From: a virus
Taxonomy: Duplodnaviria > Heunggongvirae > Uroviricota > Caudoviricetes
DNA length: 64,000 nucleotides
Virus record (IMG/VR): IMGVR_UViG_2778261268_000002
Direction: 5' to 3' (one strand)
Shown here: piece after piece, positions 1 through 64,000 of the stretch
Position numbering within the stretch: position 1 is the first letter of the stretch
Layout: the number at the start of each line of letters is the position of its first letter
Notes under the pieces: model-generated
Told to the model about the DNA's origin: nothing
What the model saw: the letters and a program-made list of their open reading frames with translations, nothing else
Databases searched by the model: none
Made by a program: the position numbers and the translations under genes

Positions 1-12169: not shown

Positions 12170-12799
12170 ATGAACATACCACGCAGGGCGACTAGGACTG
12201 TTTTTTGTGTCGGTAGCGGTCCGTCACTCACTCGTGAGGACTGTGCTGCTATAGAAAAAACTGGCTGTTCAATCATCGCGGTTAACAATTCCTGGCAGAT
12301 GTTCGATGACATTTATGCCTTATACGCCGGTGATTTGTCATGGTGGAAGCAATACGGATCCACCATACCGGGAGGGAGATTCCGCAAAGTGACAGCCAAC
12401 CTGGCGGCGGCGAAATCATTTTCGTTGGAGTACAGGCGATATTGTGGACCGGCGGAAGGGGTAAATAGCGGCGCGCAGGCTATCAGTCTGGCTGCTGAAT
12501 CAGGGGCTGAAGTAGTGGTATTAGTCGGCTATGACTGTTCTCTGCAAAACGGCCTTCATTGGCATGGCGCGCACCCTCAAGCCCTACGGAATCCAACGCA
12601 GGTGTCTATTTCAAAATGGCAACAGCAGTTCCTGGATACCCGCAAAAAACACGCAGATTTACATATTTTGAATGCAAGTAGGAGCAGTGCAATTCAATGT
12701 TTCCCAAGAATAAATTTAGAGGCAGTGATCGCGTTATTATCGTCGGCAGTGGTCCAAGCGCCGCAAACTTTGTTGCGCCGCGCGGAGTGCCGATTATAG
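12170..12799 (+). CDS. CstII/DUF115 (MptE-like) Rossmann-fold protein, paralog 1
   Basis: VFCVGSGPSL ... IIAVNN ... NSGAQAISLAAESGAEVVVLVGYDCS, an architecture like GT42 sialyltransferases and DUF115; start at internal ATG 12170. Confidence 0.5.
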   Translation: MNIPRRATRTVFCVGSGPSLTREDCAAIEKTGCSIIAVNNSWQMFDDIYALYAGDLSWWKQYGSTIPGGRFRKVTANLAAAKSFSLEYRRYCGPAEGVNSGAQAISLAAESGAEVVVLVGYDCSLQNGLHWHGAHPQALRNPTQVSISKWQQQFLDTRKKHADLHILNASRSSAIQCFPRINLEAVIALLSSAVVQAPQTLLRRAECRL

Positions 12800-13323
12800 C
12801 GGTCAATGGGGCCATCGACTGGCTGAACCGCGCTTCTTATTTTTTCACACTTGATCCATCGCCAGACAATATGCGGCGCGTTGGTCGTGGCCGCCGTCGC
12901 CGTGGTGTTTGTTATTGCATGGCACTACCCGATGTTAAAGAACGTGAAGTCAGAGACGGCGTTCTGTGCTTCCGTCGTGTGGCTGAACGTGGCATGGAGC
13001 CAAAAAATACGAATTCTCCCGAGTGGTGGGCGTGGCGCTGGTCCGCACATTTCGGACTTTGCGAAGATGAGAATGAAATTGCCAGCGGCAATAGTGCATA
13101 TGGCGCTCTGAACCTGGCTTTCCATATCGGATTCAAACATGTCGCCCTGGTGGGCGTTGACGCTACACAAGAACCACGCGTTCACTCCGGCGGCACGCCA
13201 AAAAATCTAAGTCACCTGCCTTTGTTATTCCAGTCTGCGCGTGAACGGATTGACGTTGTTTCATGCGGGAAAATGGGAGGTATTCCGCAGATGACTCTTA
13301 AAGAATGGCTGAAGAATACATGA
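12697..13323 (+). CDS. CstII/DUF115 (MptE-like) Rossmann-fold protein, paralog 2
   Basis: [10 protein letters not shown] ... IIAVNG ... [24 protein letters not shown], same motif order as the upstream gene; 5' end overlaps it by ~100 nt in another frame. Confidence 0.5.
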
Positions 13324-13997
13324 TGGCACCCACAATTTATCACCGTATCGACGGTACCAAATACAGGAATGTCTGGGTTGTTGGTGATCTGCATGGTTGC
13401 TACACCAGACTGATGTCCGAACTCCATCGTGTGGATTTTGACCCGGCGCAGGATTTACTGATATCGGTCGGCGACCTTATCGATCGCGGTACTGAAAATG
13501 TCGAATGTCTGGAACTATTGCAGATGCCCTGGTTCAGGGCAGTGATGGGGAACCATGAGCGGCTGATGATTGATGCGTTAAGTCCAGATGGCAACGTGAA
13601 TAACTGGCTAATGAATGGCGGACAATGGTTCTTCATGCTGGACACTGATCAGGAAATATTAGCCTGGGCGCTGGTGGAGCTGGTAAAGCGTCTGCCCTAT
13701 ATCATTGAGTTGAACACCGGGCAAGAAACTATCGTTATAGCCCATGCCGACTATCCGGATAATGAATACCAATTCGGTAAGGAGGTGCCGCTTTTCAACG
13801 TTGTCTGGGCGCGCGAGCGTATCAGTGATTCGATGGATGATATTGGTGGCGAAATTTCGGGCGCAGATCGTTTTATCTTTGGTCACACTCCGGTGAAAAG
13901 CCCGAAGACATTCTGGAATCAGCAGTATATCGACACTGGTGCCGTATTTTGCGGAAACCTGACATTGATGAAAGTGAAAGGTGATGGTGCAGCATGA
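13320..13997 (+). CDS. ppp: Ser/Thr protein phosphatase, lambda-PPase family
   Basis: Aligns along its length with recalled lambda PPase ([48 protein letters not shown]); ATGA start-stop overlap with the upstream gene. Confidence 0.85.
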
Positions 13998-14695
13998 AGA
14001 TTGCTTTAGTTTTTCGCTCTGGTGGTGACTATAACGCTTCCGATGTGCAGTGGCTGGTTAATCAACTGCCAAAAGGCTATGAAATTATTTGCCTGACAGA
14101 CCTGAAGCGTTTACATGTACCTGGCGTCAAAGTTGTCCCATTGATCAACCAGTGGCAAAAGTGCCGTGGCTGGTGGGCGAAAATCGAGTTGTTCCGACCG
14201 GATATAACCGATGATCTGTTCTATCTGGATTTGGACACAGTTATTGCCGGTGATATACGCCCAATCCTAGAGCATCCACCAACCAGCTTCACCATGCTTA
14301 GGGATTTTTACCATCCACAATATCGTGGCAGCGGTGCCCTGTGGATACCAAATAGTGTTAAAGCGCATATCTGGAGTTCATTCTGGCAAGATCCGGAAGG
14401 TTGGATTTCTCGTTGTGTCACTACTGAGTGCTGGGGTGACCAGGGGTTCTTACGAAAGGTTATGGGCGATGATACACCAGCATTTCAGGATCTGTATCCA
14501 GGATGGTTTGTAAGTTACAAGGCCGATGTTGTGGAACCTGGTTCAAAATATGCGAGCGCGCGTTACTCCAGGGGGAATGGGGCATTACCAAAAGACTGCC
14601 GAATAATCTTTTTCCACGGCAAACCGCGACCTCGCGAAGTGTCAGAGGATTGGCTTCCCCTTATCAGCTCATTTTTTGAGCGAGAATCAGAATAA
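13994..14695 (+). CDS. hypothetical protein with DxD-like motif (possible GT-A-type transferase)
   Basis: ATGA overlap with ppp; [12 protein letters not shown] resembles a nucleotide-sugar transferase DxD motif (weak). Confidence 0.5.
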
Positions 14696-14696
14696 T

Positions 14697-14713
14697 ATTG
14701 CTCTAATAATTCC
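14697..14713. promoter_or_regulatory. C1 operator-like site
   Basis: ATTGCTCTAATAATTCC matches the first 13 nt of ATTGCTCTAATAAATTT. Confidence 0.55.
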
Positions 14714-14721
14714 ATATTTTT

Positions 14722-14751
14722 AAAACGTGATGTACACTCATCACGTTTTTT
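14722..14751. terminator. bidirectional rho-independent terminator
   Basis: AAAA-CGTGATG-TACACT-CATCACG-TTTTTT, perfect 7-bp stem flanked by A4 and T6. Confidence 0.7.
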
Positions 14752-14762
14752 ATTAGAGCAAT
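14746..14762. promoter_or_regulatory. C1 operator-like site (inverted relative to 14697)
   Basis: TTTTTTATTAGAGCAAT, matches the operator core ATTAGAGCAAT in reverse orientation. Confidence 0.45.
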
Positions 14763-14776
14763 CTACAAGGTGCACT

Positions 14777-14995
14777 ATGTGGCCATTCCGACGGAAATAT
14801 CACTACTGGCTGATCGCCTTTGTTACGCCGACCGGCGGTATCAGGCATGTCATCACCAGGTATCGCAACAAGAGACTCACCTTAGCCAGAATTTTACAGG
14901 CTGCCATAGGTGAGGGACTGGATACAAATTGCGTAGTCCTTCCTCCTTCATACTTAGGAAAAATGACCGAAGCACAAGCTAATACGGAACTTTGA
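14777..14995 (+). CDS. hypothetical small protein (72 aa)
   Basis: RBS AAGGTG before ATG; stop overlaps the next gene start (TGAaATG). Confidence 0.35.
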   Translation: MWPFRRKYHYWLIAFVTPTGGIRHVITRYRNKRLTLARILQAAIGEGLDTNCVVLPPSYLGKMTEAQANTEL

Positions 14996-14996
14996 A

Positions 14997-16259
14997 ATGA
15001 GCACTTCAGCACAAAACCAATCAATCGAAAATGTATCTATCCCTGACGTCCTGAATGCCGGTATCCCGGCCATTATCCAGAACATCCGGGCCGCGCAACG
15101 CCGCGTTAGTTGTGATGACCTCACAGCGCGTTTTTTTGATAATGCGGTTCAGTCAGCGGAGATGCTTCACGCACAGCTTATTGATGTTTATAACGCAGAA
15201 GCTGATAGCCATAACTCCCTGGTAGATGCAGCTGAAAATATGCAGTTGGATCTCGGTCTGAAGGGTAAAGAAATTGAAGAGCTTCAGCTGCAAATTGAAC
15301 ATTTGAAACGCCAGCAACAGGACGCGATCGACGATGCGACGCATGACGCCAACCAGCGTGCTGATAATGCCGAACGTATAAGCATTGAGCTGGAAACAAA
15401 ACTCAATGAAATGACCGCGATGGTTGAACTGCGGAACTCACAGATTTCAACGCTAAAATCTCAATATAAAGAGATCATGAAACTTGATCCTTTTAACCTT
15501 GAGAAACGCTATAACAAAGCTAAAAGCGAGCGACAGGAACTGCGTAAGCAGGTCGCCGACCTTAACCAACAGCTCAAAAAAACTATTAAAGATGCAAGCG
15601 AAGCGCGCGTGGCATTTGCTAATAAAAAAGCAGAGGTTACCGCGCTGGTTAATGAGAATGCCAAATTTGCGACGCTCAAGAAGGAAATGTATGGCATTAC
15701 TGAGCGCCGTTTCCCTGCAAGAAAACTTCATCCGACGTTAGGGCAAATCTCCTTCTTCCCGCGCCTCCTGGCTTATGGGATCTCATCGCCTAAAGAGTTC
15801 AATAACGAGCGTCCTTATATCGTTTCTAAGCTGGACTTTGCTTATCAGTTCTGCTGCGACATGGGCTATGCCATTGATATCCGGATCAACGAATGGTTGA
15901 TGCCAAACTTCCAGCCGTTGGCCATTTTCCGCGAGTTCCAGCCGGAAGGTTGGGTAGAGTTCTTCCATGAATTGATCTGTAAAGAGATGGAAAGCCGCCG
16001 CCCGGAACTGGTCCGTCGAGTTGAGTGGGCGCAAGAGGTTATATTGGCAGAGGCAGAGCTGCCGTTCGAACCGGAATTCATTGATGATCTGGCAACTAAA
16101 GGGCTGCATACCCTGTTTGATGTGGTTACCCGCCGTCATGAGCAGTTGGTTGTCGAATTGGGTTTAGAGGAAACTGCGGCAAGAAGACTTCTCGATGTTT
16201 GCTATGCACGTAGCGATGCATGGGAAAAAGAGAACGGCGGCACTATTTACGTTCGCTGA
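14997..16259 (+). CDS. hypothetical protein with N-terminal coiled coil (420 aa)
   Basis: Long ORF, heptad-like charged region (aa ~60-230), no enzymatic motif recognised. Confidence 0.55.
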   Translation: MSTSAQNQSIENVSIPDVLNAGIPAIIQNIRAAQRRVSCDDLTARFFDNAVQSAEMLHAQLIDVYNAEADSHNSLVDAAENMQLDLGLKGKEIEELQLQIEHLKRQQQDAIDDATHDANQRADNAERISIELETKLNEMTAMVELRNSQISTLKSQYKEIMKLDPFNLEKRYNKAKSERQELRKQVADLNQQLKKTIKDASEARVAFANKKAEVTALVNENAKFATLKKEMYGITERRFPARKLHPTLGQISFFPRLLAYGISSPKEFNNERPYIVSKLDFAYQFCCDMGYAIDIRINEWLMPNFQPLAIFREFQPEGWVEFFHELICKEMESRRPELVRRVEWAQEVILAEAELPFEPEFIDDLATKGLHTLFDVVTRRHEQLVVELGLEETAARRLLDVCYARSDAWEKENGGTIYVR

Positions 16260-16332
16260 TAGTTACAGTGTCACTTTTAATGCTGGTGGAGTGCGTCCCA
16301 CCAGCATTTTTTTCGTCCAATGAGGAGGGCAT

Positions 16333-16839
16333 TTGAGTATTTTCAATAAACACGCACACCAGGAACGTCCGTATATCGTCATAGTAGATATTGATGGGAC
16401 GATATCGGAGGCAACGGAAGACAGACTGCATTTACTTCCACCACCTGGCAAAGGTGCATTAACAGAGCACTGGAACGAGTTTAACCTTGCCTGTGACACT
16501 GATGCTCCCATCACTCCAGTTATTGATATGGTGCGCCAGTTGTCCAGCATTTACACGCTCTGGTTTGTAACCGGGCGCTGTGAGATAGCCAGGGATAAAA
16601 CACGAGCTTGGTTGCGTAAGCACGTAACAAATGGGGCTGAGCCTTTGCTATCTATGCGTCCTGCCACCGATGACAGAAATGACGGCCCTGCAAAGATTGA
16701 TCTCCTGAAGAAAATTGGTCTAAGTAAAATTGCGTTCGCGCTGGAAGATAAGATTGAAGTGGCGCGTGTTTTCAGGAGTCACGGCGTGCTTACGTTAATG
16801 GTCAGGGAGTATGAAAACGCGCTTCTCCATCAACAATAA
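16333..16839 (+). CDS. HAD-superfamily phosphatase-like protein
   Basis: IVIVDIDGTI matches HAD motif I (DxDGT); TTG start with strong RBS GAGGAGG. Confidence 0.55.
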   Translation: MSIFNKHAHQERPYIVIVDIDGTISEATEDRLHLLPPPGKGALTEHWNEFNLACDTDAPITPVIDMVRQLSSIYTLWFVTGRCEIARDKTRAWLRKHVTNGAEPLLSMRPATDDRNDGPAKIDLLKKIGLSKIAFALEDKIEVARVFRSHGVLTLMVREYENALLHQQ

Positions 16840-16855
16840 TTGCTCTAATAAATAT
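16839..16855. promoter_or_regulatory. C1 operator-like site
   Basis: ATTGCTCTAATAAATAT, 1 mismatch to consensus. Confidence 0.6.
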
Positions 16856-17033
16856 TGATTTTTAAAACAGAGAAAGTGAAAATAAAAACATGCCGCAAGG
16901 CGCGGCATGTATCCAATCAATCACAGGAGCTGAAAATATGAACACGGCATTCAAAATCATTATGGCCGCGATCTATTTCTGGCTGTTCTCTATCACTTTT
17001 GGCGGCATCGTCGCACATGGGTAAGGGGGATGC

Positions 17034-17615
17034 ATGAAAGGCGAAGTGAAAGAGCGCGGCATGATTTTTAACGATGAGATGGTCCGGGCAATTCTTGGCG
17101 GGAATAAAACACAGACTCGCAGGATTGTTGAAGAAAAATTCTATGGACGGGCAGTGGCCGCAGAGTTGCTTGCCAAGCATTGTCCATATGGTCAACCGGG
17201 CGATCGTATTTGGGTTCGCGAAACCTACCGGGTACATGGCAAAGCGACGGACGTCGCAACGCTGGTTTATCGCGCAAGCGTGCGTAACTCCTGGACAGAA
17301 CAAACGCACCGGGTTCCGGTCGAGGTTTGTAATAAACCAGTATCAGAAAAGTGGACGCCATCAATTCACATGCCGCGCTGGGCATCGCGCATTCTTCTGG
17401 AAATTACCAACGTGCGCGTTGAGCGGTTGAACGATATCAGCGAATGCGATGCAAGGGCTGAGGGCGCACCAACAGAATCGACCCTCATTGGCGATAAGCA
17501 TTACCCAGGTTTCCGTAGCCTATGGAAATCAATTTATGGCGAAGATAGTTGGAACGCTAATCCCTGGGTGTGGGTAATCGAGTTTGAGCGTATTCAGGGG
17601 GCAACCAGTGAGTAA
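17034..17615 (+). CDS. hypothetical phage protein (193 aa)
   Basis: RBS AAGGGG before ATG; conserved-looking MIFNDEMVRAILGGNKTQTRR N-terminal segment. Confidence 0.5.
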   Translation: MKGEVKERGMIFNDEMVRAILGGNKTQTRRIVEEKFYGRAVAAELLAKHCPYGQPGDRIWVRETYRVHGKATDVATLVYRASVRNSWTEQTHRVPVEVCNKPVSEKWTPSIHMPRWASRILLEITNVRVERLNDISECDARAEGAPTESTLIGDKHYPGFRSLWKSIYGEDSWNANPWVWVIEFERIQGATSE

Positions 17616-18252
17616 CCGTTTTTACATGATGTGCTTGCGTGAAACTGTGGGTAATAACGCCTCATTCCATTGCCATAACGGCAATGGTTACAGTTCTGAT
17701 ATCGATCGCGCTCATATTTACACGCTGGAAGAAGCCCAAAAAGCCTGGAATTGTGGGCGAGATATCGATCAGCCTGTTTGTGCCGATAGTGTGGATGCAA
17801 TGGCTGTGTGGCACGTTGATTGCCAGTACATCCCTACAGAAAGCCTGATTGAGTCAGATTGCACTGAGTATGTGGCCTACAAAAAAGGTAGCTGGAACGG
17901 CAACGATGTTTACTGGCTTCAACACGGTGGATTGCCAACAGATGACTTCAGTAAAGCGACCATCTTTAGCGTCGTCAACAAAAACGAACCAGGAATAGTT
18001 TGGTTGCCATTTTCCATTGCTGATGCAGCAAAGCGCCGGACGTTCAATATCAATAACTTTAACCGCAGAACAATGGTTCAGGGCGCAGGTTTGGTCATGC
18101 CTGACTGGTTGAAAGAGCAGAACAGAAGAAAGAAGTCGCGAAGCGGGAAGGTGCGTTGGAATTGTCCGCATTGCGGAAAAATAACCTGGCAGTACAGCCC
18201 ATATGATTTTGAAGGCTGTAGTGATTACAACTGTGAAGGATGGCGAGAATGA
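17608..18252 (+). CDS. hypothetical cysteine-rich protein
   Basis: GTG start with RBS CAGGGGG overlapping the upstream stop; C-terminal CPHCG...C...C cluster; start uncertain (TTG 17584 or ATG 17625 possible). Confidence 0.45.
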   Translation: MSNRFYMMCLRETVGNNASFHCHNGNGYSSDIDRAHIYTLEEAQKAWNCGRDIDQPVCADSVDAMAVWHVDCQYIPTESLIESDCTEYVAYKKGSWNGNDVYWLQHGGLPTDDFSKATIFSVVNKNEPGIVWLPFSIADAAKRRTFNINNFNRRTMVQGAGLVMPDWLKEQNRRKKSRSGKVRWNCPHCGKITWQYSPYDFEGCSDYNCEGWRE

Positions 18253-18902
18253 CAATTGACTATCAGGTACTGCGTGAGGCGGCAGAAAAGGCAACACCAG
18301 ACGAATGGGTCGCATTTATTTCGACGGATACTGGTACTTATGCGGTGCACACGCCCGGTGATGAACGATGTGAAGACGTTATCAAATGGACCGGCTTTGA
18401 TGGACAGAAAAATGCAGAGAACAACGCTCGTCATGTTGCCGCGTTCAACCCAAAGGTTGCACTGGAGCTGCTTGGTGAAATTAAGTGCTTGGAGGACACA
18501 AATATTGATGCCACGTGCCGAATTTCAGAGCTTGAGACTAATCTCGCTGCGCTGGTGGCAGAGAACGCTGGGCTGAAACACGCAATGGCCGTAACTCTTG
18601 AGCATGTGTCGGTCACGGATGCAGGGCAGGCCGGAGTTGCTGCAATGATTATCAACGATGCCCTGCACCACAGCGAAACTCCAGCTACCGATGCTTTCCT
18701 GTCTGAAGTGCGGGCGCAGGGGGTGGATGCTGCTATAGAAGCTGCAAAAAATCTGGTGGCCCAAGAATATGAGTATAAGGATTTCAAAGCGGCGCAGAGT
18801 GATTGCTGTATGCACCCTGGTTCAGACCTGGTAGGGAAGGTTGAAATGACTGAGTGGTTAGTTGACTTTGCTGCCCAGCTTCGCAAAGGAGGCAACCAGT
18901 GA
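18249..18902 (+). CDS. Ead/Ea22-like family protein
   Basis: N-terminal IDYQVLREAAEKATPDEW typical of Ead/Ea22-like prophage proteins. Confidence 0.5.
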   Translation: MTIDYQVLREAAEKATPDEWVAFISTDTGTYAVHTPGDERCEDVIKWTGFDGQKNAENNARHVAAFNPKVALELLGEIKCLEDTNIDATCRISELETNLAALVAENAGLKHAMAVTLEHVSVTDAGQAGVAAMIINDALHHSETPATDAFLSEVRAQGVDAAIEAAKNLVAQEYEYKDFKAAQSDCCMHPGSDLVGKVEMTEWLVDFAAQLRKGGNQ

Positions 18903-19651
18903 GCGAAATTAATTACCAGGCACTGCGTGAGGCGGCGGAACGTGCAATTCCAGCAATGGAACGCCTGTTAATGTTGCCAGCTGATGATGATTTGTTAAGT
19001 GAACAGGAACTTAAAGATTACGGTGTGGATATTGATGCGCTCAACGCCTTCAAATTTCTGACCGGACCAGAAACCGTGCTGGCGCTGCTGGATGAACGGG
19101 AAAGAAACCAGCAATACATAAAACGCCGCGATCAGGAGAACGAGGATATTGCGCTAACGGTAGGGAAGCTGAGAGTTGAGCTTGAGGAAGTAAAACAACA
19201 CGCTGAAGAATTATCCGAAACCAAGGCTGTTCGTAACCAATGGCGGCCAGATATTTGCCCAATAACCGGACGTGCATTTTTCATGTGGATTGAGCATCCA
19301 ACATTGGGAAATGTGCCGACATATGGTGGCCCATTAGATAGTTACACCATTCCAACAAAGGACGGTGACGGTGAGTTTTCATGTGAGCGTTACGATCATG
19401 ATTTTGGCGGTTGGGTAGAAAGCGAATGTCTTGGGTTATATCTGATTGATGATAGAGAACAATGCAGGGTCTACGAACTGGAGGAACGCGTTAAGGAACT
19501 GGATGCTCGGGAAATATCGCTCCCGGAACGTAGCAGCATGCTTCATCGAACAGATTTTCACGATGATTACCAAACGGTAATGGCATACAAAGTTTCTGAA
19601 GTCATCGCTGCAATCCGCGCCGCAGGCATTCGCATCAAAGGAGGTGAGTAA
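18899..19651 (+). CDS. Ead/Ea22-like family protein, paralog
   Basis: GTG start with RBS AAGGAGG; N-terminal INYQALREAAERA paralogous to the upstream gene. Confidence 0.5.
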   Translation: MSEINYQALREAAERAIPAMERLLMLPADDDLLSEQELKDYGVDIDALNAFKFLTGPETVLALLDERERNQQYIKRRDQENEDIALTVGKLRVELEEVKQHAEELSETKAVRNQWRPDICPITGRAFFMWIEHPTLGNVPTYGGPLDSYTIPTKDGDGEFSCERYDHDFGGWVESECLGLYLIDDREQCRVYELEERVKELDAREISLPERSSMLHRTDFHDDYQTVMAYKVSEVIAAIRAAGIRIKGGE

Positions 19652-19827
19652 TGCGTGTGGCATGTATCGGCTTGTTACCGTACCCGACTCGTTTTTGGGC
19701 TTCTGCGCTAATTGCAAAGCCGTATGTCCTGATGGCTGACAACATCATCCCGGCACCAAAGCGCCGCCATACCGGTATTGCAGCGGCACGACGAGCAGCA
19801 AAGAGACGCAGGAGAGCAAAGCGATGA
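19651..19827 (+). CDS. putative small basic protein (58 aa)
   Basis: Below the ORF-track cutoff; ATG overlaps upstream stop (TAATG); Arg/Lys-rich C-terminus. Confidence 0.3.
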   Translation: MRVACIGLLPYPTRFWASALIAKPYVLMADNIIPAPKRRHTGIAAARRAAKRRRRAKR

Positions 19828-20000
19828 AAAACCGTAAGGCAAAACGACTTTTTTTACAGCGACCTGTGCGTGTGGTGGAGCTGGTTATTAGCAACCATAA
19901 GATAGCGGTACTCCATCCATTTGGTCAGGTGGCTTTTGCCGCAAAGCGTAAGCCTACTGCGTCACAGAACAGGCGGAAGAAAGGGTACGCTGTAAGATGA
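19824..20000 (+). CDS. putative small basic protein (58 aa), MKNRKAK family
   Basis: RBS GGAGAG 7 nt before ATG; N-terminus MKNRKAK paralogous to the next ORF; ATGA coupling. Confidence 0.35.
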   Translation: MKNRKAKRLFLQRPVRVVELVISNHKIAVLHPFGQVAFAAKRKPTASQNRRKKGYAVR

Positions 20001-20185
20001 AAAACCGTAAAGCAAAGATTCTGTTAGTTCGTAGAAACGCTCCTGGCGTCTGGCAGTGGGTGAGACTCAGCAACCGACGGATGGGGTTGATGAAATATTA
20101 CGGGATGATGGATTGTGGTTTTTGCAAAAAGCCCAGCGCGGCGCAAAACCGCTGGAAAAACCACTTGCGCACTAAAGGAGAGTGA
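19997..20185 (+). CDS. putative small basic protein (62 aa), MKNRKAK family
   Basis: ORF-track ORF; ATGA overlap with the upstream small ORF; shared N-terminus. Confidence 0.35.
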   Translation: MKNRKAKILLVRRNAPGVWQWVRLSNRRMGLMKYYGMMDCGFCKKPSAAQNRWKNHLRTKGE

Positions 20186-20186
20186 T

Positions 20187-20702
20187 ATGGCGTTAACACA
20201 CCGCGAACTCTGTCAGATTGCGTATAAGTTCCTTAAGCGCAACGGGTTCAAGGTTTGTTTTCATGACCGCTTTATAGCTGTAACCAGTACCGGAGAACAG
20301 CCAGATGCTATGGGATTCAGAAATTCAGCATCATGCCTGATAGAGGCGAAGTGTTCTCGTGCTGACTTGTTGGCAGATAGAAAAAAGCGTTTTCGTAAAA
20401 ATCCATCTCTTGGAATGGGCGACTGGCGATTCTTTATTAGTGAGCCGGGAATTATTTCAGTTGAGGATTTACCACCTGGCTGGGGATTACTTCACGTTGT
20501 TAACGGAAGAGTACGGAAAGTACATGGGTGGCCCAAGGGTAATTGCTGTTGGGGTAATCCTGACGATAAGCCATTTACTGGAAATAAGCAGGTTGAATGC
20601 GATTACATGTTATCTGCATTAAGGCGCATGGAGTTGAGAGGGCACCTTAATGAAATATATGACGGTGTAATTGTTAATAAGAAAGAAGGAAACGCGGCAT
20701 GA
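20187..20702 (+). CDS. hypothetical protein (171 aa)
   Basis: RBS AAGGAGAG before ATG 20187; no family recognised with confidence. Confidence 0.5.
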   Translation: MALTHRELCQIAYKFLKRNGFKVCFHDRFIAVTSTGEQPDAMGFRNSASCLIEAKCSRADLLADRKKRFRKNPSLGMGDWRFFISEPGIISVEDLPPGWGLLHVVNGRVRKVHGWPKGNCCWGNPDDKPFTGNKQVECDYMLSALRRMELRGHLNEIYDGVIVNKKEGNAA

Positions 20703-21415
20703 TCACTATTACCAAAGAGCGACTACTGACAATCAAGCAGTGGCGCGAAACATACGGACCTGGTAGCAACGTTGTACTGCCAGCAGAAGAGGCGGAAGAA
20801 CTGGCACGAATTGCGCTGGCATCGCTGGAAGCAGATCCAGTTGCTTATATTTTCAAACATCCGGCCGGGAAATTATTCTGGTCTTTAACGGATGAAAGCA
20901 ATAAAGAGCAAGCGGACGTTATTCCTGTTTATGCTGCCGCGCCTGCGTCGGTTGTGCCGGATAATGCATCAGAGCCTCTTGCTTATGCTTACAAAGAGCT
21001 TACGCCTGAGATTATGCGCAACCATTTAGCTGTATTCGAGCGATATGGAATAGCCCCAAACGATAGCTCTACCACAATTCAGGCACTGCGAATCGCGCTG
21101 GATGGCATAGAGCGGAGCGACGCCATGCTTCATGGTGCCGAACCTGTAAGCCAAACTTACAAGTTGAACCAGCTATCGGGCAACTCTCCGGCAACTCCGG
21201 ATGGTTGGATAAGCTGTAGTGAGCGAATGCCGAATACCAAAACAGCCGTTCTTGTTGCCGTGGAGTTTGACAGGAAAGGTGACTGGCGAATGAAATGGGC
21301 TACTTACATCCCCGGGCATCCTGACGCTAATGATGGGTGGATAATTCCTGGTGCGTCGTGGAAACCGTCACACTGGATGCCGCTACCAGAACCGCCGCAG
21401 GAGGTGAATCAATGA
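20699..21415 (+). CDS. DUF551-like phage protein
   Basis: C-terminal DGWISCSERMP...VLVAV...SHWMPLPEPP matches the DUF551 pattern; ATGA coupling. Confidence 0.55.
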   Translation: MITITKERLLTIKQWRETYGPGSNVVLPAEEAEELARIALASLEADPVAYIFKHPAGKLFWSLTDESNKEQADVIPVYAAAPASVVPDNASEPLAYAYKELTPEIMRNHLAVFERYGIAPNDSSTTIQALRIALDGIERSDAMLHGAEPVSQTYKLNQLSGNSPATPDGWISCSERMPNTKTAVLVAVEFDRKGDWRMKWATYIPGHPDANDGWIIPGASWKPSHWMPLPEPPQEVNQ

Positions 21416-21497
21416 GCTGGCCTGAAGCATTCACCACGGTAGGAATTGTGATGGCGGCAGCACTGGGTTTGTATTCAATTTGTCGCTGGTGGTAACG

Positions 21498-21731
21498 ATG
21501 GGAAAAATAACTTTTGTAGTCGAATTTGAGGATGGCAAAGAGCCACCTGTTAGCGCCAATCTTGATGTTGCTGGTGGCAGGCTGGTTTCGGTTCTATTTG
21601 GTGATTACCGCGACGACTTCTTTCAGCCTGAAGAAGTTGATGTAGTGCGAGAAGCATTAAACGAGCTAAGTGTTGATAACGATGATGCTCATGCGGAAAT
21701 CATCAAAAAAATGGAACTGCTAACTCACTAA
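21498..21731 (+). CDS. hypothetical acidic small protein (77 aa)
   Basis: Internal ATG 21498 preceded by a GGTGG RBS-like sequence. Confidence 0.4.
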   Translation: MGKITFVVEFEDGKEPPVSANLDVAGGRLVSVLFGDYRDDFFQPEEVDVVREALNELSVDNDDAHAEIIKKMELLTH

Positions 21732-21909
21732 ATTATCAATTATGGTGCTATCACCTACGACACCGAGAGAAAATTTATAATGTCAAAAGTAAATGTTTTG
21801 ATTTTTTCAGCAATTGTTTGCTTTGGTTTTACTGCCGGAGTGCAGATTTATATTGCGTGGGAAAAAATCATCAACTACGCATGGAGTTGTTTTATTAAGT
21901 GAGGTAAGT

Positions 21910-22203
21910 ATGTGGAGAGGTAATAGTCATGGCAAAAGCCAGATGATACTTACCGAATATAAGCTAGACCACAAAACCAATAAATCACGCTCAGTATATT
22001 TGCTCCGGCACAATAGCCGCGTAAGAAATACCGTTCTGGAGCAAAATCTGACCGTTGAAATGGATAATTTGGGAAACTTCAAGCCAACAATATCGCTTGA
22101 TGATTTTCCGTGTGGTTTAAGCGAAAGAGAAGCAATGCTGAAATTAGCAGAATGGCTACAAAGATTAAGCATTGCTATTGAAGATAACTGGTCTGAACCT
22201 TAA
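21910..22203 (+). CDS. hypothetical protein (97 aa)
   Basis: ATG 21910 with RBS GAGGT; the upstream part of the track ORF lacks an RBS. Confidence 0.4.
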   Translation: MWRGNSHGKSQMILTEYKLDHKTNKSRSVYLLRHNSRVRNTVLEQNLTVEMDNLGNFKPTISLDDFPCGLSEREAMLKLAEWLQRLSIAIEDNWSEP

Positions 22204-22209
22204 ATTAAT

Positions 22210-22584
22210 ATGATGACACTAAAACATTTTCTTGACCGCCCATTATGGGCGGCAGCCGCAGGCTATGACTTTAATTATATGGATTGCATGTCTTATACTG
22301 CCAATGCATACGACCATTCGTTCAGCCTGCTGTTTAATTCTTTAAGAATATTGCCGGAAACAGAAGTTGGAGAGCTTCATTTATGGATATTGGGCTTTAT
22401 CGCGGCTGGAGTTGGTATTGCCGTATGGCCTTTTATTTTCTGGCTGGTGGCTGTTGTAGTGTGGTTTAAGTGCAAGACGTACCGGAAAAAGTATTTCTTA
22501 GGTGATGGAATGACTGATATTGCCAAAATGAACATTGAAAAATGGACTAAGGAATGTGAAAAGAAATGGCGCAAAAAGAAATGA
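22210..22584 (+). CDS. membrane protein (two transmembrane segments)
   Basis: Hydrophobic stretch ELHLWILGFIAAGVGIAVWPFIFWLVAVVVWF. Confidence 0.45.
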   Translation: MMTLKHFLDRPLWAAAAGYDFNYMDCMSYTANAYDHSFSLLFNSLRILPETEVGELHLWILGFIAAGVGIAVWPFIFWLVAVVVWFKCKTYRKKYFLGDGMTDIAKMNIEKWTKECEKKWRKKK

Positions 22585-23246
22585 CTACTCTAACGACAGC
22601 ATACTTACAGCAATTGGTATTTTTTGCAGGCGAGGCTACTTGTCATCCTGACGCAAACTATTTATTGGAATTTGAGAGGTTAGCGTCACCCGGTATCGTT
22701 CTGGAACTGGCCCAACAGGTGCTGGCCTTGAGACAAAAAGAGCAACATGAAAGTAATACGTGTAGATTGAATTTTGAGCAGTGGCTGGAACAGCAACGCG
22801 GAAAAATCGATGTGGACTGTGGTTGTGTGTCCACTGAAACATTCATGCACTGGCTGCGGGTAGCTTACGAGGCTGGCAACTATCCGGATATTCCGGATAG
22901 TTCGGTGCCAGCGCCAGGAAAGGGCGTCACCGGTGAACGTATCCGCATTAAGCCGCATGTTTATCGCGAACTGGTTAACCGTCTCCACGATACAGCGATC
23001 AAGTGTGCTGGCACCCAGCAATTACGAGAAAGAATTAGCCGTGTTTTGGGCGACGTTATTACGCCAGATCATCATAAACAAGCCGAGAAAAGTGACCTGG
23101 AAAGGTGTCACCTTGAGGCGGCATTAAACATTAAGCCGGGGCATACGCTTGGCATTATCGATGCTCTGTTGGTTCATAAGATGGCCAGGGCTTTATTGCC
23201 GCTGGTGGCTGAAAAACATGAGGTGGACCATGCCAACGAAAGCTGA
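22566..23246 (+). CDS. hypothetical protein (226 aa)
   Basis: Long ORF overlapping neighbours at both ends; no motif recognised. Confidence 0.5.
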   Translation: MAQKEMTTLTTAYLQQLVFFAGEATCHPDANYLLEFERLASPGIVLELAQQVLALRQKEQHESNTCRLNFEQWLEQQRGKIDVDCGCVSTETFMHWLRVAYEAGNYPDIPDSSVPAPGKGVTGERIRIKPHVYRELVNRLHDTAIKCAGTQQLRERISRVLGDVITPDHHKQAEKSDLERCHLEAALNIKPGHTLGIIDALLVHKMARALLPLVAEKHEVDHANES

Positions 23247-23514
23247 GTTACAGGCGCGCATAGATATTCTTGAAAAAGAGAATGCGAGTCTAAAAGGAAT
23301 GCTGGCGCGGGCGGAAAGGGAATTATCAGGCAAATTATTGCCAGAAGAGCTGCCACCAGCAGATATACCTGATCGAGTGTCCTGGTGGATGAAGTATTTC
23401 CGTGCACCGTGGGAGGCGTTTTGGTGCTACGACCATCGCAGATGGTGTGATGAGCTTGATAGCAGTTTCCCCTATTTTGCGGAAGGGAACTCTTGCCCTG
23501 AATGTAGGAGTTAA
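23230..23514 (+). CDS. hypothetical protein with C-terminal CxxC module, paralog A
   Basis: RBS GAGGTGG before ATG 23230; C-terminus WCYDHRRWCDELDSSFPYFAEGNSCPEC. Confidence 0.45.
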   Translation: MPTKAELQARIDILEKENASLKGMLARAERELSGKLLPEELPPADIPDRVSWWMKYFRAPWEAFWCYDHRRWCDELDSSFPYFAEGNSCPECRS

Positions 23515-23819
23515 TGATGACCGGCGAGCTTTATTTTAAAATGGCACGGGAGCGGCGTGTGCATCTGGATCGGATATTTCATCTCCAGAAGAGAGTAGAA
23601 GAACTGGAACGTCGTCTGAACTGTTATCCTGTTGATATGGTGTCTGCAATACCGCCGATTCCAATAGAAATGCAGATCCGCCTATGGATGGAAGAATATG
23701 GAATGCCGTGGGAGATATTTTTCTGCTTCGACCATAAACAGTGGGTAGATGAGCTGGATAATAGTTTCCCATATTTCACAGAGAACACATGCCCAGTATG
23801 CAGGAAGAACGGAATATGA
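23514..23819 (+). CDS. hypothetical protein with C-terminal CxxC module, paralog B
   Basis: RBS AGGAG; C-terminus FCFDHKQWVDELDNSFPYFTENTCPVC paralogous to the upstream gene. Confidence 0.45.
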   Translation: MMTGELYFKMARERRVHLDRIFHLQKRVEELERRLNCYPVDMVSAIPPIPIEMQIRLWMEEYGMPWEIFFCFDHKQWVDELDNSFPYFTENTCPVCRKNGI

Positions 23820-24340
23820 CAAAATTTGGAAAGCTGGAAGCTCATTTGCTAACTCGTAACTACCGCCATGATATACACCCATATAGACAGTGGATCGATG
23901 AAAGCGAAGGAGTAGTTACATTCCCTCTATACAGGTTTGATGGGATGTTGGCTGGGTATCAGACATATAGACCAGGTGCTCCTAAGCAGCATAGCAATCC
24001 GAAGATGGCCCGGTATTTCACGCGATCACACGGCAGACAATTACTTTGGGGAACCTATCTTCCTTTAAAAGATGGCCCAATATGGATAACTGAGTCTATT
24101 TTTAAGAGCGCAGCTGTACACAATGCGGGCGGCAATTCGTGGGCGCTGTTAGGTTCGACTTTCTCCGCAGGATTACGCCGTCAACTTGCGATGCTGCCGT
24201 ATGACTTTCGTGTAATAGGTGACAATGATGCGGCTGGTGAATTACTTGTGAAGTCTTTCGGAAAAGGTTTTGTGGCCCCGGATCTTGACGAGCTACAACC
24301 ACATGAAGTGTCTCATTTGATTTTTAGCCATAGCCAATAA
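23816..24340 (+). CDS. hypothetical protein (174 aa)
   Basis: ATG 23816 with RBS AGGAAG 8 nt upstream. Confidence 0.45.
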   Translation: MTKFGKLEAHLLTRNYRHDIHPYRQWIDESEGVVTFPLYRFDGMLAGYQTYRPGAPKQHSNPKMARYFTRSHGRQLLWGTYLPLKDGPIWITESIFKSAAVHNAGGNSWALLGSTFSAGLRRQLAMLPYDFRVIGDNDAAGELLVKSFGKGFVAPDLDELQPHEVSHLIFSHSQ

Positions 24341-24400
24341 GCATCTCTCCCCTTTGAGGCCACAATTAGTGGCCTTAAACAATGTGTTTTCTACCTCGAT

Positions 24401-24982
24401 TTAGCCTCTATTATCGTTTTGCATTTCTCTAATCCGGTTCAGAACTACTTCATGCTGGGCTTGGATAGCGGCTTTTTCGTTTTCAAGTCGGGCAATAGAC
24501 ATCTCTAATTCTTTGCTGTACCAGGCGAGTTGGGCCAGGTTCATCCGGTTGTGGTCGAGAGTTGGAGACACTTCGACGCGATCCCTTTCTTCCTGCTTTA
24601 ATGAGAAGAGATTCATCTCATCCCTTGAGGAAAATTCAGCAACAATTTCTTGTTGATGATCCGGTCGCTGCGGCATCCTCGCCAGTATAAATGGCGGTTC
24701 TTTTGAAAACATGAATGACGGTTTAGACCGTGTTTTGACCCATCTAGCTTGCTGTCTTTCGGCAAGTTCACAGGCTTCATCATAGTTATCTACAAAACCA
24801 AGCACGGATGGACGGTCCCACGCGCCACCATTCAGACAATAAACAAGAATTTTCCCGTCAGGTTCTGTAACTCCATAGGGATGGTCCCACCAGGCGTCCA
24901 GCTGGGCTTTGGAGCGTTTCTCGTTAGGAGTGCAGTCAAAATTTTTGGGCAATGCAGGATCGAGAGGAATGCGGGCAGGCAT
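24401..24982 (-). CDS. hypothetical protein, divergent from humD and sharing the LexA-box region
   Basis: 193-aa ORF; RBS AAGGAA upstream on the minus strand. Confidence 0.5.
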   Translation of the reverse strand: MPARIPLDPALPKNFDCTPNEKRSKAQLDAWWDHPYGVTEPDGKILVYCLNGGAWDRPSVLGFVDNYDEACELAERQQARWVKTRSKPSFMFSKEPPFILARMPQRPDHQQEIVAEFSSRDEMNLFSLKQEERDRVEVSPTLDHNRMNLAQLAWYSKELEMSIARLENEKAAIQAQHEVVLNRIREMQNDNRG

Positions 24983-25116
24983 GGCTAATTCCTTATTAAT
25001 TGATTAGTAACGAGGTTACGCTGATCCAGCGGTGATGAATAGTAGCAAAGCGCACAAAGTCATCAGAGGGGTTAAGATCCATAACGCGTTTGCACCAAAG
25101 GTGTCTCTTTAATGTA

Positions 25117-25136
25117 TACTGTATAAATGAACAGTA
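25117..25136. promoter_or_regulatory. LexA (SOS) box
   Basis: TACTGTATAAATGAACAGTA matches CTGT-N8-ACAG, 20 bp upstream of humD. Confidence 0.65.
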
Positions 25137-25155
25137 TTATTGAGGTGAAAACGCT

Positions 25156-25545
25156 ATGGGCTTCCCTTCTCCTGCGGCGGATTATGTTGAAAGCCGAATT
25201 TCTCTTGATCAGCAACTAATCAGGCATCCATCAGCAACCTACTTCATGCGGGCAGCTGATAGCCATCACCGTGAGGGAATATTGCAGGGTGCTTTGCTGG
25301 TGGTTGATTCTTCGCTTACTCCAGTTGATGGTTCGCTGCTTGTGTGCGCTATGGAGGGTGAATATCGCATAAAGAGATACCGAAAGTATCCGCGCCAGCA
25401 CCTGGAGGATTTAAGCACCGGGAAGAAAGAGGCGTTACCAGTAGATGACGATGGATGCACGGGCAGTAATGCTGTGTTTGGTGTGATCACTCATGTCATT
25501 AATGATGCCCGAAGTGGGGAATTTGATGATTGTCCGGTGATTTAA
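25156..25545 (+). CDS. humD: UmuD'-like translesion synthesis accessory protein (P1 HumD)
   Basis: GFPSPAADYVE..LDQQLI.HPSATYF aligns with E. coli UmuD from the post-cleavage Gly25 onward; RBS GAGGTG. Confidence 0.8.
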   Translation: MGFPSPAADYVESRISLDQQLIRHPSATYFMRAADSHHREGILQGALLVVDSSLTPVDGSLLVCAMEGEYRIKRYRKYPRQHLEDLSTGKKEALPVDDDGCTGSNAVFGVITHVINDARSGEFDDCPVI

Positions 25546-25617
25546 GCTGCAAAGTGCTGGTGCTTTATGCCTGTGACGTTTATAATTGTGTACACATAAC
25601 GAGTACACGAGGTGTTT

Positions 25618-25839
25618 ATGCAATCCATTAACTTCCGTACCGCGCGCGGCAACCTTTCTGAAGTGCTCAACAATGTTGAAGCCGGGGAAGAGGTTGAAAT
25701 CACCCGCAGAGGCCGTGAGCCAGCAGTAATTGTCAGCAAGGCTACTTTCGAAGCCTACAAAAAAGCGGCGCTGGATGCTGAATTTGCATCCCTGTTTGAC
25801 ACCCTGGACTCCACCAACAAGGAACTGGTTAACCGATAA
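25618..25839 (+). CDS. phd: Phd antitoxin
   Basis: 73 aa starting [32 protein letters not shown], matching recalled P1 Phd; palindromic operator-like sequences upstream. Confidence 0.9.
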
Positions 25840-26219
25840 TGAGGCATATATCACCGGAAGAACTTATTGCGCTTCATGATGCGAATATAAGCCGCTACGG
25901 CGGCCTGCCTGGCATGTCAGATCCGGGCAGGGCAGAGGCCATTATCGGGAGAGTTCAGGCCAGAGTTGCCTACGAAGAGATCACCGACCTTTTCGAAGTC
26001 TCCGCCACCTACCTAGTGGCTACAGCGAGAGGGCATATATTCAATGATGCCAATAAGCGTACCGCGCTAAACAGCGCGCTGCTATTTCTACGCCGTAACG
26101 GGGTGCAGGTATTTGATTCACCTGAACTGGCAGACCTTACTGTAGGCGCTGCGACTGGCGAGATATCTGTATCTTCTGTCGCCGACACGTTACGTAGATT
26201 GTATGGTTCTGCGGAGTAG
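25839..26219 (+). CDS. doc: Doc toxin (Fic-fold kinase)
   Basis: 126 aa; start overlaps phd stop (TAATG); [19 protein letters not shown] Fic-like motif. Confidence 0.9.
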
Positions 26220-26223
26220 ATTA

Positions 26224-26403
26224 ATGGCACGTAAATACAACAAGTTGTCCCGTGAAGCGTTAAAGATGCTTCTTGATGGCGTGAGTCGCCGCGAGGTAAA
26301 GCAATACCTGGTTGGTAAGCAAGTTGGTGTCAGGACCGCTATTGCTGTGTTATGCCGTCAGGAAATGGTTGTGCTTAAACAGAGAATGCCGGGCAGCAGA
26401 TAA
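26224..26403 (+). CDS. hypothetical small protein (59 aa)
   Basis: RBS GGAG before ATG 26224, immediately after doc. Confidence 0.4.
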   Translation: MARKYNKLSREALKMLLDGVSRREVKQYLVGKQVGVRTAIAVLCRQEMVVLKQRMPGSR

Positions 26404-26430
26404 AGCCCAATCAGTGATGAAAGGTGTGAT

Positions 26431-27474
26431 GTGAAAGCCGTAATTACTCCCTTTGTACAAAAAGAGCTTGGCGTCGCCACATTCAAAGTGGATCAGGAGG
26501 TCAGAAAGCTGGTGGAGGCTGGCCGTAAATTTATTATGGAGCCGGTGCCGCGTGAGTTAATCGAGCACATGGACGACGGCCTCGTTGTTTCCGAGCAAAC
26601 TATGGCAACAAATGAGGCGTTGCAGCCGTTTTTTAACAGCGATGAACTGTTTCGCCGTATTGGTGGGATTGACTCGCTGGTGGCGTGGTTGCGCAGGAAA
26701 GAGGGGCAATGCCAGGCCGCAGATCGTAGTTGGTGTGACAACCATATTGTCCACGCTGAACGAGACAATAGCGCGGTGTTGTTGTGCTGGCATCACGATA
26801 ACCATTACCGGATGCGTGGTTTTAATGAGCTGAAAGAAACGCTGCATAATAATCGCGTTAACTGGATACTGGATGTCGCCCGTCAGGAAATGGGGCTTTC
26901 AGATGGCCATGATTTAAGTATTCAGGAACTGTGCTGGTGGGCTTTCATGCGCAACATGATGCACCTGATGCCGGAAGAAGTTTGCCGTATATCAATAAAT
27001 AAGATGAAAGCCGCAACGCAGGATAGCGGACCTCTGAAAGAGGCGGATATTCGCCCGTATGACGATCGCGCTACAGCATATGTTCAGATGATGGAAGAAC
27101 GCGCCGCGCCGATGCGTGCAAAAGTATGCCCTGTGGATGTTGACTCCGACCCTGGCATGGCGCATTTCAAAATACCAAAACTGCAATCGCTAAAATTACC
27201 TGAGTACATGGACTTTGTTGCTTCCCGTCCATGCTGTGGGTGTGGAGCGGCGGGAGCTGGCGCTCACATTATGCCTTATATCGTTCGTCATAGTCGATTA
27301 TGCGCGCATGACATTTACGCAATTCCTCTGTGCCAGTCATGCCAGCGTGATATTGAGCGTGACCGCGATAATTGGGAGAAGACGCACGGTAGGCTGGCGA
27401 TGCATCAACGATTGTTCTTTGATTACGCGCTTGGAGTCGGCGCTATCACAAGTCACTCGTCGAGCGTTAGATAA
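26431..27474 (+). CDS. hypothetical cysteine-rich protein (347 aa)
   Basis: GTG start with RBS AAAGGTG; C-terminal [12 protein letters not shown]...C..C..C cluster. Confidence 0.55.
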
Positions 27475-27475
27475 A

Positions 27476-27492
27476 ATTGCTCTAATGTATTG
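27476..27492. promoter_or_regulatory. C1 operator-like site upstream of lpa
   Basis: ATTGCTCTAATGTATTG matches the consensus core. Confidence 0.6.
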
Positions 27493-27562
27493 CTATTTCT
27501 TTAATCGAGGGTATTATATTCCACGTTGATTAGTTGACATGGGCTAATCAGTAGGTGACAGG

Positions 27563-28015
27563 ATGTTACTTAACTGGCAGGGACGCCACTTCATGGAAAT
27601 AAATCACTCACGAATAACATCGTACGAGATTGCGGATTACATGATCCGCACTAAATCTCTTCTATCAGCGAAAGAACTCGCAGCAATTCTTGAAAAGGAA
27701 TACCCGCATCTGGATGTCGATAAGCGCGATGTTTATCTGCGCTTAAAGGCTATCGCTGTGTCTAAGTATTCGTCTGTTTTGATTGATGACAGTACACGCC
27801 CACGTAGATTTCAGATCCACTCTCTGAATCCTGAATTCTTTCGCCGTAGCCGCGCTCCGCGCCGGTTTGATGAAAAACTCCAGAACGAACTCTATATGAC
27901 GCAGGACGAAAAGGAACGCCGGGAGCACCAGCCTTGGGTAATGGCGCGTCAACTTTTCAATAAGGTGGCCCGTCAGCACCGTCATTACGGTAATGCCACA
28001 TCCGCACGTATCTGA
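27563..28015 (+). CDS. lpa: late promoter activator (P1 Lpa-like)
   Basis: 150-aa ORF with RBS AGGTGA, between phd-doc and pacA and preceded by a C1 operator; assigned by synteny and size, not sequence recall. Confidence 0.65.
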   Translation: MLLNWQGRHFMEINHSRITSYEIADYMIRTKSLLSAKELAAILEKEYPHLDVDKRDVYLRLKAIAVSKYSSVLIDDSTRPRRFQIHSLNPEFFRRSRAPRRFDEKLQNELYMTQDEKERREHQPWVMARQLFNKVARQHRHYGNATSARI

Positions 28016-28100
28016 TTGATTGCTTGCCCGTTCCGGGCCTTTTGACATGTGACTTTCGTTACCCTCGCGTCAAAAAGAGTTTTTACGAAAGGAAGCATAA

Positions 28101-29294
28101 GTGACCTGGGACGATCACAAGAAGAATTTTGCTCGCCTGGCGCGAGATGGTGGTTACACCATCGCACAGTATGCCGCCGAGTTTAATCTTAACCCTAATA
28201 CTGCACGTCGTTATCTCCGTGCCTTCAAAGAAGACACTAGGACAGCGGACAGCCGCAAGCCAAATAAGCCAGTCAGGAAGCCACTAAAAAGCATGATCAT
28301 TGATCACTCTAATGATCAACATGCAGGTGATCACATTGCGGCTGAAATAGCGGAAAAACAAAGGGTTAATGCCGTTGTCAGTGCCGCAGTCGAGAATGCG
28401 AAGCGCCAAAATAAGCGCATAAATGATCGTTCTGATGATCATGACGTGATCACCCGCGCCCACCGGACCTTACGTGATCGCCTGGAACGCGACACCCTGG
28501 ATGATGATGGTGAACGCTTTGAATTCGAAGCTGGCGATTACCTGATAGATAACGTTGAAGCGCGGAAGGCCGCGCGCGCTATGTTGCGTCGGTCCGGGGC
28601 CGATGTTCTGGAAACCACTCTTCTGGAAAAGTCTCTTTCTCATCTCCTTATGCTGGAGAATGCCAGGGATACGTGTATTCGTCTGGTGCAGGAAATGCGC
28701 GATCAGCAAAAAGACGATGATGAAGGGACTCCGCCTGAATATCGTATCGCGAGCATGCTAAACAGCTGTTCCGCGCAGATAAGCAGCCTGATCAACACCA
28801 TTTACAGCATCCGGAATAACTATCGAAAAGAAAGCCGGGAGGCGGAAAAGCACGCTTTATCTATGGGGCAAGCTGGCATTGTTAAGCTGGCATACGAACG
28901 AAAGCGTGAAAATAACTGGTCAGTGCTGGAAGCAGCTGAATTCATCGAGGCGCATGGCGGAAAAGTGCCGCCCCTGATGCTGGAGCAAATCAAAGCCGAT
29001 CTGCGTGCTCCTAAGACCAATACCGATGATGAGGAAAGGCAAACAGCCGTCGGTGGCCCTTCTCTTGAAGATCTGGACAAAGTTGCGCGAGAACGGGCCG
29101 CCAACCGCCGCGCCGATGCCGCATTGTGGATTGAGCAGCGTAGGGAAGAAATCGCCGATATCGTTGATACAGGCGGTTATGGAGATGTTGATACTGAAGG
29201 TGTATCAAACGACCCATGGCTGGAACAAGACCTGGACGAAGACGAGGAGGAAGACGAAGAAGTTACCCGCAAGCTATACGGGGATGATGATTAA
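28101..29294 (+). CDS. pacA: terminase small subunit PacA
   Basis: 397 aa, GTG start with RBS AGGAAG; contains the 4+3 TGATCA pac hexamer clusters; N-terminal helix-turn-helix-like region. Confidence 0.9.
28294..28452. other. pac packaging site (seven TGATCA/G hexamers in two clusters)
   Basis: TGATCA at 28294, 28301, 28313, 28328; TGATCG at 28424; TGATCA at 28436, 28447. Confidence 0.85.
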
Positions 29295-30778
29295 TGGCCA
29301 GAAGTTGCGTAACGGATCCACGTTGGCGCGAGCTGGTGGCGCTATATCGTTATGACTGGATTGCTGCCGCTGATGTTTTGTTCGGCAAAACACCTACCTG
29401 GCAGCAGGATCTGATTATTGAGTCTGTGCAGGAACAGGGTAGCAAGACATCTGTTTCGTCTGGTCACGGTACCGGGAAATCAGACATGACTTCTATCATG
29501 ATCATGTTGTTCATAATCATGTATCCCGGTGCCCGCGCCATTATCGTTGCGAACAAAATTCAGCAGGTAATGACCGGTATATTCAAGTACATCAAGATAA
29601 ACTGGGCTACTGCCACCAGCCGTTTTCCATGGCTTGCTGATTATTTTGTTCTGACAGAAACCGCTTTCTATGAGGTTACTGGTAAAGGTGTATGGACTGT
29701 AGTACCGAAGGGCTTTCGTCTGGGAAGTGAAGAAGCTCTCGCCGGTGAACACGCAGATCATCTTCTGTATATTATCGATGAAGCCTCCGGTGTCAGTGAT
29801 AGAGCTTTCGGTATCATCACCGGTGCTCTTACCGGACAGGATAACCGCATCTTATTACTGTCACAGCCTACACGCCCAAGCGGCTATTTCTACGATACTC
29901 ACCATAAACTGGCCAAGCGTCCTGGTAACCCTGATGGCGTTTATACGGCGATCACGCTTAACAGTGAGGAATCACCGCTGGTAACGCCAGCATTTATCAA
30001 AATGAAGCTGGCGGAGTACGGCGGGCGTGATAACCCTATGTACATGATTAAGGTACGCGGACTATTCCCTAAATCACAGGATGGCTTCCTTCTTGGACGT
30101 GATGAGGTTGAACGTGCGACGCGGCGGAAAGTCAAGATTGCCAAAGGATGGGGCTGGCTTGCATGTGTGGACGTTGCTGGTGGTACGGGACGGGATAAGT
30201 CCGTTATCAATATCATGATGGTGTCCGGCCAGAGAAATAAACGCCGTGTAATCAACTATCGAATGCTGGAATACACAGACGTTACAGAAACGCAGCTTGC
30301 CGCCAAAATTTTCGCAGAATGTAATCCTGAGCGATTCCCAAATATCACCATAGCGATAGACGGCGATGGGCTGGGTAAAGCAACGGCGGATCTGATGTAC
30401 GAGTATTATGGTATTACCGTACAGCGTATACGCTGGGGTAAAAAGATGCATAGCCGTGAAGATAAGAGCCTGTACTTTGATAAACGTGCTTATGCCAACG
30501 TTCAAGCCGCAGAGGCCGTAAAATCAGGTCGTATGAGACTGGATAAGGGTAATGAAACTATTGAGGAAGCGTCGAAAATCCCTGTAGGGATTAACTCCGC
30601 AGGTCAATGGAAGGTGATGAGTAAGGAGGATATGAAGAAAAAACTCAACCTGCACTCACCAGACCATTGGGATACATATTGTTTCGCTATGCTGGCGGAT
30701 TATGTTCCCCAGGATGAAGTGCTTAGCGTCGAAGACGAAGCGCAGGTTGATGAAGCTCTGGCATGGCTTAATGAATAA
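29294..30778 (+). CDS. pacB: terminase large subunit PacB
   Basis: 494 aa; start overlaps pacA stop (TAATG); Walker A-like SSGHGTGKS and ATPase-nuclease layout. Confidence 0.9.
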
Positions 30779-30802
30779 CTCATTGACCATGCCGGATGGA
30801 AA

Positions 30803-31654
30803 CTATTGCGCGCTTTCGGGGTTGTCGTTTACTGGCTGCCCTTTCTTAGTTTTACGGCTGCGCGTAACTGATGCGGCTGATTTGACCTTTTTCTCTTCGC
30901 GAGTGATGGCAATTTGTTTTTTTACATTTTCAATATCTGCCAGGCGATATATTTTTGCCTGCGGCCAGCGGTCGCAGATGATCGGTTCTATAGAGTCATA
31001 AAGGCTAAATTTTGCTTTCTCGAATTCACCGTTGATGATAATTCCATCACGGAGAGTTTCATCGCAGATAAACACACCACATAGCGGCACATGGTAACTA
31101 ACTGATTTACCATCATTGTAGTTAGGGCTACTAGAAATGTAATGGACGCGCAGCATTGTTTCGCTAAAGCCGTGTACGCGCATACGGAATTTTTCATCCT
31201 CCGGGTACTGCTTCATTAGCTCTTTTGTTGCTTCCAGGTTCTCTATGTATTTCGCACTGTGCTCATTGATCCCTGCGCTTTTCTGGATGCGAATGTCCTT
31301 ATCAATCAGATGAATAATGCGGCCAGCGGTCATGTTGACGCTGTTCACAGCTTCTGTCTGATAAGTCGTAACCTTACGCACACCGCGAAGGATGTTAGGC
31401 ACTGGATATAAAATAGTCTTTGGGATATTGAGGTCTGGGTACTGTTCCAGTTCCCGCGCCATTAAAGTCCATTTATCAATTTCAGCCTGAATGCTGTCAG
31501 TTTCTTTGAACGGCAGAACGACAACCGGGCGTACAGGACGACCGTCGCTGGCGGCATCAACGTGTTGGGCGCGTGCAACAGCTTTTTTTAGAAAGAGATC
31601 CCTGAAGCTGACGAACTCCTGGTACAGTTGTTCGCCGTAGACATAATTTATCAT
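30803..31654 (-). CDS. c1: C1 repressor of lysis
   Basis: 283 aa (size recalled for P1 C1), convergent with pacB and adjacent to coi, loxP and cre. Confidence 0.85.
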   Translation of the reverse strand: MINYVYGEQLYQEFVSFRDLFLKKAVARAQHVDAASDGRPVRPVVVLPFKETDSIQAEIDKWTLMARELEQYPDLNIPKTILYPVPNILRGVRKVTTYQTEAVNSVNMTAGRIIHLIDKDIRIQKSAGINEHSAKYIENLEATKELMKQYPEDEKFRMRVHGFSETMLRVHYISSSPNYNDGKSVSYHVPLCGVFICDETLRDGIIINGEFEKAKFSLYDSIEPIICDRWPQAKIYRLADIENVKKQIAITREEKKVKSAASVTRSRKTKKGQPVNDNPESAQ

Positions 31655-31748
31655 TGATCCTCCTCCAGAATTGACATGGCCAACAACTCACAGCGGATTA
31701 CACTGGGAGTTGTTGGCCACCATTATAGAAGGATCCAACGAAAATAAT

Positions 31749-31765
31749 AGATTTATTAGTGCATT
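31749..31765. promoter_or_regulatory. C1 operator-like site (degenerate)
   Basis: ATAGATTTATTAGTGCATT-type match, 3 mismatches, at the 3' end of coi. Confidence 0.35.
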
Positions 31766-31974
31766 TATTGTGAGTCTGGCTGGTTAGTGGCCATGAGATA
31801 TTCGATTGTGTCAGTGAGATCATCCAGGTCGTCTTGGGTGATGCGGTACTCCTGATTGGATATCTTTGAGTAGTGTTCAGCAATGGCGCGGGCAGCGTCG
31901 GTTTCGGCGGGGTCTACAGATAAAGCGTTAGAGCAATGTCTAACGTCGTCGATGGTTGGTGGAATGAAAGCCAT
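31765..31974 (-). CDS. coi: C1 inactivator Coi
   Basis: 69-aa ORF upstream of c1 on the same strand, as in the P1 immC region. Confidence 0.8.
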   Translation of the reverse strand: MAFIPPTIDDVRHCSNALSVDPAETDAARAIAEHYSKISNQEYRITQDDLDDLTDTIEYLMATNQPDSQ

Positions 31975-32212
31975 AATTATGCCTCACTGTATTGACAACA
32001 CAGAGCCTGAAGCTCTGACCTACTGTTTCACCCATGTTCCATGCTGGGGTAATCTAACAACATTGCGCTGTGTGTAAGATGAGCAATGCATAGCTGTAAT
32101 GCCGTTGTATAAGGTTTCCCTGTTTGCTCATTTCCTTCTGAGCCGCTCTACAACGCTGAAGACACATTAAATAGTGAATCCAAAGTCGTATTACGAAACG
32201 GCGGCAAAACTA

Positions 32213-32229
32213 TAATTTATTAGAGCAAT
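32213..32229. promoter_or_regulatory. C1 operator-like site
   Basis: TAATTTATTAGAGCAAT, 1 mismatch to the reverse-complement consensus. Confidence 0.6.
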
Positions 32230-32295
32230 TGTCAAACAACTATGAAAAACAATCCAGTTTTTGGCTGGTGGAGTGGGATTATTCTCTCAAAATTT

Positions 32296-32312
32296 ATTGC
32301 TCTAATAATTCT
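32296..32312. promoter_or_regulatory. C1 operator-like site
   Basis: ATTGCTCTAATAATTCT. Confidence 0.6.
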
Positions 32313-32355
32313 TGATTTTTATGCGCAGCTGGACGTAAACTCCTCTTCAGACCTA

Positions 32356-32389
32356 ATAACTTCGTATAGCATACATTATACGAAGTTAT
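32356..32389. other. loxP site-specific recombination site
   Basis: Exact ATAACTTCGTATA-GCATACAT-TATACGAAGTTAT. Confidence 0.97.
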
Positions 32390-32406
32390 CTTAAGGGTTA
32401 TTGAAC

Positions 32407-32481
32407 ATGATCAATTTACCTGTAAATCCATACAGTTCAATACCTTATCAGGTCAAATAGTGATCACTTGATCATTTGATC
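32407..32481. promoter_or_regulatory. cluster of four TGATCA (Dam GATC) hexamers in the cre upstream region
   Basis: TGATCA at 32407, 32460, 32468, 32476. Confidence 0.5.
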
Positions 32482-32578
32482 AAGGTTGCGCTACGTAAAA
32501 TCTGCGAAATGTTGGCAGTGTTAGTGCTCCAGATTTCGCGTAGCGCACTTAGCACCACCAATCAATCAGAGGTGAAAA

Positions 32579-32800
32579 ATGGGATATTCAGCTGCTAAAG
32601 TGTCCACTCATATTGAGCTTGAGAAAAACCGTGGTTACTGGCGGGCAAAAGGGTTTGATCGTGATAGTTGTCAACTGTCATTATCGCGCGGTGAAGAGAA
32701 AATAGAACGCACGCGCGGTCGCTGGCGTTTCTATGACGAGAACCATAAACAGGTAAAGGCAGAGCCGATCCTGTACACTTTACTTAAAACCATTATCTGA
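32579..32800 (+). CDS. hypothetical small protein (73 aa) between loxP and cre
   Basis: Strong RBS AGAGGTG before ATG; basic composition. Confidence 0.4.
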   Translation: MGYSAAKVSTHIELEKNRGYWRAKGFDRDSCQLSLSRGEEKIERTRGRWRFYDENHKQVKAEPILYTLLKTII

Positions 32801-32807
32801 GTGTTAA

Positions 32808-33839
32808 ATGTCCAATTTACTGACCGTACACCAAAATTTGCCTGCATTACCGGTCGATGCAACGAGTGATGAGGTTCGCAAGAACCTGATGGACATGTTC
32901 AGGGATCGCCAGGCGTTTTCTGAGCATACCTGGAAAATGCTTCTGTCCGTTTGCCGGTCGTGGGCGGCATGGTGCAAGTTGAATAACCGGAAATGGTTTC
33001 CCGCAGAACCTGAAGATGTTCGCGATTACCTTCTATATCTTCAGGCGCGTGGTCTGGCAGTAAAAACTATCCAGCAACATTTGGGCCAGCTAAACATGCT
33101 TCATCGTCGGTCCGGGCTGCCACGACCAAGTGACAGCAATGCTGTTTCACTGGTCATGCGACGGATCCGAAAAGAAAACGTTGATGCCGGTGAACGTGCA
33201 AAACAGGCACTGGCGTTCGAACGCACTGATTTCGACCAGGTTCGTTCACTCATGGAAAATAGCGATCGCTGCCAGGATATACGTAATCTGGCATTTCTGG
33301 GGATTGCTTATAACACCCTGTTACGTATAGCCGAAATTGCCAGGATCAGGGTTAAAGATATCTCACGTACAGACGGTGGGAGAATGTTAATCCATATTGG
33401 CAGAACGAAAACGCTGGTTAGTACCGCGGGTGTAGAGAAGGCACTTAGCCTGGGGGTAACTAAACTGGTCGAGCGATGGATTTCTGTCTCTGGTGTGGCT
33501 GATGATCCGAATAACTACTTGTTTTGCCGTGTCAGAAAAAATGGCGTAGCTGCGCCATCTGCCACAAGCCAGCTATCAACTCGCGCCCTGGAAGGGATTT
33601 TTGAAGCAACTCATCGATTGATTTACGGCGCTAAGGATGACTCTGGTCAGAGATACCTGGCCTGGTCTGGACACAGTGCCCGTGTCGGAGCCGCGCGAGA
33701 TATGGCCCGCGCCGGAGTTTCAATACCGGAGATCATGCAAGCTGGTGGCTGGACCAACGTAAATATTGTCATGAACTATATCCGTAACCTGGATAGTGAA
33801 ACAGGGGCAATGGTGCGCCTGCTGGAAGGTGGCGATTAG
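32808..33839 (+). CDS. cre: Cre tyrosine recombinase
   Basis: 343 aa, starts MSNLLTVHQNLPALPVDATSDEVRKNLMDMFRDRQAFSEHTWKMLLSVCRSWAAWCKLNNRKWFPAEPEDVRDYLLYLQARGLAVKTIQQHLGQLNMLHRRSGLPRPSDSNAVSLVMRRIRKENVDAGERAKQALAFERTDFDQVRSLMENSDRCQDIRNLAFLGIAYNTLLRIAEIARIRVKDISRTDGGRMLIHIGRTKTLVSTAGVEKALSLGVTKLVERWISVSGVADDPNNYLFCRVRKNGVAAPSATSQLSTRALEGIFEATHRLIYGAKDDSGQRYLAWSGHSARVGAARDMARAGVSIPEIMQAGGWTNVNIVMNYIRNLDSETGAMVRLLEGGD, matching the recalled Cre sequence. Confidence 0.97.
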   Translation: MSNLLTVHQNLPALPVDATSDEVRKNLMDMFRDRQAFSEHTWKMLLSVCRSWAAWCKLNNRKWFPAEPEDVRDYLLYLQARGLAVKTIQQHLGQLNMLHRRSGLPRPSDSNAVSLVMRRIRKENVDAGERAKQALAFERTDFDQVRSLMENSDRCQDIRNLAFLGIAYNTLLRIAEIARIRVKDISRTDGGRMLIHIGRTKTLVSTAGVEKALSLGVTKLVERWISVSGVADDPNNYLFCRVRKNGVAAPSATSQLSTRALEGIFEATHRLIYGAKDDSGQRYLAWSGHSARVGAARDMARAGVSIPEIMQAGGWTNVNIVMNYIRNLDSETGAMVRLLEGGD

Positions 33840-33856
33840 CCATTAACGCGTAAATG

Positions 33857-33873
33857 ATTGCTCTAATTCTTTG
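33857..33873. promoter_or_regulatory. C1 operator-like site
   Basis: ATTGCTCTAATTCTTTG. Confidence 0.5.
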
Positions 33874-33889
33874 ATATTTATGGCGACAT

Positions 33890-34201
33890 ATGAGAAAGGA
33901 TTTCAACATCGACGGAAAATATGTAGTGCTGTCTGTGAGCACTAATATTCAGTCGCCAGCCGTCATTGTCACTGTAAAGCTGAGCGATAGAATGCCTGAT
34001 ATTGACTCAATATCCGTTGCGTTCCCTGTCAGAAGTATGCGTAGTGCTGAACATTTCGTGATGAATGCCACCGAGGAAGAAGCACGGCGCGGTTTTGCTA
34101 AAGTGATGTCTGAGTTTGGAGAATTTTTGGGGCACGTTGACAAAGCCCTCTCAATCAGTTCAGCAAAGTCCAAAGCGTTAACAGCTTCCATGATGAAATA
34201 A
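33890..34201 (+). CDS. cra: cre-associated protein (P1 cra-like, by position)
   Basis: 103-aa ORF immediately after cre; no strong RBS; assigned by synteny only. Confidence 0.5.
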   Translation: MRKDFNIDGKYVVLSVSTNIQSPAVIVTVKLSDRMPDIDSISVAFPVRSMRSAEHFVMNATEEEARRGFAKVMSEFGEFLGHVDKALSISSAKSKALTASMMK

Positions 34202-34328
34202 AAAAAGCCTGGCAAGAGGCCAGGCTGCACAAAATAGCGGAGATTGTATTCCGCATCCAATCAATCAGAAAGGAGTATAGCACATAGATACTAAAGTGAA
34301 AAAATGCGACTGACGATAAAAAACATGA

Positions 34329-34345
34329 CATTGCTCTAATTGATT
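34329..34345. promoter_or_regulatory. C1 operator-like site upstream of ref
   Basis: ATTGCTCTAATTGATTG. Confidence 0.6.
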
Positions 34346-34413
34346 GTTATAATTAAGCCGTGGCGTTAGTCAACTACGAAGACATGGCCATTATCTACTC
34401 CTTTGAAATCATT

Positions 34414-34440
34414 GGCGGCCTAAAGGCCGCCTTTTTTTTT
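34414..34440 (+). terminator. rho-independent terminator-like hairpin immediately upstream of the ref start
   Basis: GGCGGCC-TAAA-GGCCGCC followed by T9; ref ATG begins 6 nt later with no RBS. Confidence 0.5.
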
Positions 34441-34445
34441 ACCTT

Positions 34446-35006
34446 ATGAAAACAATCGAACAAAAAATTGAACAGCGCCGTAATTGGCAGAAGGCAGCCA
34501 GAGAACGAGCGATCGCCCGGCAACGGGAAAAGTTGGCTGATCCGGCCTGGCGCGAATCGCAATATCAGAAAATCCGGGATGCTATCGATCGCCGTATCGC
34601 TAAACAGAAAGAACGCCCGCCAGCCAGCAAAGCGCTGAAAAGCGCGGTAAAAATAAAATCTCGGGGCTTGAAGGGGCGAACACCGACGGCGGAGGAACGT
34701 CGCATCGCCAATGCTCTTGGCGCTCTCCCCTGCATTGCCTGCTATATGCATGGAGTAATATCTGAAGAGGTGTCTCTGCACCATATCTCCGGTCGTACCG
34801 CGCCGGGTTGTCACAAAAAACAATTGCCACTTTGTAGATGGCACCACCAGCATGCAGCACCGGCTGAAGTAAGAGAAAAATACCCCTGGCTGGTCCCTGT
34901 TCATGCCGATGGCGTGGTAGGAGGCAAGAAAGAATTCACTCTGCTGAACAAATCAGAAATGGAGTTGCTGGCTGACGCTTATGAGATGGCAAATATCATG
35001 CACTAA
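34446..35006 (+). CDS. ref: recombination enhancement function Ref (HNH-type endonuclease)
   Basis: 186 aa; Cys/His cluster CIACYMH...HHISGR...CHKKQLPLCRWHHQH; position after cre and cra. Confidence 0.8.
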   Translation: MKTIEQKIEQRRNWQKAARERAIARQREKLADPAWRESQYQKIRDAIDRRIAKQKERPPASKALKSAVKIKSRGLKGRTPTAEERRIANALGALPCIACYMHGVISEEVSLHHISGRTAPGCHKKQLPLCRWHHQHAAPAEVREKYPWLVPVHADGVVGGKKEFTLLNKSEMELLADAYEMANIMH

Positions 35007-35097
35007 TATATTTATTATTTTATAATCATTGCTTTGCATTATCATTAACACATTGCTAACATCGGACTTACCTATATCGGAGGAGATAAATGAAAAA

Positions 35098-35820
35098 ATG
35101 GCAATCCACAGAATTCCTAAATTCTTTTCGGATGTTAAATCCGTAGAGTGGCCATGCCCAACTTGTGGGCAAAAGACGCTGAGAATATTAGAAGATTCCT
35201 TTGTTTGTAAGGAAACGGCTAGTACAACAAAAATGCTATCAGACGAATGGCTTGATCTGGAGTATGTTTCTTCAATCTTTAGCTGTATGTCCCAGTGTAT
35301 AAGACAAGAATGTAATGAAGTTGTTGCATGCTCAGGAAGAAGCGGCTTAGAACCTGACTGGGATGAACACAACGGAATCCAATATAAACCTTGGTATGAA
35401 CCTTTGAGCTTTATACCGGGGTTAAAACTTTTCACTCTTCCGGAAAAATGCCCTGTAAAAATTTCTGCCCCACTGGAGGCATCGTTTACCCTAAGTAAGA
35501 TCTGCCCAGGAGCTGCGGCAAATCTGATAAGGATTTCTATTGAAGAGTTACTTACAGCTATCGACGTCCCTAACAAAAAAGGTGACAAACTTCACAATAG
35601 AATTAAAGCAATCCCTGATAATTATTCTCGCTTTAAAGATCTCTTAATGCCGATTAAATTTCTGGGAAATGCAGGGAGTCATAGCTATGAAAAAGTCACC
35701 TCAGAAGACTTAGAGTGTTCTTACGAGATAATGGATTTCATCTTAAATGATATATATTCAGGTGGTCGAGAAATGGTCCAAGAGTTAGCTAACAGTTTGG
35801 ACGTAAAATTTCGCACTTAA
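35098..35820 (+). CDS. zinc-ribbon plus DUF4145/Abi_C-like helical-domain protein (accessory cargo)
   Basis: ATG 35098 with RBS AGGAG; N-terminal CPTCGQ...C..C; C-terminal KFLGNAGSHSYEKV...YEIMDFILNDIY; markedly AT-rich relative to flanks. Confidence 0.55.
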   Translation: MAIHRIPKFFSDVKSVEWPCPTCGQKTLRILEDSFVCKETASTTKMLSDEWLDLEYVSSIFSCMSQCIRQECNEVVACSGRSGLEPDWDEHNGIQYKPWYEPLSFIPGLKLFTLPEKCPVKISAPLEASFTLSKICPGAAANLIRISIEELLTAIDVPNKKGDKLHNRIKAIPDNYSRFKDLLMPIKFLGNAGSHSYEKVTSEDLECSYEIMDFILNDIYSGGREMVQELANSLDVKFRT

Positions 35821-35994
35821 AATGCAAAAAAAAATTGACATTTGACAAATTACTTCTGTCAAAATTGCAACACGCCCGGTACGGATGGATCCCTTTTCAA
35901 ATATTCCATGGACGGCACAGTCTGAGTACCGGGCGCTACCTTCTGTTGTATTGCTAAGCCGCCGCTGGTGGCTTTTCTTTTTTGTAGGGGTGCT

Positions 35995-36636
35995 ATGGAT
36001 AAGAAAATATGCGTTGTTTCAATGAGCGTCGGCAAACCGGCGTCAATGACTGCTGCATGGATCAACAACGAGCTGATAATGGCTGAGCGGACCAGCTACC
36101 CTGAACGCCGCCGCGATATGGAACTCCAGCTGCTGCGCGAATTGCGAGAAAAAGAGGAAAAGGGTTTTATCGTGCTGGTGGAAGAGGAAAACAGCTTTAT
36201 TACCGGTCGAGTTGGCCAGCGTGTAAGGTTGCGCGATCCCTTCATGAACAGCAGGCCGGTACTAATTGAAGCAATGCAGATTTACAAGGCGCTGGAACGC
36301 CAGAAAGCGATCAAGTTACCGCGCAAAGAATCCGGCAAATACATCCTCCACCAAAGCATCTTCGATTCCGAACACGATAAAAAAGGCGATGAATTTTTCA
36401 ACATCAACTGGAGCGAAATAACGACAGAGCATGTTCTGACGTTACTATGTTGCTTTGCGACGGAATACAACAACGTTGCCAGCGCAGACTACATAAGGGC
36501 AATGGCTGGGGAAATTGATACCCATCAGGAACCATCGTTACTAAGCCCCCTGATTAATATAATTCGCGGTACCCATGCGCTGACACAAAAGCAAGTTCCG
36601 CAAGGATTGTTAACAGGAAAAGGAAATTTTTTTTAA
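35995..36636 (+). CDS. hypothetical protein (213 aa; possibly the P1 mat counterpart)
   Basis: RBS AGGGGTG before ATG 35995; backbone-like GC content; no motif recognised. Confidence 0.5.
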   Translation: MDKKICVVSMSVGKPASMTAAWINNELIMAERTSYPERRRDMELQLLRELREKEEKGFIVLVEEENSFITGRVGQRVRLRDPFMNSRPVLIEAMQIYKALERQKAIKLPRKESGKYILHQSIFDSEHDKKGDEFFNINWSEITTEHVLTLLCCFATEYNNVASADYIRAMAGEIDTHQEPSLLSPLINIIRGTHALTQKQVPQGLLTGKGNFF

Positions 36637-36650
36637 CCGACTATTTGTTT

Positions 36651-36690
36651 AAAAACGGAGATCGTTGTTTACCATTTCTCCGTTTTCTAT
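36651..36690 (+). terminator. terminator-like hairpin
   Basis: ACGGAGA-(15 nt loop)-TCTCCGT followed by TTT. Confidence 0.35.
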
Positions 36691-36782
36691 CAAGAGGGGC
36701 AACCTCTTTAAGAGAGTCAAAATTGTTTCTCCTTCATCGCTATCGCTGATAACATCAGCTCAAAAAACGAAGGAGTTTTTCT

Positions 36783-37388
36783 ATGTCTGACACTTCGACA
36801 AACGAAATTGTACCACACCTACCATTAATCTTCGAAAATGAAGCTAATGGGATTCTTCAGGATCTGGCCTGTACCCCATCGCTGATGGGGATGATGATGT
36901 TTGCGACAGAAGAGGAACTGAAAGCGGCACGAAGCCACATAATAGACGTATTTGAAGAGTGTTACCGAGCCGGACATTTACGCATTATGGGCTTTACTAA
37001 TGAAGGACAGTTGTTCGGGTACGCCTTAATTTTTGGGCATCCATCAGGAAACTTACCATTGTACTGTCATAAAATTTATGTATATGAGCAATATCGTGGT
37101 AATGGACTTGGAAGTAAGATACTGGCAGAAATACTTGCATTTCCAAATGAAGTCGGATTGATTTGCCAGTCTGCTTTAGTTCCTTTTTATGAATCAGCGG
37201 GGATGCACTTTAAAGGGAATTACACTACTCCACCAGTCGCTAATTTCACAAAAACCCGAGGGATGTATGAGGGGCTTTGCGTGATGAGTACCAATAAGAC
37301 GGACAAGATTAATGATATCCCCATCTTCATGTTAAATAATCGCGATATTGATACCATTATACAAGCTATGGTATCGGCAAAAAAATAA
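36783..37388 (+). CDS. GNAT-family N-acetyltransferase (accessory cargo)
   Basis: RBS AAGGAG; acetyl-CoA binding motif QYRGNGLGSKIL; AT-rich codon usage. Confidence 0.6.
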   Translation: MSDTSTNEIVPHLPLIFENEANGILQDLACTPSLMGMMMFATEEELKAARSHIIDVFEECYRAGHLRIMGFTNEGQLFGYALIFGHPSGNLPLYCHKIYVYEQYRGNGLGSKILAEILAFPNEVGLICQSALVPFYESAGMHFKGNYTTPPVANFTKTRGMYEGLCVMSTNKTDKINDIPIFMLNNRDIDTIIQAMVSAKK

Positions 37389-37508
37389 CCCTACAGCTCC
37401 AAAATGCTGAAAAGATCACAAATGGTTTAATCTCCAAATGTTAAACATGATTACTTCTGCATAAAACTTTTTCAGCCCGGTCGAGTGCCGGGCATAAACT
37501 CGGAAAGT

Positions 37509-37757
37509 TTAATCAGCATTCAGAAGCAACGCATTATCTATGATGATCTGCTCCCATTCTTCGAATGCCCGGTCGCGGACGCCCTGGGGGACACTGTTTG
37601 TTTTGAAATCGACGACCGTCCGCCATTTCCCGTCCGGACGGTACATGCGCAGAGCTTTACTTCCCCCTTCCCTGCGCACCTCAACGTTATGCTTGTCAGC
37701 AAACTCTTGTAATGCTCGTAGCGTCCCGTGCTTTACTGTGTAGTATCGCTTTTTCAA
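37509..37757 (-). CDS. lxc: small protein downstream of darB (P1 Lxc-like by position)
   Basis: 82-aa ORF, last gene of the leftward darB operon; assignment by synteny only. Confidence 0.5.
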   Translation of the reverse strand: MKKRYYTVKHGTLRALQEFADKHNVEVRREGGSKALRMYRPDGKWRTVVDFKTNSVPQGVRDRAFEEWEQIIIDNALLLNAD

Positions 37758-38194
37758 GTTTTCTCTCCAGCCTGTGCCAAGGCTTCAACTTCCAAATCGT
37801 AAGACTCAAACTCATAGTCCTGATCGTCAACTTCTTCAGGCACTGGCAGTAAATGCCAGGCTGAGTATATCTGACCATTATCAAAACGCTCCTGGCTGTA
37901 GAGCGTCGCGGCTATGAGTGTCAGCGCCGGGCGGTCATAACGGTAAATTTTGCGAACGTCACGGTCAACGAGACGACCGAAATTACCATAACCGCGCTCC
38001 AGTAATAATTTTTTAATTTCCGGCCAGTATGGACCATAGCTGCGGTACAGGCGGGGATTTTTCAGTAATCGCCCGCGTAGCCCTGACAGGAAGAAATCAA
38101 CGTATTCGTCTTCTGTCTTTCCTAACAACGCCGTACGCAGTACCGCCTCAAGATATGTTTTATTCGGTTTTATTGTATCAGATAGTGTGGCCAT
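37754..38194 (-). CDS. ulx: protein between darB and the 82-aa gene (P1 Ulx-like by position)
   Basis: 146-aa ORF overlapping the downstream gene by 4 nt; assignment by synteny only. Confidence 0.5.
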   Translation of the reverse strand: MATLSDTIKPNKTYLEAVLRTALLGKTEDEYVDFFLSGLRGRLLKNPRLYRSYGPYWPEIKKLLLERGYGNFGRLVDRDVRKIYRYDRPALTLIAATLYSQERFDNGQIYSAWHLLPVPEEVDDQDYEFESYDLEVEALAQAGEKT

Positions 38195-38227
38195 ATTATG
38201 CGACGCCCGGCGAACCGGGCGCTCCTG

Positions 38228-41200
38228 TTATGCGTATTGTTGGATGACGGCCAGAACGTCCGCCACGTTGTGTTTTGTCTCGATAATCCACCAGTTACCC
38301 AGGAAATCGCTGTTCTTCGCCTTCGCTGGCAGCCAGCGAGCGCCGAATTTCGCCTTGATTGCGTCTTTCGCACGGAAAAGAACGCCTTTCATGCCTGAGG
38401 CTTCCTGAAGCCCAAATACCTCGCCAGCGGCGAATTTTGGTGCGTACATCATCTCCAGGTCGGCGGTGGATACGCGATAATTCAGACCAAGAGACTGAGC
38501 TATGCTGGTGGCATCACCCTGTATTGATGATAACTCTTCTTGTTTCTCGTTTCTGGCGGCAATTTCTTCCTCCGTGATGTTGCCAAGGGCCAGGTTTATC
38601 CGATCAGCGTCGGCCTGTTTCTCTTCATCGGTGCGCCCGGCAAGAACCGTGTTAATACTCTGCAATATCTCCACATGATTCTTGCGCATGCTGAGCAATT
38701 CCGGCGTAACCTCGTTAAGGTCCACCAGCCCAAGGATGGCAAGGTCGGTAAACATCGATACTAGGTTGTAGGTCATGCGATAGCTGAGTTGCCCATAGGC
38801 TGATGGCAACTGCACCGCATCCATTTTATAGGCATCCATAAATTTAGAGCCGTCGTTTACGACATCCGCAATTGCCGGTGTGATTTTCCCTGTGGTGGCG
38901 GCCTCCCTGATTGCTGTTACCCACGATTGAGTCAGCGCGGCGACTGCATGATTCAGATTGACTTTCCGTTCTGCTGCAATGCGCGCGCTTGCTGCGTCCA
39001 TTGCCTGCTTGATCTCGTCTTTATTGCTGTAAATGCCAATGGTGCCAAACTGTGCTGTGGTGATCTCATAATCTGACGCCCGGAACTCATTGGTACCGAA
39101 AATGGCATTGGTGACTTCAAGTTCAGAATCCCCGTTACGAGTAGCCCCCTGGCTTGTTTTCTCCGGCATTCTGGCGATCGCATCCGCTATTTTCTCCTGA
39201 ATTGCTTCAGGGGATAGCGTATCTCCGTATGACGCGATTACATCGCCATAATTGGAGCCAAACAGTTCAACCAGGAATGCTTCTGCCGAACGGATCTGGC
39301 GGTTATTCCCTTCCGACATCATACCAAGCACCCATTTTGCAATTGACGACTTCAGCGCGCCGTCACGGCGATCCGGGTAAACCGCATGCTTCAGTGGGTC
39401 CGTATAGGTACCAACAAAATCAATGCTATAGCCTGACTCTGTAGTCTGAACGCCGTATGAGTCAGTGATTTTGATCATGCCGCGCTGCTGGAAACGGTAG
39501 AAATCGTCACAGGAAACGATGTCGTTAATCCCGGCGATGGAGACGCCACCACTGATTTTCTGCATAACAGCATCTTCATCGGGAGTTACATCAACCTGTT
39601 TATCCAGCGTCTTCACATCCCAGTTACCAGATTTGGTGCCTTTGAAGGTGAAGATGATCTCCACGTCTGCGCGCTGGCTGTCGAAGTCCAGCGACTTAAT
39701 GCGAACGATATCACCGGCACAATCGTAGTATTGGCCTACACGCCATGAGCGATCGCCGATAACAAGGAACTCACTCGCATGGTTAACCAGGTCAGGATCA
39801 ACATCCAGAATGCCTTTATTTAATGCATCCTCCACCAGCGGGCGCAGGCGTTTGATATCCGTCGCGGCCTTCTGAGTACGGTTCAATAATTTCTCATAGC
39901 GGGAGATGGCTTGAGAGATATTAGCCTTGCGCTGAATGGCGCTTTTCAACGACGCGCGATACTGTGCTAACAACATACGGTCTGTGTGATGGACACTCCC
40001 CCAGCGTGCCTTCCAGTCTGCGTTATCCGCTGCCTTGGCCATTGCCGCCTGTTTGAATTTAGCTACCTCGGCGGTGGTCTTTTCAAGTTCCGCTTTGCTT
40101 CGCTCTAATTCAGCGGTAAGCACCTCCACATCCTCACCAGCTGCGTGCTGCGCCTTGATGTAGTTCTGAAGGTCGATAGTAGCCTGTTCTTTCTGGCGAG
40201 CGCGTTGCGCGGCTTTCGCCTTATCCATTTGAACCTGCATCATTGCCAGACGTTCGCCATCATCCTTAGCGGTATACATCTGCATTTCGATCATATCGTT
40301 GGCGTCGGCGTTCTCCATTTCTGACTTATCTGAACGGAGGATATCGGAGATCCAGCCTGCTTTACGCTTCAGCGTCTTCAGTCGGTATTCATCGAAAGAA
40401 CCCTTGCCGCAGTAGTAGTGAACGCGAACGCTTGCACGGTTGGAGCCAACTCGGGCACCGCGACCGTTTCGTTGCGCAATACTGGCTGGAGTCCATGGCA
40501 ACGTCAGATGATGGATGTCAGTCGTTCCTCGATGCAGGTTGATACCCACCTCTGCCTTTTTGTTGCAGATGATGATCGGAGTCCGGCCCTCCTGGAAGTC
40601 GGCTGCAATCTTTTCCAGACCGCCCAACGACATTTCATTTTGCTGCGCGATATAGGCGTCATACAGAGCCATTTGCTCGTTGTATTTCGCTATCTGTGCA
40701 TCTGTTGGTTCATCCGGTAACTCTTTCGGCGGTTTAACCGCTTTCAGTTTCTTACCGGTTTTACCTGCCTCGGCAACCGTCTGAGCATTCAGTATCCCCA
40801 CCTTTGAAGGTTCAAGGTTAAGAGCATTGCAGATAATGCGCTTGAGCTTCTGGTGCTGCGTTTTTTCATCGGTGAAGATGATTTGCTTACCTTCCGGGAA
40901 AAACTCCTTCAGCGTGGCAATCAGCTTCGCGTATTTGGGCGTAACGGGGTGAGTTACGGTCTGTTCGTCAATGCCAAACCTGGCCAGGCGCTTATTCACT
41001 TCCTGCTCGAACGCTTCCGGAACCTGCAACTGAATAAACTCGCCCTTATCTATCAGGGAGTATTGCGATTGCTGCGTGATTGAATCATCACTGTCGTCGT
41101 CTTCGCTGGTGGCTTGTTTAGGCAAACTGTCTGCCAGCTGCTGCACCGCATCGGCGTACTCCGGCAGGAAACGATAGGTGATCCGGCGATAGTACAGGTC

Positions 41201-44200
41201 CATGTCAGTACATACGCGGTCCATATCCCTGATTATTGAGAAGATCGGACGGGCTTTCTCGTGCTCAATCACGCCGTCTTCATTGACCGAGGTCGTTACA
41301 CCATTGTTGGCTTTGGCCGCCGCTTCCGCCTGCTGACGCAATTCTTCATACGCCGCCAGTTGTTCTTCAGTAAGTGGTGCATCCTGCTGGTGTTCGTCCA
41401 GTTCCGGGATCTCCACGGTATCCTTAACGTCTTCCGCCGTTTTAAGCGTTGTCCAGCGATGGAATATGCCGCGCAGCGCATCAAGGTTTTCAAAACCCAC
41501 CAGCGCCATTTTTTCTTCAACTTCGCCGCTGATTTTCTGTACCGTTTCCAGCCTGGTCTTGCCGAAGAATTTTACGAAGTCATCAGGACTGTAGATCCCC
41601 ATCTTCTGCCAGTATTCCTTCGGCAGAACATGAGAAAGCATGTTGTATGCATCGATCGGGGTGTTAACGACTGGTGTTGCAGTCAGGAGAACCGGTCCGC
41701 GCCCGCCATTCTTTTTCATCAAGTACGCGTTTTTGATTGCCATATCTCGCGCCGATTGCGCCACCGCGCTGGTGGGCAGATAGGCCAGCTGTGACGCTTC
41801 GCGACCATTTTTATAGCTATTGCGGTAGTTGTGGCCTTCGTCAGCAATCACGCTGTCGAAGCCCATATCCTCAAAGTACGGATACTTCTCTGCTTTTTCG
41901 GTACCGGTATCTGAATACTCCGACAATACCCGGCGACGCGCCGCCTCTTTGCGGTGGGAGTCGGAGTCCATTGCGCTGGCTACGCGCCCGGCGGCAACGA
42001 AGTCATAAAGCATGTCTTGTGCATGCTCATCTACGGTGTCATCACGTAGCGGAATGCGGGCGTATTGTTCTTTGGTAAACACGACTGCACGGTAATTTGA
42101 GTGCGGGATCGCGTTCATCCGCGCCGTGATAGTGGCTTCATCTGCCAGCTTAAGAGCATCGCGCATAACTGGAGTGCCATCAGTACCAAGAACAGGTTTA
42201 CCGTTCTCATTGAGCACCGGCACCTGGCGAATCTGATCGCCATCCATCAGCACATCAAGACCGACGAACAAGTAGTTACTGAATGCCTCTTCACTCAGGA
42301 ATTCTTTTGCTTCGTAATACCAATTTTCCAGCACTGATTTAGGCACTACATACGCAGTACGGGTGGAGCGACCGTTCTCATAGTTGAACGCCTCAAGCGC
42401 CAGCGCGGTCGTGGTTTTACCCAGCCCGGTGCCGAAGCCCAGGATGCCGCGCCCATCTTCGGACAGTCGGCGCACCTCGCTATTCTGGTAATCAAATGGC
42501 TGGCGCTTACCGCTTAATCCCTTCAACCCAAGCGGATCGCCAGAGTGTTCATACGGGATATTGCTATTGAACACATCGTTGTATTTGGTAACCAGTTCAT
42601 CGTAGCGATCGTGCGTCTTGATCCACTTATTGAACTGGTCCTCAAGCAGTGCCATCTGCTCGCGGTAGCCGTTCGCCGTCGCGCTATCTTTGCCACCGAT
42701 ACGCGCACCATTGAGATACTTTTCCAGCTGTGCCGGGAACCCGGTCGCGTTTTCACCTGATTTACGGTCCCACTCGTAGCGGATCTCGCCTGTTTCTTTA
42801 TCCTTGCGCTGGACGACACCGTATCGGTGCCCGACGAACAGGCCATCACTACCGTGATAGGTGTCAGAAACCATTTCGTCGCCTTCCAGCTGCACTGACT
42901 GCACATAGCGCAGATCCGGATAGCCGTTTTCCTGCAAAAATTCCAGAATGACGGAACGGTCGAACCAACGGCTATTGAGCTTAAAGCGGATATTCTCTGC
43001 TGGCGTCTTGATGCGCTTCTCTTCGATCGCTGCCAGCTGATTAAGGACGTTGTTCTTTACTGGACCGTCGGGGAGTGTGGCAAGGAATTCCTGTTTTGGA
43101 GCCACTATCTCGTTAATGTCGCCGCTGGTGGCGCGGGCGAACGGAACAATCCCGCCATACGGTGAAACCGCAATGCCAGGGGTGCTGGCCAATAAATTAA
43201 GCAACTCGTCATCACTGGCTGGCAGTTCACCGGTAAACGCAAGGCGGAAATCATCGAGCTGGATTGGATCGCGAGTGAGATCACTGTAGAGATAACGCAG
43301 GGTGTCCTGATAGCTGGTGGAGTCATAACTGGCGCTGGAATCATGCGTAACCAGTTTTCCTGTCAGCTCGTCAGAAATAGCGCCATCCAGCTTAATTGCA
43401 CCACGGAAAGCAAACCAAGCGCGCGCACCGCTTCCTGATAATTTCGCTATAGGACCGCGACCGGGGTTACCAAAACGGTCAATCTCTGCCTGCAAACGGG
43501 ATACCAGAGAAAGGCGCTGCTGTTCGATTTGTTCAGCACTATGCCCGGCGGCCTTCATATCCTGATATTCAATTAACATCCGGCCAATCATCGCCCCGCG
43601 ATACAAGCGTTCACGGTATTTTTCAGGCTGGCTGTTAATCCAGTCCACCAGCTGCACCATATCGTCGCTGATTGATGTGGTGTACTTATCGCGGACATTT
43701 GCCATCTGGGTAAATGTCATACCGAGACGGCCTTCTGTTGTAGTCAGGTTACGCTGAAGAGCCTCCCAGCTATCCGCGCCATAACTGGCAGCATCGATCT
43801 TAAGTTCCTTCCCGGCATCAGCTTCAATCCAGCGACCACCAGCATATTTTTGCCATACGCCATTAATCAGGCGCATTTCCCCTTCACCAACAACGTCTGC
43901 GGTCGGTGACGGTTCAGCCATATCGAGCAAAGACCAGTCGATACGGCTTTCGAAACGATGAATCAGCTTCGCTTTAAGAGCCTGGTTATCAATCTGACCG
44001 TCGGCACGAACCTCAATACGCCCCTGGAAGCCCTTTTCCTGGGTGCCATGAACAAACCGGCGGCCATCCTTTTCAAACCACTTGCCAGAAATAAACGTTG
44101 GCCAAAGCACATTTGCCGATTCAAGAGTGCTTTCATCCACCAGGGGGATTTTCTCAGCCATCTCTGCCGGATGTTTGCGCATCAGCACCACATCTACGAC

Positions 44201-44995
44201 CGTACTGGTCCCGTTTGCGTCAAAAGTACCGGTAGGCAAGCGGTGGGCACCAAGAAATTCAGCTTTCCGTGATAGGCGCAGGCGTAACCGCTTCATGTTT
44301 GAACCTGAAACAATGGACGGCGGCACAATCACGCACATGAATCCGCCTGGCTTTATCTTGTCCAGCATGCGGAGCATGAAGTAAGAACCCATGTCCGTTT
44401 CTTCTGCGTAAGGCTTATCGATGTTGCGTGTGTTATCACGACCGCCGAACGGAACGTTACCCACAACATGGTCGAATGAATCGTTAGGCGTGCTTACAGC
44501 CAGTTGTTCGAACGGGGAAATCTGTACGCTGTCTTCCGGGTGTAACAGCTGGTTTATACGACCGGAAACACTGCTGATCTCAGTCGCGGTCATCACCGTA
44601 CCAACCGGTTTTGTCTCATTAAAAACGCCGGTTCCCGCCGATGGTTCCAGAGTGTTACCTACGTCCGCGCCGTAGAGCTTCATGATCTCCCAGACACCTT
44701 CAGCGATCGGCTTTGGTGTGTAATATTCGGAGACGGACCCGCCAATGCCGCCTTCACCGGTGTACCCAGCCAGGATCTGGCGCTGTTCATCTGTCAGTGT
44801 CGCGCCGTCCACCAGTGAATTAAGCAAATCTATCGCCTTCTGATTCGCCTCCCGGCGCAGTCGGTCATAGCTTTTGCCTTCCACCTTTTCCACGCCGTAT
44901 TTAATCGGCGCTCGGTGAGATGTTATTGCCCTAATGTATTTCAATATTTCGCTGACACTTGAACAGCGAAACACCCCCATAGATAGCTTGTTCAT
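38228..44995 (-). CDS. darB: DarB antirestriction protein: N6-adenine methyltransferase fused to DEAH-type helicase
   Basis: 2255 aa (size recalled for P1 DarB); methyltransferase motifs LEPSAGTGVF and GNVPFGG; helicase motifs GTGLGKTT, VIADEGHNY, LLTATPV. Confidence 0.9.
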   Translation of the reverse strand: MNKLSMGVFRCSSVSEILKYIRAITSHRAPIKYGVEKVEGKSYDRLRREANQKAIDLLNSLVDGATLTDEQRQILAGYTGEGGIGGSVSEYYTPKPIAEGVWEIMKLYGADVGNTLEPSAGTGVFNETKPVGTVMTATEISSVSGRINQLLHPEDSVQISPFEQLAVSTPNDSFDHVVGNVPFGGRDNTRNIDKPYAEETDMGSYFMLRMLDKIKPGGFMCVIVPPSIVSGSNMKRLRLRLSRKAEFLGAHRLPTGTFDANGTSTVVDVVLMRKHPAEMAEKIPLVDESTLESANVLWPTFISGKWFEKDGRRFVHGTQEKGFQGRIEVRADGQIDNQALKAKLIHRFESRIDWSLLDMAEPSPTADVVGEGEMRLINGVWQKYAGGRWIEADAGKELKIDAASYGADSWEALQRNLTTTEGRLGMTFTQMANVRDKYTTSISDDMVQLVDWINSQPEKYRERLYRGAMIGRMLIEYQDMKAAGHSAEQIEQQRLSLVSRLQAEIDRFGNPGRGPIAKLSGSGARAWFAFRGAIKLDGAISDELTGKLVTHDSSASYDSTSYQDTLRYLYSDLTRDPIQLDDFRLAFTGELPASDDELLNLLASTPGIAVSPYGGIVPFARATSGDINEIVAPKQEFLATLPDGPVKNNVLNQLAAIEEKRIKTPAENIRFKLNSRWFDRSVILEFLQENGYPDLRYVQSVQLEGDEMVSDTYHGSDGLFVGHRYGVVQRKDKETGEIRYEWDRKSGENATGFPAQLEKYLNGARIGGKDSATANGYREQMALLEDQFNKWIKTHDRYDELVTKYNDVFNSNIPYEHSGDPLGLKGLSGKRQPFDYQNSEVRRLSEDGRGILGFGTGLGKTTTALALEAFNYENGRSTRTAYVVPKSVLENWYYEAKEFLSEEAFSNYLFVGLDVLMDGDQIRQVPVLNENGKPVLGTDGTPVMRDALKLADEATITARMNAIPHSNYRAVVFTKEQYARIPLRDDTVDEHAQDMLYDFVAAGRVASAMDSDSHRKEAARRRVLSEYSDTGTEKAEKYPYFEDMGFDSVIADEGHNYRNSYKNGREASQLAYLPTSAVAQSARDMAIKNAYLMKKNGGRGPVLLTATPVVNTPIDAYNMLSHVLPKEYWQKMGIYSPDDFVKFFGKTRLETVQKISGEVEEKMALVGFENLDALRGIFHRWTTLKTAEDVKDTVEIPELDEHQQDAPLTEEQLAAYEELRQQAEAAAKANNGVTTSVNEDGVIEHEKARPIFSIIRDMDRVCTDMDLYYRRITYRFLPEYADAVQQLADSLPKQATSEDDDSDDSITQQSQYSLIDKGEFIQLQVPEAFEQEVNKRLARFGIDEQTVTHPVTPKYAKLIATLKEFFPEGKQIIFTDEKTQHQKLKRIICNALNLEPSKVGILNAQTVAEAGKTGKKLKAVKPPKELPDEPTDAQIAKYNEQMALYDAYIAQQNEMSLGGLEKIAADFQEGRTPIIICNKKAEVGINLHRGTTDIHHLTLPWTPASIAQRNGRGARVGSNRASVRVHYYCGKGSFDEYRLKTLKRKAGWISDILRSDKSEMENADANDMIEMQMYTAKDDGERLAMMQVQMDKAKAAQRARQKEQATIDLQNYIKAQHAAGEDVEVLTAELERSKAELEKTTAEVAKFKQAAMAKAADNADWKARWGSVHHTDRMLLAQYRASLKSAIQRKANISQAISRYEKLLNRTQKAATDIKRLRPLVEDALNKGILDVDPDLVNHASEFLVIGDRSWRVGQYYDCAGDIVRIKSLDFDSQRADVEIIFTFKGTKSGNWDVKTLDKQVDVTPDEDAVMQKISGGVSIAGINDIVSCDDFYRFQQRGMIKITDSYGVQTTESGYSIDFVGTYTDPLKHAVYPDRRDGALKSSIAKWVLGMMSEGNNRQIRSAEAFLVELFGSNYGDVIASYGDTLSPEAIQEKIADAIARMPEKTSQGATRNGDSELEVTNAIFGTNEFRASDYEITTAQFGTIGIYSNKDEIKQAMDAASARIAAERKVNLNHAVAALTQSWVTAIREAATTGKITPAIADVVNDGSKFMDAYKMDAVQLPSAYGQLSYRMTYNLVSMFTDLAILGLVDLNEVTPELLSMRKNHVEILQSINTVLAGRTDEEKQADADRINLALGNITEEEIAARNEKQEELSSIQGDATSIAQSLGLNYRVSTADLEMMYAPKFAAGEVFGLQEASGMKGVLFRAKDAIKAKFGARWLPAKAKNSDFLGNWWIIETKHNVADVLAVIQQYA

Positions 44996-45004
44996 TGGTA
45001 ATCC

Positions 45005-45028
45005 TTAACAAGTGACTAGTGTTAAATT
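45005..45028 (+). promoter_or_regulatory. P1 late-promoter-like motif upstream of the putative portal gene
   Basis: TTAACAAGTGACTAGTGTTAAATT; shared AACAA(A/G)TGA core with three other sites. Confidence 0.45.
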
Positions 45029-45061
45029 CCGTTCAAACACGATGCGAATTATTCTAATTAA

Positions 45062-47792
<2,731 letters not shown>

Positions 47793-47794
47793 CA

Positions 47795-49130
47795 CCCTCC
47801 ACGCCCTGACGGGCGTGGATTCCTGCTACGTTCAGGCTGTCGCCTGAATCATTTCGGTGGGTTCCTGCTTCAACGGACGGCCTGACTGCACCATCCCTCC
47901 ACAGGCAAGTACGGCGTGCCCCGCCGCTAAAATGTTACGAGCGCCGTTTACATCGGCGTTCGCTGTATATCCACATACCTGGCATCTGAATTTACTTTGT
48001 GACAGGCGATTTTCTTTCGCGGTATGACCACAGCACGCGCAACGCTGGCTTGTGTACGCTGGCGGCACTGCCAGTACCTGACCACCATGCCAGAGCTGCT
48101 TATACTCAAGCTGGCGGCGCATTTCATACCAGCCCTGATCCAGTATCGAACGGTTTAAACCTGATTTTGCCCGGACATTGCGACCCGGCTGACTTATCGT
48201 ACCCGCCGCTGACTTTGACATGTGTTTAACCTTCAAATCCTCAATGACAATCATTGCGTGGTTTTTGCTGATGATCGTTGTGACTTTATGAAGGTAGTCT
48301 CTGCGGATATTTGCGATACGGGAGTGCAGTTGCTGTATTTTGCGTTTCTGCTTCTGCCAGTTGTTGCTGAATCTGACCTTGCGGCTTAACTGGCGCTGAA
48401 GTCTCGCCAGCTTTTTCTGGTTTTTCTGGAAACTGTTTACAGGCTCAAAGACTGTGCCATCTGACAGCGTGGCGAGCCTGGCCACGCCAGCATCCAATCC
48501 GACCATTGATGCTGAAGGGTGAGCCGGAGTGGATACTTCACTTTCTGTCTGAATACTGATGTACCATTTACCGCAGGACTGGCTGACAGTGACATTTTTC
48601 ACAATCCCCGTGACCTGCCGGCTGTTACGGTAGCGCATCCAGCCAAGTTTCGGCAGAAAAATACGGCTGTTTTCCTGGTCGAGCTTAACACCCTGCGGGT
48701 AGCGGAATGCATCATTCTGTCCCCGCTTTTTGAATCGGGGAAAAGCCGCCCGCTTCTGGAAGAAATTTTTGTAGGCCCGCTCAAGGTCTTTCAGTGACTG
48801 CTGCAATGGCTGTGAGGGAGAATCTTTAAGCCATTCGGTTTCAGTGTCTTTTTTCCACTCAACCAACCAGGAAGCCATTTTCGTGTAAGGGATGTATTTA
48901 TTCCCGGCCTCATAATTCTCATTCTGAAGTGCCAGTGCACGATTGAAAACGAAACGACAAGCTCCGGCAAAGAGCCTCATTTGACGCTCCTGTTGACCAC
49001 CGGGTCTTAACTGGAATTTAAATGCTTGTAGTCGCTTCATCCCACTATTTTAAACAAAAACAGTTAGGTGGAAAACCACGCCTTATATCCCCTCCCTGAA
49101 GGACGGGATTTTACGGCGCACCGGATAACC
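47795..49130 (-). mobile_element. IS200/IS605-family insertion carrying tnpB only (approximate boundaries)
   Basis: TnpB ORF flanked by subterminal hairpins (CCACGCCC-TGAC-GGGCGTGG at 47799-47818; GGCGTGG-containing imperfect palindrome near 49060-49100); no tnpA. Confidence 0.6.
47832..49040 (-). CDS. tnpB: TnpB (OrfB) RNA-guided nuclease of an IS200/IS605 element
   Basis: 402 aa; RuvC-like split motifs and C-terminal zinc finger CACCGH...CQVCGY; N-terminal region typical of OrfB. Confidence 0.85.
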
Positions 49131-49162
49131 ACCAAAAATAACCCCGGCGGCTTCCGGGGTTA
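49131..49162 (-). terminator. rho-independent terminator for the leftward lysis transcript
   Basis: AACCCCGG-CGGCTTC-CCGGGGTT hairpin; the minus strand reads hairpin followed by ATTTTTGG. Confidence 0.55.
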
Positions 49163-49172
49163 TCGTTAACTA

Positions 49173-49427
49173 TTATCGCCTTCGCCTGCGTGCCATATAT
49201 TTGCGCACCGCGCGGCGTGGACAATCTGAAGCGGTTTCTTTCTGCTGCATCAATCTCGCAGCCATGCTCAAAAATGTCAGGCACAGCCGAAGCCCGGCAT
49301 ATAATAGCGGTTCCAGTGGCCACGTCTCATTGAGCACATATACCGCCATGAAAATCGAGTCGAAAACTATCGCCGCCAGCGATAACTTCATTGTCGAAAG
49401 TCGGCGGAGCTGCCGGAGTTTATTCAT
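49173..49427 (-). CDS. small membrane protein downstream of lyz
   Basis: 84 aa, hydrophobic core, Arg-rich C-terminus; start overlaps the lyz stop. Confidence 0.45.
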   Translation of the reverse strand: MNKLRQLRRLSTMKLSLAAIVFDSIFMAVYVLNETWPLEPLLYAGLRLCLTFLSMAARLMQQKETASDCPRRAVRKYMARRRRR

Positions 49428-49977
49428 TGATCAGCCCCGTCAGGCAAAGCTGGCGTTCTTTTTCACGGCGAATCTTTAAACCTCGCAGGGGCACGCCGTT
49501 ACTGTTCACGAAATCAGGGAGATGGTTACACATATTCACCCATTCCTCTTTCTGCGCCCACTTGTGGATGGACGTTTCTACTCGCATGCCTCGCGCTTTG
49601 CTGTAGTAGGTCCGTAAGCTATTACATCCCATATTGAATGCCGCGCTTGTCATTGCACTGAAGGCATTATCGGGCATGTCTTTGCCCCGGAAGTGCTGAT
49701 TAATACAGCGTTCAGCGATCAGGATATTCTTTTCCCAATCAGCGGCGATTTGCTGGTCGGTTTTTCGCACACCCGGCGTTACCCCGTGTGCATTACCGAT
49801 CCCGTCAGTCCATACCCCCGCCGGGCACATGTATGGATCACGTCGGCAACCTTCAGCGTTACCAATCAGCTCAAGCCCTGCCTGGTTGGTTCGCACATTG
49901 CCATTACCCATCACGATGGTAATCATCACCGCGATAGCGCAAATTGCACCGCCTCCTGCGGCTGTTTTTCCCTTCAT
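49420..49977 (-). CDS. lyz: SAR endolysin (P1 Lyz)
   Basis: 185 aa from MKGKTAAGGGAICAIAVMITIVMG (signal-anchor-release segment); lysozyme catalytic region; matches recalled P1 Lyz. Confidence 0.9.
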   Translation of the reverse strand: MKGKTAAGGGAICAIAVMITIVMGNGNVRTNQAGLELIGNAEGCRRDPYMCPAGVWTDGIGNAHGVTPGVRKTDQQIAADWEKNILIAERCINQHFRGKDMPDNAFSAMTSAAFNMGCNSLRTYYSKARGMRVETSIHKWAQKEEWVNMCNHLPDFVNSNGVPLRGLKIRREKERQLCLTGLINE

Positions 49978-50060
49978 AAAGACCTCATAAGCGAATTTTT
50001 TACGCTCCAGGACAAACACTCATTCACAGCCAATACCGACTGACTCGATCCCTTTAGAAG

Positions 50061-50088
50061 GCACAGGATAATGCAAATCACTTGTTAG
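50061..50088 (-). promoter_or_regulatory. P1 late-promoter-like motif upstream of lyz
   Basis: Reverse complement reads AACAAGTGATTTGCATTATCCTGTGC. Confidence 0.4.
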
Positions 50089-50110
50089 CTACGTTTCAAA
50101 GATATACATT

Positions 50111-50127
50111 ATTGCTCTAATTAATTT
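50111..50127. promoter_or_regulatory. C1 operator-like site upstream of ssb
   Basis: ATTGCTCTAATTAATTT. Confidence 0.6.
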
Positions 50128-50146
50128 ATTTTATTAGGTAAGATAA

Positions 50147-50635
50147 GTGGCACAACGCGGTGTAAACAAAGTCATCCTGATTGGTACCCTGGGGCAAGAC
50201 CCGGAGATCAGGTATATACCAAATGGCGGCGCGGTCGGAAGACTCAGCATCGCAACGAATGAATCATGGCGCGACAAGCAAACGGGCCAACAGAAAGAGC
50301 AAACAGAATGGCATAAAGTCGTTTTGTTCGGAAAACTTGCTGAAATTGCGAGTGAGTATTTACGAAAAGGTTCTCAGGTCTACATCGAAGGGAAACTTAA
50401 AACCCGTAAGTGGACAGATGACGCCGGTGTAGAACGTTACACGACGGAAATTATCGTCAGCCAGGGCGGCACCATGCAAATGATCGGCGCTCGCCGTGAC
50501 GATTCACAGTCCTCAAATGGCTGGGGGCAATCAAACCAACCTCAAAACCACCAGCAATACAGTGGTGGCGGTAAACCTCAGAGCAACGCCAATAACGAAC
50601 CTCAAATGGACTTTGACGACGATATTCCGTTTTGA
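50147..50635 (+). CDS. ssb: single-stranded DNA-binding protein
   Basis: GTG start with RBS AGGTAAG; OB fold beginning [17 protein letters not shown]; Gly/Gln-rich linker; acidic tail DFDDDIPF. Confidence 0.9.
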
Positions 50636-50832
50636 ATGTGTAAAAAACGACTGAAAGAAAAGCGGTGGTCCAGACGCCGACAAAAGCACGAACTCGCAAA
50701 CAAACGCCAAAGTTGGCAATGGCACGCGCTTTTCACGAAAAGAACACCCCGAGATATTGCTTTCGCTGGTGGGAAAACATTCCTGACCCACCTGAAGGCG
50801 CAATACATCAGGTTTTAAGCAGAGGAAAGACT

Positions 50833-51510
50833 ATGAATAACATGACAACGAAAGAGCTTTTGACGGCACTTCCAAAATACAAAAGCCATAAAACAGTTCG
50901 CGCCTCAAAAATCAAAGATATCGAAATTATCGCCCTAATGGATGTGGTCCTTTTTTGCAACATCGAAGTCGTTGAGCCAGAAGGGGTAAAAGTCCATGTT
51001 GATAAAATGTTTTTGCAAAAACACCGACCAGAAATTGGCGGATATCTGGTCGCTTATGAGGACGGATCTCTGTCCTATTCACCAGAAAAAACATTTGAAG
51101 AAGGCTTTAGTCGGACTAACGACTTCTTCGAAAATGGGGTATCGCTCAGTATTGAAGGTCACAATGGGGTGACATTCATTACAGCCAGGGACGTAACTAT
51201 TGCTGCCAGTGGCATCATTACCACACAAGAAGAAATCGACCTTGAAGCAGCCGACTTTTCTGACGCGCTGATGTGGCTGAAGGATGGCAAGAAAGTTGCT
51301 CGACGCGGGTGGAACGGCGAAAACCAATTCTGCTGGCTGGTTCCTGAAGGACAGTACCCGGCACGAATGGAAGCCATTAAGGGATATTTCCCCGGCGACC
51401 TCGTTCCGTATGGTGCTTATTTCGCCTTAAAAAATGCACAAGGTGTAGTTGTTCCGTGGGTGCCTTCTGTATGCGACTTACTGGCATGTGACTGGTTTGT
51501 AGTGGAGTGA
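50833..51510 (+). CDS. two-domain protein with C-terminal DUF2829 (Tad2-like) domain
   Basis: ATG 50833 with RBS GAGGAAAG; C-terminal ALMWLKDGKKVARRGWNGENQF...PYGAYFALKNAQGVVVPWVPSVCDLLACDWFVVE fits the DUF2829 pattern. Confidence 0.55.
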   Translation: MNNMTTKELLTALPKYKSHKTVRASKIKDIEIIALMDVVLFCNIEVVEPEGVKVHVDKMFLQKHRPEIGGYLVAYEDGSLSYSPEKTFEEGFSRTNDFFENGVSLSIEGHNGVTFITARDVTIAASGIITTQEEIDLEAADFSDALMWLKDGKKVARRGWNGENQFCWLVPEGQYPARMEAIKGYFPGDLVPYGAYFALKNAQGVVVPWVPSVCDLLACDWFVVE

Positions 51511-51516
51511 TTTAAC

Positions 51517-52305
51517 GTGGAAAATACTAAAGCAATTCAATACCGCCTGCGTAATGGCCAGAGTGTCGAAGTGACCATCAATAATGATGGTGTACCTGGC
51601 GAAAAGGTTTCTATCTCTGATCTGGCTATCGAAAAAACCATCATGTGCCACCTTGGCTTTACTGAAGAAGTGAGCAAAAAGCATGGTGTAGCTATCTGGC
51701 GCACAATGGATACTGGCATGCGCAGATTCATTACTGCTCGTACCCCTAGTATGACCATGATGGACCTCATGCAGATTGCGCCGCTGTTTGAGTGTGAACC
51801 TTTGGATGTATTCAGCAATCCAGCCATCTGCCAGCAGTTATATGGTGAGATGAAACTCGCGGTTACCCCCATTGTGCTGCATGAAGGATCGCTTGCTGGC
51901 GTATGGAAAGTAGAGCGAATTTCAAGCTACATGCCTTTCCACATCCATGTCAACGGCGTAATCGCAGGTGAAAATCAACCTGTTTCAGTTACAAAGTCAG
52001 ACCTCAAGCGCGCAATTCTTGAAGCAAGTTGTCGAGTTATCGGCCTGGGCAAACAGTCTTATGTTTCCTTCCCGGCTGGCCCTGAAGGCCCGGCAGAAAT
52101 TCTGATTATGGATGCCGATCTGCTCTGGCAAATACAGTTTCTGATTGGCAAAAGCATCATCCACGCTGAAGAACTCGATCAGTACATTACCTGCACGATG
52201 ACGGATGAAGTCAAAAGTGTGGCTATAGCCAATGCCCGGAACCTATGTCGTGCTGCATTAACAGAACTGCAAGAAAACACCACGGAAGAAGTGGAAAGCG
52301 ATTAA
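51517..52305 (+). CDS. hypothetical protein (262 aa)
   Basis: GTG start; long ORF ending at a terminator hairpin. Confidence 0.5.
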   Translation: MENTKAIQYRLRNGQSVEVTINNDGVPGEKVSISDLAIEKTIMCHLGFTEEVSKKHGVAIWRTMDTGMRRFITARTPSMTMMDLMQIAPLFECEPLDVFSNPAICQQLYGEMKLAVTPIVLHEGSLAGVWKVERISSYMPFHIHVNGVIAGENQPVSVTKSDLKRAILEASCRVIGLGKQSYVSFPAGPEGPAEILIMDADLLWQIQFLIGKSIIHAEELDQYITCTMTDEVKSVAIANARNLCRAALTELQENTTEEVESD

Positions 52306-52333
52306 AAAAAATCCCGCCGATTGGCGGGATTTC
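52304..52333. terminator. bidirectional rho-independent terminator
   Basis: A8-ATCCCGCC-GATT-GGCGGGAT-TTCTTC between convergent genes. Confidence 0.65.
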
Positions 52334-52334
52334 T

Positions 52335-52652
52335 TCAATATACGATCTGGTCTACATGATCCCCAAAATCATCGTCGTCATCGTCGTCGTCCTCATCGCC
52401 ACCCTCTACTGCTGGCCAATCAACAAACCAGCCAGCGTAAAGATGCAGCGTTCGGAGAACATCACTTGCGGGAGCATCAAGGGTGTTAACGAATCCCATA
52501 TAGCTATTGGGATTTGCCCCAGCTATGGCTTCAGCGATCATGTCCTCGGTAATGTCACCGGAGATAATGCTTAAACGCCCGGAAACTTCTTCATTATCAT
52601 CAAATTCGATAATGGCATCTCCGCCTAATGGCGCTGCGATTTTAATCTGCAT
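52335..52652 (-). CDS. hypothetical protein with poly-Asp C-terminal region
   Basis: 105 aa; GGDEDDDDDDDD tract; last gene of the leftward dar operon. Confidence 0.45.
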   Translation of the reverse strand: MQIKIAAPLGGDAIIEFDDNEEVSGRLSIISGDITEDMIAEAIAGANPNSYMGFVNTLDAPASDVLRTLHLYAGWFVDWPAVEGGDEDDDDDDDDFGDHVDQIVY

Positions 52653-55629
52653 TATTTAGCTCCTTTGCCACACCTAATAACAGTTCCAGCAATCCGTCAC
52701 CATTCATCAGTGATGCGGCAGCGGCCTCTTTGTCATGATACAACTGAAGAGCCATAGAGAATACTTCCGTTGCTGACGTTTTGGAAATAGTCGGGGATTT
52801 CTGCCGAATTTTCCCAGTGTTACTTACTGAGGCTGGCGGGTATACCTTCGCCATATAAATATTACTCAATCGAGATCTGAAGCACCATTCAGGCTTGCCA
52901 CGCCCACCGATATTAACGAAAGATGGCTTATCCCCTTCAACATTGGCCTTCAGGAATGACCGGGCTTTCTCTAACAAACCAGGGTTACTGTACTCAAGAT
53001 GATGACCCAGCTCGTGCCACAGTGCACTTGCATTTTCATCGTTCAAATTGACAGCAACAACACCATTAAGATTTGCATATGCCCTTCCCTTGTGGTGAAC
53101 CACCTTTGATAAGGTCGAAATTTTACCGCCGGTCAGGCGATAAATATCAGCAAGTTCCTTGCGCAGGTCTATCCCACCATTCTGTCCAGCGCGGGCTTCT
53201 TCCACTTCTTCCGTGATAAAAGAGTCGGCCCACTCAAGAGCTTTTTCTTCAGATACGGATGAGTTTGCGATCGCACTGTTCATGGCAGATAACACTTTCT
53301 CGTGGACCGAACCCATACTTCGCTGATTCATTTGCCAGCGTGTCTGCGGGTTATATGAGAATCGCTTAAGTAGTTGGTCAAGATGCTCAAGTTCTTCTTC
53401 ACTGACATACTTTTTAGCCTCACCAATAATGCCAGGGAGAATATTGCCGTTAGGATTAAACGCTCGCGAAAGGAAGAGTTTCAGCGCCCCCATGCCCTCC
53501 GATGCTTCAATATCACCAATAACCCGGTTAACAATGGCCGCACTCTTCGGATTAGCATCCGCCAACGCTCTGGCTACAATTTGCAGGGACGATACGACAT
53601 CACGCTGCATATCCGTCCTGATCTCATCAATAAACTCTGGCGTTATGCCGTGCTCTTTAAGGATATCCCTGCCTTCCGCCGTTACCCCATCGATATCACC
53701 GACATGTTTATTAACCCGACTTTGCAATGCCTTAAATGCCTTCAGAATTCCACGGGCATCATCCGCTTTACTAACGGCCTTCCTGAATGCTGGCAAGAAG
53801 TCTGAGTTAACCTCATTTTGTTGATCGGCCCACTGAATGGAGGCTTCTTTCATCTCGTCCAGAGTCAGATCACCCAACGCGGTATGGTCTGTGAATATGA
53901 GCGACAACCTCTGAATCATTTCTGCCAATGGTGATGCCGAATGCGCCGCGCTAAGGAATGCTTTCACCCTGGTTGGGCGAATGGAAAACCAGTCAATAGC
54001 TGGTGGCATATCTCCGTTTTTTATCGCCTGCGCTATCTCATCAAAGCCGTCGCGCCCAAGGGAGGATGCGTGATTTAACAATCCGCGAAGTAACGAATTG
54101 CTGATACCGAATAATCGGCACCATTTATTCACGTCGGCAACAGGCATTCGAACAAAATGCGCAAGCACTTGAACAAGCTGTTCATCCTGGGGATCTGTAC
54201 GGGAAAGCAGCCTGATCAGATGAATAATGTCTTTGATGCCGGATGCCCGATGTAATAGCAAGCTGGTATATGGAGCAACACCGTTGTAACTACCGCCAGA
54301 AGCTGACTCGAAAAGACCGCCAGATATCCCTTGCATACCTTCGTTTTCCAGTTCCTGAGACACCTGGCGAAGGATATCCTGTAACGACACATCGCCGCCG
54401 CCAAACATATCCCCCAGCGCCTGGCCCTGGTGCTGTAACTCATCATTGATACGTTGAGCCATCAACTTAAAGGCGGTGGCCATACGCTTCGCGCTACGGT
54501 TATTCGCGACGATGAACAACGCGAGTGCTTTCACTTCCGGGGCCGTTTCGCTGAACATATCCCCCTGAGCAATAACATCGGTAATATGCTGGCCTGACTC
54601 CTTCGATTGCCTTACCAGGTCTACCGCATCTTTCAATGCCTCCAGCGCCTTTTTATCGAGGCTATCCGCTGTCTCAATGCCATCAACAATAGTTGTCACA
54701 GCCTGCTTGTGCGCTTCTCCTGATAAAGCCTGCATCTGGACAAAATCATTGGCTGCCGCATTAAGCGCCGTCAGAACATTACGCATATCCGGATCAGGTT
54801 CTTCTGCAACCATCCTTACCAAGCGCGCATCCTTATATGCCTTGGCAAAGATCGCGTTTTGTATACGGTCTACAAGTTGCCGTGTTGGTCGCCCATCTTC
54901 AGTTACAAGGCCAGCCGCCTGTGTGGCACCAACTTGCGTCATAAATCCGCGAATAAACGCGTCATTACTGCGGCTAAGCAGATCTCCACTTTCTGACGGG
55001 TTAAACAACGCCATCATCGCCGGTGTTATGCTGTCGGCATCAACAAAAGCCTTTTCACTGGCTGCCATTTCCTGGAGATCAGAAATATTTGAGTCCTTGG
55101 CAAACTGAACACGGTCAACCTTCGTTAACCGGCGGCGCACCAGTACCGGAGCCGTCATTGATTCAACCTTTTCAGGCCGTATGCCGAATTCGGTCGCATG
55201 TTCAATCAGGTACTCCCGATACCGATCCGCATTACCGTCCTGATAGGCTTTAATGATCCCCATGGTCCGCCCATTACCTGACTCAACGGCATTGTCCTCA
55301 CCAATTATTGGCGCGCCATGGCTGGATAAACCGGAATCGGTAAGCTGGGCAGGACGCAAATCCTTGGATATCTGGTTGACCTGAAGAAGGCTGGATGCGC
55401 GGGTCCGGTCGCGCGGCTGAAGTTCCTGGGGATAGTCTGGATTAATTTTCCCATCCAGAGTATTGGATACCAAAAGAACTGAGGCATCGACGATATCAAA
55501 CGCTGTTTTTACCTCGTCTCCCTTCGCTGTCACCACATACGAAACCCGCCCATAATCGGGCAGGTTCTTTAGCAGCTCGATCAGCGTTTCTATGCTGGTG
55601 GCCATTACCACCTGATCGCTTAAGCTCAT
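52642..55629 (-). CDS. ddrB: large virion antirestriction-associated protein (P1 DdrB-like by position)
   Basis: 995-aa ORF downstream of the darA-like gene; assignment by synteny and size. Confidence 0.55.
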   Translation of the reverse strand: MSLSDQVVMATSIETLIELLKNLPDYGRVSYVVTAKGDEVKTAFDIVDASVLLVSNTLDGKINPDYPQELQPRDRTRASSLLQVNQISKDLRPAQLTDSGLSSHGAPIIGEDNAVESGNGRTMGIIKAYQDGNADRYREYLIEHATEFGIRPEKVESMTAPVLVRRRLTKVDRVQFAKDSNISDLQEMAASEKAFVDADSITPAMMALFNPSESGDLLSRSNDAFIRGFMTQVGATQAAGLVTEDGRPTRQLVDRIQNAIFAKAYKDARLVRMVAEEPDPDMRNVLTALNAAANDFVQMQALSGEAHKQAVTTIVDGIETADSLDKKALEALKDAVDLVRQSKESGQHITDVIAQGDMFSETAPEVKALALFIVANNRSAKRMATAFKLMAQRINDELQHQGQALGDMFGGGDVSLQDILRQVSQELENEGMQGISGGLFESASGGSYNGVAPYTSLLLHRASGIKDIIHLIRLLSRTDPQDEQLVQVLAHFVRMPVADVNKWCRLFGISNSLLRGLLNHASSLGRDGFDEIAQAIKNGDMPPAIDWFSIRPTRVKAFLSAAHSASPLAEMIQRLSLIFTDHTALGDLTLDEMKEASIQWADQQNEVNSDFLPAFRKAVSKADDARGILKAFKALQSRVNKHVGDIDGVTAEGRDILKEHGITPEFIDEIRTDMQRDVVSSLQIVARALADANPKSAAIVNRVIGDIEASEGMGALKLFLSRAFNPNGNILPGIIGEAKKYVSEEELEHLDQLLKRFSYNPQTRWQMNQRSMGSVHEKVLSAMNSAIANSSVSEEKALEWADSFITEEVEEARAGQNGGIDLRKELADIYRLTGGKISTLSKVVHHKGRAYANLNGVVAVNLNDENASALWHELGHHLEYSNPGLLEKARSFLKANVEGDKPSFVNIGGRGKPEWCFRSRLSNIYMAKVYPPASVSNTGKIRQKSPTISKTSATEVFSMALQLYHDKEAAAASLMNGDGLLELLLGVAKELNNAD

Positions 55630-55641
55630 CCCTGTTACGCC

Positions 55642-56007
55642 TTATGCTGCCTCTTTAATGTTGGCGGCTATCCATGCCGCCGTGTGCTGTTTAACCTGGT
55701 CCAGGTCGATGTATGTGCCAACATATTGACTCAAATCCTGCAAGGTACCGATAAATGCATCGGTGCTCTGATCGACGAATTTATCAGCCAGGAAATCAGC
55801 AACCAGTTTTGGCACACCATCATGTACCGAAGGTTGTTTTTCCTCGCCACTACTGCCGCCGGACACACCGTACCCCATCTGTTGCATGATCTGGTCAATT
55901 TCATCGCTGATATCCAGCAACTCCATGCCACTCGCGGTAGCCGCTTTGGACATCAGAGCATCCAACTTATCGCTGAGATCCATTAACTCAATAGCTGATA
56001 GTGTCAT
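55642..56007 (-). CDS. ddrA: small protein of the dar operon (P1 DdrA-like by position)
   Basis: 121 aa, 4-nt overlap with the upstream gene. Confidence 0.5.
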   Translation of the reverse strand: MTLSAIELMDLSDKLDALMSKAATASGMELLDISDEIDQIMQQMGYGVSGGSSGEEKQPSVHDGVPKLVADFLADKFVDQSTDAFIGTLQDLSQYVGTYIDLDQVKQHTAAWIAANIKEAA

Positions 56008-57923
56008 GCCGCTACCCCCGCTTTCTGGATTGCTACCAGCAGATCAGCCAGGTGGCGAGCAGCGCCATTAACCAGCTCTTCGTTTTCCTCAAAACGCCCG
56101 GCAGCCTGAAGGGCTGCAATCGCTTCCCGGACATTACCCCGGGCGTTACGGATCTCCGCCATGTCAGTGCTTTGCATATCCATCACGTTATTGAGATATT
56201 CAATGGCTTTATTAGCCTCTGCATCTGCTTCGCTAACCGTTTCATCAGGCTGTGCCGGGGCAGGTTCTGGCTGAGTAATCTCACCGACTTCGGCCTGCAA
56301 TGCATTGATCATGCTCTGCACCATTTTCTCGGTGCCAGCGCCCCCCGGAAACGCAATATTGGGGAAAGTTTTTTGAAACTGAGTTTTCAGCATTACGCGG
56401 AACTCGTCTGGTGAGCTGGTGGCCAGCTCCAGAGCTTTTTGTGCATATTTGCCAAACGGACCATTAGTAAGTGTCTTCGCCAGGAAGTCGAAAGAATCCT
56501 CGCGAGGCAATAACTTCAGGTCGTACTCACTCATTTGCTGATCAGAAAGCGGGGTATCGTAAGTAGCAATGCCGTAGCGTGCATATTCATAATACGGGTC
56601 ACCTTCATCAGGGCGCGGCAGAATTGCTTTGTTACCTTCAGGTATTGCGCCAGGGGCCGCCGGACGCATTTGCAGGGCATATCGATATGCACCTACAGAG
56701 ACTTCTGGTTCAGGCGAAGAGCTACCGGTATCCTCCGCTGGTTCAGGTTCGACGTTTTCCGGTTTATGTTCTTCTGGTTGGACCAGGTATTCCGATACAT
56801 TACCCGCTTTATAGGCTTTAAACAGCTTGCCGATCGCATCTGCCATGTCCACACCCTGTATGGATTTAGCCTTGATCATGTACACGCTGCCATCCGAATC
56901 GGTTAACTGGATATACCCTTCACCGTCCTCAATGAATTGCTTCATTGATGCACCATTACTGAGCGTCACTTCCCCGTTCATATGCATACGATTTTTGATA
57001 CTTGCAAGGCGATCCGTCATCGCGCGAGAGTGTCCACCAGTCATCCCCGCAGGAGCAATGGTTTCGCGCCCACCAGTTCGATTGAGCTGATCAATCTCCG
57101 TCTGCAAACGCTCATTCTCTTCATAAAGAGAATCCGCTTCCGATGCAACAGCGTTAATTTTCTGCTCCAGATCTACCTTCTGCCCTTCTACCGCTGCCAC
57201 CTGATCCGCGAGGTCGCTCATGGCATCCTCTTTCTGGTCACTGTCAGCCTGTAGTTGGGTTATTTCATCAACCAGGGCTTTTTTCTTCTTCTGCGCACGC
57301 TGGAATTTTGCCGAGTTTTTCTCTGCAAGGTTGGCAAGTTTCATGGTGACCTGCGCCAGCGTCATATCACGTCCACTCATCGGAGCAACGGTATGAGTAA
57401 CGTCTTTTTTATTCAGTAAGAACTGGAAAGCAATCAGCGTATCGCTATTGGTGATCCGGTTTTCCGCTGTCGGGCTATGAAACAGAATGCTGATAGTCTG
57501 ACCATCACTGAGCGGAATAATGGCTGGCAGGACCGGCAGCCCGTTAACGTTACGTGCCCGGCCAATTTCAGCCCCGCCGATCGCGCGTGCACCGTTCTGG
57601 GCCACATCCCCCGTTTTATCACTCCCCGCAGAGATTCCGGTACCATTCAGCTTCTGGTTCAATGCCCGGACAAATGCCTGCATGGTCCGGTGTAGCTGCA
57701 AACGAGTAGAACTAATCGCCTCCAGTAAATCCGTAGCACACCAGTGGATCGGCGTGTCATAGAAGAACGTAGCCTCGATTTCCTCCAGGGTGTTGGATTC
57801 CGTCATCAGATAGCGGTCCTCACCGGCCATTAATGCGCGATATTCATCATCAGTCACTGGCGGGGGAAGCACGTCAAGCCCAGGCTTGATCGTCACCCCT
57901 TTATTGATATTGAACTGTTCCAT
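56004..57923 (-). CDS. darA: DarA-like antirestriction head protein
   Basis: 639 aa (about 70 kDa, the size recalled for the P1 DarA precursor); position between the hdf-like and ddrA-like genes. Confidence 0.6.
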   Translation of the reverse strand: MEQFNINKGVTIKPGLDVLPPPVTDDEYRALMAGEDRYLMTESNTLEEIEATFFYDTPIHWCATDLLEAISSTRLQLHRTMQAFVRALNQKLNGTGISAGSDKTGDVAQNGARAIGGAEIGRARNVNGLPVLPAIIPLSDGQTISILFHSPTAENRITNSDTLIAFQFLLNKKDVTHTVAPMSGRDMTLAQVTMKLANLAEKNSAKFQRAQKKKKALVDEITQLQADSDQKEDAMSDLADQVAAVEGQKVDLEQKINAVASEADSLYEENERLQTEIDQLNRTGGRETIAPAGMTGGHSRAMTDRLASIKNRMHMNGEVTLSNGASMKQFIEDGEGYIQLTDSDGSVYMIKAKSIQGVDMADAIGKLFKAYKAGNVSEYLVQPEEHKPENVEPEPAEDTGSSSPEPEVSVGAYRYALQMRPAAPGAIPEGNKAILPRPDEGDPYYEYARYGIATYDTPLSDQQMSEYDLKLLPREDSFDFLAKTLTNGPFGKYAQKALELATSSPDEFRVMLKTQFQKTFPNIAFPGGAGTEKMVQSMINALQAEVGEITQPEPAPAQPDETVSEADAEANKAIEYLNNVMDMQSTDMAEIRNARGNVREAIAALQAAGRFEENEELVNGAARHLADLLVAIQKAGVAA

Positions 57924-57924
57924 G

Positions 57925-58536
57925 TTAATTTCCTGCTTTCAGTTGCTTAAGACGGCGTTTGAGTTCGCCATTTCGGGCCTTTTCGTTATTGAGTCGGCCT
58001 GTCTCCTTATCCAGCTTCGCCCGCAAATCAGTGATCTGCTGTTGATTGAAAGACACCGAGTTCTGCGCTGATTTATAAGCGGCAACCACCTGAGCATTCC
58101 GCTGTTTTGCCTCTTGCAGGCGCTGAAAGTTGGATTTTACTGCCGGTTTCTTGTCTACCGGATTGGCAACACGTTTCGCTTTGGCGATCAGTGATTTCTG
58201 GAATTTTGCGGAGTTTTTGCGGGCCGCTTGCCCCATGACGGTACCAAGCGTCTTGATATCCGGCGACTGAGCGTTAGGAATAGCTTTTCCATTCAGCCTC
58301 ACAGACGATATATCGCCAGTATCGTTTACCTGTATGGCAAGAATTTGTCCGTCGTTAAGAACCAGCTTTGCGGTTTTAACTTTAACGCCATCTTTCGTTG
58401 TTGCGCGGTTGCTGGAGTCAACCTCAATTACCGTAACACCGGTTTTATTGATCGCCGCGATAAGGGATTTCAGCCCCTTTTCATTAACCTGGTCAAAATC
58501 GACCGTTGCATACTTATTTTTCGTCATCTGACACAT
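57925..58536 (-). CDS. hdf: coiled-coil protein upstream of darA (P1 Hdf-like by position)
   Basis: 203 aa; C-terminal basic coiled coil; 1-nt spacing to darA. Confidence 0.5.
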   Translation of the reverse strand: MCQMTKNKYATVDFDQVNEKGLKSLIAAINKTGVTVIEVDSSNRATTKDGVKVKTAKLVLNDGQILAIQVNDTGDISSVRLNGKAIPNAQSPDIKTLGTVMGQAARKNSAKFQKSLIAKAKRVANPVDKKPAVKSNFQRLQEAKQRNAQVVAAYKSAQNSVSFNQQQITDLRAKLDKETGRLNNEKARNGELKRRLKQLKAGN

Positions 58537-58957
58537 CCTGTGCGAGATTTATTACGTAACTTCTGCGGATTTGCTGAGTAACAGGGAAAATCCGATACAA
58601 CGGGTTAATGAACGAGTCGCCATGCGTAACCATGACGTTGAAATGCCACAGCCGTTCTCCTTTACCCATATATTCAGTGGGTATGTACAACCATTCACTG
58701 TTTTCGCCCTGTTCAGCCGACGTCAGACAACGTTGTTCGCCTTCAATCACTGTCGTTGGCTTCTGAACATCGCGGATCCAATATCTGACCGTTGCGCCGC
58801 GCAAAAACGGGAATTTAGACCGGTATTTGAACGGCACCCGGATGAAACCCGGTTTAATTTCCACATCACCAAGTTCTAAATGCGTGATGTCCTTGCGTTT
58901 TAGCAAATAGCGATCGGCTAAGGCTAACGCAAGAGCGCATACACCCCAGCCAATCAT
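58514..58957 (-). CDS. lydB: putative antiholin (P1 LydB-like by position)
   Basis: 147 aa immediately downstream of the holin-like gene with 4-nt overlap. Confidence 0.45.
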   Translation of the reverse strand: MIGWGVCALALALADRYLLKRKDITHLELGDVEIKPGFIRVPFKYRSKFPFLRGATVRYWIRDVQKPTTVIEGEQRCLTSAEQGENSEWLYIPTEYMGKGERLWHFNVMVTHGDSFINPLYRIFPVTQQIRRSYVINLAQDVSDDEK

Positions 58958-59283
58958 TTCCCGCCTCCCTTTTTCACCAAACTTGTAAGAACATTCAGAA
59001 TGCTATCGATATTCACTCGTTTCATCCCTGAAATCACCTCATGACCGTTATTGCTGGCTATCGTTACCATTAAGTACGTAATTGATAACTCCCAGCCCTC
59101 GTGTTGCCCCAATAGGTACGCCACCGCGCCAGCTGTCACTGCAACAAAGATCTCCGTAACCAATCCCAACAAATTGCCAGACTGGCGACCGTCTCGGACA
59201 TCCATCAGGAACGTGCCTATCCCACCAATTACTGAAAGCAGGAGCGCAATAGCAACTGGAGCTAATTCCTGTGTGTCAAGCAC
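58954..59283 (-). CDS. lydA: holin (P1 LydA-like)
   Basis: 109 aa, GTG start with strong RBS TAGGAGGGA; two or three transmembrane segments. Confidence 0.55.
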   Translation of the reverse strand: MLDTQELAPVAIALLLSVIGGIGTFLMDVRDGRQSGNLLGLVTEIFVAVTAGAVAYLLGQHEGWELSITYLMVTIASNNGHEVISGMKRVNIDSILNVLTSLVKKGGGK

Positions 59284-59321
59284 AAGTTCCCTCCTACGTT
59301 GTCAGGAGGTAATGGTATGCA

Positions 59322-59350
59322 AAGTAACTTCTCAACCGGTCATTTGTTGC
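59322..59350 (-). promoter_or_regulatory. P1 late-promoter-like motif upstream of the holin gene
   Basis: Reverse complement reads GCAACAAATGACCGGTTGAGAAGTTACTT, sharing the AACAAATGAC core with the site at 11031. Confidence 0.35.
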
Positions 59351-59632
59351 TTAAGAGGCATTTCTATTGAGGTACGAATCGATAATCCTTTGTAACTTTT
59401 CAAGAATGAGCCTGTTATTGATGCTGCAAATAATAGTCACGCAATTCTGAAGACTTTCATCCATACCCTTATATTCCGCGAAATACATGCCTATAAAGCC
59501 TGCAAGTACGGCAGCAATACACTCGGCCATCAATTGCCTGCATGACGCTTCGTAACGTTTTTCACGAACCCCATTCAGAAACGAATGCACCCCGCCAAGG
59601 ATGGAGAGGAGCATTATTGTGAAATCACACAT
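59351..59632 (-). CDS. holin-like membrane protein, paralog of the LydA-like gene
   Basis: 93 aa; LLSILGGVHSFL...AAVLAGFIGMYFAEY parallels LLSVIGGIGTFL...VTAGAVAYLLGQ in the neighbouring holin. Confidence 0.5.
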   Translation of the reverse strand: MCDFTIMLLSILGGVHSFLNGVREKRYEASCRQLMAECIAAVLAGFIGMYFAEYKGMDESLQNCVTIICSINNRLILEKLQRIIDSYLNRNAS

Positions 59633-59759
59633 AACTATTTCCTTAATAGTGAATTAAATATCATTGGGAAACGGTATGTACTTTGTGATTTCCACACATA
59701 CTGGTTTTTGTTAATTAAAATCCGCAGCTTGCTATAAATAACGATAGTGAGCAGAAAAT

Positions 59760-60320
59760 ATGCTAATAGGCTATGTACGCGTATCAACAAATGAACAAAA
59801 CACTGCTTTACAACGAAATGCCCTTGAAAGCGCAGGATGTGAGCTAATTTTTGAGGATAAGGCGAGCGGCAAAAAGGCTGAACGCCCTGGGCTAAAAAAG
59901 GTTTTGCGTATGCTTTCCAGAGGTGACACCCTGGTCGTATGGAAGTTAGATCGTCTTGGGCGTAGCATGCGTCACTTGGTTGTGCTGGTGGAGGAGCTGC
60001 GTGACAGAGGAATTAACTTCCGGAGTCTCACTGACTCCATCGACACCAGTACACCAATGGGGCGCTTTTTCTTTCACGTAATGGGGGCGCTGGCAGAAAT
60101 GGAACGTGAGCTTATCGTTGAACGTACACGCGCTGGACTTGATGCAGCTCGCGCAGAAGGTCGAATAGGAGGCCGTCGGCCTAAATACCAAGAAGAAACA
60201 TGGCAGCAAATGCGTCGATTGCTGGAGAATGGCATCCCCCGTAAGCAGGTTGCAATCATCTATGATGTTGCTGTTTCCACGCTTTATAAAAAGTTTCCTG
60301 CGTCATCATTTCAATCCTAA
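59760..60320 (+). CDS. cin: Cin serine DNA invertase
   Basis: 186 aa; N-terminal YVRVSTNEQNTALQ catalytic-serine motif; C-terminal helix-turn-helix; followed directly by a cix site. Confidence 0.9.
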   Translation: MLIGYVRVSTNEQNTALQRNALESAGCELIFEDKASGKKAERPGLKKVLRMLSRGDTLVVWKLDRLGRSMRHLVVLVEELRDRGINFRSLTDSIDTSTPMGRFFFHVMGALAEMERELIVERTRAGLDAARAEGRIGGRRPKYQEETWQQMRRLLENGIPRKQVAIIYDVAVSTLYKKFPASSFQS

Positions 60321-60339
60321 ACCTTGGTTTAAGAGAACT
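60310..60339. other. cix crossover site (left end of invertible C segment)
   Basis: TTCAATCCTAAACCTTGGTTTAAGAGAAC, overlapping the cin stop. Confidence 0.6.
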
Positions 60340-60367
60340 CGGTACCAGCGGTGAAAAGATCCCCCTG

Positions 60368-61882
60368 TTGAGCACGGCTAACACATGGAGTGCACGCCAG
60401 ACTTTCAACGGCGGGATCACCGGGGCGCTGACAGGGAACGCCGATACCGCAACGAAATTGAAAACAGCCAGAAACATTAATGGCGTCAGGTTCGATGGTT
60501 CTGGTGACATTAATATCAATACTCTGGTATCGCGCGGTCGCGTAACGGCCCTGGAGGCGAATGCACAGGGAACATCCGGGATTCAGCTGTATGAGGCATA
60601 CAACAATGGCTACCCTTCCCCCTATGGCAATGTGCTTCACCTTAAAGGTGCCACCGCTGCTGGCGAAGGTGAGTTATTCATTGGCTGGAGTGGCACGAGC
60701 GGTGCCCATGCGCCCGTACATATCCGTTCGCGGCGGGATACTGATTCTGCCAACTGGTCTGAATGGGCACAGGTCTATACGTCAAAAGATTCCGTTCCCG
60801 GCGTTAATGCCAAAGGGAATCAGGATACCTCTGGTAATGCGGCTACAGCGACTAAATTGCAGACAGCACGTACTATTAACGGTGTCTCGTTTGATGGTTC
60901 TAAAAACATTGAGTTAACGGCGGAAGATTTAAATCTTGAGCAAACCGTAGAATTAGCCGCTGGATCATTGCAGAAAAAACAGAACGGCGCAGATATTCCA
61001 AACAAAGATAAATTTACGCAAACAATAGGTGCTTGCCGCTCTTTTCATGGTGCTATTAGCACAGGTGCAGGAAACTGGACGACGGCACAATTGATTGAAT
61101 GGCTGGATTCTCAAGGGGCATTCAATCACCCATACTGGATGTGCAAATGTTCATGGTCATACGGCAATAATAAAATTATTACCGATACTGGCTGTGGAAC
61201 TATTCATCTTGCAGGTTGCGTTATTGAGGTTATGGGTAATAAAGGTGCCATGACCATCCGTGTAACCACCCCGAGCACTTCCAGCGGTGGCGGAACTACT
61301 AATGCACAATTTACTTATATAAACCACGGTGGAGATTATGCGCCAGGCTGGCGGCGTGACTACAGTACCAAAAATCAGCAGCCTGCATTTGCTTTAGGGC
61401 AGACAGGAAGCACTGTTGGAAATGACAAAGCTGTTGGATGGAACTCAAATAGCGGCGTTTATAATGCGACTATTAGTGGAGCGTCAACATTGATTCTTCA
61501 CTTTAATATGAATGCGGGGAGTTGCCCGGCGGTTCAGTTCCGTGTGAATTATAAGAACGGCGGTATTTATTATCGTTCAGCGCGAGATGGTTATGGCTTT
61601 GAAGCTGACTGGTCAGAGTTTTACACCACAACCCGCAAACCCTCTGCGGGAGATGTTGGAGCATATACGCAGGCAGAATGTAACTCAAGGTTTATTACAG
61701 GTATTCGCCTTGGCGGTCTGTCATCTGTTCAGACATGGAATGGTCCCGGCTGGTCTGACAGGTCAGGTTATGTCGTTACGGGTTCAGTTAACGGAAACCG
61801 TGATGAATTAATTGATACAACTCAGGCAAGGCCAATTCAGTATTGCATTAATGGAACGTGGTATAACGCGGGGAGTATTTAA
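60368..61882 (+). CDS. tail-fibre variable C-terminal segment in the silent orientation (Sv'-type)
   Basis: 504-aa frame begins at the cix site with no own promoter or RBS; Gly/Ser/Thr-rich repeats; C-terminus [14 protein letters not shown] parallels the opposing S end. Confidence 0.65.
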
Positions 61883-61884
61883 TT

Positions 61885-62418
61885 ATGATGCACTTAAAAA
61901 ATATTACTGCTGGCAACCCTAAAACAAAAGAGCAATACCAGCTAACGAAACAATTTAACATCAAATGGCTTTATACAGAGGATGGGAAAAACTGGTATGA
62001 GGAACAAAAGAACTTTCAGCCTGATACGTTGAAAATGGTCTATGACCACAACAACGTTATTATTTGTATTGAAAAGGATGTTTCAGCAATTAATCCAGAA
62101 GGCGCAAGCGTCGTTGAGGTTCCTGATATTACAGCAAATCGCCGGGCTGATATTTCGGGTAAATGGATGTTCAAAGATGGCGTAGTGATAAAGCGAACTT
62201 ATACCGAGGAGGAACAGAGGCAGCAGGCAGAGAATGAAAAGCAAAGCCTGTTGCAACTTGTCAGGGATAAAACCCAGCTATGGGACTCACAGCTACGGCT
62301 GGGCATCATTTCCGACGAGAATAAACAAAAATTAACTGAGTGGATGCTCTATGCGCAGAAAGTCGAATCTACAGACACCTCCAGCCTGCCAGTAACATTT
62401 CCCGAACAACCTGAATGA
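61885..62418 (+). CDS. tail-fibre assembly chaperone (U'-type)
   Basis: 177 aa; N-terminus [22 protein letters not shown] shared with the opposing U gene. Confidence 0.7.
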
Positions 62419-62446
62419 GACAAGGCCCGATAGCGGGCCTTAATTT

Positions 62447-62974
62447 TTATTCAGGCTTTTGTGGCCATTCAGGATTTGCCGTATCCACACGGCTGACCAG
62501 AACACTATAGCGTTCCCATGCTTCCAGTCGTGTGCGTTCCTCGTCTGTTGCCATATTCAGCCTGACAGCGCGTTCCAGCGGCTGGATGACTGATTCAGCT
62601 TCGGAAAGCAATGCGGCCTTTTGTGATTCGGCTTGTTGTTGCTGTTCGTCTGCCGTATAAATCCGTTTAACTACAGATCCATCCTTAAACATCCACTTTC
62701 CTGAATCATCAGCGCGGCGGTTGGCTGTTATATCGGGAACCTCAACGACGCTAAAACCTTCAGGGTTAAGCGTGGAGGCATCTTTAGTGATGGCGACAAT
62801 AATATTATTTGCATCGTAAACAATCTTTATTGTGTCTGGCTGAAAGTTTTTCACTTCCTCATACCAGTTTTTTCCGTCCTCAGAGTAAAGCCAGATAACT
62901 CCGTGTTTCTTTGTTAACTCATACTGTTCCAGTGTTTTAGCGTTACCCGCTTTTATGTTCTTTAAGTGCATCAT
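62447..62974 (-). CDS. U: tail-fibre assembly chaperone U
   Basis: 175 aa; paralog of the plus-strand copy; co-oriented with S. Confidence 0.7.
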
Positions 62975-62975
62975 A

Positions 62976-64000
62976 TTAAACGCTCGCTACATTATACCAG
63001 GTGCCATTTATATACTTTTGAACGGGTCTGTAATAAACGCCCGCTATATTATCGGCAGAGTTGGAACCTGTATCCTGAACATTAATACCAGACAATACAT
63101 GACCTGAAGGGCACTGGAAATTCCATGTTTGCCAGTTGTTCACTCCATAATATTGCTGTGAACCAAGTCGAACATCTTTCACATATCTGGAATCAAAATT
63201 GCCATAGTTGCCGGGAATAACTTGCGAGCCGCAAAGCCAATTCCCGTTATTATCCATGTACGCCTGACCATCGGTGCCATTGGCTGTCCTTGAGTTATTA
63301 ATCATGTAGATGCCAAATTGCTTATTTCCCAGCCCACCAATCATAAATTTGCGATCAGCATGGTCCTGACGAAGTAATGCCTGCGCACCATCGGTGGATA
63401 CCGCATTGCGTCCCAAAATAACATTCTGGTCACGCATATGAATCCACATGCCGGTACTACTGTTAATTGCAAAACGGTTTGCAAATATATCCCCTGTAAC
63501 ATCAAGACCATGCCCCATGCTTATCCGACCAGTTCTAAGATTAAGCGTAAAGGGGCGTAGTGGCCCTATATCACCATTTTCTCCCTCGTTCTCTCGTGTA
63601 GGGATGATATGCAGGCATTCTTCAGAACGGCGAAAAATGGCACCAAAAGATGAATTAAATATCCTCAGTGCATTGACTGTCGATATTTTTACTTCACTGC
63701 TGAAAAGGGCTTTAACAAGAACAGACAAAGCATCCCATTTAAGATTCATCAGGTCTTTTGTTGTGGTGCTTTGTTTGCTTCTCCATTTGAAATATTCATT
63801 GCCGTTGTCGCCTGTTTCAAACCACATGTATGAATCAGTGTCACCATCGGCATCATTTTTAAATCCAATCTTCGCCCAGTCAGTATTTCGAATCCAGGCA
63901 AGGATTGAGTCATTTTCAAAAGTAAGCCCACCGGACAAGGTATCGCCATTTTTTTGCACGGCGTTACCAGCCCTGTTTACCGTTTCCTGTAAACCGAGGT
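62976..64000 (-). CDS. S: tail-fibre protein S, variable C-terminal part (5' end beyond window)
   Basis: Frame stays open from the window edge through the cixR-like sequence; C-terminus [13 protein letters not shown]. Confidence 0.65.
63984..64000. other. cix crossover site, right end (truncated by window)
   Basis: TTCCTGTAAACCGAGGT, inverted relative to the site at 60310. Confidence 0.5.

What the first reader, a model, noticed from the sequence alone, without database searches (positions are those of the whole stretch)
12170..14695. Tandem CstII/DUF115-like paralogs coupled to a lambda-type phosphatase and a DxD-motif protein
Two adjacent genes repeat the same motif order (VGSGPS, IAVN, NSG..A..LA...G...V.LVG.D) seen in GT42 sialyltransferases and MptE/DUF115 nucleotide-binding proteins. 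The second overlaps the first by ~100 nt, and both are translationally coupled to ppp and to a DxD-containing ORF. Together with the GT-B-like gene at 5227-6201 this suggests a sugar or nucleotide modification pathway with no described function in P1-type phages.
Basis: inference. Interest (0 to 1): 0.55.

Follow-up and report, generated by a model that had tools for sequence, protein, structure and literature searches.

The report
Conserved phage sugar-transferase gene cassette
Phage P1 genes pmgO, pmgP and pmgQ form a non-essential, three-enzyme sugar-transferase cassette that is shared with many unrelated phages of Gram-negative bacteria, its target is unknown (a phage protein is my leading guess), and the phosphatase gene inside it is a later insertion.

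Summary

Of 43 other loci with a PmgP homolog, 40 have PmgQ next to it. Natural fusions exist: PmgO-PmgP, PmgP-PmgQ, PmgQ-PmgP-methyltransferase. A dbn homolog lies inside the cassette in phage EP_H11, so dbn probably belongs to the pathway.

Ppp does not belong. It is present only in close P1/P7 relatives, absent from all 35 non-P1 loci, and stands alone in phage D6.

In other phages the cassette most often lies between the major capsid gene and the head-tail connector genes, frequently with sugar-type methyltransferases. Chromosomal copies are interleaved with Big_1 adhesin genes.

I favour a lytic-phase glycan-building pathway acting on a protein, possibly a virion protein. DNA modification is unlikely. 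Published knockouts show no plaque or antirestriction phenotype. The target remains untested.

The parts
11040..11058 (+). Late promoter LPpmgL upstream of pmgL. It could drive late transcription through pmgL-pmgQ.
   Evidence: Annotated in P1 AF234172. The whole intergenic region is 100% identical in the window. Coordinates were transferred with an offset of +3010.
11980..11996 (-). C1 repressor operator Oppp (Op83), overlapping the predicted sigma-70 promoter PpmgN. It would keep the cassette off in the lysogen.
   Evidence: P1 and P7 annotation. The operator sequence is identical in the window. A promoter-like site lies at 11948-11976.
12040..12195 (+). pmgN: 51-aa ORF of unknown function that overlaps the pmgO start.
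   Evidence: Matches phrog_2350, unknown function. No homolog was found with the cassette outside P1-like elements.
12137..12799 (+). pmgO: Maf/MptE/GT42-fold transferase, first paralog. Residues 1-16 are disordered and Met12 (12170) is an alternative start.
12697..13323 (+). pmgP: Maf/MptE/GT42-fold transferase, second paralog. It is the most widespread member of the cassette.
13305..13997 (+). ppp: lambda NinI-type Ser/Thr metallophosphatase. It is inserted between pmgP and pmgQ only in the P1/P7 lineage and is not a core part of the cassette.
   Evidence: Metallophos E 9e-16. phrog_246 NinI-like E 5e-113. Absent from non-P1 loci. Stands alone in phage D6.
13994..14695 (+). pmgQ: GT8-like (GT-A, retaining) glycosyltransferase with DLD79-81, GDQ148-150 and H208-G-x-P-x-P213.
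   Evidence: Family profile vs PDB: 6mw5 GT8 E 1.5e-6, GlyE 5gvv 0.0036, glycogenin about 0.02. Invariant columns. phrog_1962 'glycosyltransferase' E 2.5e-128.
14697..14713 (+). C1 operator OpmgRa, which marks the start of the next transcription unit (pmgR/pmgS). The cassette ends here.
   Evidence: P1 annotation. The sequence is identical in the window.
5203..6201 (+). dbn: putative GT-B (GT4-like) glycosyltransferase and probable accessory member of the same pathway, encoded about 6 kb away in the ban operon.
   Evidence: Sub-threshold Pfam hits to three GT-B C-terminal families (best E 3.7e-5, 23.8 vs 26.4 bits). A 48%-identical homolog lies between the pmgP and pmgQ homologs in phage EP_H11, and homologs lie near the cassette in L121 and L102.

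Best explanation
pmgO, pmgP and pmgQ, with dbn as an accessory encoded elsewhere, form a phage-borne glycan-building cassette. It is silent in the lysogen because a C1 operator covers its promoter. It is transcribed during lytic growth.

PmgO and PmgP are paralogous single-domain enzymes of the Maf/CstII/MptE fold. They probably work as a pair. By analogy with every characterised glycosyltransferase of that fold, they would transfer a CMP-activated ulosonic acid. In E. coli K-12 the only such donor is CMP-Kdo.

PmgQ is a GT8-type retaining hexosyltransferase that would use a UDP-sugar. In other phages the same cassette also carries a fourth GT-A enzyme and SAM/FkbM-type methyltransferases, which implies a short, sometimes methylated oligosaccharide.

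The acceptor is most likely a protein, and a virion structural protein is the leading candidate. Ppp is an unrelated NinI-type phosphatase that was inserted into the operon in the P1/P7 lineage.

Shown here: the folds, the paralogy, the GT8 motifs, the co-occurrence and fusions, the dispensability, and the lineage-specific presence of ppp. Inferred: the donors, pairwise action, the acceptor and the biological role.
For: Enzyme class:
- The PmgO profile gives collinear hits to CstII at the GPSL..N and SG..LG..L.G.D motifs, and none to pyrophosphokinases.
- The PmgQ profile matches GT8 structures (E 1.5e-6), with invariant DxD, GDQ and C-terminal His.

One pathway:
- PmgQ lies within 5 kb of PmgP in 40/43 loci outside near-identical P1 copies.
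- Natural fusions exist: PmgO-PmgP (P0051), PmgP-PmgQ (P0220, P0289), PmgQ-PmgP (P0302) and PmgQ-PmgP-methyltransferase (P0270).
- dbn lies inside the cassette in EP_H11.
- Methyltransferases, including the FkbM type, sit between pmgP and pmgQ homologs.

Protein or virion target:
- 9 of 40 nearest upstream ORFs in non-P1 loci are HK97-type major capsid proteins.
- The downstream neighbours are head-tail connector, HK97-gp10 and head-completion proteins.
- In chromosomal Pseudescherichia and Serratia loci the genes are interleaved with Big_1 / inverse-autotransporter proteins.
- Virion glycosylation by phage-encoded GTs is established in mycobacteriophages (Freeman et al. 2023, as cited in PMC11256854).

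Lytic-phase expression: the C1 operator and late promoter annotated in P1 are identical in the window.

Host range: every named source organism is Gram-negative. No CMP-sugar synthetase family appeared among the cassette's neighbours. Both points fit a host-supplied CMP-Kdo donor.
Against: - There is no direct evidence for any glycan on P1 virions. The P1 proteome paper and the capsid and tail-baseplate cryo-EM papers do not mention glycans.
- Single-gene knockouts and CRISPRi knockdowns of pmgO, pmgP, ppp, pmgQ and dbn show no plaque defect.
- In P1 itself the cassette is not next to the capsid gene.
- The P1 proteins score below Pfam's MptE-like cut-off, and the hits to GT42 sequences are not significant (E 0.14-0.67).
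- Catalytic residues could not be mapped by superposition.
- Positions between head and tail genes and after the lysis genes are also classical insertion sites for unrelated cargo genes ('morons').
Confidence: 0.45

Rival explanations
1. The cassette remodels the host envelope glycolipid (LPS core or a related glycolipid) during lytic growth. One example would be adding Kdo or hexose to mask the P1 receptor, the terminal glucose of the core, so that progeny are not lost on debris or superinfection is limited.
For: - The three enzyme types resemble LPS-core enzymes at family level. GT8 includes LPS glycosyltransferases (established knowledge). dbn gives sub-threshold GT4-type hits.
- PmgP-type proteins give faint or weak hits to WaaZ Kdo-III transferase models (TIGR04437 E 0.11; PF27901 'faint').
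- All named hosts are Gram-negative.
- All the proteins lack Pfam membrane or secretion domains. That fits action at the cytoplasmic face, where the core is assembled.
Against: - The WaaZ hits are far below threshold (11.9 vs 200 bits).
- The cassette is repressed in the P1 lysogen (C1 operator), unlike known lysogenic-conversion glycosyltransferases.
- None of about 45 loci lies in a waa or O-antigen cluster.
- Its preferred position is between capsid and connector genes.
- No plaque phenotype was seen on K-12. A receptor-masking defect might not show in a plaque assay, however.
Confidence: 0.2
2. PmgO and PmgP are not glycosyltransferases. They are MptE/TPK-like pyrophosphokinases acting on a small molecule or nucleotide, and Ppp (related to ApaH-type phosphatases) acts on the same metabolite in P1.
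For: - The only Pfam family hit is named MptE-like.
- Ppp gives partial hits to ApaH/PrpE models.
- One unrelated locus has a Metallophos gene next to a PmgP-PmgQ fusion (L137).
Against: - The proteins are fused to, and almost always adjacent to, a bona fide GT8-type enzyme and sugar-type methyltransferases.
- Ppp is absent from 35/35 non-P1 loci.
- The beta-2 motif is IAVN, an Asn as in CstII N31, in the tool alignment.
- Profile searches recover GT42 sequences and no pyrophosphokinase.
Confidence: 0.1
3. The cassette glycosylates or otherwise hypermodifies phage DNA bases to evade restriction.
For: - Phage DNA glycosyltransferases exist in both GT-A and GT-B folds (established knowledge for the T-even phages).
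- In two loci (the Sinomicrobium-like L104 and jumbo phage XacN1) the homologs lie near ribonucleotide reductase and DNA-metabolism genes.
Against: - No hydroxymethylase or other base-activating enzyme accompanies the cassette in any locus examined.
- The 24 dispensable knockouts in the P1 mutant collection showed no change in antirestriction activity (PMC9024508), and the CRISPRi paper's table lists pmgO, pmgP, ppp, pmgQ and dbn as non-essential on that reference.
- The usual neighbours are head genes, not replication genes.
- P1 DNA is not known to be hypermodified (my own knowledge, not tested here).
Confidence: 0.07
4. In P1 the cassette is a functionless passenger. It would be a decaying cargo gene set with no current role on E. 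coli.
For: No phenotype in knockouts or CRISPRi knockdowns. The ppp insertion has split the pmgP-pmgQ junction.
Against: - All ORFs are intact and 97-100% conserved across P1-like elements.
- Catalytic-type motifs are invariant across homologs that share only 30-70% identity.
- Tight translational coupling is preserved.
Confidence: 0.1

Closest known systems
Maf (motility-associated factor) flagellin glycosyltransferases, PDB 5MU5; Pfam PF01973 MptE-like/DUF115
   Different: Maf proteins are about 600 aa with extra domains, whereas PmgO and PmgP are bare ~200-aa catalytic domains that occur as a paralog pair. Sequence identity is 16-17%. The hosts lack pseudaminic or legionaminic acid pathways in general. 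The acceptor is unknown.
GT42 sialyltransferases CstII/Cst-I of Campylobacter jejuni
   Different: Sequence hits are not significant (E 0.14-0.67). There is no lid domain. Conservation of the catalytic His/Tyr/Arg residues was not established. E. coli K-12 makes no CMP-sialic acid, so the annotation name is almost certainly wrong about the donor.
GT8 retaining glycosyltransferases (glycogenin, Skp1 alpha-galactosyltransferase 6MW5, GlyE 5GVV, LPS enzymes)
   Same: The PmgQ family profile hits them (E 1.5e-6 to 0.02) over about 150 residues and shares the DxD, GDQ and C-terminal His-x-x-x-(K)P motifs.
   Different: No hit to the Pfam Glyco_transf_8 model. PmgQ is shorter, at about 210-235 aa. 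It is a phage-specific family (phrog_1962). Donor and acceptor are unknown.
Mycobacteriophage virion glycosylation (Che8, Rita; Freeman et al. 2023 as cited in PMC11256854)
   Same: Phage-encoded glycosyltransferases that are dispensable for growth and modify capsid proteins. This is the only established precedent for the role proposed here.
   Different: The hosts are Actinobacteria. I could not check which GT families are used, because the paper is not held. In those phages the GT genes lie near the genome end. No glycan has been demonstrated for any phage carrying the PmgO/P/Q cassette.
Lambda protein phosphatase / NinI (for Ppp)
   Same: Ppp is a clear member. phrog_246 E 5e-113, Metallophos above threshold, and 64% identity to lambda PP according to the P1 record.
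   Different: Here it sits inside a glycosyltransferase operon rather than a nin region. That placement is unique to the P1/P7 lineage.

Membership tests
Pfam PF01973 MptE-like (DUF115/Maf) | Whole-protein score at or above the gathering threshold (34.6 bits) | tested here: not met
   PmgO 23.7 bits, PmgP 21.0 bits. Several homologs in both families do carry precomputed PF01973 hits.
Pfam PF01973 MptE-like (DUF115/Maf) | Maf/MptE three-dimensional fold | tested here: met
GT42 sialyltransferase (CstII/Cst-I) | Significant sequence similarity to GT42 members | tested here: not met
   The PmgO profile gives E 0.14-0.67 to CstII/Cst-I chains. The PmgP profile gives no hit.
GT42 sialyltransferase (CstII/Cst-I) | Nucleotide-binding GxGPS loop, Asn after strand 2, and the (S/T)SG...G.D motif, in the same order | tested here: met
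   Collinear alignment of both motif blocks. These columns are invariant or nearly so in both families.
GT42 sialyltransferase (CstII/Cst-I) | Catalytic His base and phosphate-binding Tyr/Arg residues; use of CMP-Neu5Ac | not testable with these tools
   No residue-level superposition was available. Invariant His residues exist after the G.D strand (PmgO H141/H143, PmgP H173), but their equivalence is unproven. The donor needs biochemistry.
GT8 retaining glycosyltransferases (PmgQ) | Profile-level homology to solved GT8 enzymes | tested here: met
   6mw5 E 1.5e-6 over profile positions 54-203. 5gvv E 0.0036. Glycogenins E about 0.02.
GT8 retaining glycosyltransferases (PmgQ) | DxD metal/UDP motif, GDQ-type motif, C-terminal His | tested here: met
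   D79, L80, D81, G148, D149, H208, G209, P211 and P213 are invariant, and Q150 is at least 90% conserved, in 26 homologs. These residues align with the corresponding GT8 residues.
GT8 retaining glycosyltransferases (PmgQ) | Match to Pfam Glyco_transf_8 | tested here: not met
   No Pfam family at E<=1 for PmgQ.
WaaZ Kdo-III transferase (GT73; TIGR04437 / PF27901) | Score above the curated cut-off | tested here: not met
   TIGR04437 11.9 bits vs 200, E 0.11, N-terminal 36 residues only. PF27901 is only 'faint' on the fusion protein P0051.
Lambda PP / NinI phosphatase (Ppp) | Metallophos domain and NinI-family profile match | tested here: met
   PF00149 59.3 bits vs 21.5. phrog_246 E 5e-113. The NCBIfam PrpA/PrpB equivalogs score below cut-off (272 vs 326), so Ppp is a paralog and not an ortholog of the host enzymes.
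GT-B / GT4-like (Dbn) | Glycos_transf_1 C-terminal domain above threshold | tested here: inconclusive
   23.8 bits vs 26.4, plus two related GT-B families at E 0.0015-0.01. No PDB sequence hit.
Phage virion glycosylation systems | Glycan covalently attached to capsid or tail proteins and dependent on the phage GT genes | not testable with these tools
   Only gene-neighbourhood evidence is available. The P1 structural papers do not mention glycans.
Known anti-phage defence systems (PADLOC) | Match to any defence-system protein model | tested here: not met
   No hit for PmgN, PmgO, PmgP, Ppp, PmgQ or Dbn.

The most novel reading that the evidence does not exclude
Phages of Gram-negative bacteria, including the textbook phage P1, carry a dedicated protein-glycosylation system. 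A heterodimer of two minimal Maf-like enzymes would transfer Kdo (from host CMP-Kdo), and a GT8 enzyme (plus Dbn and methyltransferases) would extend it, decorating capsid or other virion proteins with a short glycan. That would be the first virion glycosylation system outside actinobacteriophages and the first protein-directed Kdo transferase. A likely role would be shielding the particle from antibodies, proteases or defence sensors.
Probability: 0.2. Interest if true: 0.75.

Novelty: new variant of a known kind. Interest (0 to 1): 0.5.

Why it matters
P1 has been a workhorse phage for 70 years, yet four adjacent genes are still labelled 'putative morphogenetic', a label inherited from its 2004 annotation. 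Others are labelled 'sialyltransferase' by automated transfer.

This analysis shows that three of them, plus dbn, form a conserved and sometimes fused glycan-building cassette. The cassette is spread across prophages of many Gram-negative lineages and is usually wedged next to the capsid gene.

If the target is a virion protein, phage particle glycosylation would extend beyond mycobacteriophages. That has consequences for phage immunogenicity and therapy, and for reading extra densities in cryo-EM maps. It would also uncover a new acceptor class for Maf/GT42-fold enzymes.

The analysis also corrects a tempting wrong inference: the lambda-type phosphatase is not a partner of these enzymes. The existing P1 knockout library makes the question directly testable.

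Tried and rejected
- The Foldseek afdb50 library was not available, so WaaZ and other AlphaFold-only relatives could not be compared structurally.
- The first viral-contig scan with the PmgP alignment returned only near-identical P1 copies. I replaced it with a genome-contig scan and three scans using distant homologs.
- Single-sequence PDB searches of PmgO, PmgP, PmgQ and Dbn gave nothing significant.
- The first hhalign of the PmgO and PmgP families was an artefact of the fusion protein P0051 in the alignment. I repeated it without that protein.
- Literature searches for pmgO/P/Q, MptE-like or DUF115 in phages, and sialyltransferase plus capsid found no functional study.
- The Freeman et al. 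2023 paper is not held.
- The listing of cluster members gave no taxonomy for distant or fused relatives, so the 'Gram-negative only' statement rests on named sources alone.
- Ser-rich C-termini of the capsid proteins next to the cassette were considered as candidate acceptor sites. I rejected them as evidence because, from memory, HK97-type capsids end that way in general.
- PADLOC gave no hits.
- The consensus terminator scan did not list the hairpin that I read after pmgQ, so I do not count it as a part.
Full report
**What the region is.** The 3 kb around the finding is 98.6-99.5% identical to P1, P7, RCS47, SJ46 and other P1-type phage-plasmids. In the curated P1 record the genes are pmgN, pmgO, pmgP, ppp and pmgQ. 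In P7 they are hdmA-D plus ppp, labelled 'head morphogenesis' without experimental basis. The window ORFs are pmgN 12040-12195, pmgO 12137-12799, pmgP 12697-13323, ppp 13305-13997 and pmgQ 13994-14695.

Upstream lie a late promoter (LPpmgL, before pmgL) and a C1 operator (Oppp) that overlaps a predicted sigma-70 promoter. Another C1 operator follows pmgQ directly. All of these elements are sequence-identical in the window. The unit should therefore be off in the lysogen and on during lytic growth.

**Checking the observation.** The motif series is present in both proteins. The one correction is that PmgP reads NSA where PmgO reads NSG. BLASTP sees only the N-terminal block (E 0.003). I built family alignments from 34 PmgO and 45 PmgP homologs. 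They align over 163 columns with 98% probability and E 7.8e-14. A first comparison was contaminated by a fusion protein and was discarded.

pmgO and pmgP overlap by 103 nt, and the pmgP ATG is preceded by AGGAG. pmgP/ppp and ppp/pmgQ overlap through ATGA-type junctions.

**Folds and families.** Both paralogs hit Pfam MptE-like (PF01973) below threshold. PHROGs places PmgO in the family labelled 'alpha-2,3-sialyltransferase' and PmgQ in one labelled 'glycosyltransferase'.

- the archaeal pterin pyrophosphokinase MptE (11.6 / 12.8)
- the GT42 sialyltransferase Cst-I (10.8 / 10.8)

Thiamine pyrophosphokinases and GT29 sialyltransferases follow. The PmgO profile picks out CstII/Cst-I chains at both motif blocks, though not significantly.

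The PmgQ family profile hits solved GT8 enzymes (E 1.5e-6, 0.0036, about 0.02). D79-L-D81, G148-D149, H208 and P211/P213 are invariant, and Q150 is at least 90% conserved. Together these form the GT8 metal/UDP and catalytic-loop signature. Ppp is an unambiguous NinI/lambda-PP-type metallophosphatase. Dbn gives only sub-threshold GT-B hits.

**The cassette is conserved, and ppp is not part of it.** I mapped homologs of all the genes in about 50 loci from genomes, viral contigs and isolated phages.

Among 43 loci that carry a PmgP homolog, excluding near-identical P1 copies:
- PmgQ lies within 5 kb in 40. The three exceptions are truncated contigs.
- PmgO is detected in at least 29.
- A fourth DxD (GT-A-like) protein is present in 8.
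- dbn is present in 3.
- Ppp is present in 2, and both are close P1 relatives.

Six distant P1-like phage-plasmids keep pmgL/M/R/S synteny, yet pmgP directly abuts pmgQ. Phage D6 has ppp alone in a nin-like block.

Natural fusions tie the enzymes together: PmgO-PmgP, PmgP-PmgQ in both orders, and PmgQ-PmgP-methyltransferase. Genes lying between pmgP and pmgQ homologs are class-I SAM and FkbM-type methyltransferases.

The PmgP family has 660 representatives at E<=1e-3 among 1.84 billion cluster representatives. Uncharacterised proteins of the same fold are common in viral structure predictions.

**Where the cassette sits.** Of 40 nearest upstream ORFs in non-P1 loci, 9 are HK97-type major capsid proteins. 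The rest include portal, protease, terminase and lysis proteins. Downstream neighbours are head-tail connector, HK97-gp10-like and head-completion proteins. The commonest arrangement is therefore capsid - cassette - connectors, as in the D3-like Pseudomonas prophages. A second arrangement lies between the lysis cassette and the terminase, as in Citrobacter phage phiNP.

In non-phage chromosomal loci of Pseudescherichia the three genes are interleaved with an 1165-aa inverse autotransporter and two further Big_1 proteins. In Serratia, a PmgO homolog lies next to two Big_1 proteins. No locus lies in an LPS or O-antigen cluster, and none carries a base-hydroxymethylase. No CMP-sugar synthetase family appeared among the neighbours either.

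**Published experiments.** Single-gene knockouts of the pmg genes and a genome-wide CRISPRi screen classify pmgO, pmgP, ppp, pmgQ and dbn as non-essential. The dispensable mutants also showed no change in antirestriction (PMC9024508; PMC10695390). The P1 proteome, capsid and tail-baseplate structure papers do not mention glycans. I found no paper that addresses the function. The proteins match no PADLOC defence model.

**Interpretation.** Four things are solid. The paralogous Maf/GT42/MptE-fold pair is real. PmgQ has GT8 character. The three genes, with dbn and methyltransferases as optional members, form one pathway. Ppp is a lineage-specific insertion.

The step from fold to activity is inference. 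I favour glycosyltransfer over pyrophosphokinase activity for four reasons:
- the obligate association and fusion with a GT8 enzyme and sugar-type methyltransferases
- the longer and better match to Maf
- the CstII-like Asn after strand 2
- the absence of any sequence hit to pyrophosphokinases

The donor is a second inference. Every characterised glycosyltransferase of this fold uses a CMP-ulosonic acid. Neither the phage nor the cassette's neighbours encode a CMP-sugar pathway. Every named host is Gram-negative. Host CMP-Kdo is therefore the obvious candidate.

The acceptor is the weakest step. Adjacency to capsid genes, the Big_1-adhesin neighbourhoods, the protein-directed activity of Maf and of several GT8 enzymes, and the mycobacteriophage precedent all point to a protein, perhaps a virion protein. 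Those genomic positions are also common cargo-gene insertion sites, however, and nothing has been seen on P1 particles. LPS remodelling is the main rival. DNA modification is unlikely.

**Verdict.** The enzymes are new members of known folds. The cassette as a whole is a new variant of phage-encoded glycosylation and has no demonstrated target. Interest is moderate. It would rise considerably if a Kdo-containing glycan were found on a phage protein.

Noticed in passing
window 12040-12195 (pmgN): CRISPRi knockdown of pmgN scored as essential (EOP 1.4e-2), whereas the deletion is reported non-essential. All downstream genes (pmgO, pmgP, ppp, pmgQ) score non-essential, so simple polarity does not explain the difference (PMC10695390 table). 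pmgN overlaps the pmgO start by 59 nt and lies just downstream of the C1 operator Oppp.
   Followed up: no
window 11147-11392 (pmgL) and 11395-11973 (pmgM): The two genes upstream are not obviously morphogenetic. PmgL matches a DksA-like zinc-finger PHROG (E 2.6e-12). PmgM has a VRR-NUC / Holliday-junction-resolvase-like C-terminal domain (Pfam E 3e-4, phrog_5702 E 5e-27).
   Followed up: no
window 16333-16839 (pap): The 'acid phosphatase' Pap matches the HAD phosphatase domain of polynucleotide kinase-phosphatase (PF25109 E 1.3e-11; phrog_415 'polynucleotide kinase' E 3e-56). This suggests a nucleic-acid 3'-phosphatase rather than an acid phosphatase.
   Followed up: no
L111 6001-6636 (Escherichia phage EP_H11, OP688485.1 42813-43421): The PmgP homolog in this phage is not annotated at all. 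The record has a gap between two CDSs exactly where a 211-aa ORF, 47% identical to PmgP, lies.
   Followed up: partly
L092 269-12335 (Pseudescherichia MAG) and L005 8001-10442 (Serratia plymuthica): In these chromosomal loci the PmgO/P/Q homologs are interleaved with Big_1-repeat proteins: an 1165-aa inverse autotransporter, a Big_1 + RCC1-repeat protein and a 494-aa Big_1 protein. This is a possible adhesin-glycosylation island.
   Followed up: partly
L097 6280-6561, L131 5073-5354, L132 4771-5109, L125 4648-4932: In several prophages a small ORF (94-113 aa) lies between the major capsid gene and the cassette. It has a conserved N-terminal domain and a Ser/Ala/Pro-rich tail ending in an AT-hook-like SGSGAKKRGRPRK motif. 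Its function is unknown, and it is a conceivable glycan acceptor.
   Followed up: no
P0331 and P0346: Some relatives carry a PmgP-type domain followed by a second, very divergent domain with the same GSSG...G.D motif pattern. This looks like a second kind of tandem fusion, distinct from the PmgO-PmgP fusion P0051.
   Followed up: no
database names for PmgO/PmgP homologs: The misspelling 'norphogenetic', from the 2004 P1 record's note for pmgM, has spread as the product name 'norphogenetic protein' to homologs of PmgO and PmgP in many Enterobacterales and even Ochrobactrum genomes. The name has no experimental basis.
   Followed up: no
window 14724-14751: An inverted repeat followed by a T-run (AACGTGATG-TACACT-CATCACGTT-TTTT) lies between the two C1 operators after pmgQ and is identical in P1. 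It looks like an intrinsic terminator closing the operon, but the consensus terminator scan did not list it.
   Followed up: partly
L137 5747-6592: In one metagenomic contig, a Metallophos-family gene (281 aa) lies convergent to a PmgO / PmgP-PmgQ-fusion / FkbM-methyltransferase cluster. I did not test whether it is related to Ppp. It is the only phosphoesterase seen next to the cassette outside P1.
   Followed up: no

Follow-up and report, generated by a model that had tools for sequence, protein, structure and literature searches.

Three small overlapping reading frames, ORF1, ORF2 and ORF3, at positions 19651–20185 of the window (the whole 64,000-nucleotide stretch of viral DNA analysed here) form an ordinary phage accessory cassette that has already been annotated and catalogued. 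Comparative sequence analysis makes it very probable that the three ORFs are genuine genes whose translated products are accessory proteins, from families that are catalogued but uncharacterised. The preliminary description of this DNA had implied that they were new. All three are in fact present in RefSeq, in each case under the name 'hypothetical protein', and are grouped in two PHROGs that are both labelled 'unknown function'. ORF1 matched PHROG 13831 over its full length (residues 1–58 on all 58 positions, E = 1.1e-41). ORF2 (residues 1–58 on profile positions 1–60, E = 6.5e-23) and ORF3 (residues 1–62 on profile positions 1–62, E = 1e-40) both matched PHROG 1380. In each case the ORF is a plain member with no feature that sets it apart, and the family is one without a described function. 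The 535-bp stretch itself had a match in 602 of 5,426 complete E. coli genomes.

The three ORFs lie on the + strand at 19651–19827 (ORF1; 58 aa, pI 12.0, WP_001261538.1), 19824–20000 (ORF2; 58 aa, pI 12.0, WP_000797289.1) and 19997–20185 (ORF3; 62 aa, pI 11.3, WP_000797279.1). They follow an Ead/Ea22-like gene (18899–19651, + strand; 250 aa; Pfam PF13935, E = 2.7e-29; WP_001289898.1), the TAA stop of which overlaps the ORF1 start codon as TAATG. ATGA overlaps are found at both the ORF1/ORF2 and the ORF2/ORF3 junctions, and the reading frame moves by −1 from each ORF in the chain to the next. The chain of 58-, 58- and 62-residue ORFs in the preliminary description was therefore accurate in both its coordinates and its overlaps. 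One nucleotide past the ORF3 stop, the optional downstream neighbour ORF4 begins (20187–20702, + strand; 171 aa). It is homologous to Upf89.0 of P7 and has a PD...EAK (PD-(D/E)XK-like) motif, and its stop is overlapped as ATGA by the start of a DUF551 gene (20699–21415, + strand). The strongest ribosome-binding site of the three ORFs is the Shine-Dalgarno sequence of ORF1, AAGGAGGT (19638–19645, + strand), 5 nt before the ATG. The good site previously reported for ORF2 was located as AGGAG (19810–19814, + strand), 9 nt upstream of the ATG and within the Arg-rich tail of ORF1. ORF3 has a weak site, AAGGG, and ORF4 has a strong one, AAGGAG (20175–20180, + strand), within the last codons of ORF3 (LRTKGE).

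The three proteins are unusually basic for this DNA, with a net charge of +14 to +15. Lys and Arg account for 26% of ORF1, 28% of ORF2 and 26% of ORF3, compared to 12.1 ± 3.4% (maximum 19.5%) in window ORFs with a length of 150 aa or more, in agreement with their earlier characterisation as Arg/Lys-rich. The N-terminal half of ORF1 is moderately hydrophobic and its C-terminal tail, PAPKRRHTGIAAARRAAKRRRRAKR, is Arg-rich and invariant. ORF2 and ORF3 do share the N-terminus MKNRKAK, as had been noticed, and its DNA forms a 95% identical 21-nt direct repeat (19823–19843 and 19996–20016) that is the sole direct repeat in the region. The two proteins are 37% identical (E = 5e-10), identifying them as tandem paralogues. 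ORF2 is of a 'first-position' type ending QNRRKKGYAVR, and ORF3 is of the type ending SAAQNRWKNHLRTKGE.

Conservation of the reading frames in relatives had been proposed as the check on these ORFs, and the frames proved to be conserved and under purifying selection as coding sequence. About 200 related loci were gathered from IMG/VR, assemblies and GenBank phages, partly by means of the MKNRKAK pattern, so that the selection of loci itself explains some of the N-terminal invariance. The ratio pN/pS was calculated on intact ORFs only. In the annotated frame the pooled value was 0.41 for ORF1 (45 unique sequences), 0.36 for the ORF2-type set (17 unique sequences) and 0.51 for the ORF3-type set (77 unique sequences), a constraint that is only moderate rather than strong. 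When these alignments were translated in the five remaining frames, four gave 0.91–1.46, and the antisense frame with common third positions gave 0.51–0.66, as expected. For the ORF1 alignment, the corresponding values were 0.98–1.22 and 0.51. The lowest pN/pS was thus that of the annotated frame.

The same picture was obtained at the level of single codons. In the MKNRKAK family, conserved residues (K5, K7, N27, K52, Q57, K61, N62 and H63 in alignment numbering, together with Ser and Gly) had a pN of ~0 and a pS of 0.9–1.5, and the conserved Arg alternates between CGC and AGG/AGA codons. Codons 37–48 of ORF1 (KRRHTGIAAARR) had a pN of 0.019 compared to a pS of 0.203. The start codon of ORF1 alternates between ATG and GTG among loci (TAATG or TAGTG), always behind GGAGGTGAG, and the Shine-Dalgarno sequence in relatives is (A/C)GGAGGTGAG. 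Both pN and pS were low in the last 11 codons of ORF1, and the codons for the basic ends of ORF1 and ORF3 coincide with purine-rich ribosome-binding sites. This suggests that part of the charge and conservation at the termini reflects a constraint on the DNA. There was no sign of an RNA element in place of coding sequence: an Rfam scan of 18500–21500 gave no match, and RNA folding revealed no excess structure (z = +0.32).

These data bear directly on whether the ORFs are chance or decaying frames in the DNA of a module junction, or pieces of a larger frameshifted gene. The successive −1 shifts between the ORFs would fit such an origin, as would the inconsistent PGAP calls of the three ORFs and the relatives that are frameshifted or fused with neighbours; ~10 of 104 unique MKNRKAK-initiated sequences were truncated, frameshifted or unrelated to the family. 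Against it stand the minimum of pN/pS in the annotated frame, and the fact that ORF2 and ORF3 each possess the full set of family motifs and occur independently. Furthermore, the identical ORF1, ORF2 and ORF3 proteins are each present on at least 1000 contigs, and homologues of the MKNRKAK family at ~45–60% identity retain both length and motifs. An origin as chance or decaying frames is therefore largely refuted, and we regard it as extremely improbable.

The junctions between the genes are also conserved. Among 177 distinct contexts, the ORF upstream of the MKNRKAK ORF ended in an ATGA overlap in 150 (85%), in keeping with the translational coupling suggested previously. The next gene began 1 nt past the stop of the MKNRKAK ORF in 87 and with a 4-nt overlap in 77 (together 164 of the 177). 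The content of the cassette is more variable. ORF1 is usually found 5' of the MKNRKAK ORFs; ORF3 occurred alone in 42 loci and together with ORF2 in 40. Both ORF2 and ORF4 are optional, and in other loci the place of ORF4 is taken by unrelated genes. Copies in the first position end in QNRRKKGYAVR and supply the ATGA for the next copy, and copies in the last position end in QNRWKNHLRTKGE and supply the AAGGAG for the next gene. Chimeras recombined inside the AAQNR core exist as well. The DNA 5' of the MKNRKAK start is the tail of ORF1 here and the tail of an Ead-like gene in another frame elsewhere. Such reshuffling by recombination at gene junctions is typical of the accessory regions of phages. 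The PHROG fusion families 9263 and 12350 and three fused proteins (P0069, P0094 and P0095) were considered as a functional link between ORF3 and ORF4 and rejected, since deletion, frameshift or read-through would seem to have produced them.

The compact junctions raise the possibility that translation itself is what matters, with the ORFs relaying ribosomes from Ead to ORF4 and the genes downstream and the peptides being incidental. The conserved overlaps of 1–4 nt would suit a relay, as would the weak ribosome-binding site of ORF3 and the position of the next gene's site within the last codons of ORF1 and ORF3. However, particular amino acids are kept though their codons vary, and the motifs of the family persist across unrelated genomic surroundings. 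In P7, moreover, Ead is coupled directly to Upf89.0 without any of the three small ORFs, and ORF2 is missing from about half of the loci. A pure relay is thus very unlikely.

Alignments made here define the motifs of the MKNRKAK family as M[KN]NRKA[KR]xL ... [ILV]SN[RH][RK] ... G ... K.[ST]A[AS]QNR[WR]K, all of which are present in both ORF2 and ORF3. The proteins have a hypervariable central region, by which several subtypes can be told apart. The family had 47 representatives at 50% identity among 1.84 billion proteins and was found in 146 phage records. Its carriers include Stx phages (among them EDL933-Stx, Min27 and phage 86), phiV10, the P1-like phage D6, Salmonella phage Sasha and the virulent phage Av-05. 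No relative of the MKNRKAK family turned up among the GTDB species-representative genomes. Both PHROG families are narrow and belong to phages of Escherichia and Salmonella. Profile-profile comparison of the ORF1 family with the MKNRKAK family showed no relationship.

Searches beyond these families gave little. Pfam and NCBIfam scans of ORF1–ORF4 produced no meaningful match, and the window ORFs matched no small basic ribosomal protein (bS21, bL34 and similar) in either collection. Among 38 family members scanned against Pfam, there was one chance-level match to Ribosomal_L24e (E = 0.1). One distant member of the 38, P0084, matched DUF7279 at 17.8 bits (E = 0.003), below the gathering threshold of 24.5. 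The window ORFs did not match DUF7279, and a homologue search from P0084 returned P0084 alone. PADLOC-DB contained no match at E ≤ 1 for ORF1–ORF4, and searches of PDB sequences with single sequences and with profiles gave none. In the literature we found no mention of the accessions of the proteins, the motif or the PHROG identifiers, and the supplementary tables of two accessory-gene screens contained no match to these proteins.

The genomic context of the cassette was examined in the window and in related phages. The DNA is 100% identical to P1-like plasmids and to E. coli prophages, and phage TL-2011b is ~92% identical to the part holding ORF1–ORF4. The window itself is a P1-like phage-plasmid. 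It contains 13 matches to the 17-bp consensus of the C1 operator (PMC8546580), compared to 0.35 expected. One of these, ATTGCTCTAATAAATAT (16839–16855, + strand; one mismatch to the P1 consensus), overlaps the −10 element of a promoter-like site (16811–16840, + strand) directly after pap. Comparison with RCS47 and P7 identified the genes lying upstream as pmgS and pap. In the annotation of P7, the corresponding position after pap is labelled Op(hea), with the remark 'predicted to regulate expression of hea operon'. The operon carrying ORF1–ORF3 probably starts at this site (16811–16855). No terminator-like site was present on the + strand between 16855 and 20185, and the first convincing one is at 24353–24379. 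The operator on the promoter and the lack of a terminator-like site before the ORFs suggest that the three lie within a compact operon of ~7.5 kb, probably under C1 repression. Lambdoid and Stx phages carry the same cassette in their early-left accessory region, after ea22-like genes and before xis/int.

To our reading, the closest parallels by position are the small proteins of the exo-xis or 'ea' region of lambda and Stx phages, Ea8.5, Orf60a, Orf61, Orf63 and Ea22 (PMC8614690, PMC3824215, PMC7093339), and ORF1–ORF3 are not among the genes named in the abstracts of these papers. As far as those abstracts describe them, the exo-xis proteins are likewise small, are found in the ea22–xis/int neighbourhood of lambdoid prophages and belong to non-essential early genes, as ORF1–ORF3 would. 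ORF1–ORF3 differ in being far more basic; they occupy the position of ea8.5, and no sequence relationship to the exo-xis proteins described there was detected.

The structure of ORF3 was modelled with AlphaFold on an alignment of 38 sequences. The model (pLDDT 84.2) has an alpha-beta3-alpha arrangement, with helices at residues 4–11 and 48–59 and strands at 19–23, 28–33 and 38–43. The two conserved basic segments of the family form the terminal helices, which are rich in Asn, Gln, Arg and Lys. The variable part forms the sheet, and the conserved Ser-Asn and Gly lie in turns. The model had no significant structural neighbour, and the sole match in a Foldseek search of BFVD was the family member from Av-05. 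The predicted elements follow the same order as those of the dsRBD/HicA fold, alpha-beta-beta-beta-alpha, and HicAB chains were among the non-significant Foldseek matches, which together could indicate that ORF2 and ORF3 are small RNA-binding toxins of a HicA-like or dsRBD-like kind. However, there was no significant superposition of the model on a dsRBD or HicA chain, and neither ORF2, ORF3 nor the 38 family members matched the Pfam dsRBD or HicA_toxin families. We regard a toxin of this kind as most improbable.

As a best guess, ORF1–ORF3 would be early accessory ('moron-like') proteins with nucleic acid or some other polyanion as their target. Only their charge (+14 to +15) and the pattern of conservation, including the invariant Asn, Gln, Arg, Lys, Trp and His positions on the two helices, suggest a polyanionic ligand, with RNA or DNA the likeliest. 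The previous likening of the ORFs to small nucleic-acid-binding or regulatory peptides agrees with this charge and with the conserved Asn/Gln/Arg/Lys-rich helices. The domain and fold searches detected no nucleic-acid-binding domain or fold. That the proteins bind nucleic acid specifically is a tentative reading of their sequences, which we hold at somewhat less than even confidence. Arginine-rich-motif RNA-binding peptides are known from the N proteins of lambda and P22 and from HK022 Nun, in which the motif is N-terminal. The invariant tail of ORF1, KRRHTGIAAARRAAKRRRRAKR, is likewise short and Arg-rich, is also Ala-rich and is probably helical. In contrast to N and Nun, the Arg-rich segment of ORF1 is C-terminal, and no homology was found. 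The likeness of the ORF1 tail to these peptides is an analogy and only a lead.

The proteins may instead bind a specific protein of the host or of a rival phage, for example in counter-defence or host takeover, and not nucleic acid. This would agree with their location in a fast-evolving accessory region that also holds Ead/Ea22, DUF551, ASCH and nuclease-like genes, with the hypervariable, subtype-forming middle of the MKNRKAK family, and with the mosaic, optional nature of the cassettes. The MKNRKAK genes of Av-05 and Sasha, which adjoin methylase, HNH and ParB-like genes, point the same way. Against a protein target, no match was found in PADLOC or in the tables of the two accessory-gene screens. 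Most characterised small anti-defence proteins are also acidic or neutral, unlike these proteins with a charge of +14. We consider a protein target somewhat unlikely.

The anatomy of the operon suggests how the cassette may work. The C1 operator on the operon promoter would keep the genes silent in the lysogen and allow their early expression after induction or infection; in lambdoid phages, expression of the cassette would be early and driven from pL. Ribosomes would then be handed from gene to gene through the TAATG and ATGA overlaps. Early in lytic growth, the products may act as dispensable accessory factors on a polyanion, which is probably RNA or DNA. Reshuffling of the cassette at its conserved junctions would account for the gain and loss of ORF2 and ORF4. 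More speculatively, PHROG 1380 might represent a structurally new class of alpha-beta3-alpha proteins of ~60 residues, in which the two conserved basic helices serve, early in infection, to recognise either a particular RNA or DNA target or a component of a defence based on nucleic acid. In that scheme, ORF1 would act as their arginine-rich partner and the sheet subtypes would reflect an arms race. We consider this full scheme unlikely.

The genes are widespread, being found in Stx phages (such as 933W-type and Min27) and in P1-like plasmids, and the significance of the present findings is small beyond housekeeping. Together, the argument for coding, the definition of the motifs and the confident fold model could justify the inclusion of these families in accessory-gene screens. 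The proteins would be of moderate interest if they proved to bind nucleic acid specifically, or to act in counter-defence, in Stx or P1-like phages.

The consensus of the P1 C1-repressor operator, ATTGCTCTAATAAATTT, was scanned against the window, counting matches at up to 3 mismatches. Thirteen matches were found between 653 and 50127 (examples are 653-669, 16839-16855, 32213-32229 and 50111-50127), compared to 0.35 expected. Such an excess identifies the window as a P1-like phage-plasmid. One of the matches, 16839-16855, coincides in part with the -10 of a promoter-like site that follows pap, and it is the counterpart of Op(hea) in P7.

Directly upstream of ORF1, the first of the three small basic genes, lie two tandem Ead/Ea22-like genes (18240-18902 and 18899-19651), which are joined by an ATGA overlap. 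Variants of these genes are strongly mosaic between loci, with segment-wise identities of 26-100%. A junction was located at the other end of ORF1, upstream of the MKNRKAK start of ORF2. The DNA at this position, GCAGGAGAGCAAAGCGATGAAAAACCGTAA (19808-19837), encodes the ORF1 tail, RRRAKR*. In other phages the same DNA (around 2985-3014 in the related loci L004, L006, L017 and L022) is read in a different frame and encodes AGEQSDEKP*, the tail of an Ead-like gene that stops 14 nt inside the MKNRKAK gene. The segment is a shared recombination junction of which two reading frames are used. The antisense frame that has its third positions in common with ORF1 contains hardly any stops in the homologues (0.04 per sequence) and is open in nearly all of them; in the window it forms an ORF of 93 aa on the minus strand (19436-19717). 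Since pN/pS in this frame (0.51) is higher than in the sense frame (0.41), codon composition probably accounts for it as a side effect.

ORF4, the optional gene downstream of ORF3, is an intact ORF of 171 aa (20187-20702). Searches of Pfam, NCBIfam and PDB with ORF4 gave no match. It carries a PD...(12 residues)...EAK motif (QPDAMGF...LIEAKCS), and by this motif it resembles a PD-(D/E)XK nuclease. Where the DNA is identical, RefSeq records give just a 179-nt 'frameshifted' pseudogene at this position; the full 516 nt are annotated in P7 (as Upf89.0) and in TL-2011b. Loci that lack ORF4 often have in its position a gene for a 69-aa Cys-rich protein (MAIAASYTMHLYCDC.QCT...GHKVLRINK), called downstream of the ORF3 homologue in L004, L084 and L085. 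This gene begins at the same junction as ORF4, 1 nt past the stop of the ORF3 homologue.

PGAP annotation was compared across RefSeq records H1-H30 and H101-H125. The small genes are inconsistently annotated, because the number of 'hypothetical proteins' called over identical or near-identical copies of the ORF stretch varies from 1 to 5; in NZ_CP007136.1, ORF2 has no gene call. Some database 'proteins' of the MKNRKAK family (that of ORF2 and ORF3) are themselves frameshift variants or mis-called ORFs. Over part of their length these (P0054, P0060, P0075 and P0041) follow the +1 frame of ORF3, which reads GETQQPTDGV...LQKAQRGAKPLEKPLAH at 20056-20175 in the window. In other database entries (P0069, P0094 and P0095) a deletion has fused the family protein to ORF4 or to the gene that replaces it downstream. 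Cases of this kind are the probable origin of the PHROG 'fusion' families 9263 and 12350.

The MKNRKAK family reaches beyond the temperate lambdoid and P1-like phages. In Salmonella phage Sasha, the family member (locus L214, 2501-2692) shares an ATGA coupling with a ParB-like gene, which is preceded by genes for a C5-methylase and an HNH endonuclease. The family member of the virulent, 121-kb Escherichia phage Av-05 (locus L215, 2501-2710) lies amid a series of small hypothetical genes.

Follow-up and report, generated by a model that had tools for sequence, protein, structure and literature searches.

In IS608, the site TTAC is read by the tetranucleotide AAAG, and TCAA stands 10 nt 3′ of the right hairpin (PMC3201880). 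Most tnpB elements lack tnpA and are non-autonomous (PMC10055086). In the scheme of Meers et al., the joint that remains in the donor after excision by TnpA is cut by TnpB guided by its omega RNA, and recombination then restores the element (PMC10055086). The closest description of the locus studied here is that of Venturini et al. 2019 (Sci Rep 9:18861), who placed an IS609 of pJIE250-3 (MN510445) between prt, pro and lydE, lydD, lyz (PMC6906374). Its cleavage sites were given as TTAT (left) and TCAA (right) and its span as 18,574-19,913, that is 1,340 bp (PMC6906374). IS609-like sequence was also noted elsewhere in pSvP1, and the treatment is confined to IS annotation, with no discussion of an omega RNA, a guide or a target (PMC6906374). 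Compared by its published span and sites, the 1,340-bp element corresponds to TTAT plus the 1,336 bp that we delimit below, so that an IS609 insertion of matching length and position is already known (PMC6906374). On the activity of the E. coli IS609/InsQ TnpB, our literature search returned only one study, in which an 'IS609' TnpB is one of nine purified candidates.

Insertion site in the P1-like genome

The DNA analysed here is a stretch of 64,000 nucleotides, hereafter the window. Its region 47000-50100 matches P1, P7, RCS47, SJ46 and other Punavirus genomes at 98-99% identity, the matches covering 57% of this query as two pieces, and by these matches we class the window as a P1-like phage or phage-plasmid. 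Alignment with P1 (NC_005856) reveals a clean insertion of 1,336 bp at 47789-49124 with no duplicated or ambiguous base at either junction, i.e., there is no target duplication. On the plus strand the P1 junction reads CCGTTTAA|ATAACCACC and the filled form in the window reads CCGTTTAA[TTGACACC...GCACCGG]ATAACCACC. The element (47789..49124) lies on the minus strand, its left end being at the high coordinates and its right end at the low coordinates, and corresponds to an IS609 devoid of tnpA. The initial annotation of this DNA, made from the letters only, had already recognized an insertion and put it at 47795-49130; the insertion stands, and both coordinates were 6 bp off. The comparison with P1 which that annotation had proposed defined the empty site and gave TTAT as the target motif. 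It also established that we are dealing with an insertion rather than a gene fixed in all P1-family genomes, the site being uninterrupted in P1, P7, RCS47, SJ46 and others.

The same annotation had located the element between the putative protease gene and the lysis genes, which is right as to location, except that the position is not strictly intergenic: the insertion sits in the overlap of the 3′ ends of the convergent genes pro and lydE. As a result, both reading frames end differently. In pro, the terminal TCAA of the element contributes the third base of the final codon, which changes from Lys to Asn, and then a new TGA stop. In lydE, a putative antiholin gene (49111..49323, minus strand), the last four codons and the stop now come from the left end of the element, whereby the C-terminus changes from ...FWWLFKRID in P1 to ...FWWLSGAP in the window, the five residues FKRID being replaced by SGAP; lydD is unchanged by the insertion. 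Between the convergent pro and lydE operons we also read from the sequence a GC-rich hairpin at 49140..49161, which is conserved beside both empty and filled sites. Since ATTTTTGGTGGTTAT comes directly after it on the minus strand, the element was inserted into the T-rich tail of this hairpin. The promoter and terminator scan did not list this hairpin as a terminator. The tnpB gene of the element is co-oriented with lyz-lydD-lydE and comes just after this GC hairpin and T-run. The IS609 of K-12 likewise sits directly after a hairpin followed by TTTTTAT. Late transcription of pro would run antisense through the element, and this is counted against the explanation that we prefer below.

Relation to IS609 and absence of tnpA

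Element positions 1-62 are 92% identical to the left end of the K-12 IS609 and positions 86-1336 are 93% identical to K-12 insQ plus the right end, while a tnpA-bearing segment of about 412 bp present in K-12 is missing. The K-12 locus (NC_000913.3, 1503161-1504908) is annotated as IS609 and consists of yncK, a tnpA pseudogene, divergent from insQ, the latter annotated as a 'putative RNA-guided DNA endonuclease'; the gene in P1-like plasmids carries the RefSeq label 'RNA-guided endonuclease InsQ/TnpB family protein'. Full-length relatives in other Enterobacterales have a divergent tnpA coding for a HUH/Y1 protein of 138-147 aa in the place of the missing segment. A tblastn search of the entire 64-kb window with the TnpA of a relative gave a best E-value of 1.5, in agreement with the earlier statement that the element has no tnpA. 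The earlier assignment to a tnpB-only IS200/IS605 element is therefore right as to family, and the 92-93% identity to K-12 adds the name IS609. Because there is no tnpA in the element or elsewhere in the window, we class it as a non-autonomous, tnpA-less IS609 derivative of the IS605 group in the IS200/IS605 family.

At 90-95% identity, the element occurs in 5,014 of 5,426 complete E. coli genomes. An intact cognate IS609 tnpA is found in some E. coli, for example ETEC4091 (protein WP_282842792.1), and the gene is a pseudogene in K-12 and O111:H- 11128, so that many hosts would be unable to mobilise the element. Copies of the same tnpA-less form occur at other sites, including two further sites in P1-like genomes; therefore the form has been mobilised in trans. 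The comparison shows that tnpA-less elements of the IS609 family have inserted into P1-like phage-plasmids on at least three separate occasions.

Ends of the element and cleavage sites

For comparison of the ends, 134 related loci were collected from genomes and viral contigs. Either TTAT or TTAC stands directly before the left end in all of the about 36 distinct insertions of the family. In the window this flanking tetranucleotide is TTAT (49125..49128, minus strand), which would be the left cleavage and target site (C_L) for TnpA and is the predicted TAM for TnpB. The left end itself comprises 84 nt (49041..49124, minus strand) and contains an imperfect palindrome, IP_L, at 49087-49109. Positions 13-16 of the left end, just 5′ of the hairpin foot, form the guide tetranucleotide, which is AAAA in the window (49109-49112). 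Across the insertions it co-varies with the flank, the combinations being TTAT and AAAA (20 cases) or TTAC and AAAG (9 cases), and one case departing from this. On the basis of this correlation, the IS609 family seems to follow the C_L/G_L rule of IS608.

At the right end, the imperfect palindrome IP_R (47798..47819, minus strand), recognized by fold and covariation, is at the same time the terminal hairpin of the predicted omega RNA, and 6 of its 9 pairs have changes on both sides across relatives. It is followed after 9 nt by TCAA, the right cleavage site (C_R) and the last four bases of the element (47789..47792, minus strand; TTGA on the plus strand). The terminus ...GGAGGATGTCAA is shared by nearly all aligned family members, with unrelated flank beyond it; the exceptions are a phage group of the SJ46 type, which ends in GTCAC, and a few truncated copies. 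The IS200/IS605 hallmarks are found, namely subterminal imperfect palindromes and no terminal inverted repeats. When folded as single-stranded DNA, the left-end stretch gave z = -4.2 and the right-end stretch z = -5.5, none of 200 shuffles being as good. These folds bear out the subterminal hairpins that the initial annotation had seen at both ends. Also its remark that the right-end hairpin starts 6 nt after the stop of the upstream gene agrees with a stem beginning at 47798 and a pro stop at 47790-47792. Since both end hairpins fold, TTAT is paired with AAAA and TCAA is present, the window copy would seem fit to serve as the substrate of a cognate TnpA.

The TnpB protein

The sole long ORF within the element is tnpB (47832..49040, minus strand; 402 aa plus stop), which has both Pfam and NCBIfam matches. 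The protein scores above the Pfam cut-offs for HTH_OrfB_IS605 (PF12323), OrfB_IS605 (PF01385) and Cas12f1-like_TNB (PF07282), and with 389.6 bits (cut-off 100) for the NCBIfam model guided_TnpB. Its residues 3-376 align to the solved ISDra2 TnpB (8h1j, 8exa) with E = 5e-52. From this structure alignment the RuvC triad is intact, with D183 in GLDAG, E267 in VIEDL and D363 in NADVN, and so is the zinc finger, C334-x2-C337 ... C353-x2-C356. The 402-aa TnpB with RuvC-like and zinc-finger motifs described before is thereby confirmed in all its parts, i.e., the ORF, the domain matches, D183/E267/D363 and CxxC...CxxC. The window was also searched for a second tnpB, and there is none. Just ahead of the tnpB ATG the consensus scan gave one promoter-like match only, a weak candidate sigma-70-like site, TTTCCA-16-TAAAAT, at 49047..49074 on the minus strand (9 of 12 consensus matches).

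The gene is under purifying selection, dN/dS against relatives being 0.07-0.16. Among the copies at the P1 site there are 15 synonymous and 5 non-synonymous substitutions with no frameshift or premature stop, and the tnpB ORF is open in every copy examined. In one sublineage at this site the tnpB stop has changed from TGA to TTA, which adds 2 residues and breaks one predicted pair of helix 7 of the RNA described below. Because the catalytic residues are intact, dN/dS is 0.07-0.16 and the ORFs are open in the copies examined, it is plausible that the element still encodes an active RNA-guided nuclease.

Predicted omega RNA

The predicted omega-RNA scaffold occupies 47789..47960 on the minus strand (the 5′ limit is approximate) and consists of the 3′ end of tnpB and 43 nt of the right end. 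RNAalifold was run on the last 180 nt of 45 non-identical relatives and gave eight helices with 48 pairs, of which 11 show compensatory changes. In this fold 97.4% of the alignment cells are paired, a value that drops to 36-46% once the 3′ partners are slid by 1-3 columns, and none of 500 shuffles reached the observed pairing, the covariation score or the number of double-change pairs. In one long-range helix, GGAUGU, which immediately precedes the terminus, pairs with ACAUUU some 150 nt further upstream. The sole lineage-specific change in the window copy, GGAGGGTGTCAA (A to G), retains a U-G pair in this helix. The covariation of the terminal hairpin might reflect the DNA hairpin bound by TnpA instead of an RNA, which we count against the explanation preferred below. 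Helices 3, 5 and 7 lie in or across the coding end of tnpB and for this reason are not due to the TnpA-bound DNA hairpin.

Two further observations concern the same region. The single-sequence fold of the omega-RNA region of the window has -82.8 kcal/mol and z = -5.0. Among 34 distinct intact tnpB genes, synonymous codon diversity is about 0.35-0.45 over most of the gene and goes down to 0.17 and 0.10 in the last two windows of codons, 371-400. A search of Rfam with permissive thresholds returned no family at its gathering score, the best values being E = 0.025 for HgcC, 0.05 for RAGATH-18 and 0.1 for sot0042. These sub-threshold matches (HgcC, sot0042 and RAGATH-18) fall on the same strand and in the same place, which we take as a hint only. 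Conservation in the family ends exactly at the right terminus TCAA, and what follows is unrelated flank; this stop is consistent with a guide derived from the flank. The region as modelled fits an omega-RNA scaffold that would end at 47789, with the guide read from the flank. The initial annotation had expected the omega RNA at the 3′ end of tnpB and the right end, and this is now supported by the covariation in 45 relatives, from the structure prediction that it suggested, and by the synonymous constraint. Its other expectation, that the guide corresponds to the adjacent flank, is upheld by the halt of conservation at the right terminus and by the fact that TTAT plus the flank equals the empty P1-type site.

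Predicted guide and distribution of the insertion

The predicted guide template, TTAAACGGGTTGATTGAATT, lies in the flank at 47769..47788 on the minus strand, antisense to the last codons of pro. It is directly 3′ of the right terminus, and together with TTAT it rebuilds the uninterrupted P1-type site. TTAT plus TTAAACGGGTTGATTG, i.e., the pro/lydE junction in its uninterrupted form, is hence the predicted target. Empty sites of the P1 type have the sequence GGTTAT|TTAAACGG(A/G)TTGATTGAATT, where the alternative bases stand at guide position 9, a synonymous site in pro. IMG/VR holds 55 contigs with an empty site. Of these, 7 match the guide exactly, and the other 48, like P1 itself, have A and not G at position 9 as the single mismatch. 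That most natural empty sites mismatch the guide at this position is also counted against the preferred explanation.

In complete E. coli genomes the region is uninterrupted in 446 of the 491 records carrying it, and about 29-40 of these 491 P1-like records are filled. The element at 95% identity or more is present in about 29 E. coli records, 23 of them at 99% or more, and among the matches listed all carriers at this level are P1-like plasmids with lengths of roughly 90-120 kb. The filled copies examined all agree in their site, in the GGAGGGTGTCAA variant and, base for base, in 60 nt of 3′ flank. As the filled copies share site, variant and flanks, the distribution speaks for a single ancestral insertion that was inherited thereafter. 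The alternative of several independent insertions at the same place was considered and rejected in view of the shared lineage-specific GGAGGGTGTCAA and the identical flanks. Among the filled copies examined there was also no sign of homing into other backbones, the flanks being all identical.

Origin and probable function

The explanation that we consider highly probable is that a tnpA-less IS609 derivative entered an ancestral P1-like phage-plasmid once, retained its TnpB and RNA scaffold, and has been inherited since. It would have entered by the action of a Y1 TnpA supplied in trans, as single-stranded DNA, at a point 3′ of TTAT within the T-rich tail of the pro/lydE hairpin. What such a TnpA would require has been kept, i.e., a left hairpin with AAAA matching TTAT and a right hairpin followed by TCAA. 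The same holds for what TnpB would require: the nuclease ORF is intact, and the RNA scaffold across the 3′ end of tnpB and the right end is structurally conserved. Going by the TnpB literature, processing of the tnpB transcript would yield an omega RNA with the flank TTAAACGGGTTGATTG... as its 3′ guide, and TnpB with this RNA would cut DNA bearing TTAT followed by the guide sequence. Such a target may arise by precise excision or be offered by a co-resident P1-like genome of the matching allele, and the element would be restored or spread when the break is repaired from a filled copy. Movement would be limited to hosts that supply a cognate TnpA, and elsewhere the element would be a passenger. 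By analogy with the known systems, cleavage of the donor joint, with restoration of the element by recombination, is the most likely function of the TnpB in the window. A further role, which we put forward tentatively and regard as rather doubtful, is that the P1-borne TnpB and omega RNA act between phage-plasmids and cut a rival empty genome on meeting it. If this were true, a meeting of filled and empty genomes by incompatibility, superinfection or co-infection would lead to exclusion of the rival or its conversion by homing, and the synonymous A that is common at position 9 would confer resistance.

Two other explanations have to be weighed against the single entry of a tnpA-less element with retained TnpB and scaffold. 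The element may be an inert relic that was inserted once, is now immobile and is expressed, if at all, without consequence; its TnpB and RNA region would then look intact only because the insertion is recent, the copies being at least 99% identical, and it would persist by hitch-hiking on the plasmid. In line with this, the window has no tnpA and host tnpA copies are often pseudogenes, all filled copies are at one site with identical flanks, and the sole promoter-like site is weak. Also, just about 29-40 of the 491 P1-like E. coli records are filled. Yet at the P1 site substitutions number 15 synonymous against 5 non-synonymous without any frameshift or premature stop, the ends and the guide and cleavage-site pairs are all intact, and the same tnpA-less form is found at other sites, which argues for continuing mobilisation. 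We regard a mere relic as unlikely. More improbable by far is a domesticated TnpB that works outside any transposon, be it as a nuclease-dead regulator of the TldR type or as an accessory of lysis or packaging. The fixed site among late genes, the co-orientation with the lysis operon and the altered C-terminus of LydE would suit it. The protein, however, is full length with RuvC triad and zinc finger intact, the two transposon ends are intact and their cleavage and guide sequences match, the gene is absent from most P1-family genomes, and it is 93% identical to the ordinary chromosomal IS609. A domesticated gene was accordingly rejected, as the ends and the catalytic residues are intact and most P1 genomes are without the insertion.

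As a discovery the element matters little, since it is a named IS with a published insertion and a RefSeq label, and the TnpB/omega-RNA mechanism is established. What is added here is the exact boundaries together with the TAM and predicted guide of the window copy, support by covariation for the fold of the omega RNA in the IS609 family, and the co-variation of TTAT/AAAA versus TTAC/AAAG over about 36 insertions. If the nuclease is active, the locus would be a convenient natural case of RNA-guided homing or exclusion between competing phage-plasmids.

Comparison with known systems

Within IS609 itself, the K-12 element agrees with the window copy in the TTAT to its left and in its terminal TCAA. 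The latter differs from it by a 22-nt junction that is absent from K-12 and common to other tnpA-less copies. Like IS608 of Helicobacter pylori, the window copy has subterminal imperfect palindromes and made no target duplication, its left cleavage site is outside the element and would be read by a tetranucleotide 5′ of the hairpin foot, and it ends in TCAA some 9-10 nt past the right hairpin. It differs from IS608 in its target, TTAT (guide AAAA) as opposed to TTAC (guide AAAG). The tnpA gene is divergent from tnpB in the full-length IS609 relatives and absent in the window copy. With ISDra2 TnpB the protein shares homology over nearly its full length (E = 5e-52) and the same catalytic residues. 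Also, as in the TnpB-omega RNA systems of ISDra2 and the Geobacillus ISGst, the predicted scaffold overlaps the 3′ end of tnpB and the right end, the guide would be the flank and the TAM would be the transposase target site. The TAM of ISDra2 is TTGAT, whereas that predicted for the window is TTAT. Unlike ISDra2 and ISGst, the host replicon is a phage-plasmid and not a chromosome.

Insertion sites and variation among copies

In the window, the insertion site of the element is in the T-rich tail that follows a GC hairpin, AACCCCGG...CCGGGGTTATTTTTGGTGGTTAT (positions 49125-49165). The IS609 copy of K-12 (L003, about 5130-5162) and many other copies are likewise placed after a T-run followed by AT, often with a hairpin before it, which suggests either a preference for terminator tails or merely that TTAT is common there. 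One of the 55 IMG/VR empty sites at the pro/lydE junction (L139-L193) has flanks identical to those around the filled copies, GGTGGTTAT/TTAAACGGG, where the slash marks the junction, and it could be either the ancestral allele or the product of a precise excision. Six other empty sites of this set that have a perfect guide read GATGG upstream, not GGTGG.

Among the filled copies at this junction, one sublineage (L197, L198 and L199, on pE189-1, pPE15-92K and p15.03CC_1) has the tnpB stop changed from TGA to TTA at element position 1292, so that the ORF is lengthened to 404 aa and one predicted base pair is lost from the hairpin spanning the stop codon. Another copy (L087) has six substitutions clustered in 13 codons of tnpB (codons 313-325), five of them synonymous and one His-to-Arg; this looks like a gene-conversion patch out of another IS609 copy, not point mutation.

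Related elements in other phages and target-site choice

A second IS609-like tnpB-only element is present in SJ46-type P1-like phages (L089-L094, L097-L099 and L102), downstream of a ddrA-like gene, with its insQ at 38271-39479 of NC_031129.1. Its right end terminates in GTCAC as opposed to GTCAA, and its left end has diverged; the corresponding empty site in the window lies at 55645/55646 (gccTTAT/gctgcctctttaatg). In P1-like plasmids (locus L200, positions 1501-2836 of that locus, taken from NZ_CP183090.1, pCREC447-2; and L095), the 1,336-bp tnpA-less form seen in the window occurs again, 94% identical, as a third independent insertion, with icd/antirepressor genes nearby and the flank taaatgagTTAT up to the insertion point. 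Taking the pro/lydE, ddrA-side and icd/antirepressor-side insertions together, P1-like phage-plasmids have therefore been struck at least three times. Relatives of the window tnpB also occur in an unrelated prophage, Morganella phage IME1369_01 (L002, 3044-4192), under the annotation 'putative virulence protein', and as ORF348 of the 8.4-kb filamentous phage If1 (U02303, L123); both look like TnpB elements that are mis-annotated or unannotated.

On comparing the left ends of loci L005-L138, the flanking cleavage site was found to co-vary with the internal left-end tetranucleotide, TTAT being paired with AAAA in 20 cases and TTAC with AAAG in 9, with one exception. Through this co-variation, target specificity is reprogrammed in nature, much as has been done by engineering in IS608.

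What the first reader, a model, noticed from the sequence alone, without database searches (positions are those of the whole stretch)
50833..51510. DUF2829 (Tad2-like) domain fused to an N-terminal domain, next to ssb
The C-terminal ~90 aa (ALMWLKDGKKVARRGWNG...PYGAYFALKNAQGVVVPWVPS..DLLACDWFVVE) fits the DUF2829 signature. Stand-alone DUF2829 proteins (Tad2) are known to sequester Thoeris signalling nucleotides. Here the domain is fused to an unrelated ~130-aa N-terminal domain, which would be an unusual architecture for an anti-defence sponge.
Basis: partly seen in the sequence, partly recalled or inferred. Interest (0 to 1): 0.65.

Follow-up and report, generated by a model that had tools for sequence, protein, structure and literature searches.

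The report
Tad2 immune-signal sponge with OB-fold partner
This P1-like phage-plasmid gene joins a well-supported Tad2 "sponge" domain, of the kind that soaks up bacterial immune alarm molecules, to a small OB-fold domain that turns out to be a frequent but untested partner of every known sponge family.

Summary
Window 50833-51510 (+) is an intact 225-aa gene just after ssb. Its C-terminal ~90 aa are a clear Tad2/DUF2829 domain: Pfam E=3.6e-23, 46% identical to the solved ModTad2, with the core ligand-pocket residues conserved. It is 67% identical to Tad2_68, a stand-alone homologue reported to block type I and II Thoeris.

The "unusual architecture" claim does not hold. Tad2 fusions are published. 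This exact gene sits in 213 of 5426 complete E. coli genomes, on P1-like phage-plasmids, annotated "DUF2829 domain-containing protein". Phage P1 itself lacks it.

The new part is the N-terminal domain. It is an OB fold homologous to the capsid-binding domain of the phage L decoration protein Dec. It has no Pfam family but matches thousands of protein clusters, many of them stand-alone. It occurs fused to Tad2, Sequestin, Acb4, Lockin and Tad1, or encoded right beside Acb2, Acb4, Tad2 and a Tad2-Sequestin fusion. One published sponge screen deliberately excluded such fusions.

Most likely this is an early-expressed, two-module anti-defence protein. The Tad2 part probably sequesters TIR-made ADPR signals. 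The OB module's role is unknown; it is perhaps a second ligand binder.

The parts
50082..50144 (+). ssb promoter region (P2ssb and P1ssb) with the C1-repressor operator Ossb (ATTGCTCTAATTAATTT at 50111-50127)
   Evidence: Window 50020-50150 is 99% identical to the annotated P1 region (P1 features). This places the operon under prophage-repressor control.
50147..50635 (+). ssb, single-stranded DNA-binding protein (162 aa), first gene of the operon
   Evidence: Pfam SSB E=6.9e-40 and phrog_44. Annotated ssb in P1 and SJ46.
50636..50832 (+). Conserved leader between ssb and the gene. It is annotated as the 5' part of the CDS in P1 (isaA) and SJ46, and is probably non-coding. The AGAGGA ribosome-binding site is at 50821-50826.
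   Evidence: 57 of 65 aa identical between the GTG-extended ORFs of the window and P1, although the downstream genes differ. No Rfam match at gathering threshold. No + strand terminator-like site.
50833..51510 (+). The finding: a 225-aa OB-fold + linker + Tad2 fusion protein
   Evidence: ORF. phrog_872 matches the full length, E=8.6e-60. 138 homologues found. RefSeq name is 'DUF2829 domain-containing protein'.
50866..51117 (+). N-terminal OB-fold domain (aa 12-95), homologous to the capsid-binding domain of phage L Dec
51118..51231 (+). Variable beta-rich linker or 'stalk' (aa 96-133, NDFFENGVSLSIEGHNGVTFITARDVTIAASGIITTQE)
   Evidence: pLDDT below 50 with short strands. Replaced by helical or short linkers, or absent, in other homologues. 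Six alleles among P1-like plasmids.
51232..51507 (+). C-terminal Tad2/DUF2829 domain (aa 134-225). Predicted pocket residues are W160, N161, W209, S212 and D215.
   Evidence: Pfam PF11195 E=3.6e-23. PDB ModTad2 and Tad2 matches. Foldseek 2.2e-9, TM 0.75-0.89 normalised to the target. 67% identical to the tested Tad2_68. Pocket residues mapped from SPO1 Tad2 and invariant in the homologue alignment A1.
51517..52305 (+). isaA-like gene (262 aa), starting 6 nt after the stop codon. It travels with the Tad2 module.
   Evidence: phrog_2326 E=6e-150, with no Pfam, NCBIfam or PADLOC hit. Equals P1 IsaA from its internal Met. The same Tad2-isaA junction occurs in phage D6 at 96.8% nucleotide identity.
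52335..55629 (-). Context: hxr (52335-52652) and ddrB (52642-55629), the convergent minus-strand neighbours next to the P1 dar (defence against restriction) genes
   Evidence: ORFs. P1 and SJ46 annotation at the matching position.

Best explanation
The gene encodes a cytoplasmic, early-expressed anti-defence protein with two modules.

Shown:
- It lies in the C1-repressor-controlled ssb operon of a P1-like phage-plasmid.
- Its C-terminal 90 aa are a bona fide Tad2 domain with the core pocket residues intact.

Inferred:
- After infection or induction the Tad2 domains assemble through helix alpha1 into the usual tetramer.
- The tetramer sequesters TIR-made ADP-ribose-derived alarm molecules, most likely His-ADPR and/or 3'cADPR of type II and type I Thoeris. 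The Thoeris effector is then never switched on.

The N-terminal Dec-like OB-fold domain hangs on a variable tether, probably four copies per tetramer. It is a portable accessory module of the phage counter-signalling toolkit. My preferred reading, at about 0.4, is that it binds a second ligand, such as another nucleotide signal or a conserved host factor, and so broadens what the protein neutralises. The same logic applies to the published Tad2-Acb4 and Tad2-Sequestin double sponges.

The gene is an exchangeable cargo cassette (OB-Tad2 plus isaA) at a variable spot downstream of ssb. Its modules are reshuffled among otherwise near-identical plasmids.
For: Tad2 identity:
- Pfam E=3.6e-23; PDB sequence hits to ModTad2, Tad2, HgmTad2 and SPO1 Tad2.
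- The AF2 model of the domain has pLDDT 85-92 and Foldseek E=2e-9.
- The SPO1 pocket residues W25, N26, W73, S76 and D79 align to W160, N161, W209, S212 and D215. W160, W209 and D215 are invariant and S212 nearly so in 39 homologues.

Likely ligand:
- 67% identity to Tad2_68, recorded as positive against type I (plaque assay) and type II Thoeris and negative for type IV Thoeris, CBASS and Pycsar (Table S2 of 10.1101/2025.08.24.671296).
- 46% identity to ModTad2, which binds His-ADPR.

N-terminal additions are tolerated: the 151-aa HgmTad2 is recorded as inhibiting type I Thoeris.

Early expression:
- The operator and promoters upstream of ssb are 99% identical to P1 Ossb/Pssb.
- No + strand terminators lie in the operon.
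- In Klebsiella phage SopranoGao and a metagenomic contig, the orthologous fusion lies 2-4 genes downstream of a cI/cro-like switch.

OB module tied to sponges:
- Among 76 multi-domain representatives carrying it, the only Pfam partners are Sequestin (18), Tad2 (14) and Acb4 (4).
- OB-Tad1, OB-Acb4-Lockin and OB-Tad2-Sequestin also exist.
- In 80 viral loci, 16 have a known sponge fused to or near the OB gene. Nine have a separate sponge ORF on the same strand within about 0.7 kb, roughly 17-fold denser than in the rest of the flanks.
- Stand-alone members keep five basic residues, five to six Tyr and Asp, Ser, Ser and Glu nearly invariant across very different phages.

Cassette behaviour and arms-race signature:
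- The gene is absent from P1 and P7 and present in SJ46.
- Nine OB, six linker and four Tad2-loop alleles are recombined in many combinations.
Against: - Neither this protein nor any OB-Tad2 fusion has been tested. They were explicitly excluded from the one large Tad2 screen.
- Residues that contact adenine or hold waters in SPO1 Tad2 differ here: T78 to C214, H71 to V207, D67 to Q203 and T65 to N201. C214 is Gly in nearly all homologues. Ligand specificity is therefore a guess.
- Tetramer formation with a 135-aa N-terminal load on helix alpha1 could not be modelled here.
- The OB domain is not basic overall, with net charge about -1. Its only solved relative binds capsids, not nucleotides.
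- Phage D6 carries the same gene with the OB domain cleanly deleted, so the OB module may be dispensable.
- The window copy has Ser and Phe at two otherwise conserved Tyr positions, 79 and 92.
Confidence: 0.62

Rival explanations
1. The OB domain works as in Dec, as a capsid-binding anchor. The protein would then be a capsid decoration or a capsid-tethered sponge. The beta-rich linker could form a Dec-like trimeric stalk. This might place the sponge where capsid-sensing TIR proteins fire, or mask the capsid from sensors.
For: - Real homology to the capsid-binding OB domain of Dec.
- The 38-aa linker is beta-rich and disordered in the monomer model, as published for Dec's C-terminal spike.
- In Ralstonia phage GP4 the stand-alone homologue gp05 lies between the portal and major head genes.
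- Pseudomonas phage Dolphis annotates its homologue as 'capsid decoration protein'.
- One variant (P0023) carries a tail-fibre N-terminus.
Against: - Here the gene is in the C1-controlled ssb operon, not a late operon.
- It is absent from P1 and P7, which build the same kind of virion.
- In SopranoGao, Dolphis and BCSR129 it sits among small early or accessory genes.
- The GP4 capsid cryo-EM structure contains only gp2 and gp1 (PMC9698820).
- The near-invariant polar and aromatic residues are shared by phages with unrelated capsids. That is not expected for a surface that must fit a particular coat lattice.
- The linker is missing or helical in many homologues.
- A trimeric stalk clashes with the Tad2 tetramer.
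Confidence: 0.12
2. Functionally this is just a Tad2 sponge. The OB domain would be a passive passenger that aids solubility, stability or spacing, or is a decaying remnant, with no ligand of its own.
For: - The D6 variant has lost aa ~21-100 but keeps the linker and Tad2.
- Other N-terminal partners (dUTPase, short helices, unrelated small domains) replace the OB domain on a near-identical Tad2 module.
- OB residues are less strictly conserved in the fusions than in stand-alone proteins.
Against: - A passive tag would not be a family with 2548 clusters at E<=1e-10, many of them stand-alone.
- It would not keep about 20 near-invariant residues.
- It would not recur on five unrelated sponge folds and next to others.
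Confidence: 0.2
3. The protein is a DNA-transaction accessory of SSB. The OB fold would bind single-stranded DNA and the gene would be functionally linked to the neighbouring ssb.
Against: - Those matches have 4-13% identity; only Dec shows sequence homology.
- The adjacency to ssb is not conserved.
- All identifiable partners of the OB domain are immune-signal sponges, plus a MazG-like protein. None is a replication protein.
Confidence: 0.04
4. The protein is an anti-CRISPR of the AcrIIA7 type, the first function proposed for DUF2829.
For: Sequence hits to chains deposited as AcrIIA7 or 'inhibitor of type II CRISPR-Cas' (8KBI, 9KZR).
Against: - Those same proteins (HgmTad2) are solved with cADPR and cyclic dinucleotides bound.
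- The Tad2 discovery paper argues that DUF2829 proteins are anti-Thoeris rather than anti-CRISPR.
- From general knowledge, E. coli and Salmonella lack type II CRISPR-Cas.
Confidence: 0.02

Closest known systems
ModTad2/MoTad2 (Myroides odoratus prophage Tad2; PDB 9EIB, 8V3E)
   Same: Best solved relative of the C-terminal domain: 46% identity over 87 columns, Foldseek E=2e-9. It has the same GWNG and W-x-P-S-x-x-D pocket motifs and the same long beta2-beta3 loop.
   Different: ModTad2 is an 88-aa stand-alone protein. It binds His-ADPR and also cUMP/cCMP. The window protein is 225 aa with two extra N-terminal segments, and its ligand is untested.
Tad2_68 (metagenomic Tad2 tested by Hadary et al. 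2025, Table S2)
   Same: 67% identity over 82 aa with no gaps, including the whole variable loop. [quoted passage not shown]
   Different: It is 87 aa and stand-alone, with no OB domain. Position 214 is Gly there and Cys here.
SPO1 Tad2 (Gp34.65; PDB 8SME/8SMF/8SMG), founding member
   Same: Same fold and the same core pocket residues: W25, N26, W73, S76 and D79 align with W160, N161, W209, S212 and D215.
   Different: About 33% identity. The adenine-side residues differ and the loop is shorter. It is an 89-aa stand-alone protein that inhibits type I Thoeris only.
Published double sponges: Acb4-Tad2 (Pasteurella phage Pm86), Tad2-Sequestin and Sequestin-Acb4 (Tal et al. 2025)
   Same: A Tad2 domain joined to another small phage domain in one polypeptide. 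Close relatives of the window's Tad2 module also carry Sequestin at the C-terminus (P0061, P0073).
   Different: In those cases the partner is a proven sponge. Here the partner is an OB-fold domain of unknown activity, and it is N-terminal.
Phage L decoration protein Dec (PDB 6E3C)
   Same: The N-terminal OB fold is homologous: profile E=2.6e-5 over Dec aa 14-91, the shared motif PE-GGYL...G-L-Y...FE..Y, and the same strand and helix order. In both proteins it is followed by a beta-rich segment that is disordered in the monomer.
   Different: Dec is a 134-aa late structural protein that trimerises on capsids. It lacks the YxCHK motif of the wider family and has no sponge domain. The window gene is an early, dispensable cargo gene.
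HgmTad2/AcrIIA7 (PDB 8KBI-8KBM, 9KZR)
   Same: A Tad2 domain with an N-terminal extension that is recorded as inhibiting type I Thoeris.
   Different: Its extension is a ~45-aa helical segment, not an OB fold. Its long loop insert forms a cyclic-dinucleotide pocket.

Membership tests
Tad2 / DUF2829 (PF11195) sponge family | Significant match to the family profile | tested here: met
   PF11195 E=3.6e-23, 82.3 bits against a cut-off of 25, covering profile positions 2-73 of 73.
Tad2 / DUF2829 (PF11195) sponge family | Tad2 fold (alpha1, antiparallel sheet, loop helices) | tested here: met
   AF2 pLDDT 85-92 for aa 140-225. The top 24 Foldseek PDB hits are all Tad2 structures, E 2e-9 to 7e-6, TM 0.62-0.89 normalised to the target.
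Tad2 / DUF2829 (PF11195) sponge family | Conserved ligand-pocket residues (SPO1 W25, N26, W73, S76, D79) | tested here: met
   They align to W160, N161, W209, S212 and D215, which are invariant or nearly so in 39 homologues. Secondary contacts (T78, H71, D67, T65) are not conserved.
Tad2 / DUF2829 (PF11195) sponge family | Homotetramer with pockets at protomer interfaces | not testable with these tools
   Only monomer prediction was available. Helix alpha1 (IDLEAADFSDALMWLK) is the most conserved stretch of the whole protein, which fits an interface.
Tad2 / DUF2829 (PF11195) sponge family | Binds a TIR- or CD-NTase-derived signal and inhibits the matching defence system | not testable with these tools
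   Inferred only, from 67% identity to the tested Tad2_68.
Phage L Dec-type decoration proteins | Homologous N-terminal OB-fold domain | tested here: met
Phage L Dec-type decoration proteins | C-terminal trimeric beta-helix spike | tested here: inconclusive
   A 38-aa beta-rich segment with pLDDT below 50 follows the OB fold. It is variable, helical or absent in homologues and is followed by a domain that forms tetramers.
Phage L Dec-type decoration proteins | Late or structural gene context and presence on the capsid | tested here: not met
   The context test fails. The gene is in the C1-operator-controlled ssb operon, is absent from P1 and P7, and has early or accessory context in other phages. 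Capsid presence itself could not be tested.
Multi-sponge fusion proteins (Tal et al. 2025) | Two or more independent signal-binding domains in one polypeptide | tested here: inconclusive
   One domain is a Tad2. The second (OB) is linked to sponges by fusion and neighbourhood, but no ligand binding is known for it.

The most novel reading that the evidence does not exclude
The Dec-like OB-fold domain is not a passenger. It would be a very large, unnamed family of phage counter-defence proteins with about 2,500-4,900 clusters at 50% identity, most of them stand-alone 80-125-aa proteins. It would act either as a seventh kind of immune-signal sponge or as a universal adaptor that phages bolt onto Tad1, Tad2, Acb4, Sequestin and Lockin sponges. 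The window protein would then be a natural double-acting inhibitor.
Probability: 0.35. Interest if true: 0.8.

Novelty: new variant of a known kind. Interest (0 to 1): 0.55.

Why it matters
P1-like phage-plasmids are common in E. coli and Salmonella; about 4% of complete E. coli genomes carry this gene. A built-in Thoeris sponge would help explain how they spread through hosts that carry signalling-based immunity.

The wider point is the OB-fold partner. The "guilt by fusion" logic already yielded one proven sponge family, Sequestin. Here the same logic points to a much larger, uncatalogued domain that touches every known sponge family by fusion or by adjacency, and that published screens filtered out. 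Testing it is cheap, using co-expression and nucleotide-binding assays. A positive result could add a new class of immune-evasion module. A negative result would still explain a recurrent architecture.

The allele shuffling within one gene on near-identical plasmid backbones is also a compact natural system for studying how sponge specificity evolves.

Tried and rejected
- The longer 281-aa ORF from GTG 50665 was rejected as the gene. The extension is a leader shared with P1 in front of a different gene, and homologues start at the ATG.
- The top hits of the OB profile search (P0121, P0122, P0124, P0126; 1,900-4,600 aa) are spurious. They are bacterial cadherin/Big_9 repeat proteins whose 'GGSLTFNADGSYSFDP' repeats mimic the GGY...DGY.SYSP motif.
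- P0217 looked Acb2-like by eye, but the PDB sequence search did not support it. I dropped it.
- Lockin as the identity of the OB domain was rejected. Lockin (9P8L) matches a different, C-terminal domain of the one OB-Acb4-Lockin protein, and Foldseek of the OB model did not find it.
- No Pfam family covers the OB domain even at E<=1; only scattered chance hits such as P68HR and Tudor appeared.
- There were no NCBIfam or PADLOC hits for the gene or its neighbours.
- Rfam at gathering threshold found nothing in the leader.
- The promoter scan found no extra sigma-70 site inside the operon.
- The afdb50 fold library was unavailable.
- Motif searches of the candidate table in Tal et al. 2025 (Table S2) found no OB-family member, so it does not appear to have been tested there.
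- Three literature searches found no paper describing this OB family as an anti-defence protein.
Full report
**What is there.** The window is part of a P1-like phage-plasmid (Punavirus). The 2.7 kb around the finding matches 628 plasmid records, mostly 90-100-kb non-mobilizable E. coli and Salmonella plasmids. It also matches phages SJ46, P1 and RCS47 at 96-99% identity.

The ORF list shows a reading frame 50665..51510 on the + strand. The true start is the ATG at 50833:
- An AGAGGA ribosome-binding site ends 6 nt upstream.
- Every homologue, down to 31% identity, begins there.
- RefSeq annotates exactly this 225-aa 'DUF2829 domain-containing protein'.
- The 168 nt upstream are a leader that P1 also has, but in front of a different gene, isaA.

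**The C-terminal domain.**
- Pfam PF11195 (Tad2-like) matches aa 141-224 at E=3.6e-23.
- Sequence search of the PDB finds ModTad2 (9EIB, 6.6e-20), apo Tad2 (8V3E), HgmTad2/AcrIIA7 and SPO1 Tad2.
- An AlphaFold2 model built on 39 homologues gives pLDDT 85-92 for this domain. The best 24 Foldseek hits in the PDB are all Tad2 structures.
- The residues that hold 3'cADPR (called 1''-3' gcADPR in the structure paper) in SPO1 Tad2 are W25, N26, W73, S76 and D79. They align to W160, N161, W209, S212 and D215. W160, W209 and D215 are invariant and S212 nearly so in the homologue alignment.
- Second-shell and adenine contacts differ: T78 to C214, H71 to V207, D67 to Q203 and T65 to N201.

The closest experimentally tested relative I could find is Tad2_68 in Table S2 of Hadary et al. 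2025. It is 67% identical without gaps. It is recorded as positive against type I Thoeris (plaque assay) and type II Thoeris, and negative for type IV Thoeris, two CBASS systems and two Pycsar systems. ModTad2 is 46% identical. It binds His-ADPR and also cUMP/cCMP in a second pocket. Membership in the Tad2 family is well supported. The ligand is inferred and most likely a Thoeris signal.

**The N-terminal part.** It has two pieces.

Residues ~12-95 fold with high confidence (pLDDT 90.2, pTM 0.80 when modelled alone). The order of elements is a beta1-beta3 meander, a helix, a beta4-beta5 hairpin and a C-terminal helix. This matches the OB fold described for the phage L decoration protein Dec.
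- A profile of 21 N-domains hits Dec (6E3C) at E=2.6e-5 across Dec residues 14-91, sharing the motif PE-GGYL...G-L-Y...FE..Y.
- Foldseek gives E=1.1e-3.

Residues 96-133 are beta-rich but modelled with pLDDT below 50. In other homologues this segment is replaced by a helical segment or a short linker, or is missing. It behaves as a variable tether.

**How common the architecture is.** It is not unusual.
- Clusters of 453 and 140 member sequences at 97-99% identity exist.
- 213 of 5426 complete E. coli genomes carry the gene or a close variant, almost always on a plasmid.
- Published work reports that Tad2 is often fused to Acb4 and to PF21825, which was then shown to be a new 3'cADPR sponge named Sequestin.
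- The Methods of Hadary et al. [quoted passage not shown] Dec-like + Tad2 proteins had been seen, but were excluded from testing.

**What the OB domain is associated with.** A profile search of 1.84 billion representative proteins gave 4915 hits at E<=1e-3 and 2548 at E<=1e-10. Four giant top hits are false positives from cadherin-like repeats. The rest are small phage-type proteins.
- About 60 of the best 150 are stand-alone proteins of 81-125 aa.
- Some are tandem OB-OB proteins.
- Pfam has no model for the domain. PHROGs has it as phrog_11049, 9467 and 32732, all of unknown function.

Among 76 multi-domain representatives, the only Pfam partners are Sequestin (18), Tad2 (14) and Acb4 (4). 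I also found:
- OB-Tad1: the match to PDB 8KBB is weak (E=0.003), but it covers the characteristic C-terminal motif.
- OB-Acb4-Lockin: Lockin 9P8L, E=1.3e-27.
- OB-Tad2-Sequestin.
- An OB fusion to a MazG-like pyrophosphatase.

In 80 IMG/VR loci containing the domain, I searched with HMMs built from published sponge sequences. Sixteen loci (20%) have a known sponge fused or nearby. Nine have a separate Acb2, Acb4, Tad2 or Tad2-Sequestin ORF on the same strand within about 0.7 kb of the OB gene. Only two lie further out in the ±4-kb flanks. By my rough count that is about a 17-fold enrichment next to the gene.

Stand-alone members keep five basic residues, five or six tyrosines and Asp, Ser, Ser and Glu nearly invariant. 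This holds although they come from podo-, sipho-, myo- and jumbo phages of Ralstonia, Klebsiella, Pseudomonas, Burkholderia, Erwinia and E. coli.

**Expression and genomic setting.**
- The region upstream of ssb is 99% identical to P1, including promoters P2ssb and P1ssb and the C1 operator Ossb at window 50111-50127.
- No + strand terminator-like site lies between ssb, this gene and the next gene, isaA, which starts 6 nt after the stop.
- The gene should therefore be silent in the prophage-plasmid state and switched on when C1 repression is lifted. This is an inference from the P1 annotation.
- In Klebsiella phage SopranoGao and in a metagenomic contig, the orthologous OB-Tad2 gene lies a few genes downstream of a divergent cI/cro-like switch.
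- Stand-alone OB genes sit among small accessory genes in Dolphis, BCSR129 and Dewey.
- The exception is Ralstonia phage GP4, where gp05 lies between the portal and major head genes next to a CsrA-like moron. The published GP4 capsid structure contains only gp2 and gp1.

**Cassette behaviour.**
- P1 itself goes ssb - isaA - IS1 - isaB - hxr.
- P7 has ssb - nmpC.
- SJ46 and this window have ssb - OB-Tad2 - isaA - hxr.
- Phage D6 carries the Tad2-isaA pair elsewhere, near cre, at 96.8% nucleotide identity. There the gene has an internal deletion that removes the OB domain but keeps the first 20 aa, the linker and Tad2.
- Other plasmids have dUTPase fused to the same Tad2 module, or Sequestin added at its C-terminus.
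- Within P1-like plasmids I count nine OB alleles, six linker alleles and four Tad2-loop alleles (85% identity threshold), recombined in many combinations. The flanking ssb-to-hxr stretch stays at 95-99% identity in most matching plasmids. This is the pattern expected of a gene under diversifying pressure.

**Most likely mechanism.** Early after induction or infection the protein is made. The Tad2 domains tetramerise and sequester TIR-made ADPR-type signals, so the Thoeris effector is not activated. The family assignment and pocket conservation are shown; binding and inhibition are inferred.

The OB module is a portable accessory of the counter-signalling toolkit. I favour a second ligand-binding function, at about 0.4. 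This rests on its fusion and neighbourhood pattern, its many stand-alone members and its conserved Tyr/Lys/His cluster.

The main alternatives are:
- a Dec-like capsid anchor, supported by the homology to Dec, the GP4 context and the beta-rich stalk;
- a passive passenger, supported by the D6 deletion and the replaceability of the domain.

A link to ssb or an anti-CRISPR role is unlikely.

**Comparison and novelty.** As a Tad2-family member, this is a new member of a known kind that public pipelines already annotate. The N-terminal Dec-like OB module makes it a new variant. This architecture has been noticed in print only as an exclusion criterion. The domain has no Pfam entry, and I found no paper testing it.

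The value of the finding lies less in this one gene than in the lead it gives. A very large OB-fold family is connected by fusion or adjacency to all six described sponge families: Tad1, Tad2, Acb2, Acb4, Sequestin and Lockin.

**Limits.**
- No multimer modelling, coordinates or electrostatics were available.
- The neighbourhood enrichment uses an internal control only, and some of the 80 loci are related to each other.
- The Tad2_68 phenotype is my reading of a supplementary table.
- The AFDB fold library was unavailable.

Noticed in passing
window 51517-52305 (+): The isaA-like gene (262 aa, phrog_2326) has no Pfam, NCBIfam or PADLOC hit. It is translationally close-coupled to the Tad2 gene. 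The same Tad2-isaA junction recurs at 96.8% nucleotide identity in phage D6 at a different genomic site, so isaA may be a second cargo or anti-defence gene of the cassette. P1's annotated 320-aa IsaA includes the non-homologous leader; the real protein probably starts at its internal Met.
   Followed up: partly
window 47832-49040 (-): A 402-aa IS200/IS605-type TnpB-like ORF sits inside a stretch that RCS47 and the other top P1-like phage matches lack; their alignment splits into two pieces covering 78% of window 44000-50100. It looks like an insertion-sequence insertion between the head-processing gene pro and the lysis genes.
   Followed up: partly
L004 (phage D6) 2594-3034: D6 orf114 is the same gene with an in-frame internal deletion of the OB domain (MNNMATKELFKFLPKYKAHK | KNGTTVIITDDNG...). 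This is a natural OB-less control. Upstream lies a dUTPase gene, and in other plasmids (P0056) it is fused in frame to the end of the linker and the Tad2 domain.
   Followed up: partly
protein P0023 (E. coli, 306 aa): A variant in which a phage tail-fibre N-terminus (Pfam Phage_fiber_2) replaces the first ~25 aa of the OB domain. It could be a real recombinant or an assembly or inversion artefact.
   Followed up: no
phage RCS47 (FO818745) 15522-15776 and about 25579: In RCS47 the OB-Tad2 gene appears split into 'part 1' and 'part 2', about 10 kb apart, by an inserted segment with an ISSod13-family transposase. The gene is disrupted there.
   Followed up: no
L019, L069, L089 (IMG/VR contigs): Compact islands of several sponge genes. 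L019 has a Tad2-Sequestin fusion directly followed by an OB-Acb4 fusion. L069 has OB, then Acb2, then a divergent Tad2-like ORF. L089 has an OB-Acb4-Lockin triple fusion.
   Followed up: partly
L007 (Ralstonia phage GP4) 4989-5264: The stand-alone OB-family gene gp05 lies between the portal and major head genes, next to a CsrA-like gene. It was not seen in the published icosahedrally averaged capsid map. This is worth checking for low-occupancy or vertex-specific binding.
   Followed up: partly
window 1339-3553 (+): A tRNA cluster. Asn(GTT), Thr(TGT) and Met(CAT) are found by both ARAGORN and Rfam. A further tRNA-Ser(TGA) call at 2056-2142 comes from ARAGORN only.
   Followed up: no
window 50636-50832 (+): A 197-nt ssb-distal leader is conserved between this window and P1 although the gene behind it differs. 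It has no Rfam match at gathering threshold, and its function (processing site, translational control or recombination joint) is unknown.
   Followed up: partly
proteins P0121, P0122, P0124, P0126: Giant bacterial cadherin/Big_9 repeat proteins score very highly against the OB profile because of a repeated 'GG.L.F..DGSYSF.P' motif. This is a trap for anyone building an HMM of this family.
   Followed up: yes
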